Below, piece by piece: positions 1 to 54,253 of a stretch of DNA of 54,253 nt. Origin of the DNA: Dehalococcoidia bacterium (GTDB lineage Bacteria; Chloroflexota; Dehalococcoidia; Dehalococcoidales; W498); NCBI GenBank assembly GCA_011191875.1, contig DUFC01000003.1:1-54253 (forward strand), read 5' to 3'. Below the pieces are notes generated by a model that had not been told where the DNA came from, made no database searches, and was given only the letters and a program-made list of their open reading frames with translations. Numbering within the stretch: position 1 is the stretch's first letter; each line of letters starts with the position of its first letter. The position numbers and the translations under genes are program-made.

Positions 1-374
1 AGGTGAATTCCGGGGCGGTTAGAGACATAAACATTTTTTATAGCCAGAGTATCAAAGATTTCAGTAGTGGTAGCCCTGCCTATAGCATTAGGCAGGTCGT
101 GGTTACCGATAAGGAGGAAGATAGGGACACCACTGGTGGATAGACGGTTAATGCGTCTGGCAAATTCCCTCTGCTGAGTTTGACTGGGCTCACGACTCTT
201 ATAAGCATCACCGCAAAAGAGGACAAGGTCTACGCTATTTTCCAGGGCATAGTCTACAACCTGGTCAAGGGCAGATAAAAAATCAAGAAGCCGTGAGGAT
301 ATACCGGTGACGGGGTCAATGCGACCGTAGCTTTCAACACCGAGGTGCAAATCGGCGAAATGGAGGATTTTCAT
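1..374 (-). CDS. sbcD: SbcD/Mre11-family exonuclease subunit (N-terminal part; runs off window)
   Basis: Absent from the ORF track. Manual translation from ATG at 374 gives MKILHFADLHLGVESYGRIDP...VLFCGDAY...LLIGNHD, containing the metallophosphoesterase DxH, GD and GNHD motifs. Confidence 0.9.
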   Translation of the reverse strand, partial: MKILHFADLHLGVESYGRIDPVTGISSRLLDFLSALDQVVDYALENSVDLVLFCGDAYKSREPSQTQQREFARRINRLSTSGVPIFLLIGNHDLPNAIGRATTTEIFDTLAIKNVYVSNRPGIH

Positions 375-380
375 TAGGTA

Positions 381-568
381 ACCCTATTCCCCTTTACCCC
401 GTTAGGAAATTTAAAGGGGTTTCCCCCCTTCCCCTTATCCAGGGGAAGGGGGAATGATATTTAAAAGAGGGGGCTTCGTCCTCTCTTTTACTCTCTTTTA
501 GGACATGCTAGTTTGAAGGAGACGGGGAGGATTATTTATAAGAAGGGGCTTCATCCTCTCTTAAACTC
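381..568. repeat. Cluster of REP-like palindromes
   Basis: Hairpins ACCCCGTTAG..AAAGGGGT (396-420) and CCCCCTTCCCCT..AGGGGAAGGGGG (424-452), plus two copies of AAGAGGGGCTTCRTCCTCTCTT-like (462-490, 538-568). Related copies occur at 33870-33962. Confidence 0.8.
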
Positions 569-586
569 ACTGTATTCGCTGAAGAG

Positions 587-1963
587 CTACCTTTCCTCTC
601 TTTCAACTTTCCATATACTACCGCCAGGCGGTAAAATGAACAGCGATTCACCCTCTAGCTTTGCTTGTAGCGTTGTCTTCAGGTCAACAATGGGGACTCG
701 TATCTGGTTCATAGTATCACGCTCTCGGATGGTGGCTTGCTCATCTTCAAGCGATTGAAAGTCAACAGTAACACAAAAGGGAGTGCCAATCTCATCCTGG
801 CGCCGATAGCGACGACCGATTGATTGGGCATCGTCATAGCTTACCATCCATTGCTGACGCAGGTCAGTATATATCTGTTTAGCTACCGTCACCGGTTTCT
901 CCTGTCGGCTTAGAGGCAATACGGCTACCTTAATCGGAGCCAGAGTGGGGTGGAAGTGAAGTAGCACCCTTGTTTCTCCATCCTCCAATTCTTCGTCGTA
1001 GGCATCGCACAGGAAAGCCAATGTTGAGCGGTCTACCCCTGCCGATGGCTCAATGATATATGGAAGAAAATGTTCTTTGGATTCCTCATCAAAATAATCC
1101 AGACTCTTACCGCTAACACTAGCATGCTGAACCAGGTCAAAGTCACCACGATTAGCAATTCCTTCAAGTTCAGACCACCCCATCGGGAACAGGTAGTCAA
1201 TGTCATAGCACTCACGGGCGTAGTGAGCCAGTTCCTCTTTAGTATGCTGGCGTAGCCGAAGGTTTTCTCTTTTAATACCTAATTTTACATACCAATTAAG
1301 GCGCTCCTCAAGCCAGTAGTTAAACCATTCCTTATCGGTTACCGGTTTAATAAAGAACTCGATTTCCATTTGCTCAAATTCCCGACTGCGGAAGATAAAG
1401 TTACCAGTGGTAATCTCGTTTCGGAAGGCCTTACCGATTTGAGCGATGCCGAAGGGAAGTCTCTTTCTGGTGGTGTTAACCACATTTTGGAAGTTAACGA
1501 ATATACCCTGTGCTGTCTCCGGGCGCAGATAAACGACACTGGCTTCATCCTCAACAGGACCTATAAAGGTCTTGAACATCAGGTTGAACAGGCGGGACTC
1601 AGTTAGTTCACCCCCGCAAGAGGGACAATTACTGTTCTCTAACTCATCACTGCGCCACCTCAGGTGACAACTCTTACATTCTACCAATGGGTCAGCAAAC
1701 CCCTTAAGGTGTCCACTTGCTTCCCATATCTGGGGGTGCATCAGGATGCTGGCATCCAGACCGACCATGTCATCGCGCTCCTGAACCACAGTTCGCCACC
1801 AGGCTTCCTTTATATTGCGCTTCAGCTCTACTCCCAGAGGTCCATAATCCCAGCAACTGGACAGTCCACCATAGATTTCACTACTAGGAAAAATGAAACC
1901 ACGCCGTCGGCAAAGGGAAACAATCTTTTCCATATCAACCTTTATTGGTGCTTGCTCAGTCAC
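587..1963 (-). CDS. glyQS: Glycine--tRNA ligase, alpha2 dimeric type
   Basis: Motifs RRGFIFPSSEIYGG, YLRPETAQGIF, FRNEIT, FRSREFEQME and IEPSAGVDR, plus the anticodon domain SIGRRYRRQDEIGTP. Start moved to GTG 1963, which follows a GAGGAGGA RBS. Confidence 0.96.
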   Translation of the reverse strand: MTEQAPIKVDMEKIVSLCRRRGFIFPSSEIYGGLSSCWDYGPLGVELKRNIKEAWWRTVVQERDDMVGLDASILMHPQIWEASGHLKGFADPLVECKSCHLRWRSDELENSNCPSCGGELTESRLFNLMFKTFIGPVEDEASVVYLRPETAQGIFVNFQNVVNTTRKRLPFGIAQIGKAFRNEITTGNFIFRSREFEQMEIEFFIKPVTDKEWFNYWLEERLNWYVKLGIKRENLRLRQHTKEELAHYARECYDIDYLFPMGWSELEGIANRGDFDLVQHASVSGKSLDYFDEESKEHFLPYIIEPSAGVDRSTLAFLCDAYDEELEDGETRVLLHFHPTLAPIKVAVLPLSRQEKPVTVAKQIYTDLRQQWMVSYDDAQSIGRRYRRQDEIGTPFCVTVDFQSLEDEQATIRERDTMNQIRVPIVDLKTTLQAKLEGESLFILPPGGSIWKVEREER

Positions 1964-2591
1964 TACTAGTCCTCCTCGGATGCTGCATTTTTCTGGAAAC
2001 AATAAAGGCAAGGAACACTACTAAAGCAATGGTGGCTAGCCCCAGAACAATTAGTAGAAATATCCACATAGGCATAAGGTGTATTTGATATGAATTGTAG
2101 CTGAAAATATCGAGCATTGCAAAAAAGACTATAAGCTGCGGCAGAGCAAGAAGGTTGCCCATAAATGATATAACCTTCTCCAGTTTTATCCAAGTGGTTT
2201 CTATTTGCCCGAAGAACTTACCCAGTTTTGTTATCCCCCATATGAGGGCTCCTGCCATTATAGTAAAGAGTAGGTGTGGTATTAATACCCAGACAATAAT
2301 CATTTCACGGCTAAGCCACTTATCAGGCGTACCGTCAAGCTTGAAATGATAGGCAACCTCGGTAGGAAGTAGATGGTAGAAGTAGGCTGATAGAATTATA
2401 GATAAGAAGAGAAAAACCAGTGGCAGGATAATATAGTACCAGCGGAAAGGCAGAGTATGTACTCTACTGGTTTCTATAGCTGGCTTTTTACTTATAGCTT
2501 CACGCCTTCGCCTGAAAATAAGCCAAATGATTACTCCGCAAATTAAACCAACTAAGAAAATTGCACTTATTATCAGGATAGCTATAACCAT
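1956..2591 (-). CDS. DUF1648-type membrane protein
   Basis: About five hydrophobic segments; YHLLPTEVAYHFKLDGTPDKW matches the DUF1648 pattern (LP..v..Hf..dG.pd.w). Confidence 0.75.
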   Translation of the reverse strand: MVIAILIISAIFLVGLICGVIIWLIFRRRREAISKKPAIETSRVHTLPFRWYYIILPLVFLFLSIILSAYFYHLLPTEVAYHFKLDGTPDKWLSREMIIVWVLIPHLLFTIMAGALIWGITKLGKFFGQIETTWIKLEKVISFMGNLLALPQLIVFFAMLDIFSYNSYQIHLMPMWIFLLIVLGLATIALVVFLAFIVSRKMQHPRRTSSD

Positions 2592-2612
2592 CTATTTACT
2601 CGCTTAAAACTT

Positions 2613-4655
2613 CTAGATAAGTCCAGTGAACCCAGCTAAGACTGGTGCTAGAACCAGGGCAATTATTGACATTAGTTTAATCATAATATTTAGAGATGGA
2701 CCCGAGGTATCCTTCATCGGGTCACCAACGGTATCACCGACCACACCGGCTTTATGGGCATCCGAGCCCTTGCCACCAAAATTCCCCTTCTCTATCCACT
2801 TTTTAGCGTTATCCCAGGAGCCACCAGCATTGGCGAAGGTTACGGCTAGTATGAAGCCACTAGCAATAGCTCCCAGCAAGAAACCACCAAGAGCAAGCGG
2901 TCCCAGTATAAAGCCTATGATAATAGGCGCAGCTACCGTTATTAAGCCAGGGGCAAGCATTTCCTTTAATGCTGCTTTAGTGCAAATATCAACGCATTTA
3001 CCATACTCGGGTCTGGCTTCTCCTTCCATCAGACCTTTTATCTCACGAAATTGCCGACGAACCTCGTTAACTATAGAAAAGCTAGTTTTACCTACAGCAT
3101 TCAAGGTCATGGCACAGAAAATAGCTGGTAGCATAGCTCCAAGGAATAATCCAACAACAACATGGACATCGAGCAGACTGATTTCAGCGAATTTAATGCC
3201 CACTGCCTGGGTATAGGATAACATCAATGCTAGGGCGGTAAGAGCAGCTGAGCCAATAGCAAAGCCCTTGCCGGTAGCGGCTGTGGTATTACCCAAAGAA
3301 TCCAAGGCATCTGTTCGCTCTCTAATCTCAGGTGGCAGTCCTGACATCTCAACAATACCACCGGCATTATCAGCTACTGGTCCATAGGCATCGGTGGCAT
3401 CTTGTATACCCAGGGTGGACAGCATACCAACCCCGGCAATAGCTACACCGTAGATATCAGCGAAGTGATGAGCAACAATAAGAGCGGTTACCACCAGAAT
3501 AATAGGGGGTAAGGTGCTCATTAGACCATTAGCAAATCCTTTGGTTATAATTGTTCCAGCTCCAGTTTGAGATGCTTCTGAGATACGGAGGGTCGGAGAA
3601 TAGGCATAAGAGGTAAAATAATTGGTGCTCTCCCCAATTAAGACACCACCAATTAGACCAGCCAGGATTGCCCAGAATATGCCAATATCAGCTTTAAGTA
3701 AATAGACCGCTACGAAAGCGAAAATAGCGGTAAATATAGATGCTGAGAATGTGCCCCGGCGGAGGGCATTGAGTAGCGCTCCCATCTCAGGTTTTTCACC
3801 AACCCTTACCAGGAATATTCCAATAATGGAAGCTATAATACCCCCAGCAGCTACCATCATAGGCAGAAACCAGGCCGTAGCTTCATTGGGAACCAGAGGC
3901 TTACCCACGGTAGTCGAGAAAACAGCTATCATCCCCAGAGTCATAGTGGCAATAATTGAGTCAACATAGGATTCAAAAAGGTCGGCACCCATACCAGCCA
4001 CATCGCCAACATTGTCACCCACAAAGTCAGCGACAACAGCCGCATTCCTGGGGTCATCCTCGGGGATTCCCTTCTCAACCTTACCTACTATATCAGCCCC
4101 GGTGTCGGCTGCCTTGGTGAATATGCCACCACCAACCCTGGCGAATATAGCTACTAAAGAAGCGCCAAAACCATAACCGGGGATAATGAATAGAAAGTTA
4201 GGATGGTTATGAAAGGCGAAGTAGAGGATGCTTAGACCAAGGATACCAATGCCGACGACACACATTCCCATTACGGCTCCACTACGGAAGGAGACTCTTA
4301 AGCCTTGATTCAGGCTCTTTTGGGCAGCAGCGGCCGTCCTACTGTTAGCTCTAATCGCCATATTCATCCCGATATAGCCGGCTAGTCCAGAGCAGATAGC
4401 ACCAAAAACAAAGGAGAGGGCTACCCACCAACCGAGGTTAGGCACTACACCTAGAATGACGCTAACTGCCACTACGAATATAGCTAATATACGGTACTCC
4501 CTACCCAGGAAAGCTAAAGCACCTTCCTTGATAGCGGCTGATATTTCTCTTATCCTCTCCGAGCCTTGCCGTTGCCTCAACACATAGGATGCCATAAAGC
4601 CAGCAACACCTAGACCTAGGACACTAGATATTACTGCGATTAGTATTGGATCCAT
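2613..4655 (-). CDS. hppA: Membrane-bound pyrophosphatase, K+-dependent, probably Na+-translocating
   Basis: Motifs GGGIFTKAADTGADIVGKVE, EDDPRN, DNVGDVAGMGADLFESY, GNTTAA (Ala indicates K+ dependence) and DTVGDPMKDTSGPS. Confidence 0.95.
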   Translation of the reverse strand: MDPILIAVISSVLGLGVAGFMASYVLRQRQGSERIREISAAIKEGALAFLGREYRILAIFVVAVSVILGVVPNLGWWVALSFVFGAICSGLAGYIGMNMAIRANSRTAAAAQKSLNQGLRVSFRSGAVMGMCVVGIGILGLSILYFAFHNHPNFLFIIPGYGFGASLVAIFARVGGGIFTKAADTGADIVGKVEKGIPEDDPRNAAVVADFVGDNVGDVAGMGADLFESYVDSIIATMTLGMIAVFSTTVGKPLVPNEATAWFLPMMVAAGGIIASIIGIFLVRVGEKPEMGALLNALRRGTFSASIFTAIFAFVAVYLLKADIGIFWAILAGLIGGVLIGESTNYFTSYAYSPTLRISEASQTGAGTIITKGFANGLMSTLPPIILVVTALIVAHHFADIYGVAIAGVGMLSTLGIQDATDAYGPVADNAGGIVEMSGLPPEIRERTDALDSLGNTTAATGKGFAIGSAALTALALMLSYTQAVGIKFAEISLLDVHVVVGLFLGAMLPAIFCAMTLNAVGKTSFSIVNEVRRQFREIKGLMEGEARPEYGKCVDICTKAALKEMLAPGLITVAAPIIIGFILGPLALGGFLLGAIASGFILAVTFANAGGSWDNAKKWIEKGNFGGKGSDAHKAGVVGDTVGDPMKDTSGPSLNIMIKLMSIIALVLAPVLAGFTGLI

Positions 4656-4670
4656 TATTCAGTCTCCTTT

Positions 4671-5309
4671 CTATCTATCACTCTCAAATTTCCCCAACCT
4701 ATCCTCCAAATCTTTTTGGCTTATAACTAATGTCAGGTCACTACGTGTCTTTTCCAGTACGCCACGAACCATATCGGTAGTGCGGCGTAGTCCGCCAGTA
4801 ATAGCGTCAGGGAAGTCCATGGTAACTAAAATGCTGTAGATATCGTCCATAGCTTCCAGTAATTCTTCGCCTCTCGATAGGTCACCCCGTCTCATACTAT
4901 CCAGGAGGTAACGCCTTAGCTCGCCTACAGCTTCACCTAATCCGTTCAGGTAAGCTGCAGAGTCAATGTTTAATTCATCAGGGTCGGGAAATCTGCTCCC
5001 GGTAACCAGGGCGAGAGTGAAACTGCCTTCGGCAAACTCCTTCTGAGCATCTCTGATAAAGCCGGTATTACTGAGCTCGTTGTAAGCAGCTACAGCTTGA
5101 TTAGCCTCGTCAAGTAGGTTACGGGCTTGTCGGAGTAACCCCTCAGCCCGGTCGAACTCCTGGCGGTGAATAGCACGAATAGCATTGCTACAGTGGCGAA
5201 TTGTTTCACGACATAGAGGCAGTGCCTTTTCTCTAGCCGCATCTTTGGCTGAGAAGCTTAGCCGAATACGGTCAGTAATTGAATCTAAATTATCGGTTAA
5301 TCTATTCAC
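4671..5309 (-). CDS. Translin/TRAX-family protein
   Basis: All-helical 212 aa protein with AREKAL..CRE.IR.CS.AI.AIH, QKEFAEG, YLNGLGEAVGELRR and LRRTTD motifs characteristic of the translin family. Confidence 0.85.
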   Translation of the reverse strand: MNRLTDNLDSITDRIRLSFSAKDAAREKALPLCRETIRHCSNAIRAIHRQEFDRAEGLLRQARNLLDEANQAVAAYNELSNTGFIRDAQKEFAEGSFTLALVTGSRFPDPDELNIDSAAYLNGLGEAVGELRRYLLDSMRRGDLSRGEELLEAMDDIYSILVTMDFPDAITGGLRRTTDMVRGVLEKTRSDLTLVISQKDLEDRLGKFESDR

Positions 5310-5311
5310 TT

Positions 5312-6373
5312 CTACGCTTCAAGTGTCTCTGCTATTTCCCGGGTTGCTTCTTCTATATCCTCAGCCTGGACTACAGCACTAATCACAGCTACAGAGTCAG
5401 CTCCGACAGCCATAACCTCAGCTGCATTGTCCTTAGTAATGCCACCAATAGCAATCAGGGGTAAGGTTACTGCCTGTCTGATTTGACGCAGCCCGTCTAA
5501 GCCGACTACCTCCGCCATTTCTTTAGATGCAGTTGGATATATTGAGCCGACAGCAATATAATCAGCCCCCTCAGATTCAGCAGTAATTGCTTGGTTTACA
5601 GTAGTTGTTGAGCAGCCCAGGATTTTATTTATTGGCATCAGCTTACGAGCTACTCCTACAGGCAGGTCATTCTGTCCTAAGTGCAGTCCATCAGCATCAG
5701 TGGCTAGAGCTAAGTCAAGGTAGTCATTTACTATAAAAAGTACACCGTGCTCAGCACATAGATTTCTTAGCTGTTGAGCTATAGGCAGCAGCTCCTTTTT
5801 GCTTCGGAGTTTATCACGCAACTGAATTGTTCTAGCTCCTCCCCGAATTACCTGACTGGCTACATCAATGTGGCTACGCCCCTTTACTAGAGCTTGGGTG
5901 TCTATAATGATATAAAGTCCAGGTAAGCACTTTATCTTGTCCTGACGCAATAATTTGGAAAGTAGGGCTTGCTCTATTGTGTAGATATTAAACCTGGCTT
6001 GCTTGAACTTCTCTGAGTCTAATTTAACCTCTGGAATTTTAGCCATCTCCTCCAAGACTCTCAGCGATTCCTGAACCCTTCTGGAATTAGCCATCACCAT
6101 TATAGGTAGCTCCCTCTGCTTCTCCTCACCAGGTGCTTCAATACTGATACCAACATCACCTCCTGCGTTTCGGGCATTTAAAAGTTGCTGCTGGAATGAC
6201 GGGTCAACTTTCAGCATCTCATGTCGCATAATTCTAAATTGCTGAGTTAGAGTAGCATCGTTAAGCAGTAAGCGGGCTAGGTCTTCAAGAAAACGAAGCC
6301 CCTCACCGAAACGATTCAAATTGGCATCAATAATGCGTAGTGCTTCTCTTGGTATTGATTCTGGTGAAGACAT
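5312..6373 (-). CDS. thiE: Thiamine-phosphate synthase with N-terminal ThiD2-type domain
   Basis: N-terminal RIIDANLNR..EGLR.LED...RVQESLRVLEE (long cyanobacterial-type ThiE); C-terminal IQLRDK, FIVND, DGLHLGQND, YPTASK and AIGGI. Confidence 0.93.
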   Translation of the reverse strand: MSSPESIPREALRIIDANLNRFGEGLRFLEDLARLLLNDATLTQQFRIMRHEMLKVDPSFQQQLLNARNAGGDVGISIEAPGEEKQRELPIMVMANSRRVQESLRVLEEMAKIPEVKLDSEKFKQARFNIYTIEQALLSKLLRQDKIKCLPGLYIIIDTQALVKGRSHIDVASQVIRGGARTIQLRDKLRSKKELLPIAQQLRNLCAEHGVLFIVNDYLDLALATDADGLHLGQNDLPVGVARKLMPINKILGCSTTTVNQAITAESEGADYIAVGSIYPTASKEMAEVVGLDGLRQIRQAVTLPLIAIGGITKDNAAEVMAVGADSVAVISAVVQAEDIEEATREIAETLEA

Positions 6374-6374
6374 A

Positions 6375-6575
6375 TTAAAGACGATTCCCCTTTATCACTA
6401 AAGGGATGATAAATATTACACAGCCAATGAGGAAGATGACACTACCGACAAGGCTCAGCATGCTACCTTTCTCGACGCTCGAGGCTATGAAAAAAACAGC
6501 ACAAACCAGAAAAAGAATCCAACCCCAAAGGGAAAACTTCCTTTCCCGGTTACTTTCATCAGGCATAACAATCAC
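6375..6575 (-). CDS. Small two-TM membrane protein
   Basis: Two hydrophobic helices; stop lies 1 bp before the thiE start. Confidence 0.65.
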   Translation of the reverse strand: MIVMPDESNRERKFSLWGWILFLVCAVFFIASSVEKGSMLSLVGSVIFLIGCVIFIIPLVIKGNRL

Positions 6576-6636
6576 TTTCCAACCTTAGTGGTTAATTCTA
6601 GCACAGCCAGATTGGCGGGTAAAGCCGAATAATTCA

Positions 6637-7002
6637 CTATGCACCGCTTACTGCATTTTCAATAAGTTTGATTCGTGATAGCTTCCCCTCTTGGTTCAGC
6701 TCTACGGCTACTACATCAATGCGCCACAGTGGTGGTAAATTATCGTGCGTCTGCCGGTAGCGAGAGGCGACAGTCACTAATTTTCCCATTTTAGATGGTG
6801 TGATTGATTCTTCAGGGCTACCGAACTCCAGGCTCTTTTTAGTTCTTACCTCAATAAAGACTAGGAAATCTTTATCCTTAGCTACAATATCAATCTCGCC
6901 CTCAGGGCAGCGGTAATTAGTTTCCCAAATGTGGTAGCCCCGCTTCTTAAGAAAGTTCTTAGCTAACTTTTCACCCAGGATACCAGTATCCCTGCGATTC
7001 AT
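6637..7002 (-). CDS. yraN: YraN (UPF0102) family nuclease
   Basis: Motifs [24 protein letters not shown] and RIDVVAV; overlaps the rnhB stop. Confidence 0.93.
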
Positions 7003-7640
7003 TTCTCTATTATATCCTTAACTGGTTTAAATGACTGGCGGTGTATAGGGGATGGTCCCAGTTGATATAGGCAGGTGAAATGCTTCTTTGTGCCGTAGCC
7101 TTTGTGTTGGGCTAATCCATAGCCAGGATAAATTCTATCAAGCTCTATCATTAGCTGGTCACGAGACACTTTAGCCATGATAGAGGCACAGGCAATTGAG
7201 AAGCACAAGCTATCCCCGTTAGTTATCCCTTTCTGAGGTAGTGGCACGTCAGGAAGCAGCATGTAGTCTATGAGAAGGGATTGAGGTGGTGGCGAAAGCT
7301 GGTCTACAGCTAGTTTCATCGCCAGTCGTGTTGCTTCAACTATACCCTGACTATCTATTACTTCATTGGTAGCCATACCGATACCTACTGATACGGCTAT
7401 TTCGTGGATGTTATGAAACAAATGTTCTCTGACGACTGGGCTCAACTGTTTGCTATCTTTCACCTGGATGAGCCAGGGGGCATCTATACGGCAGGGTAGA
7501 ATGACAGCAGCGGCTACCACTGGACCAGCTAAGGCACCACGTCCAGCCTCATCAATGCCAGCGATATGCTGGTATCCTTGTGCCTCAAGTATTTTTTCTT
7601 CAGCAAAGGAGGGTGTCTGTAGATTGTTAATTAACCTCAC
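6999..7640 (-). CDS. rnhB: Ribonuclease HII
   Basis: Motifs [48 protein letters not shown] and HRQSF. Confidence 0.96.
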
Positions 7641-8257
7641 CCCCTATATTTGCCCCAAAAATCAAAAATATTTAGATACCTTTATCCCCTCTCTCAACCG
7701 AGGTTTACGAAAGGTAAAATGCCTAATGTTTCCTCAGAGACGCTATACGGAGGATAGACATAGTATAATATACCTTTACTTCCGTGTCATCTACTTCAAT
7801 CCTTTATATAAAGGACTTAAAGAAGCTTTTTACTCGGTTATGAAAGATTTCACCATCAACTTTCTCAGGTCATTAGCCTAGTCCTATACCAATTGAGGAT
7901 TTGCCATGTCCGTACTCTCGTAGTGCAAATTCTCCTCTTCCCTAAAAAGCTAGGTTGAAAGAAATACTTTATATAGAAATATCCCGCTTTACCAGAATAG
8001 ATAACAGTTCTTTACCCTGCCTCATGGTAACCATGAGATGGTCACTGTGGTAAGATAGAGAAGACAGATTGTAGGAATTATTGCCGGGAGCTACCCTTAA
8101 TTCTTTGAAAGGCTACAGTGTTATCGGATTTGGACAACCGGATTAACATGCTAGTTCAATGGATGTTGGAGGTAAAACACTTATGGACTCACCAGGCACG
8201 ATGGCTTCCCCAAAACCCCATTGCAAACGATATAATTAGACAGGCAGATGAGGCGCC

Positions 8258-10450
8258 TTGATGGAAAGAATTGCCAAATTCATTTATACCAGGTCCAGAC
8301 TAATTATTGTTCTGGTAGCCATCTTGAATATTGTCGCCTTGGTTTCATTCTTCCACTTCAAAATTGATACAGACTTCCTGAGTTTTTTCACTTCGGGAAA
8401 TCCCAAGGCAGAAGAATTCGACAGACTGAATGAAAAATATCAAAGTGGAGAAACTGTCTCGGTTCTCATCGAGCAGGATAATTCTCTCTTGGACAAAGAG
8501 AGTTTTCAGAAGGTCTTCAGGCTACAGGAAGAGATAGAAGAACTGGATGGTATCTCTCAGGTGCAGAGCTTTATTCCGTCTGAAATCTACATGCAGGGCC
8601 ATATTATTCAAGTTGACGAGAAGTTTATAGAGCGGCACTCTGATCTCCTTGAAGATTTCATTGAGGAAAAGTATTTTCTCACAGAGCAGTTCCTCTCCTC
8701 CGACAATAGTAAGGGAGTTCTTATTGTTAATCTGGAATTGGATGGTACGGCTGGAGAGGTAGTACAGTCGCTGGAGGAAATAGCTCAGAAGCAAGAAGGC
8801 ATGACGCTTTCCCTGGCCGGTAATGAAATCATTGAGGATACCGTCCGTGATTACTTGTTAAGGATACTATTTATTCTGCCGCCCTGTGCCATTGGCCTGG
8901 TATTGCTAGTTTTCTACTTGATTCTCAGGAGCCGTAGGTTCACCATCATGGCAATAATTCCCGCAGGGTTTGCTGCCTTGTGGACCATCGGCACAATATT
9001 TTGGAGCGGGCAAGAACTGAATCTAGTGACCGTTCTCAGCCCGATATTCGTTATAGTGATGGGTGCCGCTGATGGTCTTCACTATACAAGTCATTTTATG
9101 GATAACATGAGTAGATATTCTGACAGCCGTCAACTTACCGTAGAGACCCTGCGTATGGTTGGTATGCCGATATTTCTGACAACCATAACTACTATGGCGG
9201 GGTTTGCTTCCCTGACCTGGACGGAAGTGCTGCCCATGAGGCAGATGGGAATATTCGTCTCTTTGGGTATTGGCTATGCGGGCGTACTCTCTCTCTTTTT
9301 TCTGCCTGCAGTTATGTCTAAAATGAAGTTACCTCCGAGACCGCCACATACCCAAGAAAGCCGTCTCGCTAAACTTATCCTAGTCGCATCGAAGCACAGG
9401 GCTATGATTATTGTTATCTTTCTGGCTATTGTTGTCGTTTCTGCCTTGAACATACCCAGACTTGAGGTTGTGTCCAATCAACTCATGTTCTTTAAAGAAG
9501 ATTCTCAAATTAGGCAGACCTTTAATAAGGTTGAAAAGCATTTCGGCGGGGCATTACCGCTTACCGCCGAGATAGTCTCCAATAGAGGCACAGACACTTT
9601 GAGGGATTACAAGCTTGCTGAGGACATTTTAGATATTGAGAGGGAACTAGAAAGGTTGCCGGGGATACAGAGTGCTGCCTCACTTTTTGATATGGTAGCC
9701 AGTATCAATGAGATGACTACTGGTAGGGGTGATTATCCGGAAAACCCACAGTTGGTTCAAAGAATATTGATGCAGATAGATGATGACGACTTGGAAACCT
9801 GGGTTTCAGATGACGGCTTACGGATGATGATTAGAACTGAAGACCTTGATTCTATAGATATTGGCAGGCTAGAGGATTTTGTTGCCGAGAATCCTCAGAT
9901 TCGGGTGGTTAGCGGTATGCCAGTACTTTTTGATGAGATGAACAAACTAGTTGTACAAAGTCAGATTCGGAGCCTGGGTTTAGCACTTGCGTTAATTTTT
10001 ATCATGCTTTTGGTAACCATAAGAAAACTTAGAGCGGCTCTTGTTGCCATGTTGCCAATAGTCATTACTATCGCCGCTATACTGGGTATGTTGTCTATGA
10101 CTGAATTCCATCTCAATATAATGACCGCCAACCTGTCGGCTATAGCTATCGGTGTGGGTGTGGATTACTCTATCCATCTTATCTCTGGCATCTATTACTT
10201 CCGAAAGCGGGGATTGGGTAGTATAGAGTCGGTAGATTCAGCTCTGTCAAGTCTTTCCAGACCGATTCTGGCTAATGCCTTTGGACTGGCTATCGGTCTT
10301 TCTATTCTCTTTTTCTCTCCGTTGAGAATCCACATGCAGGCAGCGTCTGTAATGTGGGTAGCAATGGTCGTTTCTTCGATGGGAGCCCTTCTCTTAATTC
10401 CTATTTTCTACTCAAGAAGAACCGAACAGCCGGAGAAGAGGGCTATATGA
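8258..10450 (+). CDS. MMPL/RND-superfamily transporter
   Basis: Duplicated architecture of 1 TM, a soluble loop and 5 TM; motifs GAADGLHY, LTTITTMAGFASL and IGVGVDYSIH. Confidence 0.9.
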   Translation: MMERIAKFIYTRSRLIIVLVAILNIVALVSFFHFKIDTDFLSFFTSGNPKAEEFDRLNEKYQSGETVSVLIEQDNSLLDKESFQKVFRLQEEIEELDGISQVQSFIPSEIYMQGHIIQVDEKFIERHSDLLEDFIEEKYFLTEQFLSSDNSKGVLIVNLELDGTAGEVVQSLEEIAQKQEGMTLSLAGNEIIEDTVRDYLLRILFILPPCAIGLVLLVFYLILRSRRFTIMAIIPAGFAALWTIGTIFWSGQELNLVTVLSPIFVIVMGAADGLHYTSHFMDNMSRYSDSRQLTVETLRMVGMPIFLTTITTMAGFASLTWTEVLPMRQMGIFVSLGIGYAGVLSLFFLPAVMSKMKLPPRPPHTQESRLAKLILVASKHRAMIIVIFLAIVVVSALNIPRLEVVSNQLMFFKEDSQIRQTFNKVEKHFGGALPLTAEIVSNRGTDTLRDYKLAEDILDIERELERLPGIQSAASLFDMVASINEMTTGRGDYPENPQLVQRILMQIDDDDLETWVSDDGLRMMIRTEDLDSIDIGRLEDFVAENPQIRVVSGMPVLFDEMNKLVVQSQIRSLGLALALIFIMLLVTIRKLRAALVAMLPIVITIAAILGMLSMTEFHLNIMTANLSAIAIGVGVDYSIHLISGIYYFRKRGLGSIESVDSALSSLSRPILANAFGLAIGLSILFFSPLRIHMQAASVMWVAMVVSSMGALLLIPIFYSRRTEQPEKRAI

Positions 10451-10733
10451 ATAGTTAAGAATATATTGAGCGAAAAGGCTTAATAATAAGGCGTTTCGTA
10501 TAATAGTGGCATGTAATTGCAGCTCATCAGTTAATAATAAGATGATTTATTACGAAGTGCTATAGCGAATTTATATAACAGTCTTAAGGTGTGCTATAGT
10601 AACTGAAGAATACCAATATAAATACTACTGGTATCTATCTAAGCAGTTAACCATTTTGTAGCAATTTTACCAGGTAGCTAGAATGATATAATAATCAATC
10701 AGTTAGTTAGCCTGTTAGGAATGGCAAACAAAG

Positions 10734-11702
10734 ATGAACATGATAGAAGTTGACGACCTGCTAAGAAAATTTGGTCAAATTACTGCCGTCGACCATATAT
10801 CTTTTAATGTGAATAAAGGTGAGATATTTGGTTTTCTCGGACCAAACGGGGCAGGTAAAACGACCACAATCAATATACTCTGTACTCTGCTTCTACCCAC
10901 CAGTGGTAGGGCATCGGTCAAAGGATATGATGTACTTAAGCAGCGCAGCCAGGTGCGGCGCTCCATCGGACTTGTCTTTCAGGATCCTACTCTTGATGAC
11001 TATCTGACAGCGGAACAAAACTTGCACTTTCACGCCTATGCCTATGGCGTCCCCCAAAACGTGAGAGAGAAGCGCATTGGTGAACTTTTAGGACTGGTTG
11101 AGTTGTGGGATCGTCGTAAGAACAAGGTTCGCGCCTATTCAGGAGGCATGAAACGGCGGTTGGAGCTTGCTCGAGGTCTCTTGCATCATCCCCAAGTCCT
11201 TTTTTTAGATGAACCTACTCTGGGACTTGACCCCCAGTCACGTCGTCATATCTGGGATTACATCTTGACCCTGCGGGAGCAGGAAGAACTAACCATATTT
11301 ATGACCACCCACTATATGGACGAAGCTGAGAACTGCAACCGTATTGCTATCATTGATAATGGGCAGATTGTTGCCCTGGATACACCGGACAAACTCAAGG
11401 ATAGTTTAGGTGGTGATGTAGTAACCTTAAAGGCTGAGGATAGCCAGGCCGCAGCTCTTGAGTTAAAAGAAAGGTACGATTTATCATCCGAGATACAGAA
11501 TGGCATGGTCACTTTTAGCGTTCCTAATGGTGGCACATTTCTTCCCGATTTCATGCGTGGCTTTCACAGTCGTCTGCTTTCCGTTGAGGTGCGTAGACCT
11601 ACCTTGGATGATGTGTTCCTGAAACTGACCGGCCACGCCATTCGTGACCAGGAGGTAGACTCACGGGAACAGATGAGACGAATGAGGAGATGGCGAAGGT
11701 AG
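10734..11702 (+). CDS. ABC exporter ATP-binding subunit (DrrA-like)
   Basis: Walker A GPNGAGKTT, signature YSGGMKRR, Walker B LFLDEPT, H-loop TTHYMDEA, and C-terminal PTLDDVFLKLTG. Confidence 0.95.
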   Translation: MNMIEVDDLLRKFGQITAVDHISFNVNKGEIFGFLGPNGAGKTTTINILCTLLLPTSGRASVKGYDVLKQRSQVRRSIGLVFQDPTLDDYLTAEQNLHFHAYAYGVPQNVREKRIGELLGLVELWDRRKNKVRAYSGGMKRRLELARGLLHHPQVLFLDEPTLGLDPQSRRHIWDYILTLREQEELTIFMTTHYMDEAENCNRIAIIDNGQIVALDTPDKLKDSLGGDVVTLKAEDSQAAALELKERYDLSSEIQNGMVTFSVPNGGTFLPDFMRGFHSRLLSVEVRRPTLDDVFLKLTGHAIRDQEVDSREQMRRMRRWRR

Positions 11703-11705
11703 CCT

Positions 11706-12527
11706 ATGGAAGAGCTGTTTCGTGGAATATGGGTCATCGCCTACCGGGAACTACTACGTTTTATCCAAGAACGCTCTCGGATGATATCTTCCTTTGCCAT
11801 GCCCCTGCTATTTTTAATTGTCTTTGGTGCTGGTTTCAATCGAGTCATTGGAAACCTCACGCCGGGGGTCGATTTTATCAAATTCATATATCCGGGCATC
11901 ATCGCTATGACTGTGCTGATGAGCTCCGTATTTTCAGGCTTATCCGTGGTTTGGGATCGTGAGTTCGGCTTCTTGAAAGAGGTACTGGTGGCTCCTCTGA
12001 GCCGTAGCGGAATCGTACTTGGTAAGGCAATAGGTAGCGCTGTAATATCCCTTGGACAGGGATTTGTTATGCTTGCCCTGGCACCAATACTTGGCGTTAC
12101 ACTCAGTCTCATATTGGTAGTTGAGTTGATACCGCTACTGATTGTTTTATCTCTATCTCTGTCTGGCTTAGGTATCCTGGTGGCTTCACGCATGCGCTCT
12201 CAGCAGGGATTTCAGGTGGTAGTACAACTAATTATCTTCCCTCTGATTTTTCTGTCTGGTGTATTCTTCCCGGTGAACAATGTGCCGACATGGCTTGAGG
12301 TTGTTTCCAAGATCAACCCACTAACCTATGGCGTCGACGCCATCCGTCAACTCTTTCTGGGTGGAGACCTGGCAGCCACTAGTGCTGCTACAGGGAATGG
12401 TAGCTACCTCGTTGGCGTCACGGTCTTCGGACATACCATGAGCATTCTTGAGGACGTAATAGTCGTGGCAGTCCTGGGCGCTGTGCTGATGTTAGCTGCG
12501 GTATGGTCATTTTATAGGCAGGAATAG
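11706..12527 (+). CDS. ABC-2 type permease (DrrB-like)
   Basis: Six TM segments; motifs DREFGFLKEVLVAP, FLSGVFFP and NPLTYGVDAIR; starts 3 bp after the ATPase. Confidence 0.93.
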   Translation: MEELFRGIWVIAYRELLRFIQERSRMISSFAMPLLFLIVFGAGFNRVIGNLTPGVDFIKFIYPGIIAMTVLMSSVFSGLSVVWDREFGFLKEVLVAPLSRSGIVLGKAIGSAVISLGQGFVMLALAPILGVTLSLILVVELIPLLIVLSLSLSGLGILVASRMRSQQGFQVVVQLIIFPLIFLSGVFFPVNNVPTWLEVVSKINPLTYGVDAIRQLFLGGDLAATSAATGNGSYLVGVTVFGHTMSILEDVIVVAVLGAVLMLAAVWSFYRQE

Positions 12528-12653
12528 CCTATACTTAGGGCTTGCTTCTTTGCAGGCTGTGTAAATATTGAGGTCAATTGGAAACAAATCAGGCTACTTC
12601 TCTCTCGTGGTATTCTCGTAGTGAATCTGGGTAATCCCTTATTTGAAACAAGC

Positions 12654-13025
12654 TCATCGCATGGAGGCAAAGAATCCAGTATAGTAGGGAACCAACCAGA
12701 CTGCCCATACAAAAACGCTGAAATGGTGAAATTTGGTGATAGCCTTCTCATCCTTACGAATCAGAACGACAGTCGCCCAAACAGCGTGAACAAACATCAG
12801 AATTATTGCGAGCACCCCTGTCAAGCCATGAACGTCAAACACGATTCCTCCGGCCATCTCCATCATAATAGCCGTCCCCGTTGTATCAAAAACTAGCCCG
12901 CCCCAGAAAAAGACTAAGTGCCATCCTTTCAACCTTCCAGCAAGCCTTTCGCTCCAAACACCGATAGAGTAAAAAACTAGTGCCAGACTTATTAAGATCG
13001 TCGAAATGACTACTTCATTTGCCAT
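12654..13025 (-). CDS. HsmA-like (TIGR03987-type) membrane protein
   Basis: Four TM segments; motifs ALVFYSIGVWSE, GLVFDTTGT, HGLTG..AI.LM.VHAVWA and FHHFS..VW..WLVPY. Confidence 0.8.
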   Translation of the reverse strand: MANEVVISTILISLALVFYSIGVWSERLAGRLKGWHLVFFWGGLVFDTTGTAIMMEMAGGIVFDVHGLTGVLAIILMFVHAVWATVVLIRKDEKAITKFHHFSVFVWAVWLVPYYTGFFASMR

Positions 13026-13342
13026 AGCATATCCTTATTGTCCTAATTATATACAAATCATCCACCACTAGATAGTACCGTACATCTATTGGAGTGGATT
13101 CTCCAAACAGATATTTAGATAATGTCACAATATGGCTGAATGTTTGGTGAAAGTAGGAGGTTAGAATCCATTTTGGTAGAGGTATACCATATCCGTTAAG
13201 TTACAAAATAGTCTAAGGTTCTATAAAGCACCGCTATCTGGCAAACTTAACTTTGATAAATCGTTACTGCTAAGATAGTAACTTGATGTGGGAGAGGCAT
13301 TAGCTTATAATTTTGCACACAACTACAACGGGAGGGAGTATC

Positions 13343-13816
13343 ATGATTAGAAGAAGAGTATTTATGGCGCTGGTGGTAGCACTGATTCTCATGACTAGCT
13401 TTACTGGGTTATCCTGTACCGGCCCGCAAGGTATACAAGGCGTAGCGGGTCCACAGGGTGAAACGGGGACAGCGGGACCAACAGGTCCACAGGGTGAGCC
13501 GGGACCGCCAGGTCCAAACATGATTGTAGCCATGGGCACGGTATATTGGACGGAGGATTTATATAAGGCATATAATGTTACCTAAATAACCTGGAATCCC
13601 GATTTTCAACAGTGGGAGATAGAACTCACAGATATTGAGTATTATGTCACCGATTATGTAACAATCGTTACAGCCATGGGAGCCGCATACGCCAGATTTG
13701 CTAATCGAGGCGACTTACTGGCTGTAACACTGTTTAATTCAAATGGAACTAAAATCAAGCAAGGCTTTTCTTTCGTCGTTCTCGATGTACCAACTGAATA
13801 TGCCTTCATCGCCTAG
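13343..13816 (+). pseudogene. Collagen-like lipoprotein interrupted by an in-frame TAA
   Basis: RBS and ATG at 13343, lipobox GLSC, and 11 Gly-X-Y triplets. TAA at 13583-13585 is followed by 76 more sense codons (ITWNPDFQQWEIEL...FSFVVLD) ending at TAG 13816. Confidence 0.8.
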
Positions 13817-14018
13817 CCATTCTGAATAACTAAACGATCTAACGGAATGTTACTTTAACATTTGGCCACTTAACAAACGAGGCTTTTATCATATTTGTAA
13901 ACCTAGCTAGATTTTCCTCTCCTCCTTGGGTACGGTATAATTGGACAACATAAATATTGAAAGATGGTTCATGCTACCAAGGGAAGATAAGATAATGATA
14001 ATTCTATTAAAGCATTAG

Positions 14019-14774
14019 GTGTCACAGGTCATGGTTTCCGAGTTTATGTATGAGCTTTTCAGCGATATGCCCCGGCAGGGTCCAGGCAGCAACAAATGTA
14101 CCCGAAAGGCATATAAGCTCTTGGCAAATTTGCCACCACAACCGAATATCCTGGATGTGGGTTGTGGTTCAGGTATGCAGACTTTAGAACTGGCTCGGAT
14201 TTCCAAAGGGCAAATTACTGCTTTGGACAATTATCAGCCCTATTTGGATGATCTAAAAAGACGTGCTAAAGCTGACGGGTTTAGCAATAGAATTAAGACT
14301 ATAAATAGTTCAATGTTTGATCTTCCGTTTGCCAAGGGCTCCTTTGATATTATATGGTCAGAAGGTGCAATATTCATCATTGGCTTCCAAAAAGGGCTTC
14401 GGGAATGGAAGCCATTAATAAAGCGAGGCGGTTATCTGGTAGTCTCTGAACTTACCTGGCTTAAGACAGATATACCGGAAGAGATACGTGCCTACTTAGA
14501 AAATGAATACCCGGGAATAAATACCATAGTAGAAAATATAGAAATAATCGGACAAGAGGATTATGATTTAACAGGTAGTTTTACGCTGCACGAATCTGGG
14601 TGGTGGGATGACTTCTATAAACCGTTGCAGAAGCGAATAAACCTGCTTGGGCATAAGTATGCTGAAAATCTAGAGGCATTAGCGGTGCTAGATGCTAGCA
14701 AGGAAGAGATAGACATGTATAGAAAATACTCACTTTACTATGGTTATGTTTTTTATATGATGCAATCAAAATAG
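14019..14774 (+). CDS. Class I SAM-dependent methyltransferase
   Basis: Motifs PRQGPGS, ILDVGCGSG, FDIIWSEGAI and YYGYVFY. Confidence 0.92.
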   Translation: MSQVMVSEFMYELFSDMPRQGPGSNKCTRKAYKLLANLPPQPNILDVGCGSGMQTLELARISKGQITALDNYQPYLDDLKRRAKADGFSNRIKTINSSMFDLPFAKGSFDIIWSEGAIFIIGFQKGLREWKPLIKRGGYLVVSELTWLKTDIPEEIRAYLENEYPGINTIVENIEIIGQEDYDLTGSFTLHESGWWDDFYKPLQKRINLLGHKYAENLEALAVLDASKEEIDMYRKYSLYYGYVFYMMQSK

Positions 14775-14855
14775 GGATATGCCCTAACAAATTGACAGAT
14801 TGTGTAATACAGAGCATGTTATAATTAGACCATCTCATTATAAAAGGAGGGTATC

Positions 14856-15482
14856 GTGAACAGTAAAAACAGAGTTCAGTGGGTTTATTCCTCACATAAT
14901 AACCAGGAGTTGGAAGAGAGATATAACCAGTGGGCTAAAGATTATGATAGCGACCTTAAAAAGGATTTTGCCTATAGAGCACCTATAGTTGCCGCAGAGT
15001 ATTTTATAAGATATGTGCCGAAAGAAGCCAGGATATTAGATGCCGGAGCTGGAACAGGCTTGGTAGGTAGGGTTCTAACAGAAATGGGATACGATAATCT
15101 TATAGCCATGGATATGTCGCCGGGTATGTTAGAGGAAGCTCGGAAGAAGAACGTATATCGGCAATTATATCGGATGGTAATGGGCGAAAAACTGGATTTC
15201 GATACCGATTCGTTCGATGCGGTGATTTGCGTGGGTACACTTACACTGGGTCACGCGCCTGCCAGCTCTTTAAATGAACTTGTCCGAATTACTAAGCCCA
15301 CCGGTCACATAGTCTACACCCTTAGACCTGATATTTATGAGGAAAAGGGATTTAAGGAAATACACAACGAGCTTGAATCGGCCGGAAAGTGGAAATTGGC
15401 AGAGGTTAGTGAGGAGATACAGGTCCTACCCAAAGGTGAGCCTGATATTTTCCACCAGGTATGGGTATATCAAGTCACATAA
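14856..15482 (+). CDS. Class I SAM-dependent methyltransferase
   Basis: Motifs YNQWAKDYD, ILDAGAGTGLVG, DMSPGML and FDAVICVG; AGGAGG RBS. Confidence 0.92.
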   Translation: MNSKNRVQWVYSSHNNQELEERYNQWAKDYDSDLKKDFAYRAPIVAAEYFIRYVPKEARILDAGAGTGLVGRVLTEMGYDNLIAMDMSPGMLEEARKKNVYRQLYRMVMGEKLDFDTDSFDAVICVGTLTLGHAPASSLNELVRITKPTGHIVYTLRPDIYEEKGFKEIHNELESAGKWKLAEVSEEIQVLPKGEPDIFHQVWVYQVT

Positions 15483-15551
15483 TGAAGATAGGCCGCGGTT
15501 AGCGCTCCCTTTCTCCAGGTTTAGTGCTTTAAATTGATAGGAGTTGAACTC

Positions 15552-16127
15552 TTACTTCTTTTTAAGTTTCTTGCCAATTCGAAAAGCTTTACCTATATTT
15601 TCCCCCATACAGTAATAGTCACCGAGTTGTCCTTCTATGTAAGCAATAGGTTGAATCTTAGTCACATCGGGCTCCCCATCTGTTAAGCAATCCTTGGAAA
15701 CATGGGTTTCTATAACCTCACCGATAACCAAGTAATGGCTACCAAGGTCAAGGATATGAACCACTTTGCACTCCATATTCACCGGGTACTGCTCTATCAT
15801 CGGAGTACCTTTTAAATCGCCATAGAATACCCTGAATCCGCAATCCATCACTTTATCGGTTCTTGAGCCCGATATAATACCGCAATAATCCGTTTCCACG
15901 GCGTAATTCTTTGATGTAACGTTTAGCGAGAATGCCATATTTTGCTTTATACCGTTTAGAGTATATCGGTTATGCCGGATAGCCACCGAAACCATTGGTG
16001 GGCTACCACAGGCTACTCCTCCCCAGGCAACTGCTAAGAAATTTGGTTTTTTATTGACATCGGCCCCGATAAGAAAAGCCGGCTGGGGATAAACCATTGT
16101 CTGTGGACCAAGTTTTACTTTACTCAT
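15552..16127 (-). CDS. Flavin reductase/flavoredoxin family protein
   Basis: Motifs YPQPAFLIGA, PPMVSVAI, DYCGIISG..DK, NMECKV and GSHYLVIGEV. Confidence 0.9.
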   Translation of the reverse strand: MSKVKLGPQTMVYPQPAFLIGADVNKKPNFLAVAWGGVACGSPPMVSVAIRHNRYTLNGIKQNMAFSLNVTSKNYAVETDYCGIISGSRTDKVMDCGFRVFYGDLKGTPMIEQYPVNMECKVVHILDLGSHYLVIGEVIETHVSKDCLTDGEPDVTKIQPIAYIEGQLGDYYCMGENIGKAFRIGKKLKKK

Positions 16128-16190
16128 GTAATAAATACCTCCTTGACATCTCCGAAAATTAAAATCACGTCACTTGCATTTTCAGCTTCT

Positions 16191-16673
16191 TTAAAACAAA
16201 GAAGCAATGAAGAACCCGGCCATAGTGAGAATGACAATTATCTTAAACAAAGTGCTGGCTATAAAACCTAGAAAGGCACCGAGTGCCGACCGGATTGCTT
16301 GTTTTGGTTTCCTTCCTGCTATCAATTCTCCTAGAAGGGCACCAATGAAGGGACCCAGAATGATTCCCCAAAAACCAATTACAAAGATTCCTATTGTGAA
16401 CCCAAGAAAAGCACCAAAGATGCCGAGTTTGCTCGCCTGGTATTTCTTAGCTCCCAACATAGGAGCTGCAAAATCCAGAATCAACGTAAGTACGGTTAAT
16501 ATAGTGAATATAACGACGGTTACGATTGATATTCTCTCAAAACCTGTACCCAGTGCATAAATAAAAAAGCCCAGCCAGGATAGCGGAATCCCGGGTAGGA
16601 TAGGTAAAACCACACCAAGTAAACCAATCACCATGAGGATAGAGCAAAGAATGGTTACTGCTACGGTTTCCAT
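16191..16673 (-). CDS. DUF456 family membrane protein
   Basis: Motifs GLLGVVLPILPG.PL, GAKKYQASK.G and GIILGPFIGA..GEL. Confidence 0.88.
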   Translation of the reverse strand: METVAVTILCSILMVIGLLGVVLPILPGIPLSWLGFFIYALGTGFERISIVTVVIFTILTVLTLILDFAAPMLGAKKYQASKLGIFGAFLGFTIGIFVIGFWGIILGPFIGALLGELIAGRKPKQAIRSALGAFLGFIASTLFKIIVILTMAGFFIASLF

Positions 16674-17238
16674 TATAACGTTCTCATTTTATCAGAAGAC
16701 CAACTTCCTGGCGAGATTAGTCACTCCGTTTATAAAAGGGCTTATATTGTATTGGAAAACCTATTTAATAGATAGCTTCTCCTCTCCCTCTAGGTGATGC
16801 CAAATCTGTAACTGCCCGGTTCTTCACGAAGAAGAATAAGCATAGAACCATTGCCAGATAGGAAACCTCCGTCTTGCCCTTGGTGTCATGGTAAAATGGA
16901 TTGAAGAATAGTCATAGTTTACACTATTATTAATAGTTACTCATTTTATGACATTTATTTTAAATGAAAAGAGGGTTTATTATATCGTTTTCTCGATATT
17001 TGAAAAATATGTATTTTATTTCTACTAAGTATTTCAATACAAGAATCATAAACTATACATAATATATTAATGACTTTAAAGTCCTGTTTCGTTTCCTGCT
17101 ATCTATCTCACCACTTATCCCTATAAAAACTGCATATACGTCAGATGTGTAACTATCCCAGATAATTCGTTAGTTCCAATAAATAGGAATGTCAACACTC
17201 ATCTGTTTCCAAGCATTAAAAATATAATAAATTTGCCT

Positions 17239-17754
17239 TTATTTTATTTCTAAAAGCTCGATATCAAAAATGAGGTCTTTCCCGGCGAGGGAGTGGTTGG
17301 CATCTACCGTTATCGTTGTTTCAGAAATATCAGTAACGAGAACAACAATCACTCTACCATCCTGCTGCTGCATCTGCAACTGCTGTCCAACTGCAGGATT
17401 GAGTTCTGGCGGCAACTGTTCTCGTTCTATTACCAATACCATTTCATCAAGGTACGGGCCGTAGGCTTCTTCCGGGGGAATGGTCACGGTCTTCGACTGT
17501 CCGACGTGCATACCCCTGACTGCTTCTTCAAAGCCGGGGATTAGCGTGCCTTCACCCAGGGTAAACTCCAGAGGTTCACGTTCTAAAGATGAATCGAACA
17601 CGGTGCCATCTTCCAGCTTGCCCGTGTAATGGACACTGACAGAATCGCCATCATTTGCCATTTTCAAACCTTCTCTTCCGGCACACCCGGTAACCAGCAT
17701 GTTTGCCATTAGCAGGATTACCAGCAATATCGTGCATTTTTTTACTACATTCAT
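17239..17754 (-). CDS. FKBP-type peptidyl-prolyl isomerase (SlyD-like with IF domain), with putative lipoprotein signal
   Basis: Motifs [35 protein letters not shown] and [18 protein letters not shown]; N-terminal hydrophobic stretch ending in LVTGC. Confidence 0.92.
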
Positions 17755-17892
17755 CCTCCCTTAGCTATTAAGTAATCCTTGATACAGGTATCCGATTTGT
17801 ACCATTACCGGCACTGTGGTAACGCAACCTTTGTATCATACCATACTATCTAAATATTAATCTAACCTCCACGGTGATAGTATTTAAGATTC

Positions 17893-18057
17893 ATGGAAGA
17901 AAAGAGTCGGTGGTGGATTCTTTTTGGACTATTGTTTGGGGGATTAGCTGGAGCAATACCTGGTGCTGTTACTGGTGGAGCGGTTGGTCTTACAACTAGT
18001 CTCGTATTTGCAGAAAATCGTGGCAAATCCAACAATAAGAAGGGCAGACTCGCATGA
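17893..18057 (+). CDS. Possible 54-aa glycine-zipper membrane peptide
   Basis: Manual translation MEEKSRWWILFGLLFGGLAGAIPGAVTGGAVGLTTSLVFAENRGKSNNKKGRLA; shorter than any ORF in the track; weak RBS. Confidence 0.4.
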   Translation: MEEKSRWWILFGLLFGGLAGAIPGAVTGGAVGLTTSLVFAENRGKSNNKKGRLA

Positions 18058-18214
18058 CTTTCACATATGACATAAGTCCAATGTGTCACCTAATTGCACG
18101 AAATGACGGTATAACTTTTAAGGAAAAAACAGGCTCAGGTAATCTTGGCTGTAGAGGGAAAGATAGTTATTTTAAAATGACAGCCAGCGGATTTGGAGGG
18201 ACATGGTAAAAATA

Positions 18215-18243
18215 TTGACATGCCTCTAAAAAAGTAATAGAGT
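18215..18243 (+). promoter_or_regulatory. sigma70-type promoter
   Basis: TTGACA-17 bp-TAGAGT upstream of the CDS at 18290. Confidence 0.55.
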
Positions 18244-18289
18244 ATTTGCCACTATAATAAAGGGGATTAGACTCCCTAAAGGAGGGTCA

Positions 18290-19789
18290 ATGATAAAGAA
18301 AGTAGTCGCTATTTTTCTGTTGTTCCTCTTGGTACCTGTCGCTTGCTTGCCCGTGGCAAATCAACCTCCCACCGCATATATAGATTCCATCACCCCCACT
18401 CCGTCAGAAGTAGGGGAAGTTGTAACCTTCAAAGGCCACGGCACCGATACCGATGGCAGCGTGGTTGCCTATGCTTGGAAATCGAGCATCGATGGTCAGG
18501 TAGGTACTACTGCTCTTTTTACCACTTCAGCGCTCTCTGTGGGAACTCACATCATATCATTTGAGGTTCAGGACAACAATGACGCTTGGTCTGCTGCAGT
18601 TACGGCTCAAATCATTGTTGAGGAAGAGGTGGACGATGAAGAGATGGAAATGGAGGATGCTATAGATGTTGTGGTGGAAAACATCCTTCCAGAAATCCAT
18701 GAGATTATCACAGGAGATCCATATTGGTGCCTCAAGTTGGACTCACCCCTTCCTGAAGGAACGGTTATCGAGGAGGATTCAGGTTCTACGTTGAGGATTA
18801 CACTGGGGGATGAAATGTTCTTTTTCTACCTTGACCTTGCCCCAGGTCACTACTATGAACACGACGTCAAATACATCCTAGTGGATAAGGATGGCAGCCA
18901 TGAGGAATACGATGCCAAATGGTGGCCGCGAATCGATGGCGTTGTCCCCGAGGGATTAGTTCAGTTCCCTCCCGATGAAGACGACGTGGTTGACGGTAAT
19001 GTCCAGCTAGCTCAGCCTACTGGCGTACATATGTCATTTAAATTCCCCTTCTTAAGGTTGCAATGGTGTGAGGGTTTTATCGTGGTGCAGGGGCTGATGA
19101 CTAGTGAGGCACTCTATAGTGACGCTGTGGATACCTACTTAAATGGGATAAACTTTTTTAATGGGTACAAGAATGAGTGTTCTGTGGTCGAGGGCCTGGT
19201 CCAGAGCCAAGCTGCAGATGTACTCGATGAAATCGATGATATGTTGGAGGCCGGTCTGAACCCGATCACCATCTACATCATCGCCCACGGAGGCACTGAT
19301 TCGGTAAAGCTTGGTGGCCAGTGGTTCACAGCAAACCAGTTCCACAACAAGATGGCGGCGCACCCTGATACTATTTTTAACTTCATCCTCGGGTCATGCC
19401 ACAGCGGAAGCTTTATTAACAACCTAAACACCCTCGATAATGTATGCGTAGTGGTGACGGCTTGTGATCCAGACCAAGGGGCTACTCCAGACTGGGATAC
19501 AGCAGGAGGCTTGACTGATTTCAATTCAGCCGATTCAGGCAGTGAATGGACAAGCTCCCTCCTGGAGGCAATGTCGGAAATAGTTGGTGATTCGACTAAA
19601 TTTAATGCTATAAGGGAAATAGCCTGGTCATATGGTGTCCCGGAAACCTGTGTGCTGATCTGCCAAGGGCAATGGGGAGCATTAGGGGCCAATCCCGAAT
19701 TCGGCCTGAATCAAGACCTGGACCTTTCCCACCGCTGGGGGGGACATGACCCTTGTGGCTATTGCTCCTATTATCTCACTATCGAGTGA
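18290..19789 (+). CDS. Lipoprotein with PKD-like domain and clan CD (caspase/legumain-like) cysteine peptidase domain
   Basis: Lipobox VPVAC; PKD-like NQPPTAYI...GTDTDGSVVAYAW...GTHIISFEVQDN; His-Cys dyad motifs IYIIAHGG and FILGSCHSGSF. Confidence 0.75.
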   Translation: MIKKVVAIFLLFLLVPVACLPVANQPPTAYIDSITPTPSEVGEVVTFKGHGTDTDGSVVAYAWKSSIDGQVGTTALFTTSALSVGTHIISFEVQDNNDAWSAAVTAQIIVEEEVDDEEMEMEDAIDVVVENILPEIHEIITGDPYWCLKLDSPLPEGTVIEEDSGSTLRITLGDEMFFFYLDLAPGHYYEHDVKYILVDKDGSHEEYDAKWWPRIDGVVPEGLVQFPPDEDDVVDGNVQLAQPTGVHMSFKFPFLRLQWCEGFIVVQGLMTSEALYSDAVDTYLNGINFFNGYKNECSVVEGLVQSQAADVLDEIDDMLEAGLNPITIYIIAHGGTDSVKLGGQWFTANQFHNKMAAHPDTIFNFILGSCHSGSFINNLNTLDNVCVVVTACDPDQGATPDWDTAGGLTDFNSADSGSEWTSSLLEAMSEIVGDSTKFNAIREIAWSYGVPETCVLICQGQWGALGANPEFGLNQDLDLSHRWGGHDPCGYCSYYLTIE

Positions 19790-19920
19790 TGGTAGTGCAG
19801 ACAAGACGAAAAAGTGGATAGTGCCATTCGAGGATGACGGGTTCGCTCCTGCCGCCACTCTTCGTGACTAGGAGGACCCCCTCGATGCAAATATGTCGTT
19901 AGACTGCCTTGCACATATCA

Positions 19921-19966
19921 TAGATGGAGGCGTTCACGGCCGTGGTGATGAGCGCCTCCATTTCTA
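19921..19966 (+). terminator. Stem-loop after the peptidase gene
   Basis: Inverted repeat ATGGAGGCGTTCA...TGAGCGCCTCCAT followed by TT. Confidence 0.5.
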
Positions 19967-20191
19967 GCCCTTCGTTCCCTAAACATCAAGTGAAATCAAA
20001 TAACCGTACAGACCGTTTACTCATTGCACTTTATAGCAGATTATTGTCCAAACGTAGCATGCTTCTTTGATACATTATCTGCCTAATCTATATGATATTT
20101 CACATAATTTGTCTTTCAACTTTGATGCGTTTTCTATGAACTACATATGGGGAAGTCTAGGGGAACTATAGCTTGACAGTAATGTGGCCAG

Positions 20192-21091
20192 ATGGCAGAA
20201 TGCCTTAATATGGAATCTAACACACTAAACCGTGATAATAAACGAAGATTACTGGCTTCTCAGAGGAGTGAAATCACTGAGCACCTTATCTACGAGAAGC
20301 TGTCACACTGCACAAAAGACCCCCATAACAGGGAGGTACTTGAACGTATCTCTGCCGATGAGTTAAGGCACTACAAGCTGTGGGAGACTCACACAACAAC
20401 AGAGGTGAAACCAAGCAAGCTAAAAGTATGGATTTACTATGTTATTGCTCGAGTATTAGGACTCACCTTCGGTCTCAGGCTAATGGAAAAAGGTGAATCA
20501 CGAGCCCAAGTAGATTATTGTAAGATGGTTGATTTTATACCCGCAGCTGAAGATATATCCAAAGAGGAATACGAACATGAAAAGCAGTTACTCGACCTAA
20601 TAGACGAAGAACGACTCAAATACACAAGCGAAATAGTAAGGGGTCTCAATGTAGCACTGGTGGAACTTACTGGGACTATAGCCGGCTTCACTCTTGCTTT
20701 CAAGAACGCTGGTATTATCGCCATGGCTGCCATTATTGCCGGAGTAGCAATGACCCTCTCCGTGGCTAGTACAGAGTACCTGGCCACTAAGACAGGTGAG
20801 GGAGTCCGTAGCCCACTCAAAGCGGTAATCTATGGAGGAATCGCCAATCTACTCACCGTTCTCTTCTTGATATTTCCTTATTGGGTATTCACCGACATAT
20901 ACTATTCTCTAGGGTTTATGGCATTCAATGCAATTGTGGTGATTGCTGCATTCAGCTTCTATATCTCGGTGGCTAAAGAGATATCGTTTAAAATCAGATT
21001 TATAGAGATGACGCTTATAAGCCTTGGAATAGCAGGACTAACATTCGCCATTGGAATTCTTGTTAGGATGTACTTGCATATTGAGATCTAA
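20192..21091 (+). CDS. Rubrerythrin/ferritin-like domain fused to a VIT1/CCC1 membrane domain
   Basis: Diiron-type motifs E-IT-E, DELRHY, MEKGE and EEYEHE, followed by five TM segments with ALVELTG and EYL. Confidence 0.85.
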   Translation: MAECLNMESNTLNRDNKRRLLASQRSEITEHLIYEKLSHCTKDPHNREVLERISADELRHYKLWETHTTTEVKPSKLKVWIYYVIARVLGLTFGLRLMEKGESRAQVDYCKMVDFIPAAEDISKEEYEHEKQLLDLIDEERLKYTSEIVRGLNVALVELTGTIAGFTLAFKNAGIIAMAAIIAGVAMTLSVASTEYLATKTGEGVRSPLKAVIYGGIANLLTVLFLIFPYWVFTDIYYSLGFMAFNAIVVIAAFSFYISVAKEISFKIRFIEMTLISLGIAGLTFAIGILVRMYLHIEI

Positions 21092-21698
21092 ATAGCCTAT
21101 CCACTACATAAAAGATTGAATCGTTACTTGGTTACAGTTACTAGCGAAACAACACAACTACACAGAATTTACATGTGATAATATTGCAGTTTGTTACCTC
21201 AATCCTCCAAGGTCTTCGATATTAGATAGACCTTAGGGACATTGAACTTTATAGCGGAATGTTAGATAATTGATAAAGCGGTTCTTTTCTTTATTTTTCA
21301 TTACCTCCTATTGTTACAGGAATAGAAACATGATGTTAACCGTAGGTTCTACTTGATGAACGGAGAGTGTCGGGATTTACAGGAAAACCGCCCATGTAGT
21401 GTGTAACACAAGCTCATTGAGATATTTGCCAGCAAAGGCTGGCTCAATAAGTAACTCGGGATAATGCATCAGCGCAAGAGATACCGGATTTCTTGTAATG
21501 TGGAGAGATCTATTGTCTATCAAATAAATGAAATCTGTGTCCTCAGCTCAGGTGTGCCGGGCTGACCTGTATTTACAATCAGAAAAGACTCTATTTATAA
21601 CGATTCAGGAATTACTGACCTCACATCCACAAAATTAAACATGCAAGATTGGTCGAGTATCATAGCTAATTAATAATTTGGAGTTTATTTAATCTATC

Positions 21699-22610
21699 AT
21701 GAACATTATAGTTTACGGCTCAATGGCATATGACAGGATTATGGACTATCCAGGGTATTTCTCTGATCATATCCTACCGGAGAAAATACACGTTCTAAAT
21801 GTCTGCTTCACCGTTAACAGTATGATAGAGAAATTTGGTGGCACGGCTGGTAATATTGCCTATGCACTCTCTCTTTTAGGTGAAAAGCCGATAATCTTGG
21901 CTACCATTGGTCGAGATTATCATAGATATTTCGAATGGCTAACGAAAAATAAAATAGCTTACGAAGACATCGCAATTATCGAAGAGGAATTAACTGCTTG
22001 CGCCTATATCATAACTGATCGAGCCGACAACCAGATAACAGGGTTCAACCCCGGTGCGATGAAATACCATTCCTACTTCAACTTTGATAAGCTCAACCCC
22101 AAAGAAAGCATCGCTATCATTGCCCCGGGGAACCTTGGAGAGATGATGAAATACTCTACTATATGTAAGACCAGGAGCATCGACTATATTTTTGACCCCG
22201 GTCAATCACTACCAATGTGGGATAGCCAAGACCTTATCCAATGTATAGAAGGCTCTAAGATTATGATTTCCAACGACTATGAGCTGGAATTGATCATTAG
22301 CAAGACGGGACTAGATAGAAAGAAACTACTTCAGAGGACAAACACTATCATTACTACATTGGGGGAACTGGGTTCCCGTGTCTATACCCAAGATTGTGAA
22401 ATAGACATTCCCGCTATCAAACCAAAGGAAGTTGTTGATCCGACTGGTGCTGGTGACGCCTACAGAGCGGGATTAATTAAGGGTTTGATCCAAAGCAGAA
22501 ACATTGAACAGAGTGCACAAATGGGAAGCGTGTGTGCATCTTTCGCCATCGAATGCAATGGCACGCAGGAATATCATTTTAGCCAGATAGAATTTGAGGA
22601 GAGGCTTTAA
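21699..22610 (+). CDS. PfkB-family nucleoside/adenosine kinase
   Basis: Motifs GSMAYDRIM, FGGTAGNIAY, NQITGFNPGAM, FDPGQ, NDYE and DPTGAGDAYRAG. Confidence 0.93.
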   Translation: MNIIVYGSMAYDRIMDYPGYFSDHILPEKIHVLNVCFTVNSMIEKFGGTAGNIAYALSLLGEKPIILATIGRDYHRYFEWLTKNKIAYEDIAIIEEELTACAYIITDRADNQITGFNPGAMKYHSYFNFDKLNPKESIAIIAPGNLGEMMKYSTICKTRSIDYIFDPGQSLPMWDSQDLIQCIEGSKIMISNDYELELIISKTGLDRKKLLQRTNTIITTLGELGSRVYTQDCEIDIPAIKPKEVVDPTGAGDAYRAGLIKGLIQSRNIEQSAQMGSVCASFAIECNGTQEYHFSQIEFEERL

Positions 22611-22928
22611 ACTGCACCCCCCGGAGTATTACCCGTGCATGTTGAGTTGAATCTCGGATAAGCTAGCGGAGCACACTACATGATATTGCGGTTTGTTACT
22701 CTAGCCCGTAGTTGGTATCACCTCCATGTTCAATGTTATAACTACATTCCATGGGCATTATAAATACAATGCCCACCAGGTTTGAAGCATTGGAATCAGG
22801 GAATATCCTTTATTTTTACAGATAAACCCATTCCCAGCACATTCATCTCTATTATTAAGGTATTGACACCTCCTATAGTCCCAGCTCTGTATTGTGTTAA
22901 CATAGGGCATCGATTAGCGACGGTCAGC

Positions 22929-24218
22929 ATGGAGAAAAAGTACAGTTCTAAGAAGCCCAAGGTCTTTTACGGCTACTGGATAGTGGCAGTTGCTTTTTTA
23001 TGCCTTTTCATTATGTCAGGATCTACGTTTTATGCCTTTAGTCTATTCGTTAAGCCCCTTCAAGCAGACTTCGGCTGGAGCCGAGGTGAGATAATGACTG
23101 CCTTTACTATCTTCTGCCTGGTCCAGGGTGTAACTGCACCTTTTATTGGCAGAGTGGTTGACCAATATGGAGCAAGAAAGGTTATCCCCACAGGTGCTCT
23201 TATAACCGGTCTTGGCTTTGTCTTTCTAGCTCTGATGTACAACCTTTGGTATTTTTACGCTGGCTGGACTGTGGTCGGTATCGGGATGGCAGCGATGGGT
23301 CCCGTTCCGACAACTGCTGTAGTTTCAAATTGGTTTCAAAAAAAGAGGGGTCTGGCTATTGGCATAATGTCAGCAGCGGTCGGTGCAGGTGGGTTTGCTC
23401 TATCTCCGCTCTTTGGCGGTTATCTTATCCCTAATTTTGGCTGGGGAACATCCTATTTAGTCCTAGCTCTACTTACCTGGGTGCTCATTATCCCTTTAGC
23501 ACTAATAGTGATGAAGACAAAGCCATCGGACATAGGGCTTTACCCTGACGGTATAGAAAATCCTGAGTCAGTGGCGGTAACTGAAGCCTTGCCCTCAGTC
23601 TCCAGCGGATTAACTCTAAGAATGGCATTAGCTACTTCGACCTTCTGGTTGATTGCTATCTCTTTCTTGTCAAATGGTTTTAGTCAACTCGGTATTACCC
23701 TGAGTCAAGTTCCCCATCTAGAGGATATTGGTTTCCCTGTAGCCACAGCGGCTGCTGCCCTTGGCATTGTAGGTCTCGGAAGCACTATAGGCAAATTCGG
23801 TTTTGGCTGGCTTTGTGACTTGATACCAGCAAAATATGCCTTCGCTATCGGCCTCGGTCTTCAGCTAGTAGGCATAATATTACTTATCAATGTTGAGCCG
23901 ACATGTCCTCCGGCAACAATATGGCTATATGCTATCATATTGGGGTTGGGTATAGGCAGTTGGTTGCCATCCATGTCAATGCTCATAAGTACTAACTTTG
24001 GACTAGCCGCTTATGGTGCTATCTTTGGCATAATAACCCTTGTTCAGAGTATTGGTGGTGCTACTGGCCCTCTTATGGCGGGGCATATGTATGATGCTAT
24101 GAATACCTATCACTGGGCATTCATTGTCTTCCTTGCTTTATGCGCAGTATCTATATTTACCATATTGGCAGTACGTCGCCCTAAATCACTTGAAATTCCA
24201 AAGGTGAATTTTAAATAG
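22929..24218 (+). CDS. MFS transporter (OFA/MCT-like)
   Basis: FYGYWIVA start motif, motif A GRVVDQYGAR, WFQKKRGLAIGI and 12 TM segments; likely start is ATG 22929. Confidence 0.92.
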   Translation: MEKKYSSKKPKVFYGYWIVAVAFLCLFIMSGSTFYAFSLFVKPLQADFGWSRGEIMTAFTIFCLVQGVTAPFIGRVVDQYGARKVIPTGALITGLGFVFLALMYNLWYFYAGWTVVGIGMAAMGPVPTTAVVSNWFQKKRGLAIGIMSAAVGAGGFALSPLFGGYLIPNFGWGTSYLVLALLTWVLIIPLALIVMKTKPSDIGLYPDGIENPESVAVTEALPSVSSGLTLRMALATSTFWLIAISFLSNGFSQLGITLSQVPHLEDIGFPVATAAAALGIVGLGSTIGKFGFGWLCDLIPAKYAFAIGLGLQLVGIILLINVEPTCPPATIWLYAIILGLGIGSWLPSMSMLISTNFGLAAYGAIFGIITLVQSIGGATGPLMAGHMYDAMNTYHWAFIVFLALCAVSIFTILAVRRPKSLEIPKVNFK

Positions 24219-24335
24219 GAGATACACAAAGGCCTTTTTTTATTTAGCATTGTAGGCTAATAAAAGGGCTAATACAACTAGAACCCTTTTAATTGTTGTG
24301 CATTACACTATAAGCTGCTGTTGAGACAAACACGA

Positions 24336-24364
24336 TTGACGAACGTTTACTCGTATGATACAGT
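24336..24364 (+). promoter_or_regulatory. sigma70-type promoter of the TRAP operon with an overlapping imperfect palindrome
   Basis: TTGACG-17 bp-TACAGT with an extended TG; the dyad ACGAacgtttacTCGT overlaps the -35 box and spacer. Confidence 0.5.
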
Positions 24365-24533
24365 GAACCAGATATAATTCTTGTCCTGCATAATGAGAAT
24401 CCGCCGTTTAGGGGATTCCTGATTTATGATGGGCGGATAATGTAATCGAGGTGATGCTGATATGTGAGCTGTTTTCTGCACTTTCGAGGGAAATTACTAA
24501 TAATATTGAAGTTTAACACGGAGGTTACAAATA

Positions 24534-25640
24534 GTGAAAACGAAACTACCCTTTATTTTGCTAGCAGTTATTGTAATGACGTTACCAATATTCAATGCCT
24601 GTACTACTCCCCCAGCGTCGACCGAAGTTATCGAACTTACCTATAGTAACTTCTTCCCACCGACGCATTTACATTCCGTATTGGCTGAGGAGTGGATAAA
24701 GGAAATCGAATTGCGCACCGATGGGGCGATAAAAATTACTTATTACCCCGGAGGTTCTCTCGTTACTGCACCCCAGACCTATGATGGGGTTGTTCAGGGA
24801 ATTGCCGATATCGGCATGTCATTATTTGCCTATACTCCAGGTCGTTTTCCGGCTTGTGAAATAGTTGACCTGCCCCATGCCTATCCCAATGGCTGGGTAG
24901 CAACTAAGGTAGCCAACGACTTTTATAATAATTTCAAACCAGTCGAACTTGATGATACTCATCCCCTTTATTTCCATGCCCATGGTCCCGGTGTTGTTTT
25001 TACCACCGATAAACCAGTACGAGAAATGGAGGACCTTAATGGGCTGGTGATAAGATCAACCGGGGTTGGTGCTACGATAATGAATGCCCTTGGTGCCGAA
25101 GGCTATGGTGCTTCGCAGGGGGAAGCTTATGAAATGATGCAAAAAGATGTGGTGCAGGGTAGTTTTACTCCACGTGAGGTACTCAAAGGCTGGAATCAGG
25201 CAGAAGTGGTGAAATATGTTACTGGCTGCTACGATGTAGGTAATACCACGATGATGTTTGTCATTATGAACGAGGACAAATGGAACGCTTTACCGGCAAA
25301 CATCCAAGAGGTTTTCACTGAGGTCAGCCAGGAGTGGATAGAAAAGCACGGCAAGGTCTGGGATTACTACGATAAGGTTGGTATTGATTATTTCCTCAGC
25401 CTGGGCGAGGGTAGAGAAGTGATTGAGCTTTCAGCAGTGGAAATGAGTAGATGGGTAGAGACGGCTGTAGAGCCACTAATCAATCAATACATAGAGGAAA
25501 AAACAAGCGCCGGCCTTCAAGCAGATGAATTCCAGGCATACCTGACTGAGAGGGTGGCTTACTGGTCGGATATAGCTCCAACTGCTGAGCAAAGCCAGGC
25601 ATACGTGGAGAGTGAATTAATAGATATCGTTCCAGAATAA
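24534..25640 (+). CDS. dctP: TRAP transporter substrate-binding lipoprotein
   Basis: Lipobox IFNAC; motifs RTDGAIKITYYPGG.L, YDGVVQGIADIG, YTPGRFP, DLNGLVIR and MNEDKWNALP. Confidence 0.93.
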   Translation: MKTKLPFILLAVIVMTLPIFNACTTPPASTEVIELTYSNFFPPTHLHSVLAEEWIKEIELRTDGAIKITYYPGGSLVTAPQTYDGVVQGIADIGMSLFAYTPGRFPACEIVDLPHAYPNGWVATKVANDFYNNFKPVELDDTHPLYFHAHGPGVVFTTDKPVREMEDLNGLVIRSTGVGATIMNALGAEGYGASQGEAYEMMQKDVVQGSFTPREVLKGWNQAEVVKYVTGCYDVGNTTMMFVIMNEDKWNALPANIQEVFTEVSQEWIEKHGKVWDYYDKVGIDYFLSLGEGREVIELSAVEMSRWVETAVEPLINQYIEEKTSAGLQADEFQAYLTERVAYWSDIAPTAEQSQAYVESELIDIVPE

Positions 25641-25665
25641 TATATGGAAGTCAGCTTGTTATTCG

Positions 25666-25708
25666 TGGGGTGCCTGTGGGTAAGCTATTTATGTTTCACG
25701 GCACCCCA
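25666..25708 (+). terminator. Intercistronic hairpin after dctP
   Basis: Perfect 9-bp stem TGGGGTGCC...GGCACCCCA between the binding-protein and permease genes. Confidence 0.6.
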
Positions 25709-25775
25709 AGTTACTATACTGGTTTATCGTTCCAACTGAATAATACCGTAGTCATGCTTAGAATTTGGCAGGCTC

Positions 25776-26327
25776 ATGAGTCAGATTACTTCAGACATAG
25801 ACGTTTCAGAGGAGCAAGTAAGCTATCCCTCAGTAATAATTGTTCGTTTGGGGAAGTTAGCCACCTCTATTAGTAGATGGGTTAGCTGGATAGCGGGAGC
25901 TGGCGTGGTGGCTATGCTGGCTCTCACTATTGCCGATATAATTGGAATCAAGCTCTTTAAATCACCGGTTCCTGGAGCTATTGAAATCGTCGGTTTTTTA
26001 GGTATAGTCGTAACCGCTTTTGCTATTGCTTACACTTATATTCTACGCGGGCATATTCGGGTTGAGTTCTTCGTAACACAGTTGCCTCTCCGCTGGCGGG
26101 CAGGCATCAATGCTCTTGTCTCACTTGTTGGAATCGTTTTATTTGTTTTACTGGCCTGGCAAAGCTACTTATACGGGCATATTCTCCAGACCACTGGTGA
26201 GGTCTCAATGACCCAGAGAATACCCTTTTATCCTTTTGTCTATGCCATAGCCTTCAGCTGTATCCCCATCTGTTTAGTGCTGTTGCTCGAGTTTATCCAA
26301 TCGGCACTGAGAGTAGTGCAAAAGTGA
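25776..26327 (+). CDS. dctQ: TRAP small permease
   Basis: Four TM segments; motifs PVPGAIEIV and RGHIRVEF. Confidence 0.9.
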   Translation: MSQITSDIDVSEEQVSYPSVIIVRLGKLATSISRWVSWIAGAGVVAMLALTIADIIGIKLFKSPVPGAIEIVGFLGIVVTAFAIAYTYILRGHIRVEFFVTQLPLRWRAGINALVSLVGIVLFVLLAWQSYLYGHILQTTGEVSMTQRIPFYPFVYAIAFSCIPICLVLLLEFIQSALRVVQK

Positions 26328-27628
26328 GCCCGGTTGCTGTCGGTATCATCGGTATAATCATTCTGCTTTTTACTTTCCTGCTCAGTATGCCCGTTGGATT
26401 TGCCATGACCTTTGTCGGGCTCATCGGTTTCTGCTATCTGGTTTCGCCTGAAGCGGGTCTTAGCCTCCTGGCACGGGATGTTTTCACCATATTTTCCTCT
26501 TATTCCCTCACCGTTATTCCCATGTTTATACTAATGGGTTCTCTTGCCTTTGCTTCAGGGATGAGTCGGCGGGTCTATGATACCAGTTACAATATTTTCG
26601 GTCAGTTGCGGGGTGGTCTGGTTATGTCTACCATTGCCGGCTGTGCCGGATTTGCGGCTATCTGTGGTTCGACCAGCGCCACCGCCGCTGCCATGGGGAG
26701 GGTGGCTCTTCCAGAGATGAAGCGCTATCACTACGACGATTCACTGGCTACTGGTAGTGTGGCAGCTGCCGGGAGTCTAGGAATACTGATTCCACCCAGT
26801 ACAATTTTTATTGTTTACGGGATATTAACCCAGCAGTCTATCGGTAAACTCTTCTTATCCGGGGTTCTGCCCGGCTTGCTCCTTGCCAGCCTTTTCATAC
26901 TGGTGGTCGTCTTTCTCTGCTGGCGCCGCCCCAGTCTGGCTCCACGTGGAGAGGCAACAAGCTGGAAGAACAAGATGAAGGGACTTGCTGGTATACTTGA
27001 GATGGTAGTCTTATTCACCCTGGTGATGGGTGGACTGTTTCTCGGTTGGTTCAGTCCGATGCAGGCTGGAGCGGTGGGTGCTGCTGGTGCTCTGCTCATC
27101 GGCGTGGTGCGGCGACAGCTTAACTGGTCGGGATTTACCTTCGCCGTTACCGATACCGTCAAGGTAACCTGCCAGGTAATAATCATTGTTACCGGGGCAG
27201 TGATTTTTGGTCATTTTATTGCAGTAACCGAGATTCCACTGATACTGGCTGATTGGGTATCCGGACTTCCTTTGCCGTCTATGGCTATCATGGGCTTGAT
27301 AGTCCTTATGTACCTTATAGGTGGCTTTTTCATGGATGCCCTGGCGATGATTACCCTAACCATTCCCATTATTTATCCCGTGGTTCTCACTTTAGGGTTT
27401 GACCCAATATGGTTTGGAGTTATAGTAGTATTGGTGACTGAGATGGGGGTAATCACGCCCCCGGTGGGGATAAATGTCTATGTCATCAAAGGAATTGCCG
27501 AAGATGTGCCTCTGGAAACTATTTTTAAAGGAATATTTCCCTTTCTTGGCGCTCTGATTGTTGCCGTAGTGATACTGATATTCTTTCCCCAGATTGCGAC
27601 TTTTTTACCCGATATCGCTGGACCTTAA
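26324..27628 (+). CDS. dctM: TRAP large permease
   Basis: Motifs IPMFILMG, FAAICGSTSATAA, GSLGILIPPS, FDPIWFGV and ITPPVGINVYV. Confidence 0.95.
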   Translation: MSPVAVGIIGIIILLFTFLLSMPVGFAMTFVGLIGFCYLVSPEAGLSLLARDVFTIFSSYSLTVIPMFILMGSLAFASGMSRRVYDTSYNIFGQLRGGLVMSTIAGCAGFAAICGSTSATAAAMGRVALPEMKRYHYDDSLATGSVAAAGSLGILIPPSTIFIVYGILTQQSIGKLFLSGVLPGLLLASLFILVVVFLCWRRPSLAPRGEATSWKNKMKGLAGILEMVVLFTLVMGGLFLGWFSPMQAGAVGAAGALLIGVVRRQLNWSGFTFAVTDTVKVTCQVIIIVTGAVIFGHFIAVTEIPLILADWVSGLPLPSMAIMGLIVLMYLIGGFFMDALAMITLTIPIIYPVVLTLGFDPIWFGVIVVLVTEMGVITPPVGINVYVIKGIAEDVPLETIFKGIFPFLGALIVAVVILIFFPQIATFLPDIAGP

Positions 27629-27659
27629 CCGGATAAAACTGGTGTCTTTGAAGGATTGA

Positions 27660-29222
27660 TTGAAAACAATGACCATATCTGAGATGTTAACCAGGAATGC
27701 TATTTTATACCCAAATGATACGGTACTTATTGAATTAAGACCTAGTAAGCAGCTAAGGAAAGAAATCATCTGGCGGGAATTTAATGAAAGGGCCAATCGG
27801 GTAGCCAACGCCCTCATGGATAGGGGCATTGGCAAAGGTGACAAGGTTATTCATTTGATGATGAATTCCATTAACTGGCTTGAAGCCTATTTCGGCATCA
27901 TCAGAACCGGCGCCTGGGCAGTCCCGCTCAGCTTCAGGTTTACCAGTCAGGATATTAAGTACTGTGCTGACATAGCTGAAGCTAAATCAATGATTCTGGG
28001 TGAGGAGTTTACCGAAAAGGTGGAGGTGATTCGTTCCCAGTTAACGACGATAAAGAACTATATCTTTGTTGGCAAGAACCTGCCTGAAGATATGGAGGAT
28101 TTTGAAGATGCAATTGATAACACATCTTCCAGACCGGCGGAGATAGAAATCAGTGCTCATGACGAATGTGGACTCTATTTTACCTCAGGTACCACGGGAG
28201 AACCAAAGCCGATACTTCTTACTCACCAGAATATGGAGAGCGCAGCTATTGTCGAACAGAGCCATCACTATCAAACTCACGAGGATAACTTCGTGCTGCT
28301 GCCGCCACTCTACCATACCGGAGCTAAGATGCACTGGTTTGGCAGCCTGATTGTTGGGGGTAGAGCCACGATACTAACTGAAATAAGTCCTCAGAATATC
28401 TTTAAAGCCGTGCATAATGAGAGAGGGACAATAGTTTGGCTGCTCGTACCCTGGGCACAGGATATCCTCGGGGCGATGGACAGGGGAGAGTTGAAAAAAG
28501 AGGAATACGACCTGAGCTGCTGGCGACTGATGCACATCGGAGCCCAACCGGTGCCTCCCAGTCTGATCAAACGCTGGAAAGGATATTTCCCAGAGATGCA
28601 GTATGACACTAACTATGGGCTGAGTGAATCTACCGGTCCCGGGTGCGTTCACTTAGGCATAGAGAACGAGAATAAGGTTGGGGCTATCGGTAAAGCTGGT
28701 TTTGGCTGGGAGACACGCATCGTAAATGACAGTGGTGAGGATGTGGCTCAAGGAGAGGTAGGTGAGCTTGTCGTCAGGGGAAATGGGATGATGAAGGAAT
28801 ACTACAAGAACCCGCAGAAAACAGCAGAAACCATCAAAAATGGCTGGCTATATACTGGTGATATGGCACGGATGGACAGCGAGGGCTTTATCTACCTTGT
28901 TGATAGAAAGAAGGATGTGGTTATTACCGGAGGCGAGAATATCTACCCCGTTGAAGTTGAAGATGTTCTCCAGAGTCATCCCAAGATTTATGATGTGGCA
29001 GTCATCGGAATCCCAGATGAAAGACTGGGCGAAATAGCCGTGGCGGTTATTGACCAGCATCCGGGTGAAACCCTTACCAAAGAAGAGATAAACCTGTTCT
29101 GCGAGCAAAGCTTACCCTGCCACAAGAGACCACGCCGTATCATTTTTGATAAGGTGCCTCGAAATCCAACCGGTAAGATAGAAAAGCCAAAGCTGAGGCA
29201 GAAGTATAGTGGCGCTAGCTAG
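27660..29222 (+). CDS. Acyl-CoA synthetase (AMP-forming, ANL superfamily)
   Basis: Motifs YFTSGTTGEPK, NYGLSE, GWLYTGD, DRKKDVVITGGENIYPVEVE and PRNPTGKIEK. Confidence 0.94.
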   Translation: MKTMTISEMLTRNAILYPNDTVLIELRPSKQLRKEIIWREFNERANRVANALMDRGIGKGDKVIHLMMNSINWLEAYFGIIRTGAWAVPLSFRFTSQDIKYCADIAEAKSMILGEEFTEKVEVIRSQLTTIKNYIFVGKNLPEDMEDFEDAIDNTSSRPAEIEISAHDECGLYFTSGTTGEPKPILLTHQNMESAAIVEQSHHYQTHEDNFVLLPPLYHTGAKMHWFGSLIVGGRATILTEISPQNIFKAVHNERGTIVWLLVPWAQDILGAMDRGELKKEEYDLSCWRLMHIGAQPVPPSLIKRWKGYFPEMQYDTNYGLSESTGPGCVHLGIENENKVGAIGKAGFGWETRIVNDSGEDVAQGEVGELVVRGNGMMKEYYKNPQKTAETIKNGWLYTGDMARMDSEGFIYLVDRKKDVVITGGENIYPVEVEDVLQSHPKIYDVAVIGIPDERLGEIAVAVIDQHPGETLTKEEINLFCEQSLPCHKRPRRIIFDKVPRNPTGKIEKPKLRQKYSGAS

Positions 29223-29701
29223 CTATTTCGTTACTTACACACGTGCTAATTATTAATCTGAGACTATTTTAAAGAACTAGGTTGCCATGAGCTAATAGTA
29301 TGCTTTCGACCATTGCCCTGAGTAGCATAAGGTAGGATATGCCGGTTCCTTTTATCCACCGCTTCCGGTATACTACCGCTTTTTAAAAGATAGCCAGTGA
29401 CAGAGTAAAATAGCACCATGAAATTAAGCTTGGTCTTCATTTTTATAGCACTGGTATTGGTGGTTGGATGCGGCCACTTGGAGGTCATACAAATAAAAGC
29501 CCAGTCGGTTGGCTCACTGAAAATCGCTTAACAGATTGAACATAAAATCACAGAATAATCCCCTTGTGAAAAGCGTGTTAGCCAAAGTTGCTACTCAACA
29601 AGGTGTTGTCCCAGGCTTCAATGGGCACTGCAGGAACAAATTTACTTTTTCCGCTCGTAAAAGTACCCAACATAAGCTTGCCTTGCTGCAATCTTTTACC
29701 C

Positions 29702-30580
29702 TTACGGTTCACCTTTCGATAATCCATACTTGTTAACCAAGAAAACGCCTAGAATGGTAACAACGCCACCGACCATAGAAATTAATGCAGGTATTTCATT
29801 CAACCATATCCAGGCAATAATAACAGCCAATACTGGTTGAAGATACAGGAAGCTTGCTACTATTGTTGCTGGTGCCCTTGATAAGGCATAACTCCAGGTA
29901 ACATAGGCAACTGCAGATGGAAATATTCCTAAATATATTGTAGCAATAGTAGCCTCAATCGGAGCATTCGCAACCTCCTCAATTAAACCAGGCGTAAAAA
30001 CTAACAACAATAATGTTCCAGCCCATATCATGTATGTAACTAATTGCAGTGCGGTGTATTTCATTAAGTAGGGTTTTTGTAATACAAAGTATATTGCGGC
30101 TACTATAGCTGCCATAAGTAGATAAATTACACCAAAATCAAATTCTACTCCTTCTCTTTCTCCTAAAGAGATAAGGGAAACCCCTAAAAAGCTAATAAAT
30201 ATGCTAAGCCAGCCCCACAGTTTAAGCTTCTCTCCTAAAAATATCGTAGCTAATATAGCCGTAAATATCGGGACTGAACTAATAATCATTCCGGCTGACC
30301 CAGCAGTAACTGTAACCTGACCGTAGTTCTGCGCCGTGTGAAATGCAAATACTCCTAAGAATCCCAATAAAAAGACCACTGGGATATCTTTCAATGCTGG
30401 CAATTTAGTATGGGTTACGAGCGCAGATACCGCCAGTATAATAGAAGCAATAAAAAAGCGAAATAAAGCAATATGACCTGGGGTAAACGCTTGAAGACTA
30501 GCTCTAACAGCGGCAAATGAGGAAGCCCATAATAAAATTGTAATTCCTATAGCAATAATAATTCGACTATCTATCTTCAT
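29702..30580 (-). CDS. DMT/EamA family transporter
   Basis: Ten TM segments in two EamA repeats; motifs LWASSF, FRF, FLGEKL and YLQPV...LNE. Confidence 0.93.
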   Translation of the reverse strand: MKIDSRIIIAIGITILLWASSFAAVRASLQAFTPGHIALFRFFIASIILAVSALVTHTKLPALKDIPVVFLLGFLGVFAFHTAQNYGQVTVTAGSAGMIISSVPIFTAILATIFLGEKLKLWGWLSIFISFLGVSLISLGEREGVEFDFGVIYLLMAAIVAAIYFVLQKPYLMKYTALQLVTYMIWAGTLLLLVFTPGLIEEVANAPIEATIATIYLGIFPSAVAYVTWSYALSRAPATIVASFLYLQPVLAVIIAWIWLNEIPALISMVGGVVTILGVFLVNKYGLSKGEP

Positions 30581-30999
30581 TTAATTATTGCTCATATTTA
30601 TACACTGTTTTGCTTACTTGAATCAAACTCCACAAGCAATCATTCCTTTTCTAAGGTAATCCTTTTACTTTGACGATTTAGCCCTGGGAGCTGGCGATAT
30701 CGTATACCCAAAAAACAACCTGAACCTATCGGAAGGCTCGGAAGACATGCAGAGTATCAGAGCCTTAGAGGATAGGAGAGTGGAAGTTCATTACAGAGGT
30801 CCCTAAGCAGTAGGTTAAAGGGTAAGGTAAGCTGTTAGAAGACCTACGTGCTGGTGGTCTCTACTAATTACACGAATTGACGTTGTGTATAATTTGATAA
30901 TCTCGCAAGACTCTATATTGCCGAGAACGAATCATTGTAATAGAATGTAATACGTAGACATATTTATAAAACAGATTAAATAGAAGGAGATCAGTAAAC

Positions 31000-31440
31000 A
31001 TGGTTAAAGCAAAATTGCACTTCGGTGTGGTGGTTTTAATTATGGTAGCGCTGATGTTTGGGGCGTGTTCTGATACTGTCGGTGGTCCATGCGAATATAT
31101 GGATATTCCAGGCATCGCCAGAGTTGTATCGGCAAATGAAGCTAACCCGGCTGACTTCAATTGTAAGAATGCAGTTGAGGTTATCTTCGATTTTATTCCA
31201 GACGATCCGGCTGCTATCGATGACTACCTCTTCCCTACCTCGAAGGATACAGGTAAACGCCTGACAGTTGGTAGCGGGATGAATCCACCCAAAACATGGG
31301 TTTTGGAGCAGGGTTTAACGGAAGGTAGCGAACACAGTTGCATTAGAAGGGAAATCACCAAGGGAACATGTACGCCGGTCATATTCCACTTCCCAGATAT
31401 CGACATGAATAAATGGGAAGAAACTTGCTTTGAAGAATGA
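31000..31440 (+). CDS. Hypothetical Cys-containing lipoprotein
   Basis: AGGAG RBS; lipobox MFGAC; five further Cys residues (e.g. GGPCEY, GTCTP). Confidence 0.75.
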   Translation: MVKAKLHFGVVVLIMVALMFGACSDTVGGPCEYMDIPGIARVVSANEANPADFNCKNAVEVIFDFIPDDPAAIDDYLFPTSKDTGKRLTVGSGMNPPKTWVLEQGLTEGSEHSCIRREITKGTCTPVIFHFPDIDMNKWEETCFEE

Positions 31441-31767
31441 TTAGATAGCGAATCCAGGAGCAGCAGTGCTACCGCTTATCTCACATTGGTTATATGAAAA
31501 TACGGAAAGACAAAGAGAATGGCCAAAACCGGGTAGAAACCTCAGCTTAGAATTAACATCAGGAGGACTCCTCCACAATCTTCCGGGTTTTAAGAGTGTT
31601 TAAGCTTATTCCTTAACTGCTAATTACCTAGTGTTAATTGGTGCATACTCTATGACTAACTTTAAGAGAACTTTACCAAGCATAAGAAACACTGAGGGTA
31701 TTGTTCTAGATACATTTTCTATTGTTGTGGGGAGAATTGATGACTTCGATTTAGTTTAAACAAGTCA

Positions 31768-32022
31768 CTACATACCTTGTAGCATCTCTTTGAGTTCCAC
31801 AACCTGTTCCGTATACTGGTCAATCGGAACCTCTTCACCAGCTACGTTTAATGCACGCTTCCATTTCGGGGAAATTATCACAGTGCCAACAACATTCTTC
31901 GAGCCGGAACAAACGATGCCACTGTTAACGTTTCGGCAACTTATAGAGGTGCGTACAATTGGGAGTAGCATTATTTCCCCTACAGTGATAGGTTGTCCGG
32001 CACTCACTTCTTCTATTTCCAA
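31768..32022 (-). CDS. Short divergent GerW/YtfJ-like protein
   Basis: GQPITVGEIMLLPI parallels GEPITVEGNTIIPL in the protein at 32583-32957. Likely TTG start at 32022 overlaps the upstream stop. Confidence 0.65.
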   Translation of the reverse strand: MEIEEVSAGQPITVGEIMLLPIVRTSISCRNVNSGIVCSGSKNVVGTVIISPKWKRALNVAGEEVPIDQYTEQVVELKEMLQGM

Positions 32023-32576
32023 CGTGATACCACCATCAACTTTAATAGTCGTAAGCCCGTCAGTGATAGAACAAAAGAAACAATAGGCCAGACCAACTGT
32101 ATGGGGAATAATCTTACCCATCCTTGCAGACTAGCCTCAAAGGCGAATTGGTAAAAAACAGGCTCCAGCCTGAACCTCACTGTGCCAGATGGGCTGGGAG
32201 GAATGAGGGCGGGCCAGAGTACAGAGCACAGCATACCAGTATCGAAAGGGTCATCTAACCCCACCCTGAGAGCGACATCTAGTTGTTTTATCCTGAGGCA
32301 GCCAAAGATTTGCCTAACTAACTTGAGAATCTTTCCTGGCAAGCCCTTGATTCTTAGTAATGTAAGGAAAGACTTTATACCCCGTTTTCTACTCTCTTCA
32401 GGCTTCTTCCTTTTCCGAGCACGTATATCCTTCCCTACCAGCCCAAAGAGCCAACCTATTCTTATCTTCGCTTTAACATGCTCGTGAGTCGCTAGGTTAA
32501 ATGTCATATCGGCAGGGATGGAGAGCATAAGGATGATAAACAGGATTACGCCTGCTATAATATAAAGGGCCAGCAC
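32013..32576 (-). CDS. DUF2953 (YtfI-like) protein
   Basis: N-terminal TM, basic linker and VGLDDPFDTGMLC motif; adjacent to ytfJ-like genes. Confidence 0.8.
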   Translation of the reverse strand: MLALYIIAGVILFIILMLSIPADMTFNLATHEHVKAKIRIGWLFGLVGKDIRARKRKKPEESRKRGIKSFLTLLRIKGLPGKILKLVRQIFGCLRIKQLDVALRVGLDDPFDTGMLCSVLWPALIPPSPSGTVRFRLEPVFYQFAFEASLQGWVRLFPIQLVWPIVSFVLSLTGLRLLKLMVVSRWK

Positions 32577-32582
32577 GCTCTT

Positions 32583-32957
32583 TTACCCTTCTGTCTTCTC
32601 TGCCTTCTTAGCTTCTGCTCGCTTATCCATAACCTTGCCGACGATGTCGGCGACCTTCTCGACAAAGGTAGCTGCCCCTCCCTTAACCGGCTCCATCCTC
32701 ACACCCTCTTTGTTAACCACAATTACAGCAACAGGCTTAACACCACCTCCGCCTCCAGTGCCACCCCCGACATTCCCGGCTGTTTCCTTAGGACCTTTGC
32801 CGCTACCGCCTCCACCACCAAAGCCAAAGCCAATGCTGACAAGAGGAATGATGGTATTACCTTCCACAGTTATTGGCTCACCCACCACAGTCTTAGTCGT
32901 GAGCATCCGCTCGATTTCGCCGAGACATATCTTGATTAGATTCTCTACCTCTTCCAT
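32583..32957 (-). CDS. GerW/YtfJ family protein
   Basis: TKTVVGEPI.VEG.TIIPL..IGFGFGGGG...GGGGGVKPVAVIVV. Confidence 0.9.
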   Translation of the reverse strand: MEEVENLIKICLGEIERMLTTKTVVGEPITVEGNTIIPLVSIGFGFGGGGGSGKGPKETAGNVGGGTGGGGGVKPVAVIVVNKEGVRMEPVKGGAATFVEKVADIVGKVMDKRAEAKKAEKTEG

Positions 32958-33122
32958 TTCCTTTTCACCTCCTTGAAGTATAACCCATTATAGTCTTCAG
33001 ATTTATTGAAAGCAATACGCTTCTACGAAATAGTAACATAGTTTCAAGATAGCTTACCCAATGGCATTGTATATAGTGGCTTATATTGCGTATCCAAAAT
33101 CACACCTTCCTTATTTTGTGCT

Positions 33123-33329
33123 TCAGCCAAAATCGTGGTTTTTCTTTTCCATATGTATTAACCACTCATCAATTGCTTCCTTCCTGAAGCGTAGATGCCT
33201 GCCAATTCGGCTCACCGGTATCTTATTTCTCTTTACCAAGCGGTAAACACTCGCCCGGCAGATACGTAGATACTCAGCAACCTCACTGACAGTCATTAAC
33301 TCTAGGTTTTTGGGGGTATTATAGGTCAA
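33123..33329 (-). CDS. Excisionase-like helix-turn-helix DNA-binding protein
   Basis: LMTVSEVAEYLRI.RASVYRLV....IP..RIGRHLRFRKEAIDEWL; AGGAAAGAGG RBS. Confidence 0.88.
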   Translation of the reverse strand: MTYNTPKNLELMTVSEVAEYLRICRASVYRLVKRNKIPVSRIGRHLRFRKEAIDEWLIHMEKKNHDFG

Positions 33330-33385
33330 AGATACCTCTTTCCTGTCGCATAAACTGAAGAGCCAGTGTTAGTGACAGGTGACAA

Positions 33386-33414
33386 TAATGTAGCATATAT
33401 AATGTCTAATGTCA
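33386..33414 (-). promoter_or_regulatory. sigma70-type promoter of the HTH gene
   Basis: Minus-strand TTGACA-17 bp-TACATT, overlapped by the inverted repeat CATATAT..ATATATG. Confidence 0.5.
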
Positions 33415-33672
33415 ATATATGTTAATTGCTCTATTTTAGTCTACTTCTTTTTTACCTGAGCGCAGTGTTTGGCCATCCTAAAGGTTATCAGGAGTAATAT
33501 TACATAATAAAGTACAATTAAAGGATTCCTTTATTAAGTTGGCCATATCAAGTCTTACAATAAGTCTTCCTTTTCGCTCCTATGAGCTAGTTCAGATAGC
33601 TGGGTGACACTATGTTACTTAGAATGGGGTACACCTTAGCCTAGCAATAACGAGAGGGGGAAGTAGGGTGAT

Positions 33673-34011
33673 GTCATTGCGAGTCCTTCTGTGGAAGGAC
33701 GTGGCAATCTCGGTGGTGGGGCATTACTCCTTTCGTGAAATCCTAAATACTATCCTTCATCCTTCGAAGAAGGAGTAAAGAAGGACTAAGCTCTAAACAA
33801 ATCTAAATGACTAAAATCCAAATGAGATAAATGATTTTGAATTTCCAATTTTGTTATTGGAATTTGTTTACCCCGTAAGATAATTTCGTATCTAATAGGG
33901 TTTAGGATTTAGTGTTTAGGACTTAGTATTTTATTAGAGCGGGGCGAAGCCCCCTCTCTAATAATACCCCCTCCTCCGGTTTTGCTTCGGGGCTCTGCCC
34001 CTCGCAATGAC
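33673..34011. repeat. Nested array of miniature palindromic elements
   Basis: Outer inverted ends GTCATTGCGAG...CTCGCAATGAC; inner inverted heptamer arrays (AAATCCT/AAATACT versus TTTAGGA/TTTAGTG); three further hairpins. Confidence 0.88.
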
Positions 34012-34048
34012 GATAGGGTGGGTGATTCGCAATAATGAGACCATCCTA

Positions 34049-34077
34049 TTGACAATCGTGCCTTTAACAGGTATTCT
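34049..34077 (+). promoter_or_regulatory. sigma70-type promoter of the ferredoxin-AOR operon
   Basis: TTGACA-17 bp-TATTCT. Confidence 0.6.
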
Positions 34078-34231
34078 GCTAATTGGTGTTCCATTTGCTG
34101 ATACTTGAGCGCATTGTTTTTGGCTACACTATAACTGAAAGGGGACACCTCAACTACGATTTAAAAGGACTACTGCCTCTTTGTCCATTATCTTGGACAA
34201 TAATTGCACGAATCTTTTGGAGGATTATCTG

Positions 34232-34765
34232 ATGTCAAAAAAGCTAATGGTAATTCCGGAGCAGTGTTCTGGTTGCAGGATATGTGAACTTGTGTGTGCA
34301 ATCAAACATTTCGGAGTGAATAATCCGAAGAAGTCGGCGATAAAAGTATTAACCATATACCCTCATCCGGTGGTGAGAATGCCGATTGTGTGCAGTCAAT
34401 GTAAGGTGCCCACATGTGCGCAAGTATGTCCCGTTGACGCCTTACAACGGAGCGACGGCGTCTTGCAACTGGACAAGGAGAACTGCATTTCGTGTTATAA
34501 ATGTGTGGATGCTTGCCCTTTCGGAGCGATATACGTACATGAAGATTATGACCTGCCTATCATATGTGATATGTGTGGAGGAGACCCGGAGTGCGTTAAA
34601 AAATGTCCTACGGGAGCACTCAGGCTTATACCGGAGTCTACCCTAGGTGAATTCAAACGTCTTAACAATGTTTTAAGTTATACTCAGATGAAAGAAATTG
34701 AGTTCTATGAGAAGGGTGAAAGGAAGGTCATCCACTACGCGGAAGTGGGGAAGGAAGAGCTATGA
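34232..34765 (+). CDS. 4Fe-4S multicluster electron-transfer subunit (AOR partner)
   Basis: Four Cys clusters: CSGCRICELVC, CSQCKVPTCAQVCP, CISCYKCVDACP and CDMCGGDPECVKKCP. GGAGG RBS precedes ATG 34232. Confidence 0.93.
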   Translation: MSKKLMVIPEQCSGCRICELVCAIKHFGVNNPKKSAIKVLTIYPHPVVRMPIVCSQCKVPTCAQVCPVDALQRSDGVLQLDKENCISCYKCVDACPFGAIYVHEDYDLPIICDMCGGDPECVKKCPTGALRLIPESTLGEFKRLNNVLSYTQMKEIEFYEKGERKVIHYAEVGKEEL

Positions 34766-36591
34766 GTATAAAGAGCGGATATTTTAACAAACACCTGCAT
34801 GTGGACCTTACCAAGGGCACTGCCGAGCACCAGGACATATCGGATGCCTTCCTCGAAAAGTATATAGGGGGGCGCGGCTTTGGTGCCAAACTGGTCTGGG
34901 ACAATCTGAAGAAGCATGATTTCAGGGTAGACCCCCTCGGTCCGGAGAATCTCCTGGTTATCGCCCCGGGACCTCTAACCGGGGTTTACCTACCCTCGTC
35001 GGGAAAGACCTCCTTTGCTGCCATTTCACCAGCAACTGGACTCTATGGTGATTCCTCTATGGGCGGTGGCTTCGGTGTCGAACTGCGGCAGACGGGAGTA
35101 GATGTTCTGTCTATTACCGGCAGGGCGCCAGAATTATCAGTACTATTCATCGACAACGGTGAAACTACTGTACTTCCCACGCCTGAACTGAAGGAGAAAA
35201 GCTGTCTGGAAGCTGAAGGAATTATCAAAGAACGACTGGGCACCTATGCTATCCATGTTGCTACCATTGGTGTGGCTGGAGAGAACATGGTGAACTTTGC
35301 CTGTGTCAACGCTGACTGGAGCCGCAATGCGGGGAGAACGGGAATTGGCACAATCATGGGAGCGAAGAACCTCAAGGCGATTGTGGTACGGGGACACAAA
35401 GACCTCCCAGCCCATGATGTTAGCGGGCTAATGGAGGAAGCTGACAAAGCTTACAAATACTTAAAGGAACATAAATATTTCAGTATGTGGCAACAGGAAG
35501 GCTTGATGAATATCATAGAGTACGCCAACGAGAAGGGGATACTGCCGGTATGCAATTTCAAGGATACCGTTTTTGCCAAGCATAACCAGATTAACGGGGC
35601 GACAATGCTGGCTCACTATAAGATAGGTGATAGTGCATGTTTTTCATGTTCCATGTGTTGCGGTAATATTTGTCTAGTGAAGAATGGTAAATATACAGGG
35701 ACGATAATTGAGGGTCCAGAATATGAATCATGCGCCATGCTAGGACCCAACTTAGGAATTGACAATTTCGCAGCTATACTTTCCGCAATCCGACTTTGTG
35801 ATGAACTGGGGGTAGATACAATTTCTACAGGTAACATTGTGGGAGCCGTGATAGAAGGGTACGAGAGGGGAATATTATCGCTCTCCGACCTCGATGGCAG
35901 TGAGATCACCTGGGGAGATGAAGATGCGATATTAGAACTGATACAAAAAATAGCTGACCGGCAGGGCATCGGTAACATTCTTGCCGATGGGTCTCGCCGT
36001 ATTATCGAGAAGTGGCCTGAAATGGATAAAATCATCCTTCAAGTCAAGGGTCTTGAGCAGTCGGCTTACGATAGCCGCGCTGGCATTACCATGGGACTGG
36101 GATATGCTACCTCAGACATAGGGGCACATCACACACGGGCATGGACAGTTGCCAAGGAAATAGAAGAGGGTCAGAACTGGTCTGATGATGAGAAGGTTGG
36201 CATCGTAATTTATCACCAGAAAGTGCGCCCATTATTTGACATGCTCGGTGTTTGCCGCTTGCCTTGGATAGAACTGGGGTTGAACGAACGGCACTATGAG
36301 AATTTCTACAAATGCGTGACGGGAAAGGAAGCATCCCTCGAGCAGCTTCTGGAGCTCTCTAATGACATCTATAACCTAACACGCTTGATAAATACCCGCC
36401 TTGGCACGACTCGCAAAGACGATAGCCTTCCCTACAAGGTTTGGGCTAATCCTCCTCTCACGGGTCCGAATGTGGGCAAGGTGATTGACCAGGAAGACTT
36501 CCAGAAGCTTCTTTCTTTGTATTATCAAAAGCGTGGCTGGGACGAAGACGGCATTCCCCCCACTGGACTAGAAAGCAAGTTTGAAGATTAA
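34762..36591 (+). CDS. aor: Aldehyde:ferredoxin oxidoreductase family (tungstopterin) enzyme
   Basis: Motifs YIGGRGFG, ISPATG, GRTGIGTIMGAKNLKAIVV, CFSCSMCC, EGPEYES, DELGVDTIS, VKGLE and YYQKRGWDEDGIP. Confidence 0.94.
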   Translation: MSIKSGYFNKHLHVDLTKGTAEHQDISDAFLEKYIGGRGFGAKLVWDNLKKHDFRVDPLGPENLLVIAPGPLTGVYLPSSGKTSFAAISPATGLYGDSSMGGGFGVELRQTGVDVLSITGRAPELSVLFIDNGETTVLPTPELKEKSCLEAEGIIKERLGTYAIHVATIGVAGENMVNFACVNADWSRNAGRTGIGTIMGAKNLKAIVVRGHKDLPAHDVSGLMEEADKAYKYLKEHKYFSMWQQEGLMNIIEYANEKGILPVCNFKDTVFAKHNQINGATMLAHYKIGDSACFSCSMCCGNICLVKNGKYTGTIIEGPEYESCAMLGPNLGIDNFAAILSAIRLCDELGVDTISTGNIVGAVIEGYERGILSLSDLDGSEITWGDEDAILELIQKIADRQGIGNILADGSRRIIEKWPEMDKIILQVKGLEQSAYDSRAGITMGLGYATSDIGAHHTRAWTVAKEIEEGQNWSDDEKVGIVIYHQKVRPLFDMLGVCRLPWIELGLNERHYENFYKCVTGKEASLEQLLELSNDIYNLTRLINTRLGTTRKDDSLPYKVWANPPLTGPNVGKVIDQEDFQKLLSLYYQKRGWDEDGIPPTGLESKFED

Positions 36592-36862
36592 CCTTTACAA
36601 TGCTGGTAGAGAAGGAGAACAAGTTTTTACACTTCCATGCTGTACATTTGATTTATGCTTTGGTGCCCTTACAATTTCCAGTATCATCATTAGCTGGATA
36701 GCTTCTATTGGCTTTGTTCTTGGTTAGCTCATCTCAGAGCTTGGGCTTATACTGTGGATGCTCATGCGCAGAATGATAACGGCACCTCATCCAGAAAGCC
36801 TTTCCCTATTGCTTCATCTTAGTCTAGATATTTAGCTCTGATAGTGGTCAACTACCACTAGT

Positions 36863-37228
36863 TCATAACCCATCTTCATCCTGATAAATTGTTCCCTCAC
36901 TATCCCACTTATAGTAGAATTCAGTCTTAGCCGAAAGTAGATAGTCTGCAAAGTCAAACTCTCCAGGCTTACCTGACAGGTCATTCGTCCAACAATCTCA
37001 GTAGTGCGCCACCGTAGTTAGGTTATTGTCAGCCATCCCCGCAGTCATTGCCAGATTCACATTGTGTAGCTCAGTTTGCATTGCCTCAGTCTTACCCGCA
37101 CCAATGAATTTGCCAATACTGGGCACCGCGACTGCTGATAGAACACCAAGGATGGCTACCACTACCAGCAGCTCAATCAGCGTGAAGCCTTTTTGACCGC
37201 AACGAAAGCTCTTTAAAAAGCTTCTCAC
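36863..37228 (-). pseudogene. Type IV pilin (prepilin) interrupted by an in-frame TGA
   Basis: GGAGGTG RBS and GTG at 37228; class III signal QKG|FTLIELLVVVAILGVL. TGA at 37000-36998 is followed by 44 more sense codons ending at TGA 36863. Confidence 0.75.
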
Positions 37229-37588
37229 TTCTATTATCACCTCCACTTCTTACTGTCTAGCTAACCTTTAGCTATGTGAGTCTATACTATGTGATAGCTT
37301 GTTACTATATCAATGGTCTATTAGTACTGGCGAAAATGGTACTTTATTGCTGACCTCTCGGTTGCCTTGTGTCCCTAAAAAATAGTTTCAGGATGGCAAG
37401 TTAAAGAAAGAAAAGATAGTAGTAATCATCTTGACCCTTACAATTTAGCCAATTACTCTTTTGTTAGTTGGAGTGTGTATGGTGTGGTGGGTTAATAACA
37501 GGGAGCTAATCAAGATGCGAGCGGCAATCTTCACCCTCCCCCAAGCACTTTTTCATACAAATAATGTAGAACCATTGGTATGCTTCCC

Positions 37589-37617
37589 TTGACATAGCTT
37601 CGTCCTTTATCTACACT
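37589..37617 (+). promoter_or_regulatory. sigma70-type promoter of the zf-lemA-htpX operon
   Basis: TTGACA-17 bp-TACACT. Confidence 0.6.
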
Positions 37618-37646
37618 TAGAAAAACGGCTTTTGGAGATTACTTCA

Positions 37647-38066
37647 GTGAAGTGTCCTACCTGCAACAATTTAATGATAGTTGTTGAGCATAACGAGATT
37701 GAACTTGATTACTGTACTAACTGCCAGGGGGTATGGTTCGATTCTGAAGAGCTTGAGCTACTGCTGGAGTCCATAAGCCTAGAGAGCCTAAACCTGTTCC
37801 TCAATAATATCATCAACTTTCCGGAAGCCAAGTCATCAGAGAAGAAGCGAAGGTGCCCCATCTGCGGTCAAAAAATGAGGAAAACAACCATAGGTCAACA
37901 ACCTGATATACTAATCGATGTTTGCCAACAGGGACATGGTATGTGGTTTGACAGTGGGGAGGTTGGTCAGTTGATAACACAGTTGCTTGATAAACCATCT
38001 GAGAGGGCAGATACCCAAGGACGCGTTATTACCTTCTTGGGAGAAGTATTCAGAGCCCGTGACTAA
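37647..38066 (+). CDS. Tandem zf-TFIIB-like zinc-ribbon protein
   Basis: Two repeats: CPTC...LDYCTNCQGVWFDSEEL and CPIC...IDVCQQGHGMWFDSGEV; likely GTG start at 37647. Confidence 0.88.
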   Translation: MKCPTCNNLMIVVEHNEIELDYCTNCQGVWFDSEELELLLESISLESLNLFLNNIINFPEAKSSEKKRRCPICGQKMRKTTIGQQPDILIDVCQQGHGMWFDSGEVGQLITQLLDKPSERADTQGRVITFLGEVFRARD

Positions 38067-38184
38067 GCCAGTCCAGGAAGAGACAGTCGGAATAGGGCAT
38101 TTATCTATTTACCAGTAGTCCGGGGGACCCTAGTTATGGGAATCCCCGACAGCTATAAAAAGGAAATTGTTTTGGAGGTGTTTC

Positions 38185-38748
38185 ATGATTGCGGTCTATA
38201 TCATCATTGGCATCGTAGTGATTCTTCTTTTCTTCTTCTTCGGAACCTACAACAGCCTGGTAAGGCTGCGCAACCGGGTAAAGAACGCCTGGGCACAGAT
38301 CGATGTTCAGCTCAAGAGGAGGCATGACCTTATCCCCAACCTTGTAGAGACAGCTAAGGGTTACATGAGGCATGAGCGAGAGACATTAGAAGCAGTTACC
38401 AATGCCCGAAACCTGGCACAGAAGGCAATCGGCACCGGTGTTGGTGCCCAGTCCCAAGCTGAGGCTGGACTCAGTGGTGCCTTGTCCAGACTGTTGGCCG
38501 TGGTTGAGAATTACCCTGACCTGAAAGCCAGCCAGAACTTCCTCGCTCTCCAGGAAGAGTTGACTTCAACTGAGAACAAGATAAGCTTTTCACGCCAGTT
38601 CTATAACGATTCAGTACTGAATTATAACAATAAGACTCACATGTTTCCTTCTAACATAATAGCCGGCATGACTGGTTTCAAGGCAAGCGAATTCTTCGAG
38701 GTTACTGTAGCCGAGGAGAGAATTGCGCCCAAGGTTAGTTTCACTTAA
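38185..38748 (+). CDS. lemA: LemA family protein
   Basis: Motifs YNSLV.LRN...NAWAQIDVQLKRRHDLIPNLV and ENYPDLKASQNFL.LQEEL..TENKI; GGAGGTG RBS. Confidence 0.96.
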   Translation: MIAVYIIIGIVVILLFFFFGTYNSLVRLRNRVKNAWAQIDVQLKRRHDLIPNLVETAKGYMRHERETLEAVTNARNLAQKAIGTGVGAQSQAEAGLSGALSRLLAVVENYPDLKASQNFLALQEELTSTENKISFSRQFYNDSVLNYNNKTHMFPSNIIAGMTGFKASEFFEVTVAEERIAPKVSFT

Positions 38749-38765
38749 CCCGGAGATGCTCAACT

Positions 38766-39980
38766 ATGTGGGAACAGATTAGGTCTAACCAGATAAGGTC
38801 GGTAATACTGGTAGCAGCGATGGCAGTGTTGCTGCTTTTAATTGGCTATTTCCTGGGAGTAGCCTTCATGGATAACGGTATTGGCGGCCTGGTCATAGCC
38901 TTCGTGATATGGGCAGTGATGAATTTGATTGCCTTTTTCCAGGGTGACAGTATATTACTAGCATTATCCAGAGCCAGGAAAATAAAGCGCGATGACCATC
39001 CCCGCCTCTATAACATAGTCGAGGAAATGAAGATTGCCTCGGGCCTGGAGAAAATGCCCGATATCTACATTATCGACGACCCAGCGCTGAATGCATTCGC
39101 CACCGGACGGGGTCCCAAGCGGGCTGCTGTTGCTGTAACCTCAGGTCTTCTGCAAAAGCTCAACCGTGATGAACTGCAGGGGGTCATCGCCCACGAAGTA
39201 TCTCATATCAAGAACCGGGATGTGCTACTGATGGCATTGTGCGGTGTTCTTCTTGGGACTATTGTTATTCTAGCCTGGTACGCAACGCACTTGCTCTTCT
39301 TCGGCTCCATGTTTGGTGGCAGGAGAAGCTCCTCATCGGGAGGCGGCCAAGCGCAGTTGATAATCCTTGCCGTAGGAATCGTCTTGATGATACTGGCGCC
39401 AATTATTGCTCAATTGATATACTTTGCCATTTCCAGGAAGAGGGAATACCTGGCCGATGCCTCCTCTGCTCTGTATACCAGATACCCGGATGGACTGGCC
39501 TCGGCACTGGAAAAGATTGCCGGTTCAACCACACAACTAAAATCGGCTAACAAGGCTTCAGCCCCAATGTACATCATTAATCCCTTCCGTAAGAAAGGAA
39601 GAGCGGCTACCGATCTCACCAGCACCCACCCCCCTATTTCAGAGCGTGTACGTATACTACGCTCCATGGCCGGCGGCGCCTCCTTTGCCGACTACAACAA
39701 TGCTTTCCGCGGTGTTCACAAGGGTGGCAAGGGGATTATTTCAGCCTCTGCCATCGCCAGTGCTGGTGCCGTCGGGCTACGGGCAGCAGAGCAAGAAGAT
39801 GCGATGAGAGAAACCGAACCAGGTAAAGTAGAACGCTCTCGCCAAGTCTCAGACCTGATGTGGCAGCTTAACAACTATAGAACTATCACCTGCGATTGTG
39901 GCACGAAGTTAAAGGTGCCCCCCAAACTCAAAAAGTCTAGTGTTAAATGTCCACACTGCGGCAGAATCAATAATATCTAA
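38766..39980 (+). CDS. htpX: HtpX-like M48 zinc metalloprotease with C-terminal zinc ribbon
   Basis: Motifs NAFATG, ELQGVIAHEVSH, SRKREYLAD and STHPP..ER; C-terminal CDCG...CPHCG. Confidence 0.92.
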   Translation: MWEQIRSNQIRSVILVAAMAVLLLLIGYFLGVAFMDNGIGGLVIAFVIWAVMNLIAFFQGDSILLALSRARKIKRDDHPRLYNIVEEMKIASGLEKMPDIYIIDDPALNAFATGRGPKRAAVAVTSGLLQKLNRDELQGVIAHEVSHIKNRDVLLMALCGVLLGTIVILAWYATHLLFFGSMFGGRRSSSSGGGQAQLIILAVGIVLMILAPIIAQLIYFAISRKREYLADASSALYTRYPDGLASALEKIAGSTTQLKSANKASAPMYIINPFRKKGRAATDLTSTHPPISERVRILRSMAGGASFADYNNAFRGVHKGGKGIISASAIASAGAVGLRAAEQEDAMRETEPGKVERSRQVSDLMWQLNNYRTITCDCGTKLKVPPKLKKSSVKCPHCGRINNI

Positions 39981-40334
39981 GACGGAGTGGGGTAATAGTA
40001 ATCAGCCCGATGAAGACTTAGACCGTTCAGTGTTTGAACTCTTATCTACGCGATTTCTAAAAACAAAACCCATCGGTAATACAATATATCACAGGATTAT
40101 CCGTGCTACTGCAAATAGCAATAAACTCCAATACTTCTCACAACACCTACACTAGTAGTAGCCAAACTATTCCCCCAGTACTATTTACTAGTTAAATTAA
40201 GTACTTTTGGATGATTCACTATATAGCCTATATTGTCTACAATATTTATAAACGGACTTTTCTTCTCGAATTTACGGAAATGTCGCCATCGCATCGATAA
40301 GCAAGCCGATTATGAAACTAGTGGGATTTTTTAT

Positions 40335-41282
40335 ATGTCAGACATAACTGAGATAGTTCAGACTGCAACTAAACCGCTGACTGTCCATAAAGTCAAAGAA
40401 CGAACCAAATCGGCACGGTGGAACGTAAACACCGTAATAATCGCCTTCACAGTTTTAGCGGTGGTTATTTTCATGCAATTCCAAGGTATTGCAATTGAGA
40501 TTGTGGGATCGGTTGCTATTTTTGGATTATCAATGATTTGGCTGACTAGCTGGATACAGGCTAAGAAAACATATAAAGTTTTTTACGAACAAGAGTTACA
40601 ACAACTTCAAAATCTTGTTCTGTTAGCGCAAGAGAAGCAGAATAACGGTAACAACATACTGGGTACAATCCATGCTTTAGCAGCTACTGTCGACGCAAAG
40701 GATCATTATACTTATGGTCACTCGGAGAAGGTGGCTAAATATGCCACAGCAATTGCGCAAGAACTCGGATATTCCTAGGATAGTCTTGAGTCAGTCCGTG
40801 TTGCTGCATTACTACACGATATCGGGAAGATCGGAATCCCCGACCACCTGCTGGGTAAGTCTAGACCTTTAAGTCCTAAGGAATGGGAAGTAATGCGTAG
40901 CCACCCAGATTTAGGAGTAGCTATCCTCAAACACATCGACGCCATTAAGGACTGCTTGGTAGCTGTACTACACCACCACGAATGCTATGATGGCAGTGGC
41001 TACCCCGCAGTTTTGAGGGGTGAAGATATTCCACTCAACGCACGCATCCTGACTGTGGCCGATGCCTACGACGCTATGACCTCAGAACGACCTTACCGAT
41101 GTGGTATAATGACATGTGAGCAAGCCTTGGCAGAACTGACGCGCTGCGCTGGCAAACAATTTGACCCCAGAGTTGTTGAGGTCCTTGCTAGCCTCTTTGA
41201 GGAGCCCAAGCTAGTAGAAATGAGATTCGAACGAAGCCCAGCTACTGCGATTGATCGATCGAAGGTCGCTTTACTACATTAG
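40335..41282 (+). pseudogene. Membrane-anchored HD-GYP phosphodiesterase interrupted by an in-frame TAG
   Basis: Two TM segments, then DAKDHYTYGHSEKVA. After TAG 40776-40778 the same frame continues with AALLHDIGKIGIP...HHECYDGSGYP...VADAYDAMTSERPY. Confidence 0.9.
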
Positions 41283-41422
41283 AGGGAACTAGAAGGTAAA
41301 TTTCAAACACATGAGATAGAGGCGGTGCTTTATAGAAAGCCTGCCGGTTATTTTAAAGAATAAATCCAGCCCAGCGTAACCACTGTTGATGCCTATTAGC
41401 TAGACTCATTTTATTTACCCGT

Positions 41423-42457
41423 TTAATTTACCCTATCTTCAATTATTCCTCCGCCCAAGACAATATCACCCTGATAGAAGACTATGGCTTGCCCGGGAGT
41501 AATTGCCCTTTGAGGCTGATTAAAGTTTATCTCCACCACCCCGTCTCTGGAGTGAAGTGTGGCTTCTACTTCAGACGACTTATAGCGAATTTTAGCCATT
41601 ATATTTATAGGCTCTTTAGGAATCTCCCCCGATACCCAGCTTAGCTTACCGGCAATAAGGTTATCACTTAATAGCTGGTCTTGAGTGCCTACTATCAATC
41701 GGTTAGTGACAGTATCAAGCTTTATTACAAATAGGCGCTCATCGGAAGCAAGCCCTAGACCTTGGTGTTGCCCTACCGTATATTGGGCTAAACCTTTGTG
41801 CCTGCCTAAAACCTTGCCCTTAGTATCAACAATGTCCCCTGGTTCAAGGGGGATATGCTTGGCTATGAATAACCGATAGTTGTTATCAGGGATAAAGCAA
41901 ACATCCTGGCTGTCATGCCTTGAACTGGTAGGCAAGCCCTGTTGGCTAGCCAGCCTCCTTACTTCCACCTTGTGGAGGTTACCTAATGGCAGGATCAAGT
42001 GCTCAAGCTCACTCTGTCCCAGAGTGTAGAGGAAGTAAGACTGGTCCTTAGTCAGGTCAACTGCTTTCAGCAGGCGATAACCATTCTGGGAGGGCTCAAT
42101 TCTGGCATAGTGACCAGTGGCCAAGTAGTCTGCCCCCATTTCAAGCGCCTTGTTCATGAGGAGACCAAATTTGATATGCTGGTTGCAAACAATACATGGG
42201 TTTGGGGTGCGTCCCAGGCTATACTCCTGACAGAAGTAGTTAATAACGAGGCTCTGAAATTCTGACTCAAGGATGAGTTTGTGGAGGGGGATGTCCAGTA
42301 GCTGACAAGTGCGCTCCAAATCTGGGCTAGGGTTGTGGTCAGACCATAGCTGCATATAGACACCGCTAACCCCATAGCCAGCTTCTTTCAATAATGCCGC
42401 CGCCAGTGATGAATCCACCCCACCACTCATAGCTACAAAAACTCGCCCCTTACTCAC
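41423..42457 (-). CDS. mnmA: tRNA-specific 2-thiouridylase
   Basis: Motifs VAMSGGVDSS, GRTPNPCIVCN, LATGHYA, KDQSYFL, DSQDVCF and TPGQAIVFY. Confidence 0.96.
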   Translation of the reverse strand: MSKGRVFVAMSGGVDSSLAAALLKEAGYGVSGVYMQLWSDHNPSPDLERTCQLLDIPLHKLILESEFQSLVINYFCQEYSLGRTPNPCIVCNQHIKFGLLMNKALEMGADYLATGHYARIEPSQNGYRLLKAVDLTKDQSYFLYTLGQSELEHLILPLGNLHKVEVRRLASQQGLPTSSRHDSQDVCFIPDNNYRLFIAKHIPLEPGDIVDTKGKVLGRHKGLAQYTVGQHQGLGLASDERLFVIKLDTVTNRLIVGTQDQLLSDNLIAGKLSWVSGEIPKEPINIMAKIRYKSSEVEATLHSRDGVVEINFNQPQRAITPGQAIVFYQGDIVLGGGIIEDRVN

Positions 42458-43085
42458 GCTTCAAACCCCACTCGGAAAGCAGTTGGCTTACCCTTTGCCA
42501 GATAATCTGAGCTATTTTCGTTTTTGATTGGCTGGCATCCACCACCAGCCAGCGTTGTGGGTCATTAGTGGCCATTTTTAAATAACCCTCCCGCACCCTC
42601 TGGTGAAAGGCTATATCCTCCTGCTCAAAGCGGTCTTGCTTTCTGGCTCCTTTACGGGCCAGCCCTGCCTCTGCCGGCATATCCAGCAGAACGGTCAGGT
42701 CAGGCTTTAATCCCAGAGTGGCACTATTGTTGATAGCCGTGACCACTTCTAAATCTAATCCCCGCCCATAGCCTTGATAGGCAGTAGTAGAATCGGCATA
42801 GCGGTCACAGATAACTACCTTCCCATTTTCCAGATTGGGCTGGATTATCCAAGTTACTGATTGGGCACGTGAGGCGTTGAATAGAAGTAGCTCGGTTAGT
42901 GGTGATATATCTGTACCTTCAGTCCACTTTAGCCAGCGAGCTATCCTCATACCAAGGGGAGTGCCACCCGGTTCGTGAGTTAGAACTACCGGAATAGCCA
43001 ACTGTGATAGCCTCCTATACAATGCCTTAGCCTGGACACTCTTGCCGCACCCTTCCACACCCTCAAAGGTTATGAATAAAGACAT
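42450..43085 (-). CDS. tmk: Thymidylate kinase
   Basis: Motifs FITFEGVEGCGKS, EPGGT, VICDRY.DST.AYQGYGR and DRFEQE. Confidence 0.96.
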   Translation of the reverse strand: MSLFITFEGVEGCGKSVQAKALYRRLSQLAIPVVLTHEPGGTPLGMRIARWLKWTEGTDISPLTELLLFNASRAQSVTWIIQPNLENGKVVICDRYADSTTAYQGYGRGLDLEVVTAINNSATLGLKPDLTVLLDMPAEAGLARKGARKQDRFEQEDIAFHQRVREGYLKMATNDPQRWLVVDASQSKTKIAQIIWQRVSQLLSEWGLKRE

Positions 43086-43148
43086 GATTACCTACTTGGT
43101 TTTGTACAGTGTTAGTATATATGAGATTATTTACTAACCCCTCACCCT

Positions 43149-44672
43149 TTACTCTTTGTAAATCCTCACCCGTCTATTGGGGTCTTTGCCCAGGCTGTGT
43201 GAGGAAAGGTCATTTCTTTCGGCTATCAGGTGCTGCAGGCGCCGAATATAGGCGCTCTGGGCGCTGAGTTCTACTGTTTCCAGACCATTCTTTACCTGGC
43301 TAACGGCTTCTTCTGCCTCACCAAGAGCAAGCTTGAGGTAGTCTGTTTTATCTGTGCTATTGGTGGGGTAGATAGTATTTAAAAGCTGCCTGATTTGAGG
43401 CGGGGTGTTGCTTTTAAGGACATAGATGGGTAGGTTAGCCGCTTCGGCATCCTTAACCTTTTGTGGTCTTCGCCGATAGTAGCTTTTAGTGGTTACAAAC
43501 AGGTTGGCATGACTTGGATTATTAACTATATCCAGGCTCAATTGCATCTCTTTTACTCCCTGTTCCAGCCGCCCCCGATTTACACCGAAGAGATAGAGCT
43601 TGGGTAGATTATTCTCTCGGGTCAGTGGCTTAGCTCTAGCAGTTTTCTTAGCAGTAGTAACTGGCTCTTGTTTTTCTATTCTGACCTCTCCTGCCTCATC
43701 TAACCAGCGAATCTCAGTAGCTGCAGGTCGCCCACGCAGGATAGCATTAACCGCCTCTCCGACATCGGGATGAATGGCTACTTTATCCCAGTCCTGAATT
43801 TCAACGACAATATTAAAGGTCGGTAGTGACATACGCTCTAGCACCGATTTCTGGGTGCCCCTTCGCTTTGCCTCTTCATCGCCTAGGGTTACTGTCTGGA
43901 TACCACCAATGAGGTCAGCCAGGGTAGGGTTCATCATCAAGTTGTCTAATGTATTACCGTGAGCAGTGCCTACCAGTTGAACCCCACGTTCAGCAATGGT
44001 TCTAGCCGCCTGAGCCTCAAGCTCGGTACCAATCTCATCAATAACGATCACCTCAGGCATATGGTTTTCCACAGCTTCAATCATTACTGCGTGCTGCATG
44101 GTAGGGGTGGTTACCTGCATCCGACGGGCGTGCCCAATAGCCGGGTGGGGAATATCACCATCACCAGCAATCTCATTTGAAGTATCAACAATAATAACCC
44201 GTTTATTGAGGTCATCAGCTAGCACCCGGGCTACCTCACGAAGCATCGTTGTTTTACCTACCCCGGGACGACCTAGCAGTAAGACACTTTTACCTGACTC
44301 AACAAGGTCTTCTATAACTTTTATGGTGCCAAAGACAGCTCTTCCCACGCGGCAGGTCAGCCCAACAATGCGCCCCTTGCGATTACGGATAGCCGATATG
44401 CGATGTAAAGTGCGCTCGATTCCAGCCCGGTTGTCGTCTCCGAAGCTAGCAATACGTGAGACTACATACTCTATTTCCTCTTCGCCGACTTCTTTAGGGT
44501 TAAGAACTACTTCCTGATGAGGGAATCGAGCTTCAGGTAGGCGACCTAAGTCTAAAACTACTTCTAGTAGTTCACTAATGTTCTCTTGCTGGCATAATGG
44601 CTGGTGAATATGTGGTGGTAAAATGTCAAGTAAAGCATCCAAGTCATCTGTAATTACTTTCTGCAAAAACAT
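43149..44672 (-). CDS. Ycf45/SpoIIIAA-like AAA+ ATPase with C-terminal R3H domain
   Basis: Motifs [39 protein letters not shown] and GTAHG; C-terminal RRLQH (R3H). Confidence 0.9.
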
Positions 44673-44694
44673 CCTCCCAAGTATGCTTTATTTA

Positions 44695-45270
44695 CTAGTA
44701 TCCTCTCCCAATATCTAAGAAATATTCGTGGAACCTCAAGTCGTTAGTCAACTCAGGATGAAAGGCAGAGACTAGTAGCCTGCCCTGTCTGGCAGCCACG
44801 CCAGTGCCATCAGCTAACCTAGCTAGTACCTCTACCTCGCTACTTGTCCACTCAATTACTGGGGCTCGAATGAATATACCAAGAAAGGGCTTCTCTCCCA
44901 GCACTGGCATTGACAACTCGTTCTCAAAGCTATCCTTCTGCCTACCAAAGGCATTGCGTCTGACTGTCATATTCATAACTCCTATAGAATCCATATCCAA
45001 GCCGGAAACTTTATTGGCCAGGAGTATCATGCCAGCGCAGGTTCCAAATATGGGTAAGCCATTTTTGGCTAGATTCCTTATTTCGCACATCAAATTATAA
45101 TCCAGCATCAACTTGTTGATGGTAGTGCTTTCACCGCCAGGAATGACTAGCCCGTCCAATCCCACAAGTTCTTGGGGCAAGCGGACGGGCAAAGCCTCTA
45201 CTTTCAGTTGGTTTAATATAGCTATATGCTCAACAAAGGCTCCCTGCAAGGCAAGGACACCTATTCTCAT
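44695..45270 (-). CDS. pdxT: PLP synthase glutaminase subunit
   Basis: Motifs GVLALQGAF.EH, PGGESTT, GTCAGMILL, RNAFGRQ, FIRAP and FHPEL. Confidence 0.97.
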   Translation of the reverse strand: MRIGVLALQGAFVEHIAILNQLKVEALPVRLPQELVGLDGLVIPGGESTTINKLMLDYNLMCEIRNLAKNGLPIFGTCAGMILLANKVSGLDMDSIGVMNMTVRRNAFGRQKDSFENELSMPVLGEKPFLGIFIRAPVIEWTSSEVEVLARLADGTGVAARQGRLLVSAFHPELTNDLRFHEYFLDIGRGY

Positions 45271-45271
45271 C

Positions 45272-46153
45272 CTACCATCCTCTAGGTGCTAGCAGTTCTT
45301 CGACCGGGATTTGCTTTATATCTAATCCAGGCATGGCTTGTCCTAAGTTCTTGGAGACCTCAGCGATGATTTTGGGGTCTTGAAAGTGAGTAGTTGCCTT
45401 AACGATAGCCCTGGCTCTAACCTCCGGGTTGCTGGACTTAAATATACCCGAGCCAACAAAGACACCATCGGCACCCAGTTGCATCATCAGAGCGGCATCG
45501 GTTGGAGTAGCTACTCCACCAGCAGCAAAGTTAACCACCGGTAATTTCCCTGTTTTATGTATCTCCTCTACCAGCTCAAAGGGGGCTCCCATCTCTTTAG
45601 CCTGTGTCATCAACTCATCCTGGGGCATGTTTACCAGCTTGCGGATGCCATCCATCACCGCTCGCATGTGCCTTACCGCTTCTACAATATTACCGGTGCC
45701 AGCTTCACCCTTGGTTCTAATCATAGCCGCTCCCTCACCGATACGACGCACGGCTTCCCCCAAGTCACGACAACCGCAGACAAAGGGAACCTTAAAATCA
45801 TGCTTCCAGATATGGTGTGATTCATCAGCCGGGGTAAGCACCTCAGACTCATCTATAAAGTCTATATCAAGAGCCTCAAGGGCTTGAGCTTCTACGAAGT
45901 GACCTATACGGCACTTAGCCATCACCGGTATAGAGACTGCTTTCGTAATAGCTTCAATAATGGTGGGGTCAGCCATACGAGCCACACCTCCGTCAGCTCG
46001 AATATCGGCTGGAACCCTCTCCAGTGCCATCACTGCGCAAGCGCCTGCCTCCTGGGCAATCTTGGCTTGCTCAGCGTTGATTACATCCATAATCACCCCG
46101 CCCTTTAGCATTTGAGCCAGCCCAGTTTTAACCTTCCAAGTGCCAGTTTCCAT
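45272..46153 (-). CDS. pdxS: PLP synthase subunit
   Basis: Motifs [40 protein letters not shown] and FAAGGVATP; likely start is ATG 46153 after AGGAG. Confidence 0.97.
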
Positions 46154-46232
46154 ATCCTCTCCTTGCTCTCTCACAAGCTCGTAACCCTGTTAACTATATT
46201 TTACTATTGTCTAACTTGTTTATCAACCTAGT

Positions 46233-47051
46233 CTAGTATCTCTTCCGGGAAACCTCTTTACCTTGATTATCGCAAAGCACAGCTACATCAGGTTCAGTGT
46301 TATTCCAAATAGCTTGGCTATATTCAAAACTAAATCCTCCCCATTCGGTATGATATTCGTTAGTATAAACTCGGATGCTTTTGCCCGGAGCCAAAATATA
46401 AGATGGGAAAATAAACGATGGATACCCATCTGATATATCCATTAGCACGCAACCAGCTAAATCTTGAGGTTATCCTCCGAGATTGGTGATTTCTACATAT
46501 TCATCAGACTCTACATTAGGCACCAGACCATTATAATAAATGTAAGTAATTTGTACATTTTCAACTATTATAGGTGGTAATATGATAGGTGGAGCCCAAA
46601 TTCCCCGACCAGCCTGTCTAGCTTCCGCCTCTAGCTCCTCCAAGTAACCCTGGTATTTAGTGTCAGGAGGATAAGATATGGCCCAGGCAAGCCCCTGTCT
46701 TACCAGCTCAGCATTAACGAAGGTATCATCAACATAAACATAGTGTAGAAGCCGTCCATATTGGTCAGTTTCGGTGATGTCTTTCTCTAATCGGACGGTT
46801 TCCCCTTCCACTAGCTGTCTGTTATATCTAGTTGCCTCCTGAGCTAGGGCACAAAATTCAGGTCGTTTATCGTCTAGCTCAGGCGTATCTATGCCAATAT
46901 AGCGAACCTTATATGTTGTGCCAGCAATGTTAACTTCTATGGTGTCACCGTCAATCACCCTGGTAACTAGAGGAGTAGTGGGAGCCGTACAACCAGTGGC
47001 TAAAATTAGAAGAAGCAAGCCCAAGATACTGGTGATATATTTCGTTTTCAT
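46233..47051 (-). pseudogene. Thermonuclease (SNase) lipoprotein with lamin-tail domain, interrupted by an in-frame TAA
   Basis: Lipobox LATGC; SNase motifs RVIDGDT, RYIGIDTPE and DQYGRLL. The LTD begins DEYVEITNLGG, hits TAA at 46472-46470, and continues in frame PQDLAG..LAPGKSIRVYT..AIWNN. Confidence 0.85.
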
Positions 47052-47118
47052 ATTCAGCCAGCACTATACTTTTATATAATTGTCATCATTATATCATAAG
47101 CTGTCTCCATATATTTAT

Positions 47119-47147
47119 TTGCATTTCAGGTTATTTTATGTTAATAT
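47119..47147 (+). promoter_or_regulatory. sigma70-type promoter for the thi leader
   Basis: TTGCAT-17 bp-TAATAT with an extended TG, just upstream of the riboswitch. Confidence 0.55.
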
Positions 47148-47170
47148 TTCAAGGTAAAGTTTGATATTTT

Positions 47171-47256
47171 AACCGCTAGGGGTGCATAAGCTGAGAGGCG
47201 GTTTGATGCCAACCCTTGGAACCTGATCTCGATAGTGCGAGCGTAGGGAAGCGGCT
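47171..47256 (+). promoter_or_regulatory. TPP riboswitch aptamer
   Basis: CCGCT-AGGGGTGC..GCTGAGA..ACCCTTGGAACCTGATC...GCGTAGGGA-AGCGG matches the THI-box consensus; lies upstream of thiC. Confidence 0.96.
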
Positions 47257-47263
47257 GTCTTAG

Positions 47264-47310
47264 ACCAAGGGTCTATTATTACCAGCCGAAGCCCTTGGTT
47301 TTATTTATTT
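47264..47310 (+). terminator. Riboswitch expression-platform terminator
   Basis: Stem ACCAAGGG...CCCTTGGT followed by a T-tract. CAGCCG in the loop can pair with CGGCTG at the aptamer 3' end, giving an antiterminator. Confidence 0.8.
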
Positions 47311-47320
47311 AGAGGCGAAC

Positions 47321-48622
47321 ATGACTCAACTGGAATTAGCTAGAGACGGTACTATTTCACCCCAAATGGAACTGGTAGCACAGTATGAAGGGGTGGAGGC
47401 TGAGTTTATTCGGCAGGGTGTAGCCTTAGGGACAATTGTAATTCCGGCTAATACTAGGCATACAAATCTTGCTCCCTGTGGCATAGGACAAGGACTTAAA
47501 ACCAAGGTCAATGCCAATATCGGGACTTCTTCCGACTTTGGCAATATTGATACCGAGTTGGAAAAGGTGCGAGTAGCTATTGACTCCGGAGCAGATACAA
47601 TTATGGATCTAAGCACTGGCGGTGACATATCGTCTATTCGGCGGAACATTATCACATCTAGCTCGTTACCAGTAGGAACAGTACCCATCTACCAGGCGGG
47701 GATTAAGGCAATAGCTAAACACGGCGCCATAGTTAAGATGACCGTCGATGAACTGTTTACCGTGATTGAAGAGCATGCCCGGGATGGTGTTGATTTCATA
47801 ACGGTGCATTGTGGCGTAACCCAGTCAGCCATTTCCCGGCTTAAACAGCAGGGGAGGGTAGCTGATGTTGTATCTCGAGGCGGTGCTTTCCTGATAGGCT
47901 GGATGCTCTACAATGAGCGCGAGAATCCTCTTTATGAATACTTTGACCGCTTACTGGAGATAGCTAAACAGTTTGACATAACATTGAGTCTCGGTGATGG
48001 TATGCGTCCCGGTAGCATAGCTGATGCTACCGACCGTCCCCAAATAGAGGAGTTGCTTACTTTAGGGGAGTTAGTAAACCAGGCTCAGCAAGCCGGAGTT
48101 CAGGTAATGGTTGAGGGTCCGGGGCACCTACCACTGAATCAAATTGAGACCAATGTTCGTTTACAGAAGGCTATTTGTAAGGGGGCTCCTTTCTATGTGC
48201 TGGGTCCGCTAGTAACTGATGTTGCCGCTGGTTATGACCATATCACTGGAGCTATAGGTGGTGCTATTGCTGCTGCTGCCGGCACTGATTTTTTATGCTA
48301 CGTAACGCCAGCCGAACATCTTTCCCTGCCTGACCCTGAGGATGTGAGTCAAGGAGTAATTGCCTCACGCATTGCCGCTCATGCCGCTGATATAGTTAAG
48401 GAAGTAAAAGGTGCCCAGGAGTGGGATAGAAAGATGTCTATGGCTCGAAAGAAGCTTGACTGGGAAGAACAAGCCAGGTTGTCCTTAGACCCTAAGCGGT
48501 CTCGCCAAGTTCATAGTAAGCACGATTCCGCCGGATCGGCTTGCAGTATGTGTGGGGAGTTCTGCGCTATGGCACTAATGGAAAAGTATCTAGGCATCTC
48601 AGCCCCAAGGTCTGGCTTTTAG
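47321..48622 (+). CDS. thiC: Phosphomethylpyrimidine synthase
   Basis: Motifs [53 protein letters not shown] and CSMCGEFC; downstream of a TPP riboswitch. Confidence 0.95.
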
Positions 48623-48645
48623 CATAATAAAGAAGAGAGGTTAAA

Positions 48646-49458
48646 ATGACATTATTTCACCAGGTCAGGGAAGGAGAAGTTACTAAGGCTATCGTGGGTA
48701 GCTTTTTACGCCAGTTTGAGGAATATGTTTACAGTGATGTCATTATTGTTGGTGGCGGACCCAGCGGACTTATAGCCGGGAGAGAACTGGGTAAGGCTGG
48801 ATACAAAGTCCTGATTATAGAGAGGAATAACTATCTGGGTGGTGGCTTCTGGGTGGGTGGTTATTTTATGAATAAGGTTACTCTAAGAGCCCCATCCCAG
48901 GAGATTCTTGATGAGGTGAATGTTCCCTACTCTGAGGCTAGCGAAGGTCTTTATGTAGCTGATGCCCCTCATGCCTGTTCTAAGCTCATTGGTGCTACCT
49001 GTGATGCCGGGGTTAAGATTTTCAACTTAACTCTTATGGAAGACTTGATAGTGCGTGAAGATAATATGGTAGCCGGGTTAGTGGTTAATTGGAGTCCTAT
49101 TGCCTATCTGCCTAAGGAGGTCTCAGCCCTTGACCCGATACCCCTGGAAACAAGGGTGGTAATTGATGCCACCGGTCATGATGCCTGTGTGGCTAGAAAA
49201 CTGGAGCATCGTAGTGCGCTCAAGCTGACCGGAGAAGGAGCCATGTGGATTGAGAAATCGGAGGAGGCTGTGGTGGAGCACACTGGTGAGGTCTATCCCG
49301 GGTTAATTGTAACTGGTATGGCAGTAGCCACTGTTTACGGGTTACCACGCATGGGACCTACCTTTGGCGCTATGCTTCTCTCAGGGAAGCGAGCGGCTGA
49401 AGTTGCTATAGGGATTCTGCAACAAATTGAGGAAAGCTCAGTAACTGAAAATGGGTAG
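48646..49458 (+). CDS. thi4: Thi4-family thiazole synthase (non-Cys type)
   Basis: Motifs DVIIVGGGPSGL, LGGGFW.GG, IDATGHDA and GLPRMGPTFGAMLLSGKRAA. Confidence 0.94.
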   Translation: MTLFHQVREGEVTKAIVGSFLRQFEEYVYSDVIIVGGGPSGLIAGRELGKAGYKVLIIERNNYLGGGFWVGGYFMNKVTLRAPSQEILDEVNVPYSEASEGLYVADAPHACSKLIGATCDAGVKIFNLTLMEDLIVREDNMVAGLVVNWSPIAYLPKEVSALDPIPLETRVVIDATGHDACVARKLEHRSALKLTGEGAMWIEKSEEAVVEHTGEVYPGLIVTGMAVATVYGLPRMGPTFGAMLLSGKRAAEVAIGILQQIEESSVTENG

Positions 49459-50563
49459 CGCACTTAATATAGGCAAGCTGTTTGGTATACAACTCAGGCT
49501 GCACTACAGCTGGTTTATTATATTTGTTTTCTTTACTATCTTATTAGTTTCACCTCACTGGTTATCACCGTCTTGGTGGATTATAGGTATAATTACCTGC
49601 CTGCTATTTTTTGCCTCAGTAGTTGCTCACGAGCTTGCTCACAGCCTTGTGGGTAGAGCCAATGGTATCCCGATAAAAAGCATAACCCTTTTTATCTTTG
49701 GTGGCGTCGCCCAGATGACTAAGGAGGCAACGCGCCCAGGGGCTGAGTTCAAGATGGCAGCCGCTGGTCCCGCCTGTAGCCTGGCAATTGGTGGCTTGTT
49801 TTTTGGCCTGTTCTGGCTCTTTCCCCCAGACATAGCCGAGCCTATAGCTACTATGGTTTATTGGCTAGCCTATATAAATGTGGCACTGGCAATTTTCAAT
49901 CTAATTCCGGGCTTCCCTTTAGATGGTGGGCGTGTTTTACGTTCCTTTCTTTGGCAAGTTACCGGTGACTATCAGCGCTCCACCCGAATTGCCACCCAAG
50001 TGGGGCGGGGCGTAGGCTATCTCTTCATACTAGGTGGCATTTTAATAGCCTTCCTGCGTCCATTTGGTCTGGATTGGTTTAGCGGTTTGTGGCTAGTCTT
50101 TATCGGCTGGTTCCTGGAAAACGCTGCCTCAGCTAGCTATCGTCAAGCTAAATGGCGGGAAGCATTATTTAAGTTTACTGCTTCACAGGTGATGACTTCT
50201 AACTGCCCGGTAGTTCCTTCAAGTGCTACAGTTAATCAGTTGGTTCAAGGATACATCTTTACCGGTGGGCATCACCTCTTTCTGGTAGCTGACGAAGGCA
50301 AGCTAGAGGGCATTTTAACCTTACAGAATATTACATCTGTTTCTAATCAAAATCGGGATGTAACTCAAGTAAAAGAGATAATGACCCCAATTAATAAGCT
50401 AAAGGCAGTTCGTCCTGACCAGGATGCTCTAAGTATACTGGAGCAGATGGATGAGAATGATATGAACCAGATGCCGGTAGTGAGTGAGGGTAGGGTTATC
50501 GGGTTGATTGCCCGTGATAACCTGCTAAGGTTCCTCCGCATCCGTTCTGTATTGGGGATATAA
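49451..50563 (+). CDS. Site-2 (M50) protease with two CBS domains
   Basis: Motifs HELAH, LFIFGGVA, AAGP and FNLIPGFPLDGGRVL; C-terminal CBS pair. Confidence 0.94.
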   Translation: MGSALNIGKLFGIQLRLHYSWFIIFVFFTILLVSPHWLSPSWWIIGIITCLLFFASVVAHELAHSLVGRANGIPIKSITLFIFGGVAQMTKEATRPGAEFKMAAAGPACSLAIGGLFFGLFWLFPPDIAEPIATMVYWLAYINVALAIFNLIPGFPLDGGRVLRSFLWQVTGDYQRSTRIATQVGRGVGYLFILGGILIAFLRPFGLDWFSGLWLVFIGWFLENAASASYRQAKWREALFKFTASQVMTSNCPVVPSSATVNQLVQGYIFTGGHHLFLVADEGKLEGILTLQNITSVSNQNRDVTQVKEIMTPINKLKAVRPDQDALSILEQMDENDMNQMPVVSEGRVIGLIARDNLLRFLRIRSVLGI

Positions 50564-50587
50564 TTATTTATCAACAGGGGCTGCAAT

Positions 50588-51772
50588 TTGTATGATGTAT
50601 TAGTTGTAGGTGGTGGACCGATAGGGAGCCACGTGGCCTATAAGCTCGCTGGGATGGGCTATGGTGTAGTTGTGCTGGAGCGAAAGGAAAAGCTGGGAGA
50701 ACAGGTTTGCTGTACCGGCATTATAAGCCAGGAGTGCGTTGATTCTTTTGCTATTGATAACAATGTTATTTTGAGGCAGGTAAATAGTGCCAGATTATTT
50801 CCACCTTCAGGGAGATTGCTTAGGCTGTGGCGGCAAGAAACCCAGGCTTGTATCGTAGACCGAGCTGCTTTTGATGTAGCTGTAGCTAATAGGGCTCAAG
50901 ATAAAGGGGCAGAATATATACTAAACAGCCTCGTCAGGGATATAGAGAGGAAGGATGACACAGTTAATGTTGAGGCAATTCGTCTTGGAGAAACGTTAAA
51001 CTTTGAAGCCAGAGCAGTAGTCGTTGCCACTGGCTTTGGCTCAAAACTTACTAAACGGCTGGGGTTAGGTAAGTCTAGAGATTTTGTCATGGGAGCTCAA
51101 GCTGAGGTAGTAACGAACGGGGTAGATGAGGTAGAGGTCTTTTTCGGTCAGGAGACAGCTCCTGGTTTTTTTGCCTGGCTGGTGCCAACCTCACCGCAGA
51201 GAGCCCTGGTAGGGTTGCTGTCGCGCCGCAGTCCAGAGCTTTACTTAAAAAAGTTTATGTCAGCCTTGCTGGCTGAAAAAAAGATAGCCTCAACTGAGGC
51301 TGAGCTAAGCTATGGTGGAATTCCGCTGAAGCCACTGGCCAAAACTTACAGCCAGAGGTTAATAGTAGTAGGAGACGCCGCTGGTCAAGTGAAGCCAACC
51401 ACCGGCGGTGGCATCTATTATGGTTTATTGTGTGCTGACATAGCTGCTAATACTCTGAACCGAGCGTTACAAAACGATGACCTATCAGCTAAAGGTCTGG
51501 CTAGCTATGAGCGACAGTGGAGGAGAAAGCTCCGGCAAGAGCTGAAAACAGGCTATTACGCCCGAAAATTTTACGAGCGCCTGAGTGACAAGCACATTAA
51601 TAGGATATTTGACATAATAATATCTAATGGCATTCATGATACTCTACTTAAAGCCGAGGAGCTATCCTTTGACTGGCAGGGTAAGGCTGTGTTGAGGTTG
51701 ATGGGGCACAGGGCAATTTCTAAAGCTCTTGAGATGATGAAGATACCGTTTCATTTAGGAGAGGGCAGATGA
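50588..51772 (+). CDS. Geranylgeranyl reductase family FAD oxidoreductase
   Basis: Motifs YDVLVVGGGPIG, VCCTG, VDRAAFD, PGFFAWLVP and VGDAAGQVKPTTGGGIYY. Confidence 0.9.
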   Translation: MYDVLVVGGGPIGSHVAYKLAGMGYGVVVLERKEKLGEQVCCTGIISQECVDSFAIDNNVILRQVNSARLFPPSGRLLRLWRQETQACIVDRAAFDVAVANRAQDKGAEYILNSLVRDIERKDDTVNVEAIRLGETLNFEARAVVVATGFGSKLTKRLGLGKSRDFVMGAQAEVVTNGVDEVEVFFGQETAPGFFAWLVPTSPQRALVGLLSRRSPELYLKKFMSALLAEKKIASTEAELSYGGIPLKPLAKTYSQRLIVVGDAAGQVKPTTGGGIYYGLLCADIAANTLNRALQNDDLSAKGLASYERQWRRKLRQELKTGYYARKFYERLSDKHINRIFDIIISNGIHDTLLKAEELSFDWQGKAVLRLMGHRAISKALEMMKIPFHLGEGR

Positions 51773-52575
51773 ATAGCAGCAGCCAGAGTCCAAGATTGGG
51801 TGAGGCAGCCAACAGTTTTCTAGCTAGTTTGTCACTGGAAGAATGGAAAACAAGCCAGCAAGAAGTATATAAGTTCGTTCGCTGGTATGGCTGGGAGCAA
51901 CCGTTTTCTGGGCTTTCTGCCCCCGAAGTAGCTAACTATGCTGAGCGGTTATCATTATCTGATACCGATTATATAAAAAGGCTTGAACTTATAAAAGCCT
52001 TTCTGGTTTATGCTAGGAAGGAAGGGTGGAGTAAGAGCAATCTAGCCACTCACCTTAAGATTAAGAAGAGGAAAACCCCGCTTCAGTCTTCAATCAGGCA
52101 GGATTTGCCTGAGATTATTTCTTTAACTCGGCAAGGGTATACTGAACTGGATGCTGAGCTGGCAGCCCTCAAGAGTCGGCGTCTTCAGGCTATTGATGAA
52201 GTGCGTAGAGCAAGGGCAGACAAGGACTTCCGCGAGAATGCACCTCTGGAGACAGCTAGAGAACAGTACGCTCAGTTGGAAGGACGGATTAGACAGCTAG
52301 AAGAAACTCTAAAGTCAGCGATTATTATTGATGAGAAACAAGAGGTAACATTCAAGGCAAGTATTGGTGATAATGTTATCCTGAGCGATTTGATTTCTGG
52401 CGAAGAACTACACTATACATTAGTCAGTACCAGAGAGGCAGACCCAACCAGAGGGAAGATTTCCAAGGCTTCACCTATAGGTAAAGCGCTGTTGGGTCGA
52501 GTTCAGGGAGAGGTAATAGAAGTAACGGCACCAGCCGGCAAGTTACGCTATCAAATTAAGCAGATTAAACGTTAA
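51769..52575 (+). CDS. greA: Transcription elongation factor GreA with ~110-aa N-terminal extra domain
   Basis: C-terminal region LTRQGY..L..EL, KDFRENA, EADPTRGKISKASPIGKALLG and APAG; total length 268 aa versus ~160 aa typical. Confidence 0.92.
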   Translation: MNSSSQSPRLGEAANSFLASLSLEEWKTSQQEVYKFVRWYGWEQPFSGLSAPEVANYAERLSLSDTDYIKRLELIKAFLVYARKEGWSKSNLATHLKIKKRKTPLQSSIRQDLPEIISLTRQGYTELDAELAALKSRRLQAIDEVRRARADKDFRENAPLETAREQYAQLEGRIRQLEETLKSAIIIDEKQEVTFKASIGDNVILSDLISGEELHYTLVSTREADPTRGKISKASPIGKALLGRVQGEVIEVTAPAGKLRYQIKQIKR

Positions 52576-52595
52576 CAAGGCAAACGGTTGGACTA

Positions 52596-53687
52596 ATGAG
52601 TGTTAACATTGGCATCATAGGGCTAGCCAAAAGCGGCAAGACAACCATTTTCGATGCTTTGACCAGGGGTAAAGCACATACAGAAAGTCCCGCGGCGCAT
52701 ATCGGGATAGCTAAGGTGCCAGATGCCCGCCTTAAAGTATTAGACGGTATGCTTCAGCCGAAGAGGGTAGTCCCAGCCGAGGCAAGTTACATTGATATAG
52801 ATGCTTCAATCAAGGGTTTGGATAAGGAGAAAGTTATCAGTGGTGAACTCCTAACTCAACTTAGCAATGTAGATGCTCTAATTAATGTTGCCCGATCCTT
52901 TACCGATGAAAGTATACCCCATATTGAAGGTAGCCTGGATGTAGAGCGGGATATTGCCACTATAGATTTAGAACTTGCCTTTTCCGACCTGGCCATTATT
53001 GAGAGAAGACTGGAGAGGATAGAAGTATCATTAAAAGGGGCTAAGCAACCTGAGCGCCAGGGTTTTCTCCACGAGCAAGAGAGGCTGATGAAGATTAAAA
53101 ATAATTTGGAAAAAGATATTCCCGTCCGAGAATTAAGGCTGACTACTGACGAAGCTAAAACTATTGCCAATTACCAGTTTCTCACTGCCAAGCCAGTACT
53201 AGTAGTGGTCAATATTGGAGAAGAGCAGTTACCTCAGGCAGCATCTCTAGAAACAGAACTGAATCTACATTATTCACGACCAAAGTGTCGCCTTATTACC
53301 CTCTGTGGAAAATTAGAAATGGAGCTGGCTCAATTAGATAATGAGGCTGCTGAGACATTCCGTGCTGAGTTTGGTATAGCTGAATCCGGGCTTGACCGTA
53401 CTATAAAACTATCCTACGAACTATTAGGACTAATCTCATTTTTCACTATAGTTTCGGGAGAGGTTAAAGCTTGGTCTATTCAAAATGGCACTAGCGCTTT
53501 AAAAGCCGCTGGTAAAATCCACTCTGATATGGAAAGGGGCTTCATTCGAGCAGAGGTAATTAGTTACGATGACCTGATGAAGTGTGGTAATCTATCTGAA
53601 GCACGCAAGAAAGGACTTTTACGACTGGAGGGCAAGGATTACATAGTCCAGGATGGCGATTTAATCACCTTCCTGTTCAATGTCTAG
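52596..53687 (+). CDS. ychF: YchF/Ola1 family ATPase
   Basis: Motifs VPDARL, FLTAKP, LISFFT, EVKAW, AAGKIHSDMERGFIRAEV and RLEGKDYIVQDGD (TGS domain). Confidence 0.93.
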   Translation: MSVNIGIIGLAKSGKTTIFDALTRGKAHTESPAAHIGIAKVPDARLKVLDGMLQPKRVVPAEASYIDIDASIKGLDKEKVISGELLTQLSNVDALINVARSFTDESIPHIEGSLDVERDIATIDLELAFSDLAIIERRLERIEVSLKGAKQPERQGFLHEQERLMKIKNNLEKDIPVRELRLTTDEAKTIANYQFLTAKPVLVVVNIGEEQLPQAASLETELNLHYSRPKCRLITLCGKLEMELAQLDNEAAETFRAEFGIAESGLDRTIKLSYELLGLISFFTIVSGEVKAWSIQNGTSALKAAGKIHSDMERGFIRAEVISYDDLMKCGNLSEARKKGLLRLEGKDYIVQDGDLITFLFNV

Positions 53688-53716
53688 AAAGCCTCTCAGT
53701 GTCCTATAATCCTGTC

Positions 53717-53745
53717 TTGACAGGAAATTAGCCTCAGGGCATAAT
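53717..53745 (+). promoter_or_regulatory. tRNA promoter
   Basis: TTGACA-17 bp-CATAAT, ending 10 bp before the tRNA. Confidence 0.75.
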
Positions 53746-53755
53746 AAATTTAACA

Positions 53756-53831
<76 letters not shown>

Positions 53832-54253
53832 TGAAGCTAAGAGGGGTACCTGCTTCCATAAAATGAGCATCGAAAACCTGCTTGCGAGATACGAGCTAGC
53901 CGCCAGGGCCGAAGGAAAGAGCCCCAAGACAGTGGACCATGTCAAACTCCCGGTAAAACTCTTCGCCGGTTCCATCGGTGGTATCCAGGATGTAAGCAAG
54001 GTTAGGGCCGATGACTTACGGCACTTCATCCTGGATCTGGGGCAGAGGCCAAAGTGGGCGGGTACATCACACGAGAAAGAAGAGAAAATAAGCCGCACCA
54101 CGCTCAATACATACGTAAGAGGCATCAAGGCATTCTGGGCCTGGTTAAGCCGGGAAGGGATAATCAAGCACAATCCGTTCGCCGGCGTTCGTACCCCCAG
54201 GTTACCCAAGCGGCGGCTGCCCAAGGTAATGAGCGAGGAGGAGATGGTGGCCG
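53832..54253 (+). mobile_element. Left end of a tRNA-Gly-integrated genomic island or prophage
   Basis: An integrase starts 31 bp after the tRNA CCA; the sequence is visibly more GC-rich at third codon positions than the upstream core genes. Confidence 0.8.
53863..54253 (+). CDS. Tyrosine recombinase/integrase, N-terminal part (runs off window)
   Basis: Absent from the ORF track. Manual translation MSIENLLARYELAARAEGKSPKTV...SRTTLNTYVRGIKAFWAWLSREGIIKHNPFAGVRTPRLPKRRLPKVMSEEEM gives a core-binding domain plus an LP..ms.eE linker. Confidence 0.9.
   Translation, partial: MSIENLLARYELAARAEGKSPKTVDHVKLPVKLFAGSIGGIQDVSKVRADDLRHFILDLGQRPKWAGTSHEKEEKISRTTLNTYVRGIKAFWAWLSREGIIKHNPFAGVRTPRLPKRRLPKVMSEEEMVA

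Follow-up and report, generated by a model that had tools for sequence, protein, structure and literature searches.

To our knowledge, Gre factors are thought to reach RNA polymerase (RNAP) through its secondary channel only, where they compete with other factors. The canonical secondary-channel factors (GreA and GreB/Gfh1) have 156-158 aa among our PDB matches. Longer proteins are covered by the NCBIfam models NF004969 ('transcript cleavage factor/unknown domain fusion protein', 718 positions) and NF011309 (906 positions), which describe a C-terminal Gre module with an added N-terminal region and whose carriers we take to be chlamydiae and spirochaetes. [quoted passage not shown]

Tyrosine recombinases are defined by a catalytic domain with an RKHRH pentad and a tyrosine nucleophile, as described in PMC8138268. 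Their core-binding (CB) domains contact the DNA major groove and also mediate protein contacts according to another paper (PMC13667924), in which CB-like units that lack the catalytic domain are assigned to a DNA-binding region of the effectors HsvG/HsvB. Outside recombinases, the CB fold is reused in rhizobial Nop proteins and HsvG/HsvB, which are type III effectors, and is there linked to DNA binding. These secreted effectors have tandem CB-like arrays, which were recognized by structure modelling.

The window, by which we mean the whole stretch of 54,253 nucleotides that was analysed, comes from a Dehalococcoidia bacterium and encodes a GreA fusion protein in which 116 extra residues precede a complete GreA module at residues 117-267 (Table 1). 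The initial annotation had placed a GreA at 51769..52575 and had noted about 110 extra N-terminal residues; an ORF of 268 aa was confirmed at this position, and by Pfam and NCBIfam the residues preceding the Gre module number 116. Both Gre domains and the acidic pair of canonical GreA (E. coli 1grj) are also found in the fusion protein, which 1grj matches with an E-value of 3e-18 by single sequence and of 1.1e-40 by family profile. What the fusion protein has in addition is a conserved domain and a basic linker. NF004969 and NF011309 have the same layout, but the window protein matches only their Gre ends (positions 564-712 and 756-902, respectively), and their N-terminal regions, to which it shows no match, exceed its own in length by a factor of 5-7.

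The conserved N-terminal domain is likely homologous to the CB domain of Xer-type tyrosine recombinases. It can be aligned co-linearly over the full length with Xer-type CB domains (XerD 1a0p, XerA 5hxy and the isolated 3nrw), with which it has the core positions of a common hydrophobic core and a C-terminal helix pair of the form '(F)(L/F)..(L/A).(K/R)E......N' that ends basic. An insert of ~15 residues in the Xer-like integrases is missing from the GreA-fused domain. In addition, where the compared integrases have near-invariant polar residues (S20, T23, R53, R54, T83, Y84 and R86), the fused domain is variable or acidic; integrase R86, for example, aligns with E73 of the GreA fusion. Compared to the Nop proteins and HsvG/HsvB, to which we liken it by description only, the fusion protein carries a single CB-type copy on a housekeeping transcription factor.

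Table 1. Features of the GreA fusion locus, with positions in the window.
Feature	Position	Strand	Basis
GreA fusion ORF, 268 aa + stop (P0001)	51769..52575	+	ATG to TAA, read from sequence
Shine-Dalgarno-like GGAGAGGG, just 5' of the GreA fusion ATG	51758..51765	+	Consensus resemblance only
Conserved domain, residues 10-100, likely homologous to the tyrosine-recombinase N-terminal SAM-like/core-binding (CB) domain	51796..52068	+	hhalign, 3nrw_A, dN/dS
Last helix pair, residues 75-100 (IKAFLVYARKEGWSKSNLATHLKIKK), best-matching part, spotted by the initial annotation	51991..52068	+	BLASTP, half-profile HH
Variable, basic, low-complexity linker, residues 101-116	52069..52116	+	Position equals that of the recombinase CB-catalytic linker
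Gre N-terminal coiled-coil domain, residues 117-190	52117..52338	+	PF03449; alignment to 1grj from chain residue 3
Acidic pair at coiled-coil tip, codons D153-F154-R155-E156	52225..52236	+	Alignment to 1grj positions 41, 44
Gre C-terminal globular domain, residues 196-267	52354..52569	+	PF01272

The Gre module and a possible role of the added domain

The Pfam scan found both Gre domains well above their cut-offs, PF03449 (GreA_GreB_N) at residues 118-186 with 55.6 bits (cut-off 24.5; E 6.4e-15) and PF01272 (GreA_GreB C-terminal) at residues 196-267 with 74.7 bits (cut-off 26.9; E 5.8e-21). PF03449 is present in 81/81 family members and PF01272 in 79/81. The GreA models of NCBIfam match residues 117-267 of the fusion protein, although their equivalog cut-offs are narrowly missed (NF001263, 140.1 bits against 145; TIGR01462, 130.9 against 139), and relatives are named 'GreA/GreB family elongation factor' or 'GreA' in the databases. 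The motif KDFRENA forms residues 152-158. In the HMMER alignment to 1grj (E. coli GreA), its D153 and E156 fall on chain residues 41 and 44; both are invariant in 81/81 diverse family members, which bears out the earlier claim that the Gre acidic tip keeps D and E. Judging from these features, the Gre module of the fusion protein is very likely functional as a transcript-cleavage factor.

We propose that the fusion protein is the GreA transcript-cleavage factor of this lineage and consists of three parts: a helical domain at residues ~10-100 that would descend from the CB domain of an Xer-type tyrosine recombinase, the Gre module, and a basic, flexible linker, some 20 residues long, that joins the two. 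For the Gre part, the most likely mode of action is that of other bacteria, with the coiled coil reaching through the RNAP secondary channel and cleavage of backtracked RNA being stimulated. In a Gre factor the chain starts outside this channel, at the base of the coiled coil, which would place the added domain, on its tether, at the channel mouth. The recombinase catalytic domain is absent from the fusion protein (PF00589 was not found and the HH probability to an integrase catalytic profile was 0.2%) and therefore no recombination is expected; a function as tyrosine recombinase is ruled out.

The N-terminal domain has a median pI of 9.57 (85 members), and the stretch from L96 to L119, which spans the linker, has 19-33 residues (median 22) in 81 members, with a mean of 6.6 K+R and 1.5 D+E. 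The basic domain and linker hint at nucleic-acid binding. Our preferred inference is that, from its place at the channel mouth, the basic domain together with the linker would contact nucleic acid close to the elongation complex, for the most part non-specifically. Duplex DNA is the first candidate, and these contacts would raise the local concentration or the residence time of GreA on transcribing or stalled polymerase. This role as nucleic-acid or DNA tether is suggested tentatively, with rather less than even confidence. The complete reading, i.e. a CB-derived domain, a linker and a functional Gre module including the tether role, likewise falls somewhat short of an even chance.

Any DNA binding by the fused domain is probably not of the recombinase-like, site-reading kind, because the conserved polar residues of the integrases are not kept. 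Of the interpretation in the initial annotation, the homology, the lineage-wide spread and the acidic pair stand; the tethering of cleavage to DNA or to specific sites is a tentative proposal. That in Dehalococcoidia the captured recombinase domain would make GreA, the universal factor for proofreading and against arrest, DNA-tethered and possibly site-preferring, with cleavage recruited via DNA contacts and not by diffusion to the secondary channel alone, seems unlikely. We know of no bacterium for which recruitment of Gre activity by DNA contacts has been described.

Alternatively, the CB-derived bundle may not bind DNA and may serve in protein-protein docking, where it could anchor GreA to a lineage-specific RNAP surface or to another factor, or self-associate. 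Such a role would fit the lack of the conserved polar positions of integrases, and it would fit the positions that are conserved instead, which are core aromatics and hydrophobics: W39 is invariant in 81 members, and F36, Y57, F78, L79 and L92, as well as G41, are conserved in at least 90% of them. These most conserved residues of the N-terminal domain form an aromatic/hydrophobic core that is compatible with any helical bundle. The contribution of CB domains to protein-protein interactions described in PMC13667924 points in the same direction. Docking is more difficult to reconcile with the basic character of domain and linker. Moreover, no conserved neighbour gene encoding a candidate partner of the N-terminal domain was found among 11 related loci, in which the FAD oxidoreductase recurs upstream of the GreA fusion in six and YchF downstream in one. 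We consider docking rather unlikely.

Another possible add-on function is RNA binding, in which domain and linker would grip the extruded 3' RNA in deeply backtracked complexes and enable longer, GreB-like cleavage. The basic patch of GreA/GreB contacts backtracked RNA. Here, both domain and linker are basic, and a location at the channel mouth would follow from the Gre module starting at 1grj chain residue 3. A functional GreA/GreB 'basic patch' is also named in the reference list of PMC4598747. However, CB domains are known for binding of duplex DNA and not of RNA, as far as PMC13667924 describes them, and a signal for an RNA-binding family was absent from all family scans. An RNA grip is quite unlikely, and a tether with mostly non-specific contacts, in the first place to duplex DNA, is the role that we prefer.

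Relationship of the N-terminal domain to recombinase core-binding domains

Using deep profiles, hhalign aligned the GreA N-terminal domain to the integrase CB domain with a probability of 94.9% (E 4.6e-8) over 99 columns, in which the whole domain is co-linear. Two integrase subgroup profiles used separately gave 95.3% and 92.7%, and a second hhalign implementation gave 86.1% and 85.2% for the GreA N-terminal domain against the integrase domain. The two halves of the domain also align independently and co-linearly, with HH probabilities of 57.3% and 91.2%. The higher value was obtained with the half-profile of residues 59-103 alone, which matched the corresponding end of the integrase domain, and profile-to-sequence matches of about 20 bits fall within residues 75-100. 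As controls, reversed profiles gave 0.2-0.3% compared to the real 94.9%, a value that was reached by 0/40 column shuffles and 0/40 eight-column block shuffles. Block shuffles of 15 columns reached 93.9%, but they preserve the local match and hence are no clean null.

Searches against the PDB gave a similar picture. The only significant non-Gre match was 3nrw_A ('Phage integrase/site-specific recombinase', 117 aa), with an E-value of 0.0017 for profile positions 4-99 against chain residues 3-107 and, in a second search, of 0.00099 for profile positions 9-97 against chain residues 8-105; the next unrelated match had an E-value of at least 0.2. This E-value of ~0.001 and the HH probabilities of 85-95% with deep profiles support the proposal in the initial annotation that GreA carries a recombinase-like domain.

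Family libraries gave weaker matches. In the 81 members, Pfam matches to SAM-like families, judged sub-threshold from their E-values, were seen for SAM_1 (9/81), SAM_4 (7/81) and SAM_5 (3/81), with best E-values of 0.0013 (Phage_int_SAM_1), 0.0017 and 0.074, respectively. Further sub-threshold matches were to XerD and XerC (each in 4/12 members) and to a PHROG integrase (1/12). Across four libraries the weak matches are to recombinases, and among the other families, coiled coils aside, none recurs as often. Phage_int_SAM clusters are the language-model neighbours of the N-terminal domain (0.87-0.88), which we regard as a lead only. A tblastn search with the domain against phage genomes gave two weak matches only (E 0.5).

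The resemblance could also be due to convergence, or to a profile artefact between helical domains, with the N-terminal domain being unrelated to CB domains. This would fit the sequence-to-profile matches, all of which are weak (about 20-22 bits), and the Pfam results, since no family reaches its gathering score; for residues 1-116 of the window protein no family was at or near the gathering score and there was no SAM-like match. It would also fit the lower HH probabilities of shallower profiles, which were 76.9%, 24.2% for a diverse profile against nine integrases and 6.4% for a 12-sequence profile. The 12-sequence profile also found no recombinase in the PDB. The homology call therefore depends on profile depth, because shallow profiles give low HH probability. 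Convergence is less compatible with the co-linearity over the full length, which holds for both integrase sub-profiles and for both domain halves, with the low scores of the reversed and shuffled controls and with the preference for recombinases among the weak matches in four libraries. The fusion point argues against it as well, as GreA appears to be joined exactly at the old CB/catalytic domain boundary. We regard convergence as improbable and retain descent from a CB domain as the explanation.

The window contains a tyrosine recombinase of its own. The integrase ORF begins at 53863, behind a tRNA-Gly and at the window edge. It encodes a genuine N-terminus of a tyrosine recombinase, with PF00589 in 9/9 longer homologues; the comparator integrases are Xer-like (XerA, XerD and XerC at E-values of 1e-34 to 1e-35). 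The initial annotation had aligned IKAF segments of the two proteins by eye, and the positions it gave are correct, with residue 75 of the GreA fusion at nt 51991 and residue 88 of the integrase at nt 54124. BLASTP found 8/17 identities for this segment pair, but taken alone the match is borderline, with an E-value of 0.051 for a single comparison. A search of the 222 window ORFs with the HMM of the GreA N-terminal domain did not match the integrase. A functional link between fusion and integrase was rejected, given an integrase match in 0/11 related loci and the window-edge position behind tRNA-Gly. The adjoining integrase is a coincidence of context.

Spread and conservation of the fusion

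Residues 1-116 match 702 proteins at E<=1e-3. Among the 120 matches listed of these 702, 117 have both Gre Pfam domains and three shorter ones have PF03449 only. A profile search with the N-terminal domain gave 371 clusters at 50% identity. Architectures were seen for the best 150 of these 371 representative clusters, in which GreA follows the N-terminal domain in 81 of the 84 matches listed of at least 250 aa; the weaker 221 clusters may include other architectures. In 11/11 genome loci, the N-terminal domain and GreA are encoded in a single frame. The records that bear the fusion carry the names Dehalococcoidales, Dehalococcoidia and Chloroflexota. The earlier suggestion that the fusion is lineage-wide and extends beyond one genome is supported by the 371 clusters, the 11 loci and the listed long matches.

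The dN/dS ratio of the N-terminal domain (residues 10-100) was 0.08-0.20 in 10/10 pairs, and the mean top-residue frequency was 0.50 in the domain, which is about as conserved as the Gre domains, and 0.20 in the linker. The N-terminal extension is a true domain under purifying selection. An annotation artefact, in which the real start would be near residue 117 and the preceding 116 codons untranslated, is hardly credible: a Met is found within reference positions 100-125 in 26/81 members, but an internal Met is absent from the window protein, the low dN/dS extends across residues 10-100, the open frame is kept in the 11 loci and throughout the 371 clusters, and a Shine-Dalgarno-like sequence precedes the ATG at 51769.

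This start codon and the TGA stop of the FAD-oxidoreductase ORF that lies upstream overlap in the sequence ATGA (51769-51772). A scan of positions 47000-54253 for promoters and terminators gave 10 promoter-like sites compared to a shuffle mean of 10.0, and thus no excess. In our literature search we found no paper on GreA fused to a recombinase-type N-terminal domain, and for GreA in Dehalococcoides the search gave an acetylome study, the available part of which contains nothing on domain structure.

Implications for GreA

The fusion would be a clean case of reuse of a CB domain without its catalytic partner, with the joint exactly at the former domain boundary. It also means for annotation that several hundred clusters labelled only 'GreA/GreB family' contain a domain that can be named but is unannotated. 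For the organisms that carry it, a basic domain that is under constraint, probably derived from a recombinase and flexibly tethered suggests an additional mechanism by which GreA is recruited or retained.

Gene context and Gre module

The greA fusion lies in a stretch of housekeeping genes, in the order TPP riboswitch, thiC, thi4, M50-CBS protease, FAD oxidoreductase, greA fusion, ychF, tRNA-Gly and integrase. Its start ATG shares 4 nt (ATGA, from 51769) with the stop of the FAD oxidoreductase ORF and lies shortly downstream of GGAGAGGG. The FAD oxidoreductase adjoins the fusion upstream at 6 of 11 related loci, which came from one scan of species-representative genomes; no functional link between the two is apparent. 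The ychF gene lies 3' of the fusion at one of the 11 loci (L001) and an integrase match at none, and therefore the neighbouring integrase in the window is incidental. It probably marks the edge of an island inserted at tRNA-Gly. Another of the loci, L002 (JAIWFK010000024.1, titled 'Calditrichales bacterium'), carries thiC, thi4, M50-CBS, FAD oxidoreductase and greA fusion ordered as in the window, with proteins 78–91% identical to their counterparts, and is therefore probably a mis-binned Dehalococcoidales contig. Elsewhere in the window, the ferredoxin/aldehyde:ferredoxin oxidoreductase and TRAP/AMP-binding genes are typical of anaerobe metabolism.

Features of the window, with the Gre domains given as residues of the fusion
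Feature	Position	Strand	Remarks
ORF, 212 aa	4671–5309	-	no Pfam family at E≤1e-6
ThiD2-ThiE fusion	5312–6373	-	distant from thiC
ORF, 499 aa	18290–19789	+	no Pfam family at E≤1e-6
ORF, 299 aa	20192–21091	+	no Pfam family at E≤1e-6
TRAP transporter DctP, DctQ, DctM	24534–27628		adjoins AMP-binding enzyme
4Fe-4S ferredoxin-type protein, then aldehyde:ferredoxin oxidoreductase	34181–36591	+	AFOR_N, AFOR_C
ORF, 181 aa	40233–40778	+	no Pfam family at E≤1e-6
TPP riboswitch	47168–47266	+	Rfam RF00059, 71.3 bits; directly 5' of thiC
thiC	47321–48622		then thi4
FAD-dependent oxidoreductase ORF	50588–51772		Lycopene_cycl, DAO, FAD_binding_3 matches
GreA fusion ORF	51769–52575	+	268 aa; ATG to TAA
Gre domain 1	residues 118–186		Pfam, E 6.4e-15
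Gre domain 2	residues 196–267		Pfam, E 5.8e-21
Promoter match for tRNA-Gly	53717–53745		sigma-70-like, 11/12
tRNA-Gly (TCC)	53756–53831
Xer-like tyrosine integrase, 5' part	53863 to window end		starts 32 nt past tRNA-Gly

Residues 117–267 are covered by NCBIfam GreA models (best 140.1 bits, cut-off 145) and align to E. coli GreA (PDB 1grj, E 3e-18) from chain residue 3, with D153 and E156 at chain positions 41 and 44. The Gre module is intact and its catalytic acids are invariant. The positions that the initial annotation gave for both IKAF segments and the KDFRENA tip agreed with the sequence. Residues 1–116 had no meaningful Pfam match (top NDC10_II, E 0.11).

Distribution and constraint of the fusion

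A sequence search with residues 1–116 matched 702 proteins at E≤1e-3. Among the 120 matches listed, 117 were ~264–285 aa long with both Gre Pfam domains and three were shorter fragments that had PF03449 alone; source names were given for a few, all GreA or GreA/GreB family proteins of Dehalococcoidales or Chloroflexota. A profile of 12 close N-domains (A1) matched 371 of 1.84 billion representatives at 50% identity at E≤1e-3, of which 201 also passed E≤1e-10. Among the best 150 of the 371, 84 were at least 250 aa, with a Gre part in 81; the other three read like frameshifted or chimeric predictions, judged from their sequences. The 66 below 250 aa were mostly fragments (Gre match in 18), and no architecture other than the Gre fusion occurred among these 150. 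N-domain and GreA share a single frame at 11/11 loci; locus titles are Dehalococcoidales (eight: five plain, three 'uncultured Dehalococcoidales'), Dehalococcoidia (two), Chloroflexota (one) and Calditrichales (one).

Over residues 10–100, dN/dS was 0.08–0.20 in 10/10 pairs, indicating purifying selection. The mean top-residue frequency among 85 diverse members was 0.50 in the N-domain, 0.59 in the Gre coiled-coil domain, 0.50 in the Gre C-terminal domain and 0.20 in the linker (residues 101–116). Measured from L96 to L119, the linker has 19–33 residues (median 22) and is basic (K+R 6.6 vs D+E 1.5). The N-domain fusion is real, constrained and lineage-wide; its spread through the lineage had been guessed from the single sequence.

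Relationship to recombinase core-binding domains

The ORF at 53863 encodes the N-terminal part of a tyrosine recombinase of Xer-like type: PF00589 was present in 9/9 longer homologues, whose profile matched structures of XerA, XerD and XerC with E-values between 1e-35 and 1e-34. The top PDB match of the integrase profile was 9i5v_14 (E 4.5e-39, over the recombinase catalytic region), whose label 'Ribosome-associated translation inhibitor RaiA' is at odds with its 401-aa recombinase-like sequence; this chain may be mislabelled. BLASTP of the two window segments aligned the IKAF stretch alone (8/17 identities, E 0.051).

Comparison of GreA N-domain (GreA-N) and integrase profiles by hhalign in two set-ups
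GreA-N profile	Integrase profile	Set-up	HH probability	E-value
85 diverse	10 N-domains	1	76.9%	2.1e-5
85 diverse	114 N-domains	1	94.9%	4.6e-8
85 diverse	~309-aa subgroup, 65 rows (source name XerD in some)	1	95.3%	2.1e-8
85 diverse	≥340-aa subgroup, 40 rows	1	92.7%	4.3e-7
A3 (81 full-length)	A5 (114 full-length)	2	86.1%	5e-6
A6 (23 N-domains)	A5	2	85.2%	6.1e-6
A3	A4 (9 full-length)	2	24.2%	8.2e-4
A1	A5	2	6.4%	0.0057

The two lowest values keep the same register, which indicates that HH probability depends on profile depth. The 94.9% alignment spans 99 columns, GreA-N residues 5–103 against the entire integrase N-domain, and each half matches its counterpart independently (residues 1–58, 57.3%; 59–103, 91.2%). 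Controls were low: reversed profiles gave 0.2–0.9%, GreA-N paired with the integrase catalytic domain 0.2% and the integrase N-domain paired with the Gre part 0.1%. Column shuffles reached 50% in 0/60 and 0/40 cases and eight-column block shuffles in 0/60 and 1/40, none attaining the real value; fifteen-column blocks, which are long enough to leave the local match intact and hence score up to 93.9%, are not a clean null.

In the PDB, the single non-Gre chain below E 0.01 was 3nrw_A, an N-terminal domain of 117 aa labelled 'Phage integrase/site-specific recombinase', at E 0.0017 with A3 and 0.00099 with the N-only A6 (9–97 on 8–105); the next match had E 0.2. Sub-threshold matches included Phage_int_SAM_1 (9/81), SAM_4 (7/81) and SAM_5 (3/81) in Pfam, XerD and XerC (4/12 each) in TIGR and a PHROG integrase (1/12), and besides recombinase families no non-coiled-coil family recurred comparably. 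Language-model neighbours were Phage_int_SAM clusters (0.87–0.88), which serves as a lead only. The GreA-N HMM matched 64/114 integrase N-domains at E≤1e-3 (~20 bits, mostly the last helix pair), with E-values from a database of just these 114 sequences; the reverse search matched 8/85. Neither HMM gave a cross-match among 222 window ORFs, the window fusion sequence alone had no SAM-like match, and A1 found nothing in the PDB. This weak signal fits a core-binding (CB) domain, which passages of PMC8138268 describe as poorly conserved in sequence and conserved in structure.

Positions common to integrase and GreA-N (Y10/F-or-Y17, F34/F36, F37/W39, G39/G41, L52/V54, F55/Y57, F91/F78, L95/A82, R97/K84, E98/E85, N104/N91, V109/L96, K113/K100) comprise the hydrophobic core and the end of the last helix. 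In contrast, the near-invariant polar integrase residues S20, T23, R53, R54, T83, Y84 and R86 are not retained in GreA-N, R86 aligning to E73, and an integrase insert of ~15 residues is absent. The fusion point falls at the position of the CB/catalytic domain boundary of recombinases. The homology proposed in the initial annotation is thus well supported at the level of sequence profiles, by the 85–95% from deep profiles, the low controls and 3nrw_A.

Possible role of the N-domain

According to passages of PMC4598747, Gre factors bind RNAP through the C-terminal domain and insert the coiled coil, with two acidic residues at its tip, into the secondary channel. In the fusion, a constrained, basic and apparently CB-derived domain sits on a variable basic tether. 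Gre residue 1 would lie at the coiled-coil base, which would place the added domain outside the mouth of the channel. In that position its most plausible partner would be nucleic acid close to the elongation complex, and such contact would raise recruitment or residence. In excerpts of PMC13667924, CB domains are described as major-groove binders, and type III effectors are said to contain CB-like units that lack a catalytic domain and correspond to a DNA-binding region. The same excerpts mention protein contacts of CB domains, and the N-domain could instead be a protein docking module. Alternatively, it could bind extruded backtracked RNA. A spurious CB resemblance sits poorly with the low controls and the 3nrw_A match. 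Tethering of the factor to DNA, as proposed in the initial annotation, may be one form of the nucleic-acid contact.

Long GreA fusions of other kinds are known as NCBIfam models, and a published description of GreA fused to a CB-type N-domain was not found in the literature searched, including sections of PMC7918482. The protein is a canonical factor whose added domain, present across the lineage, is newly recognised.
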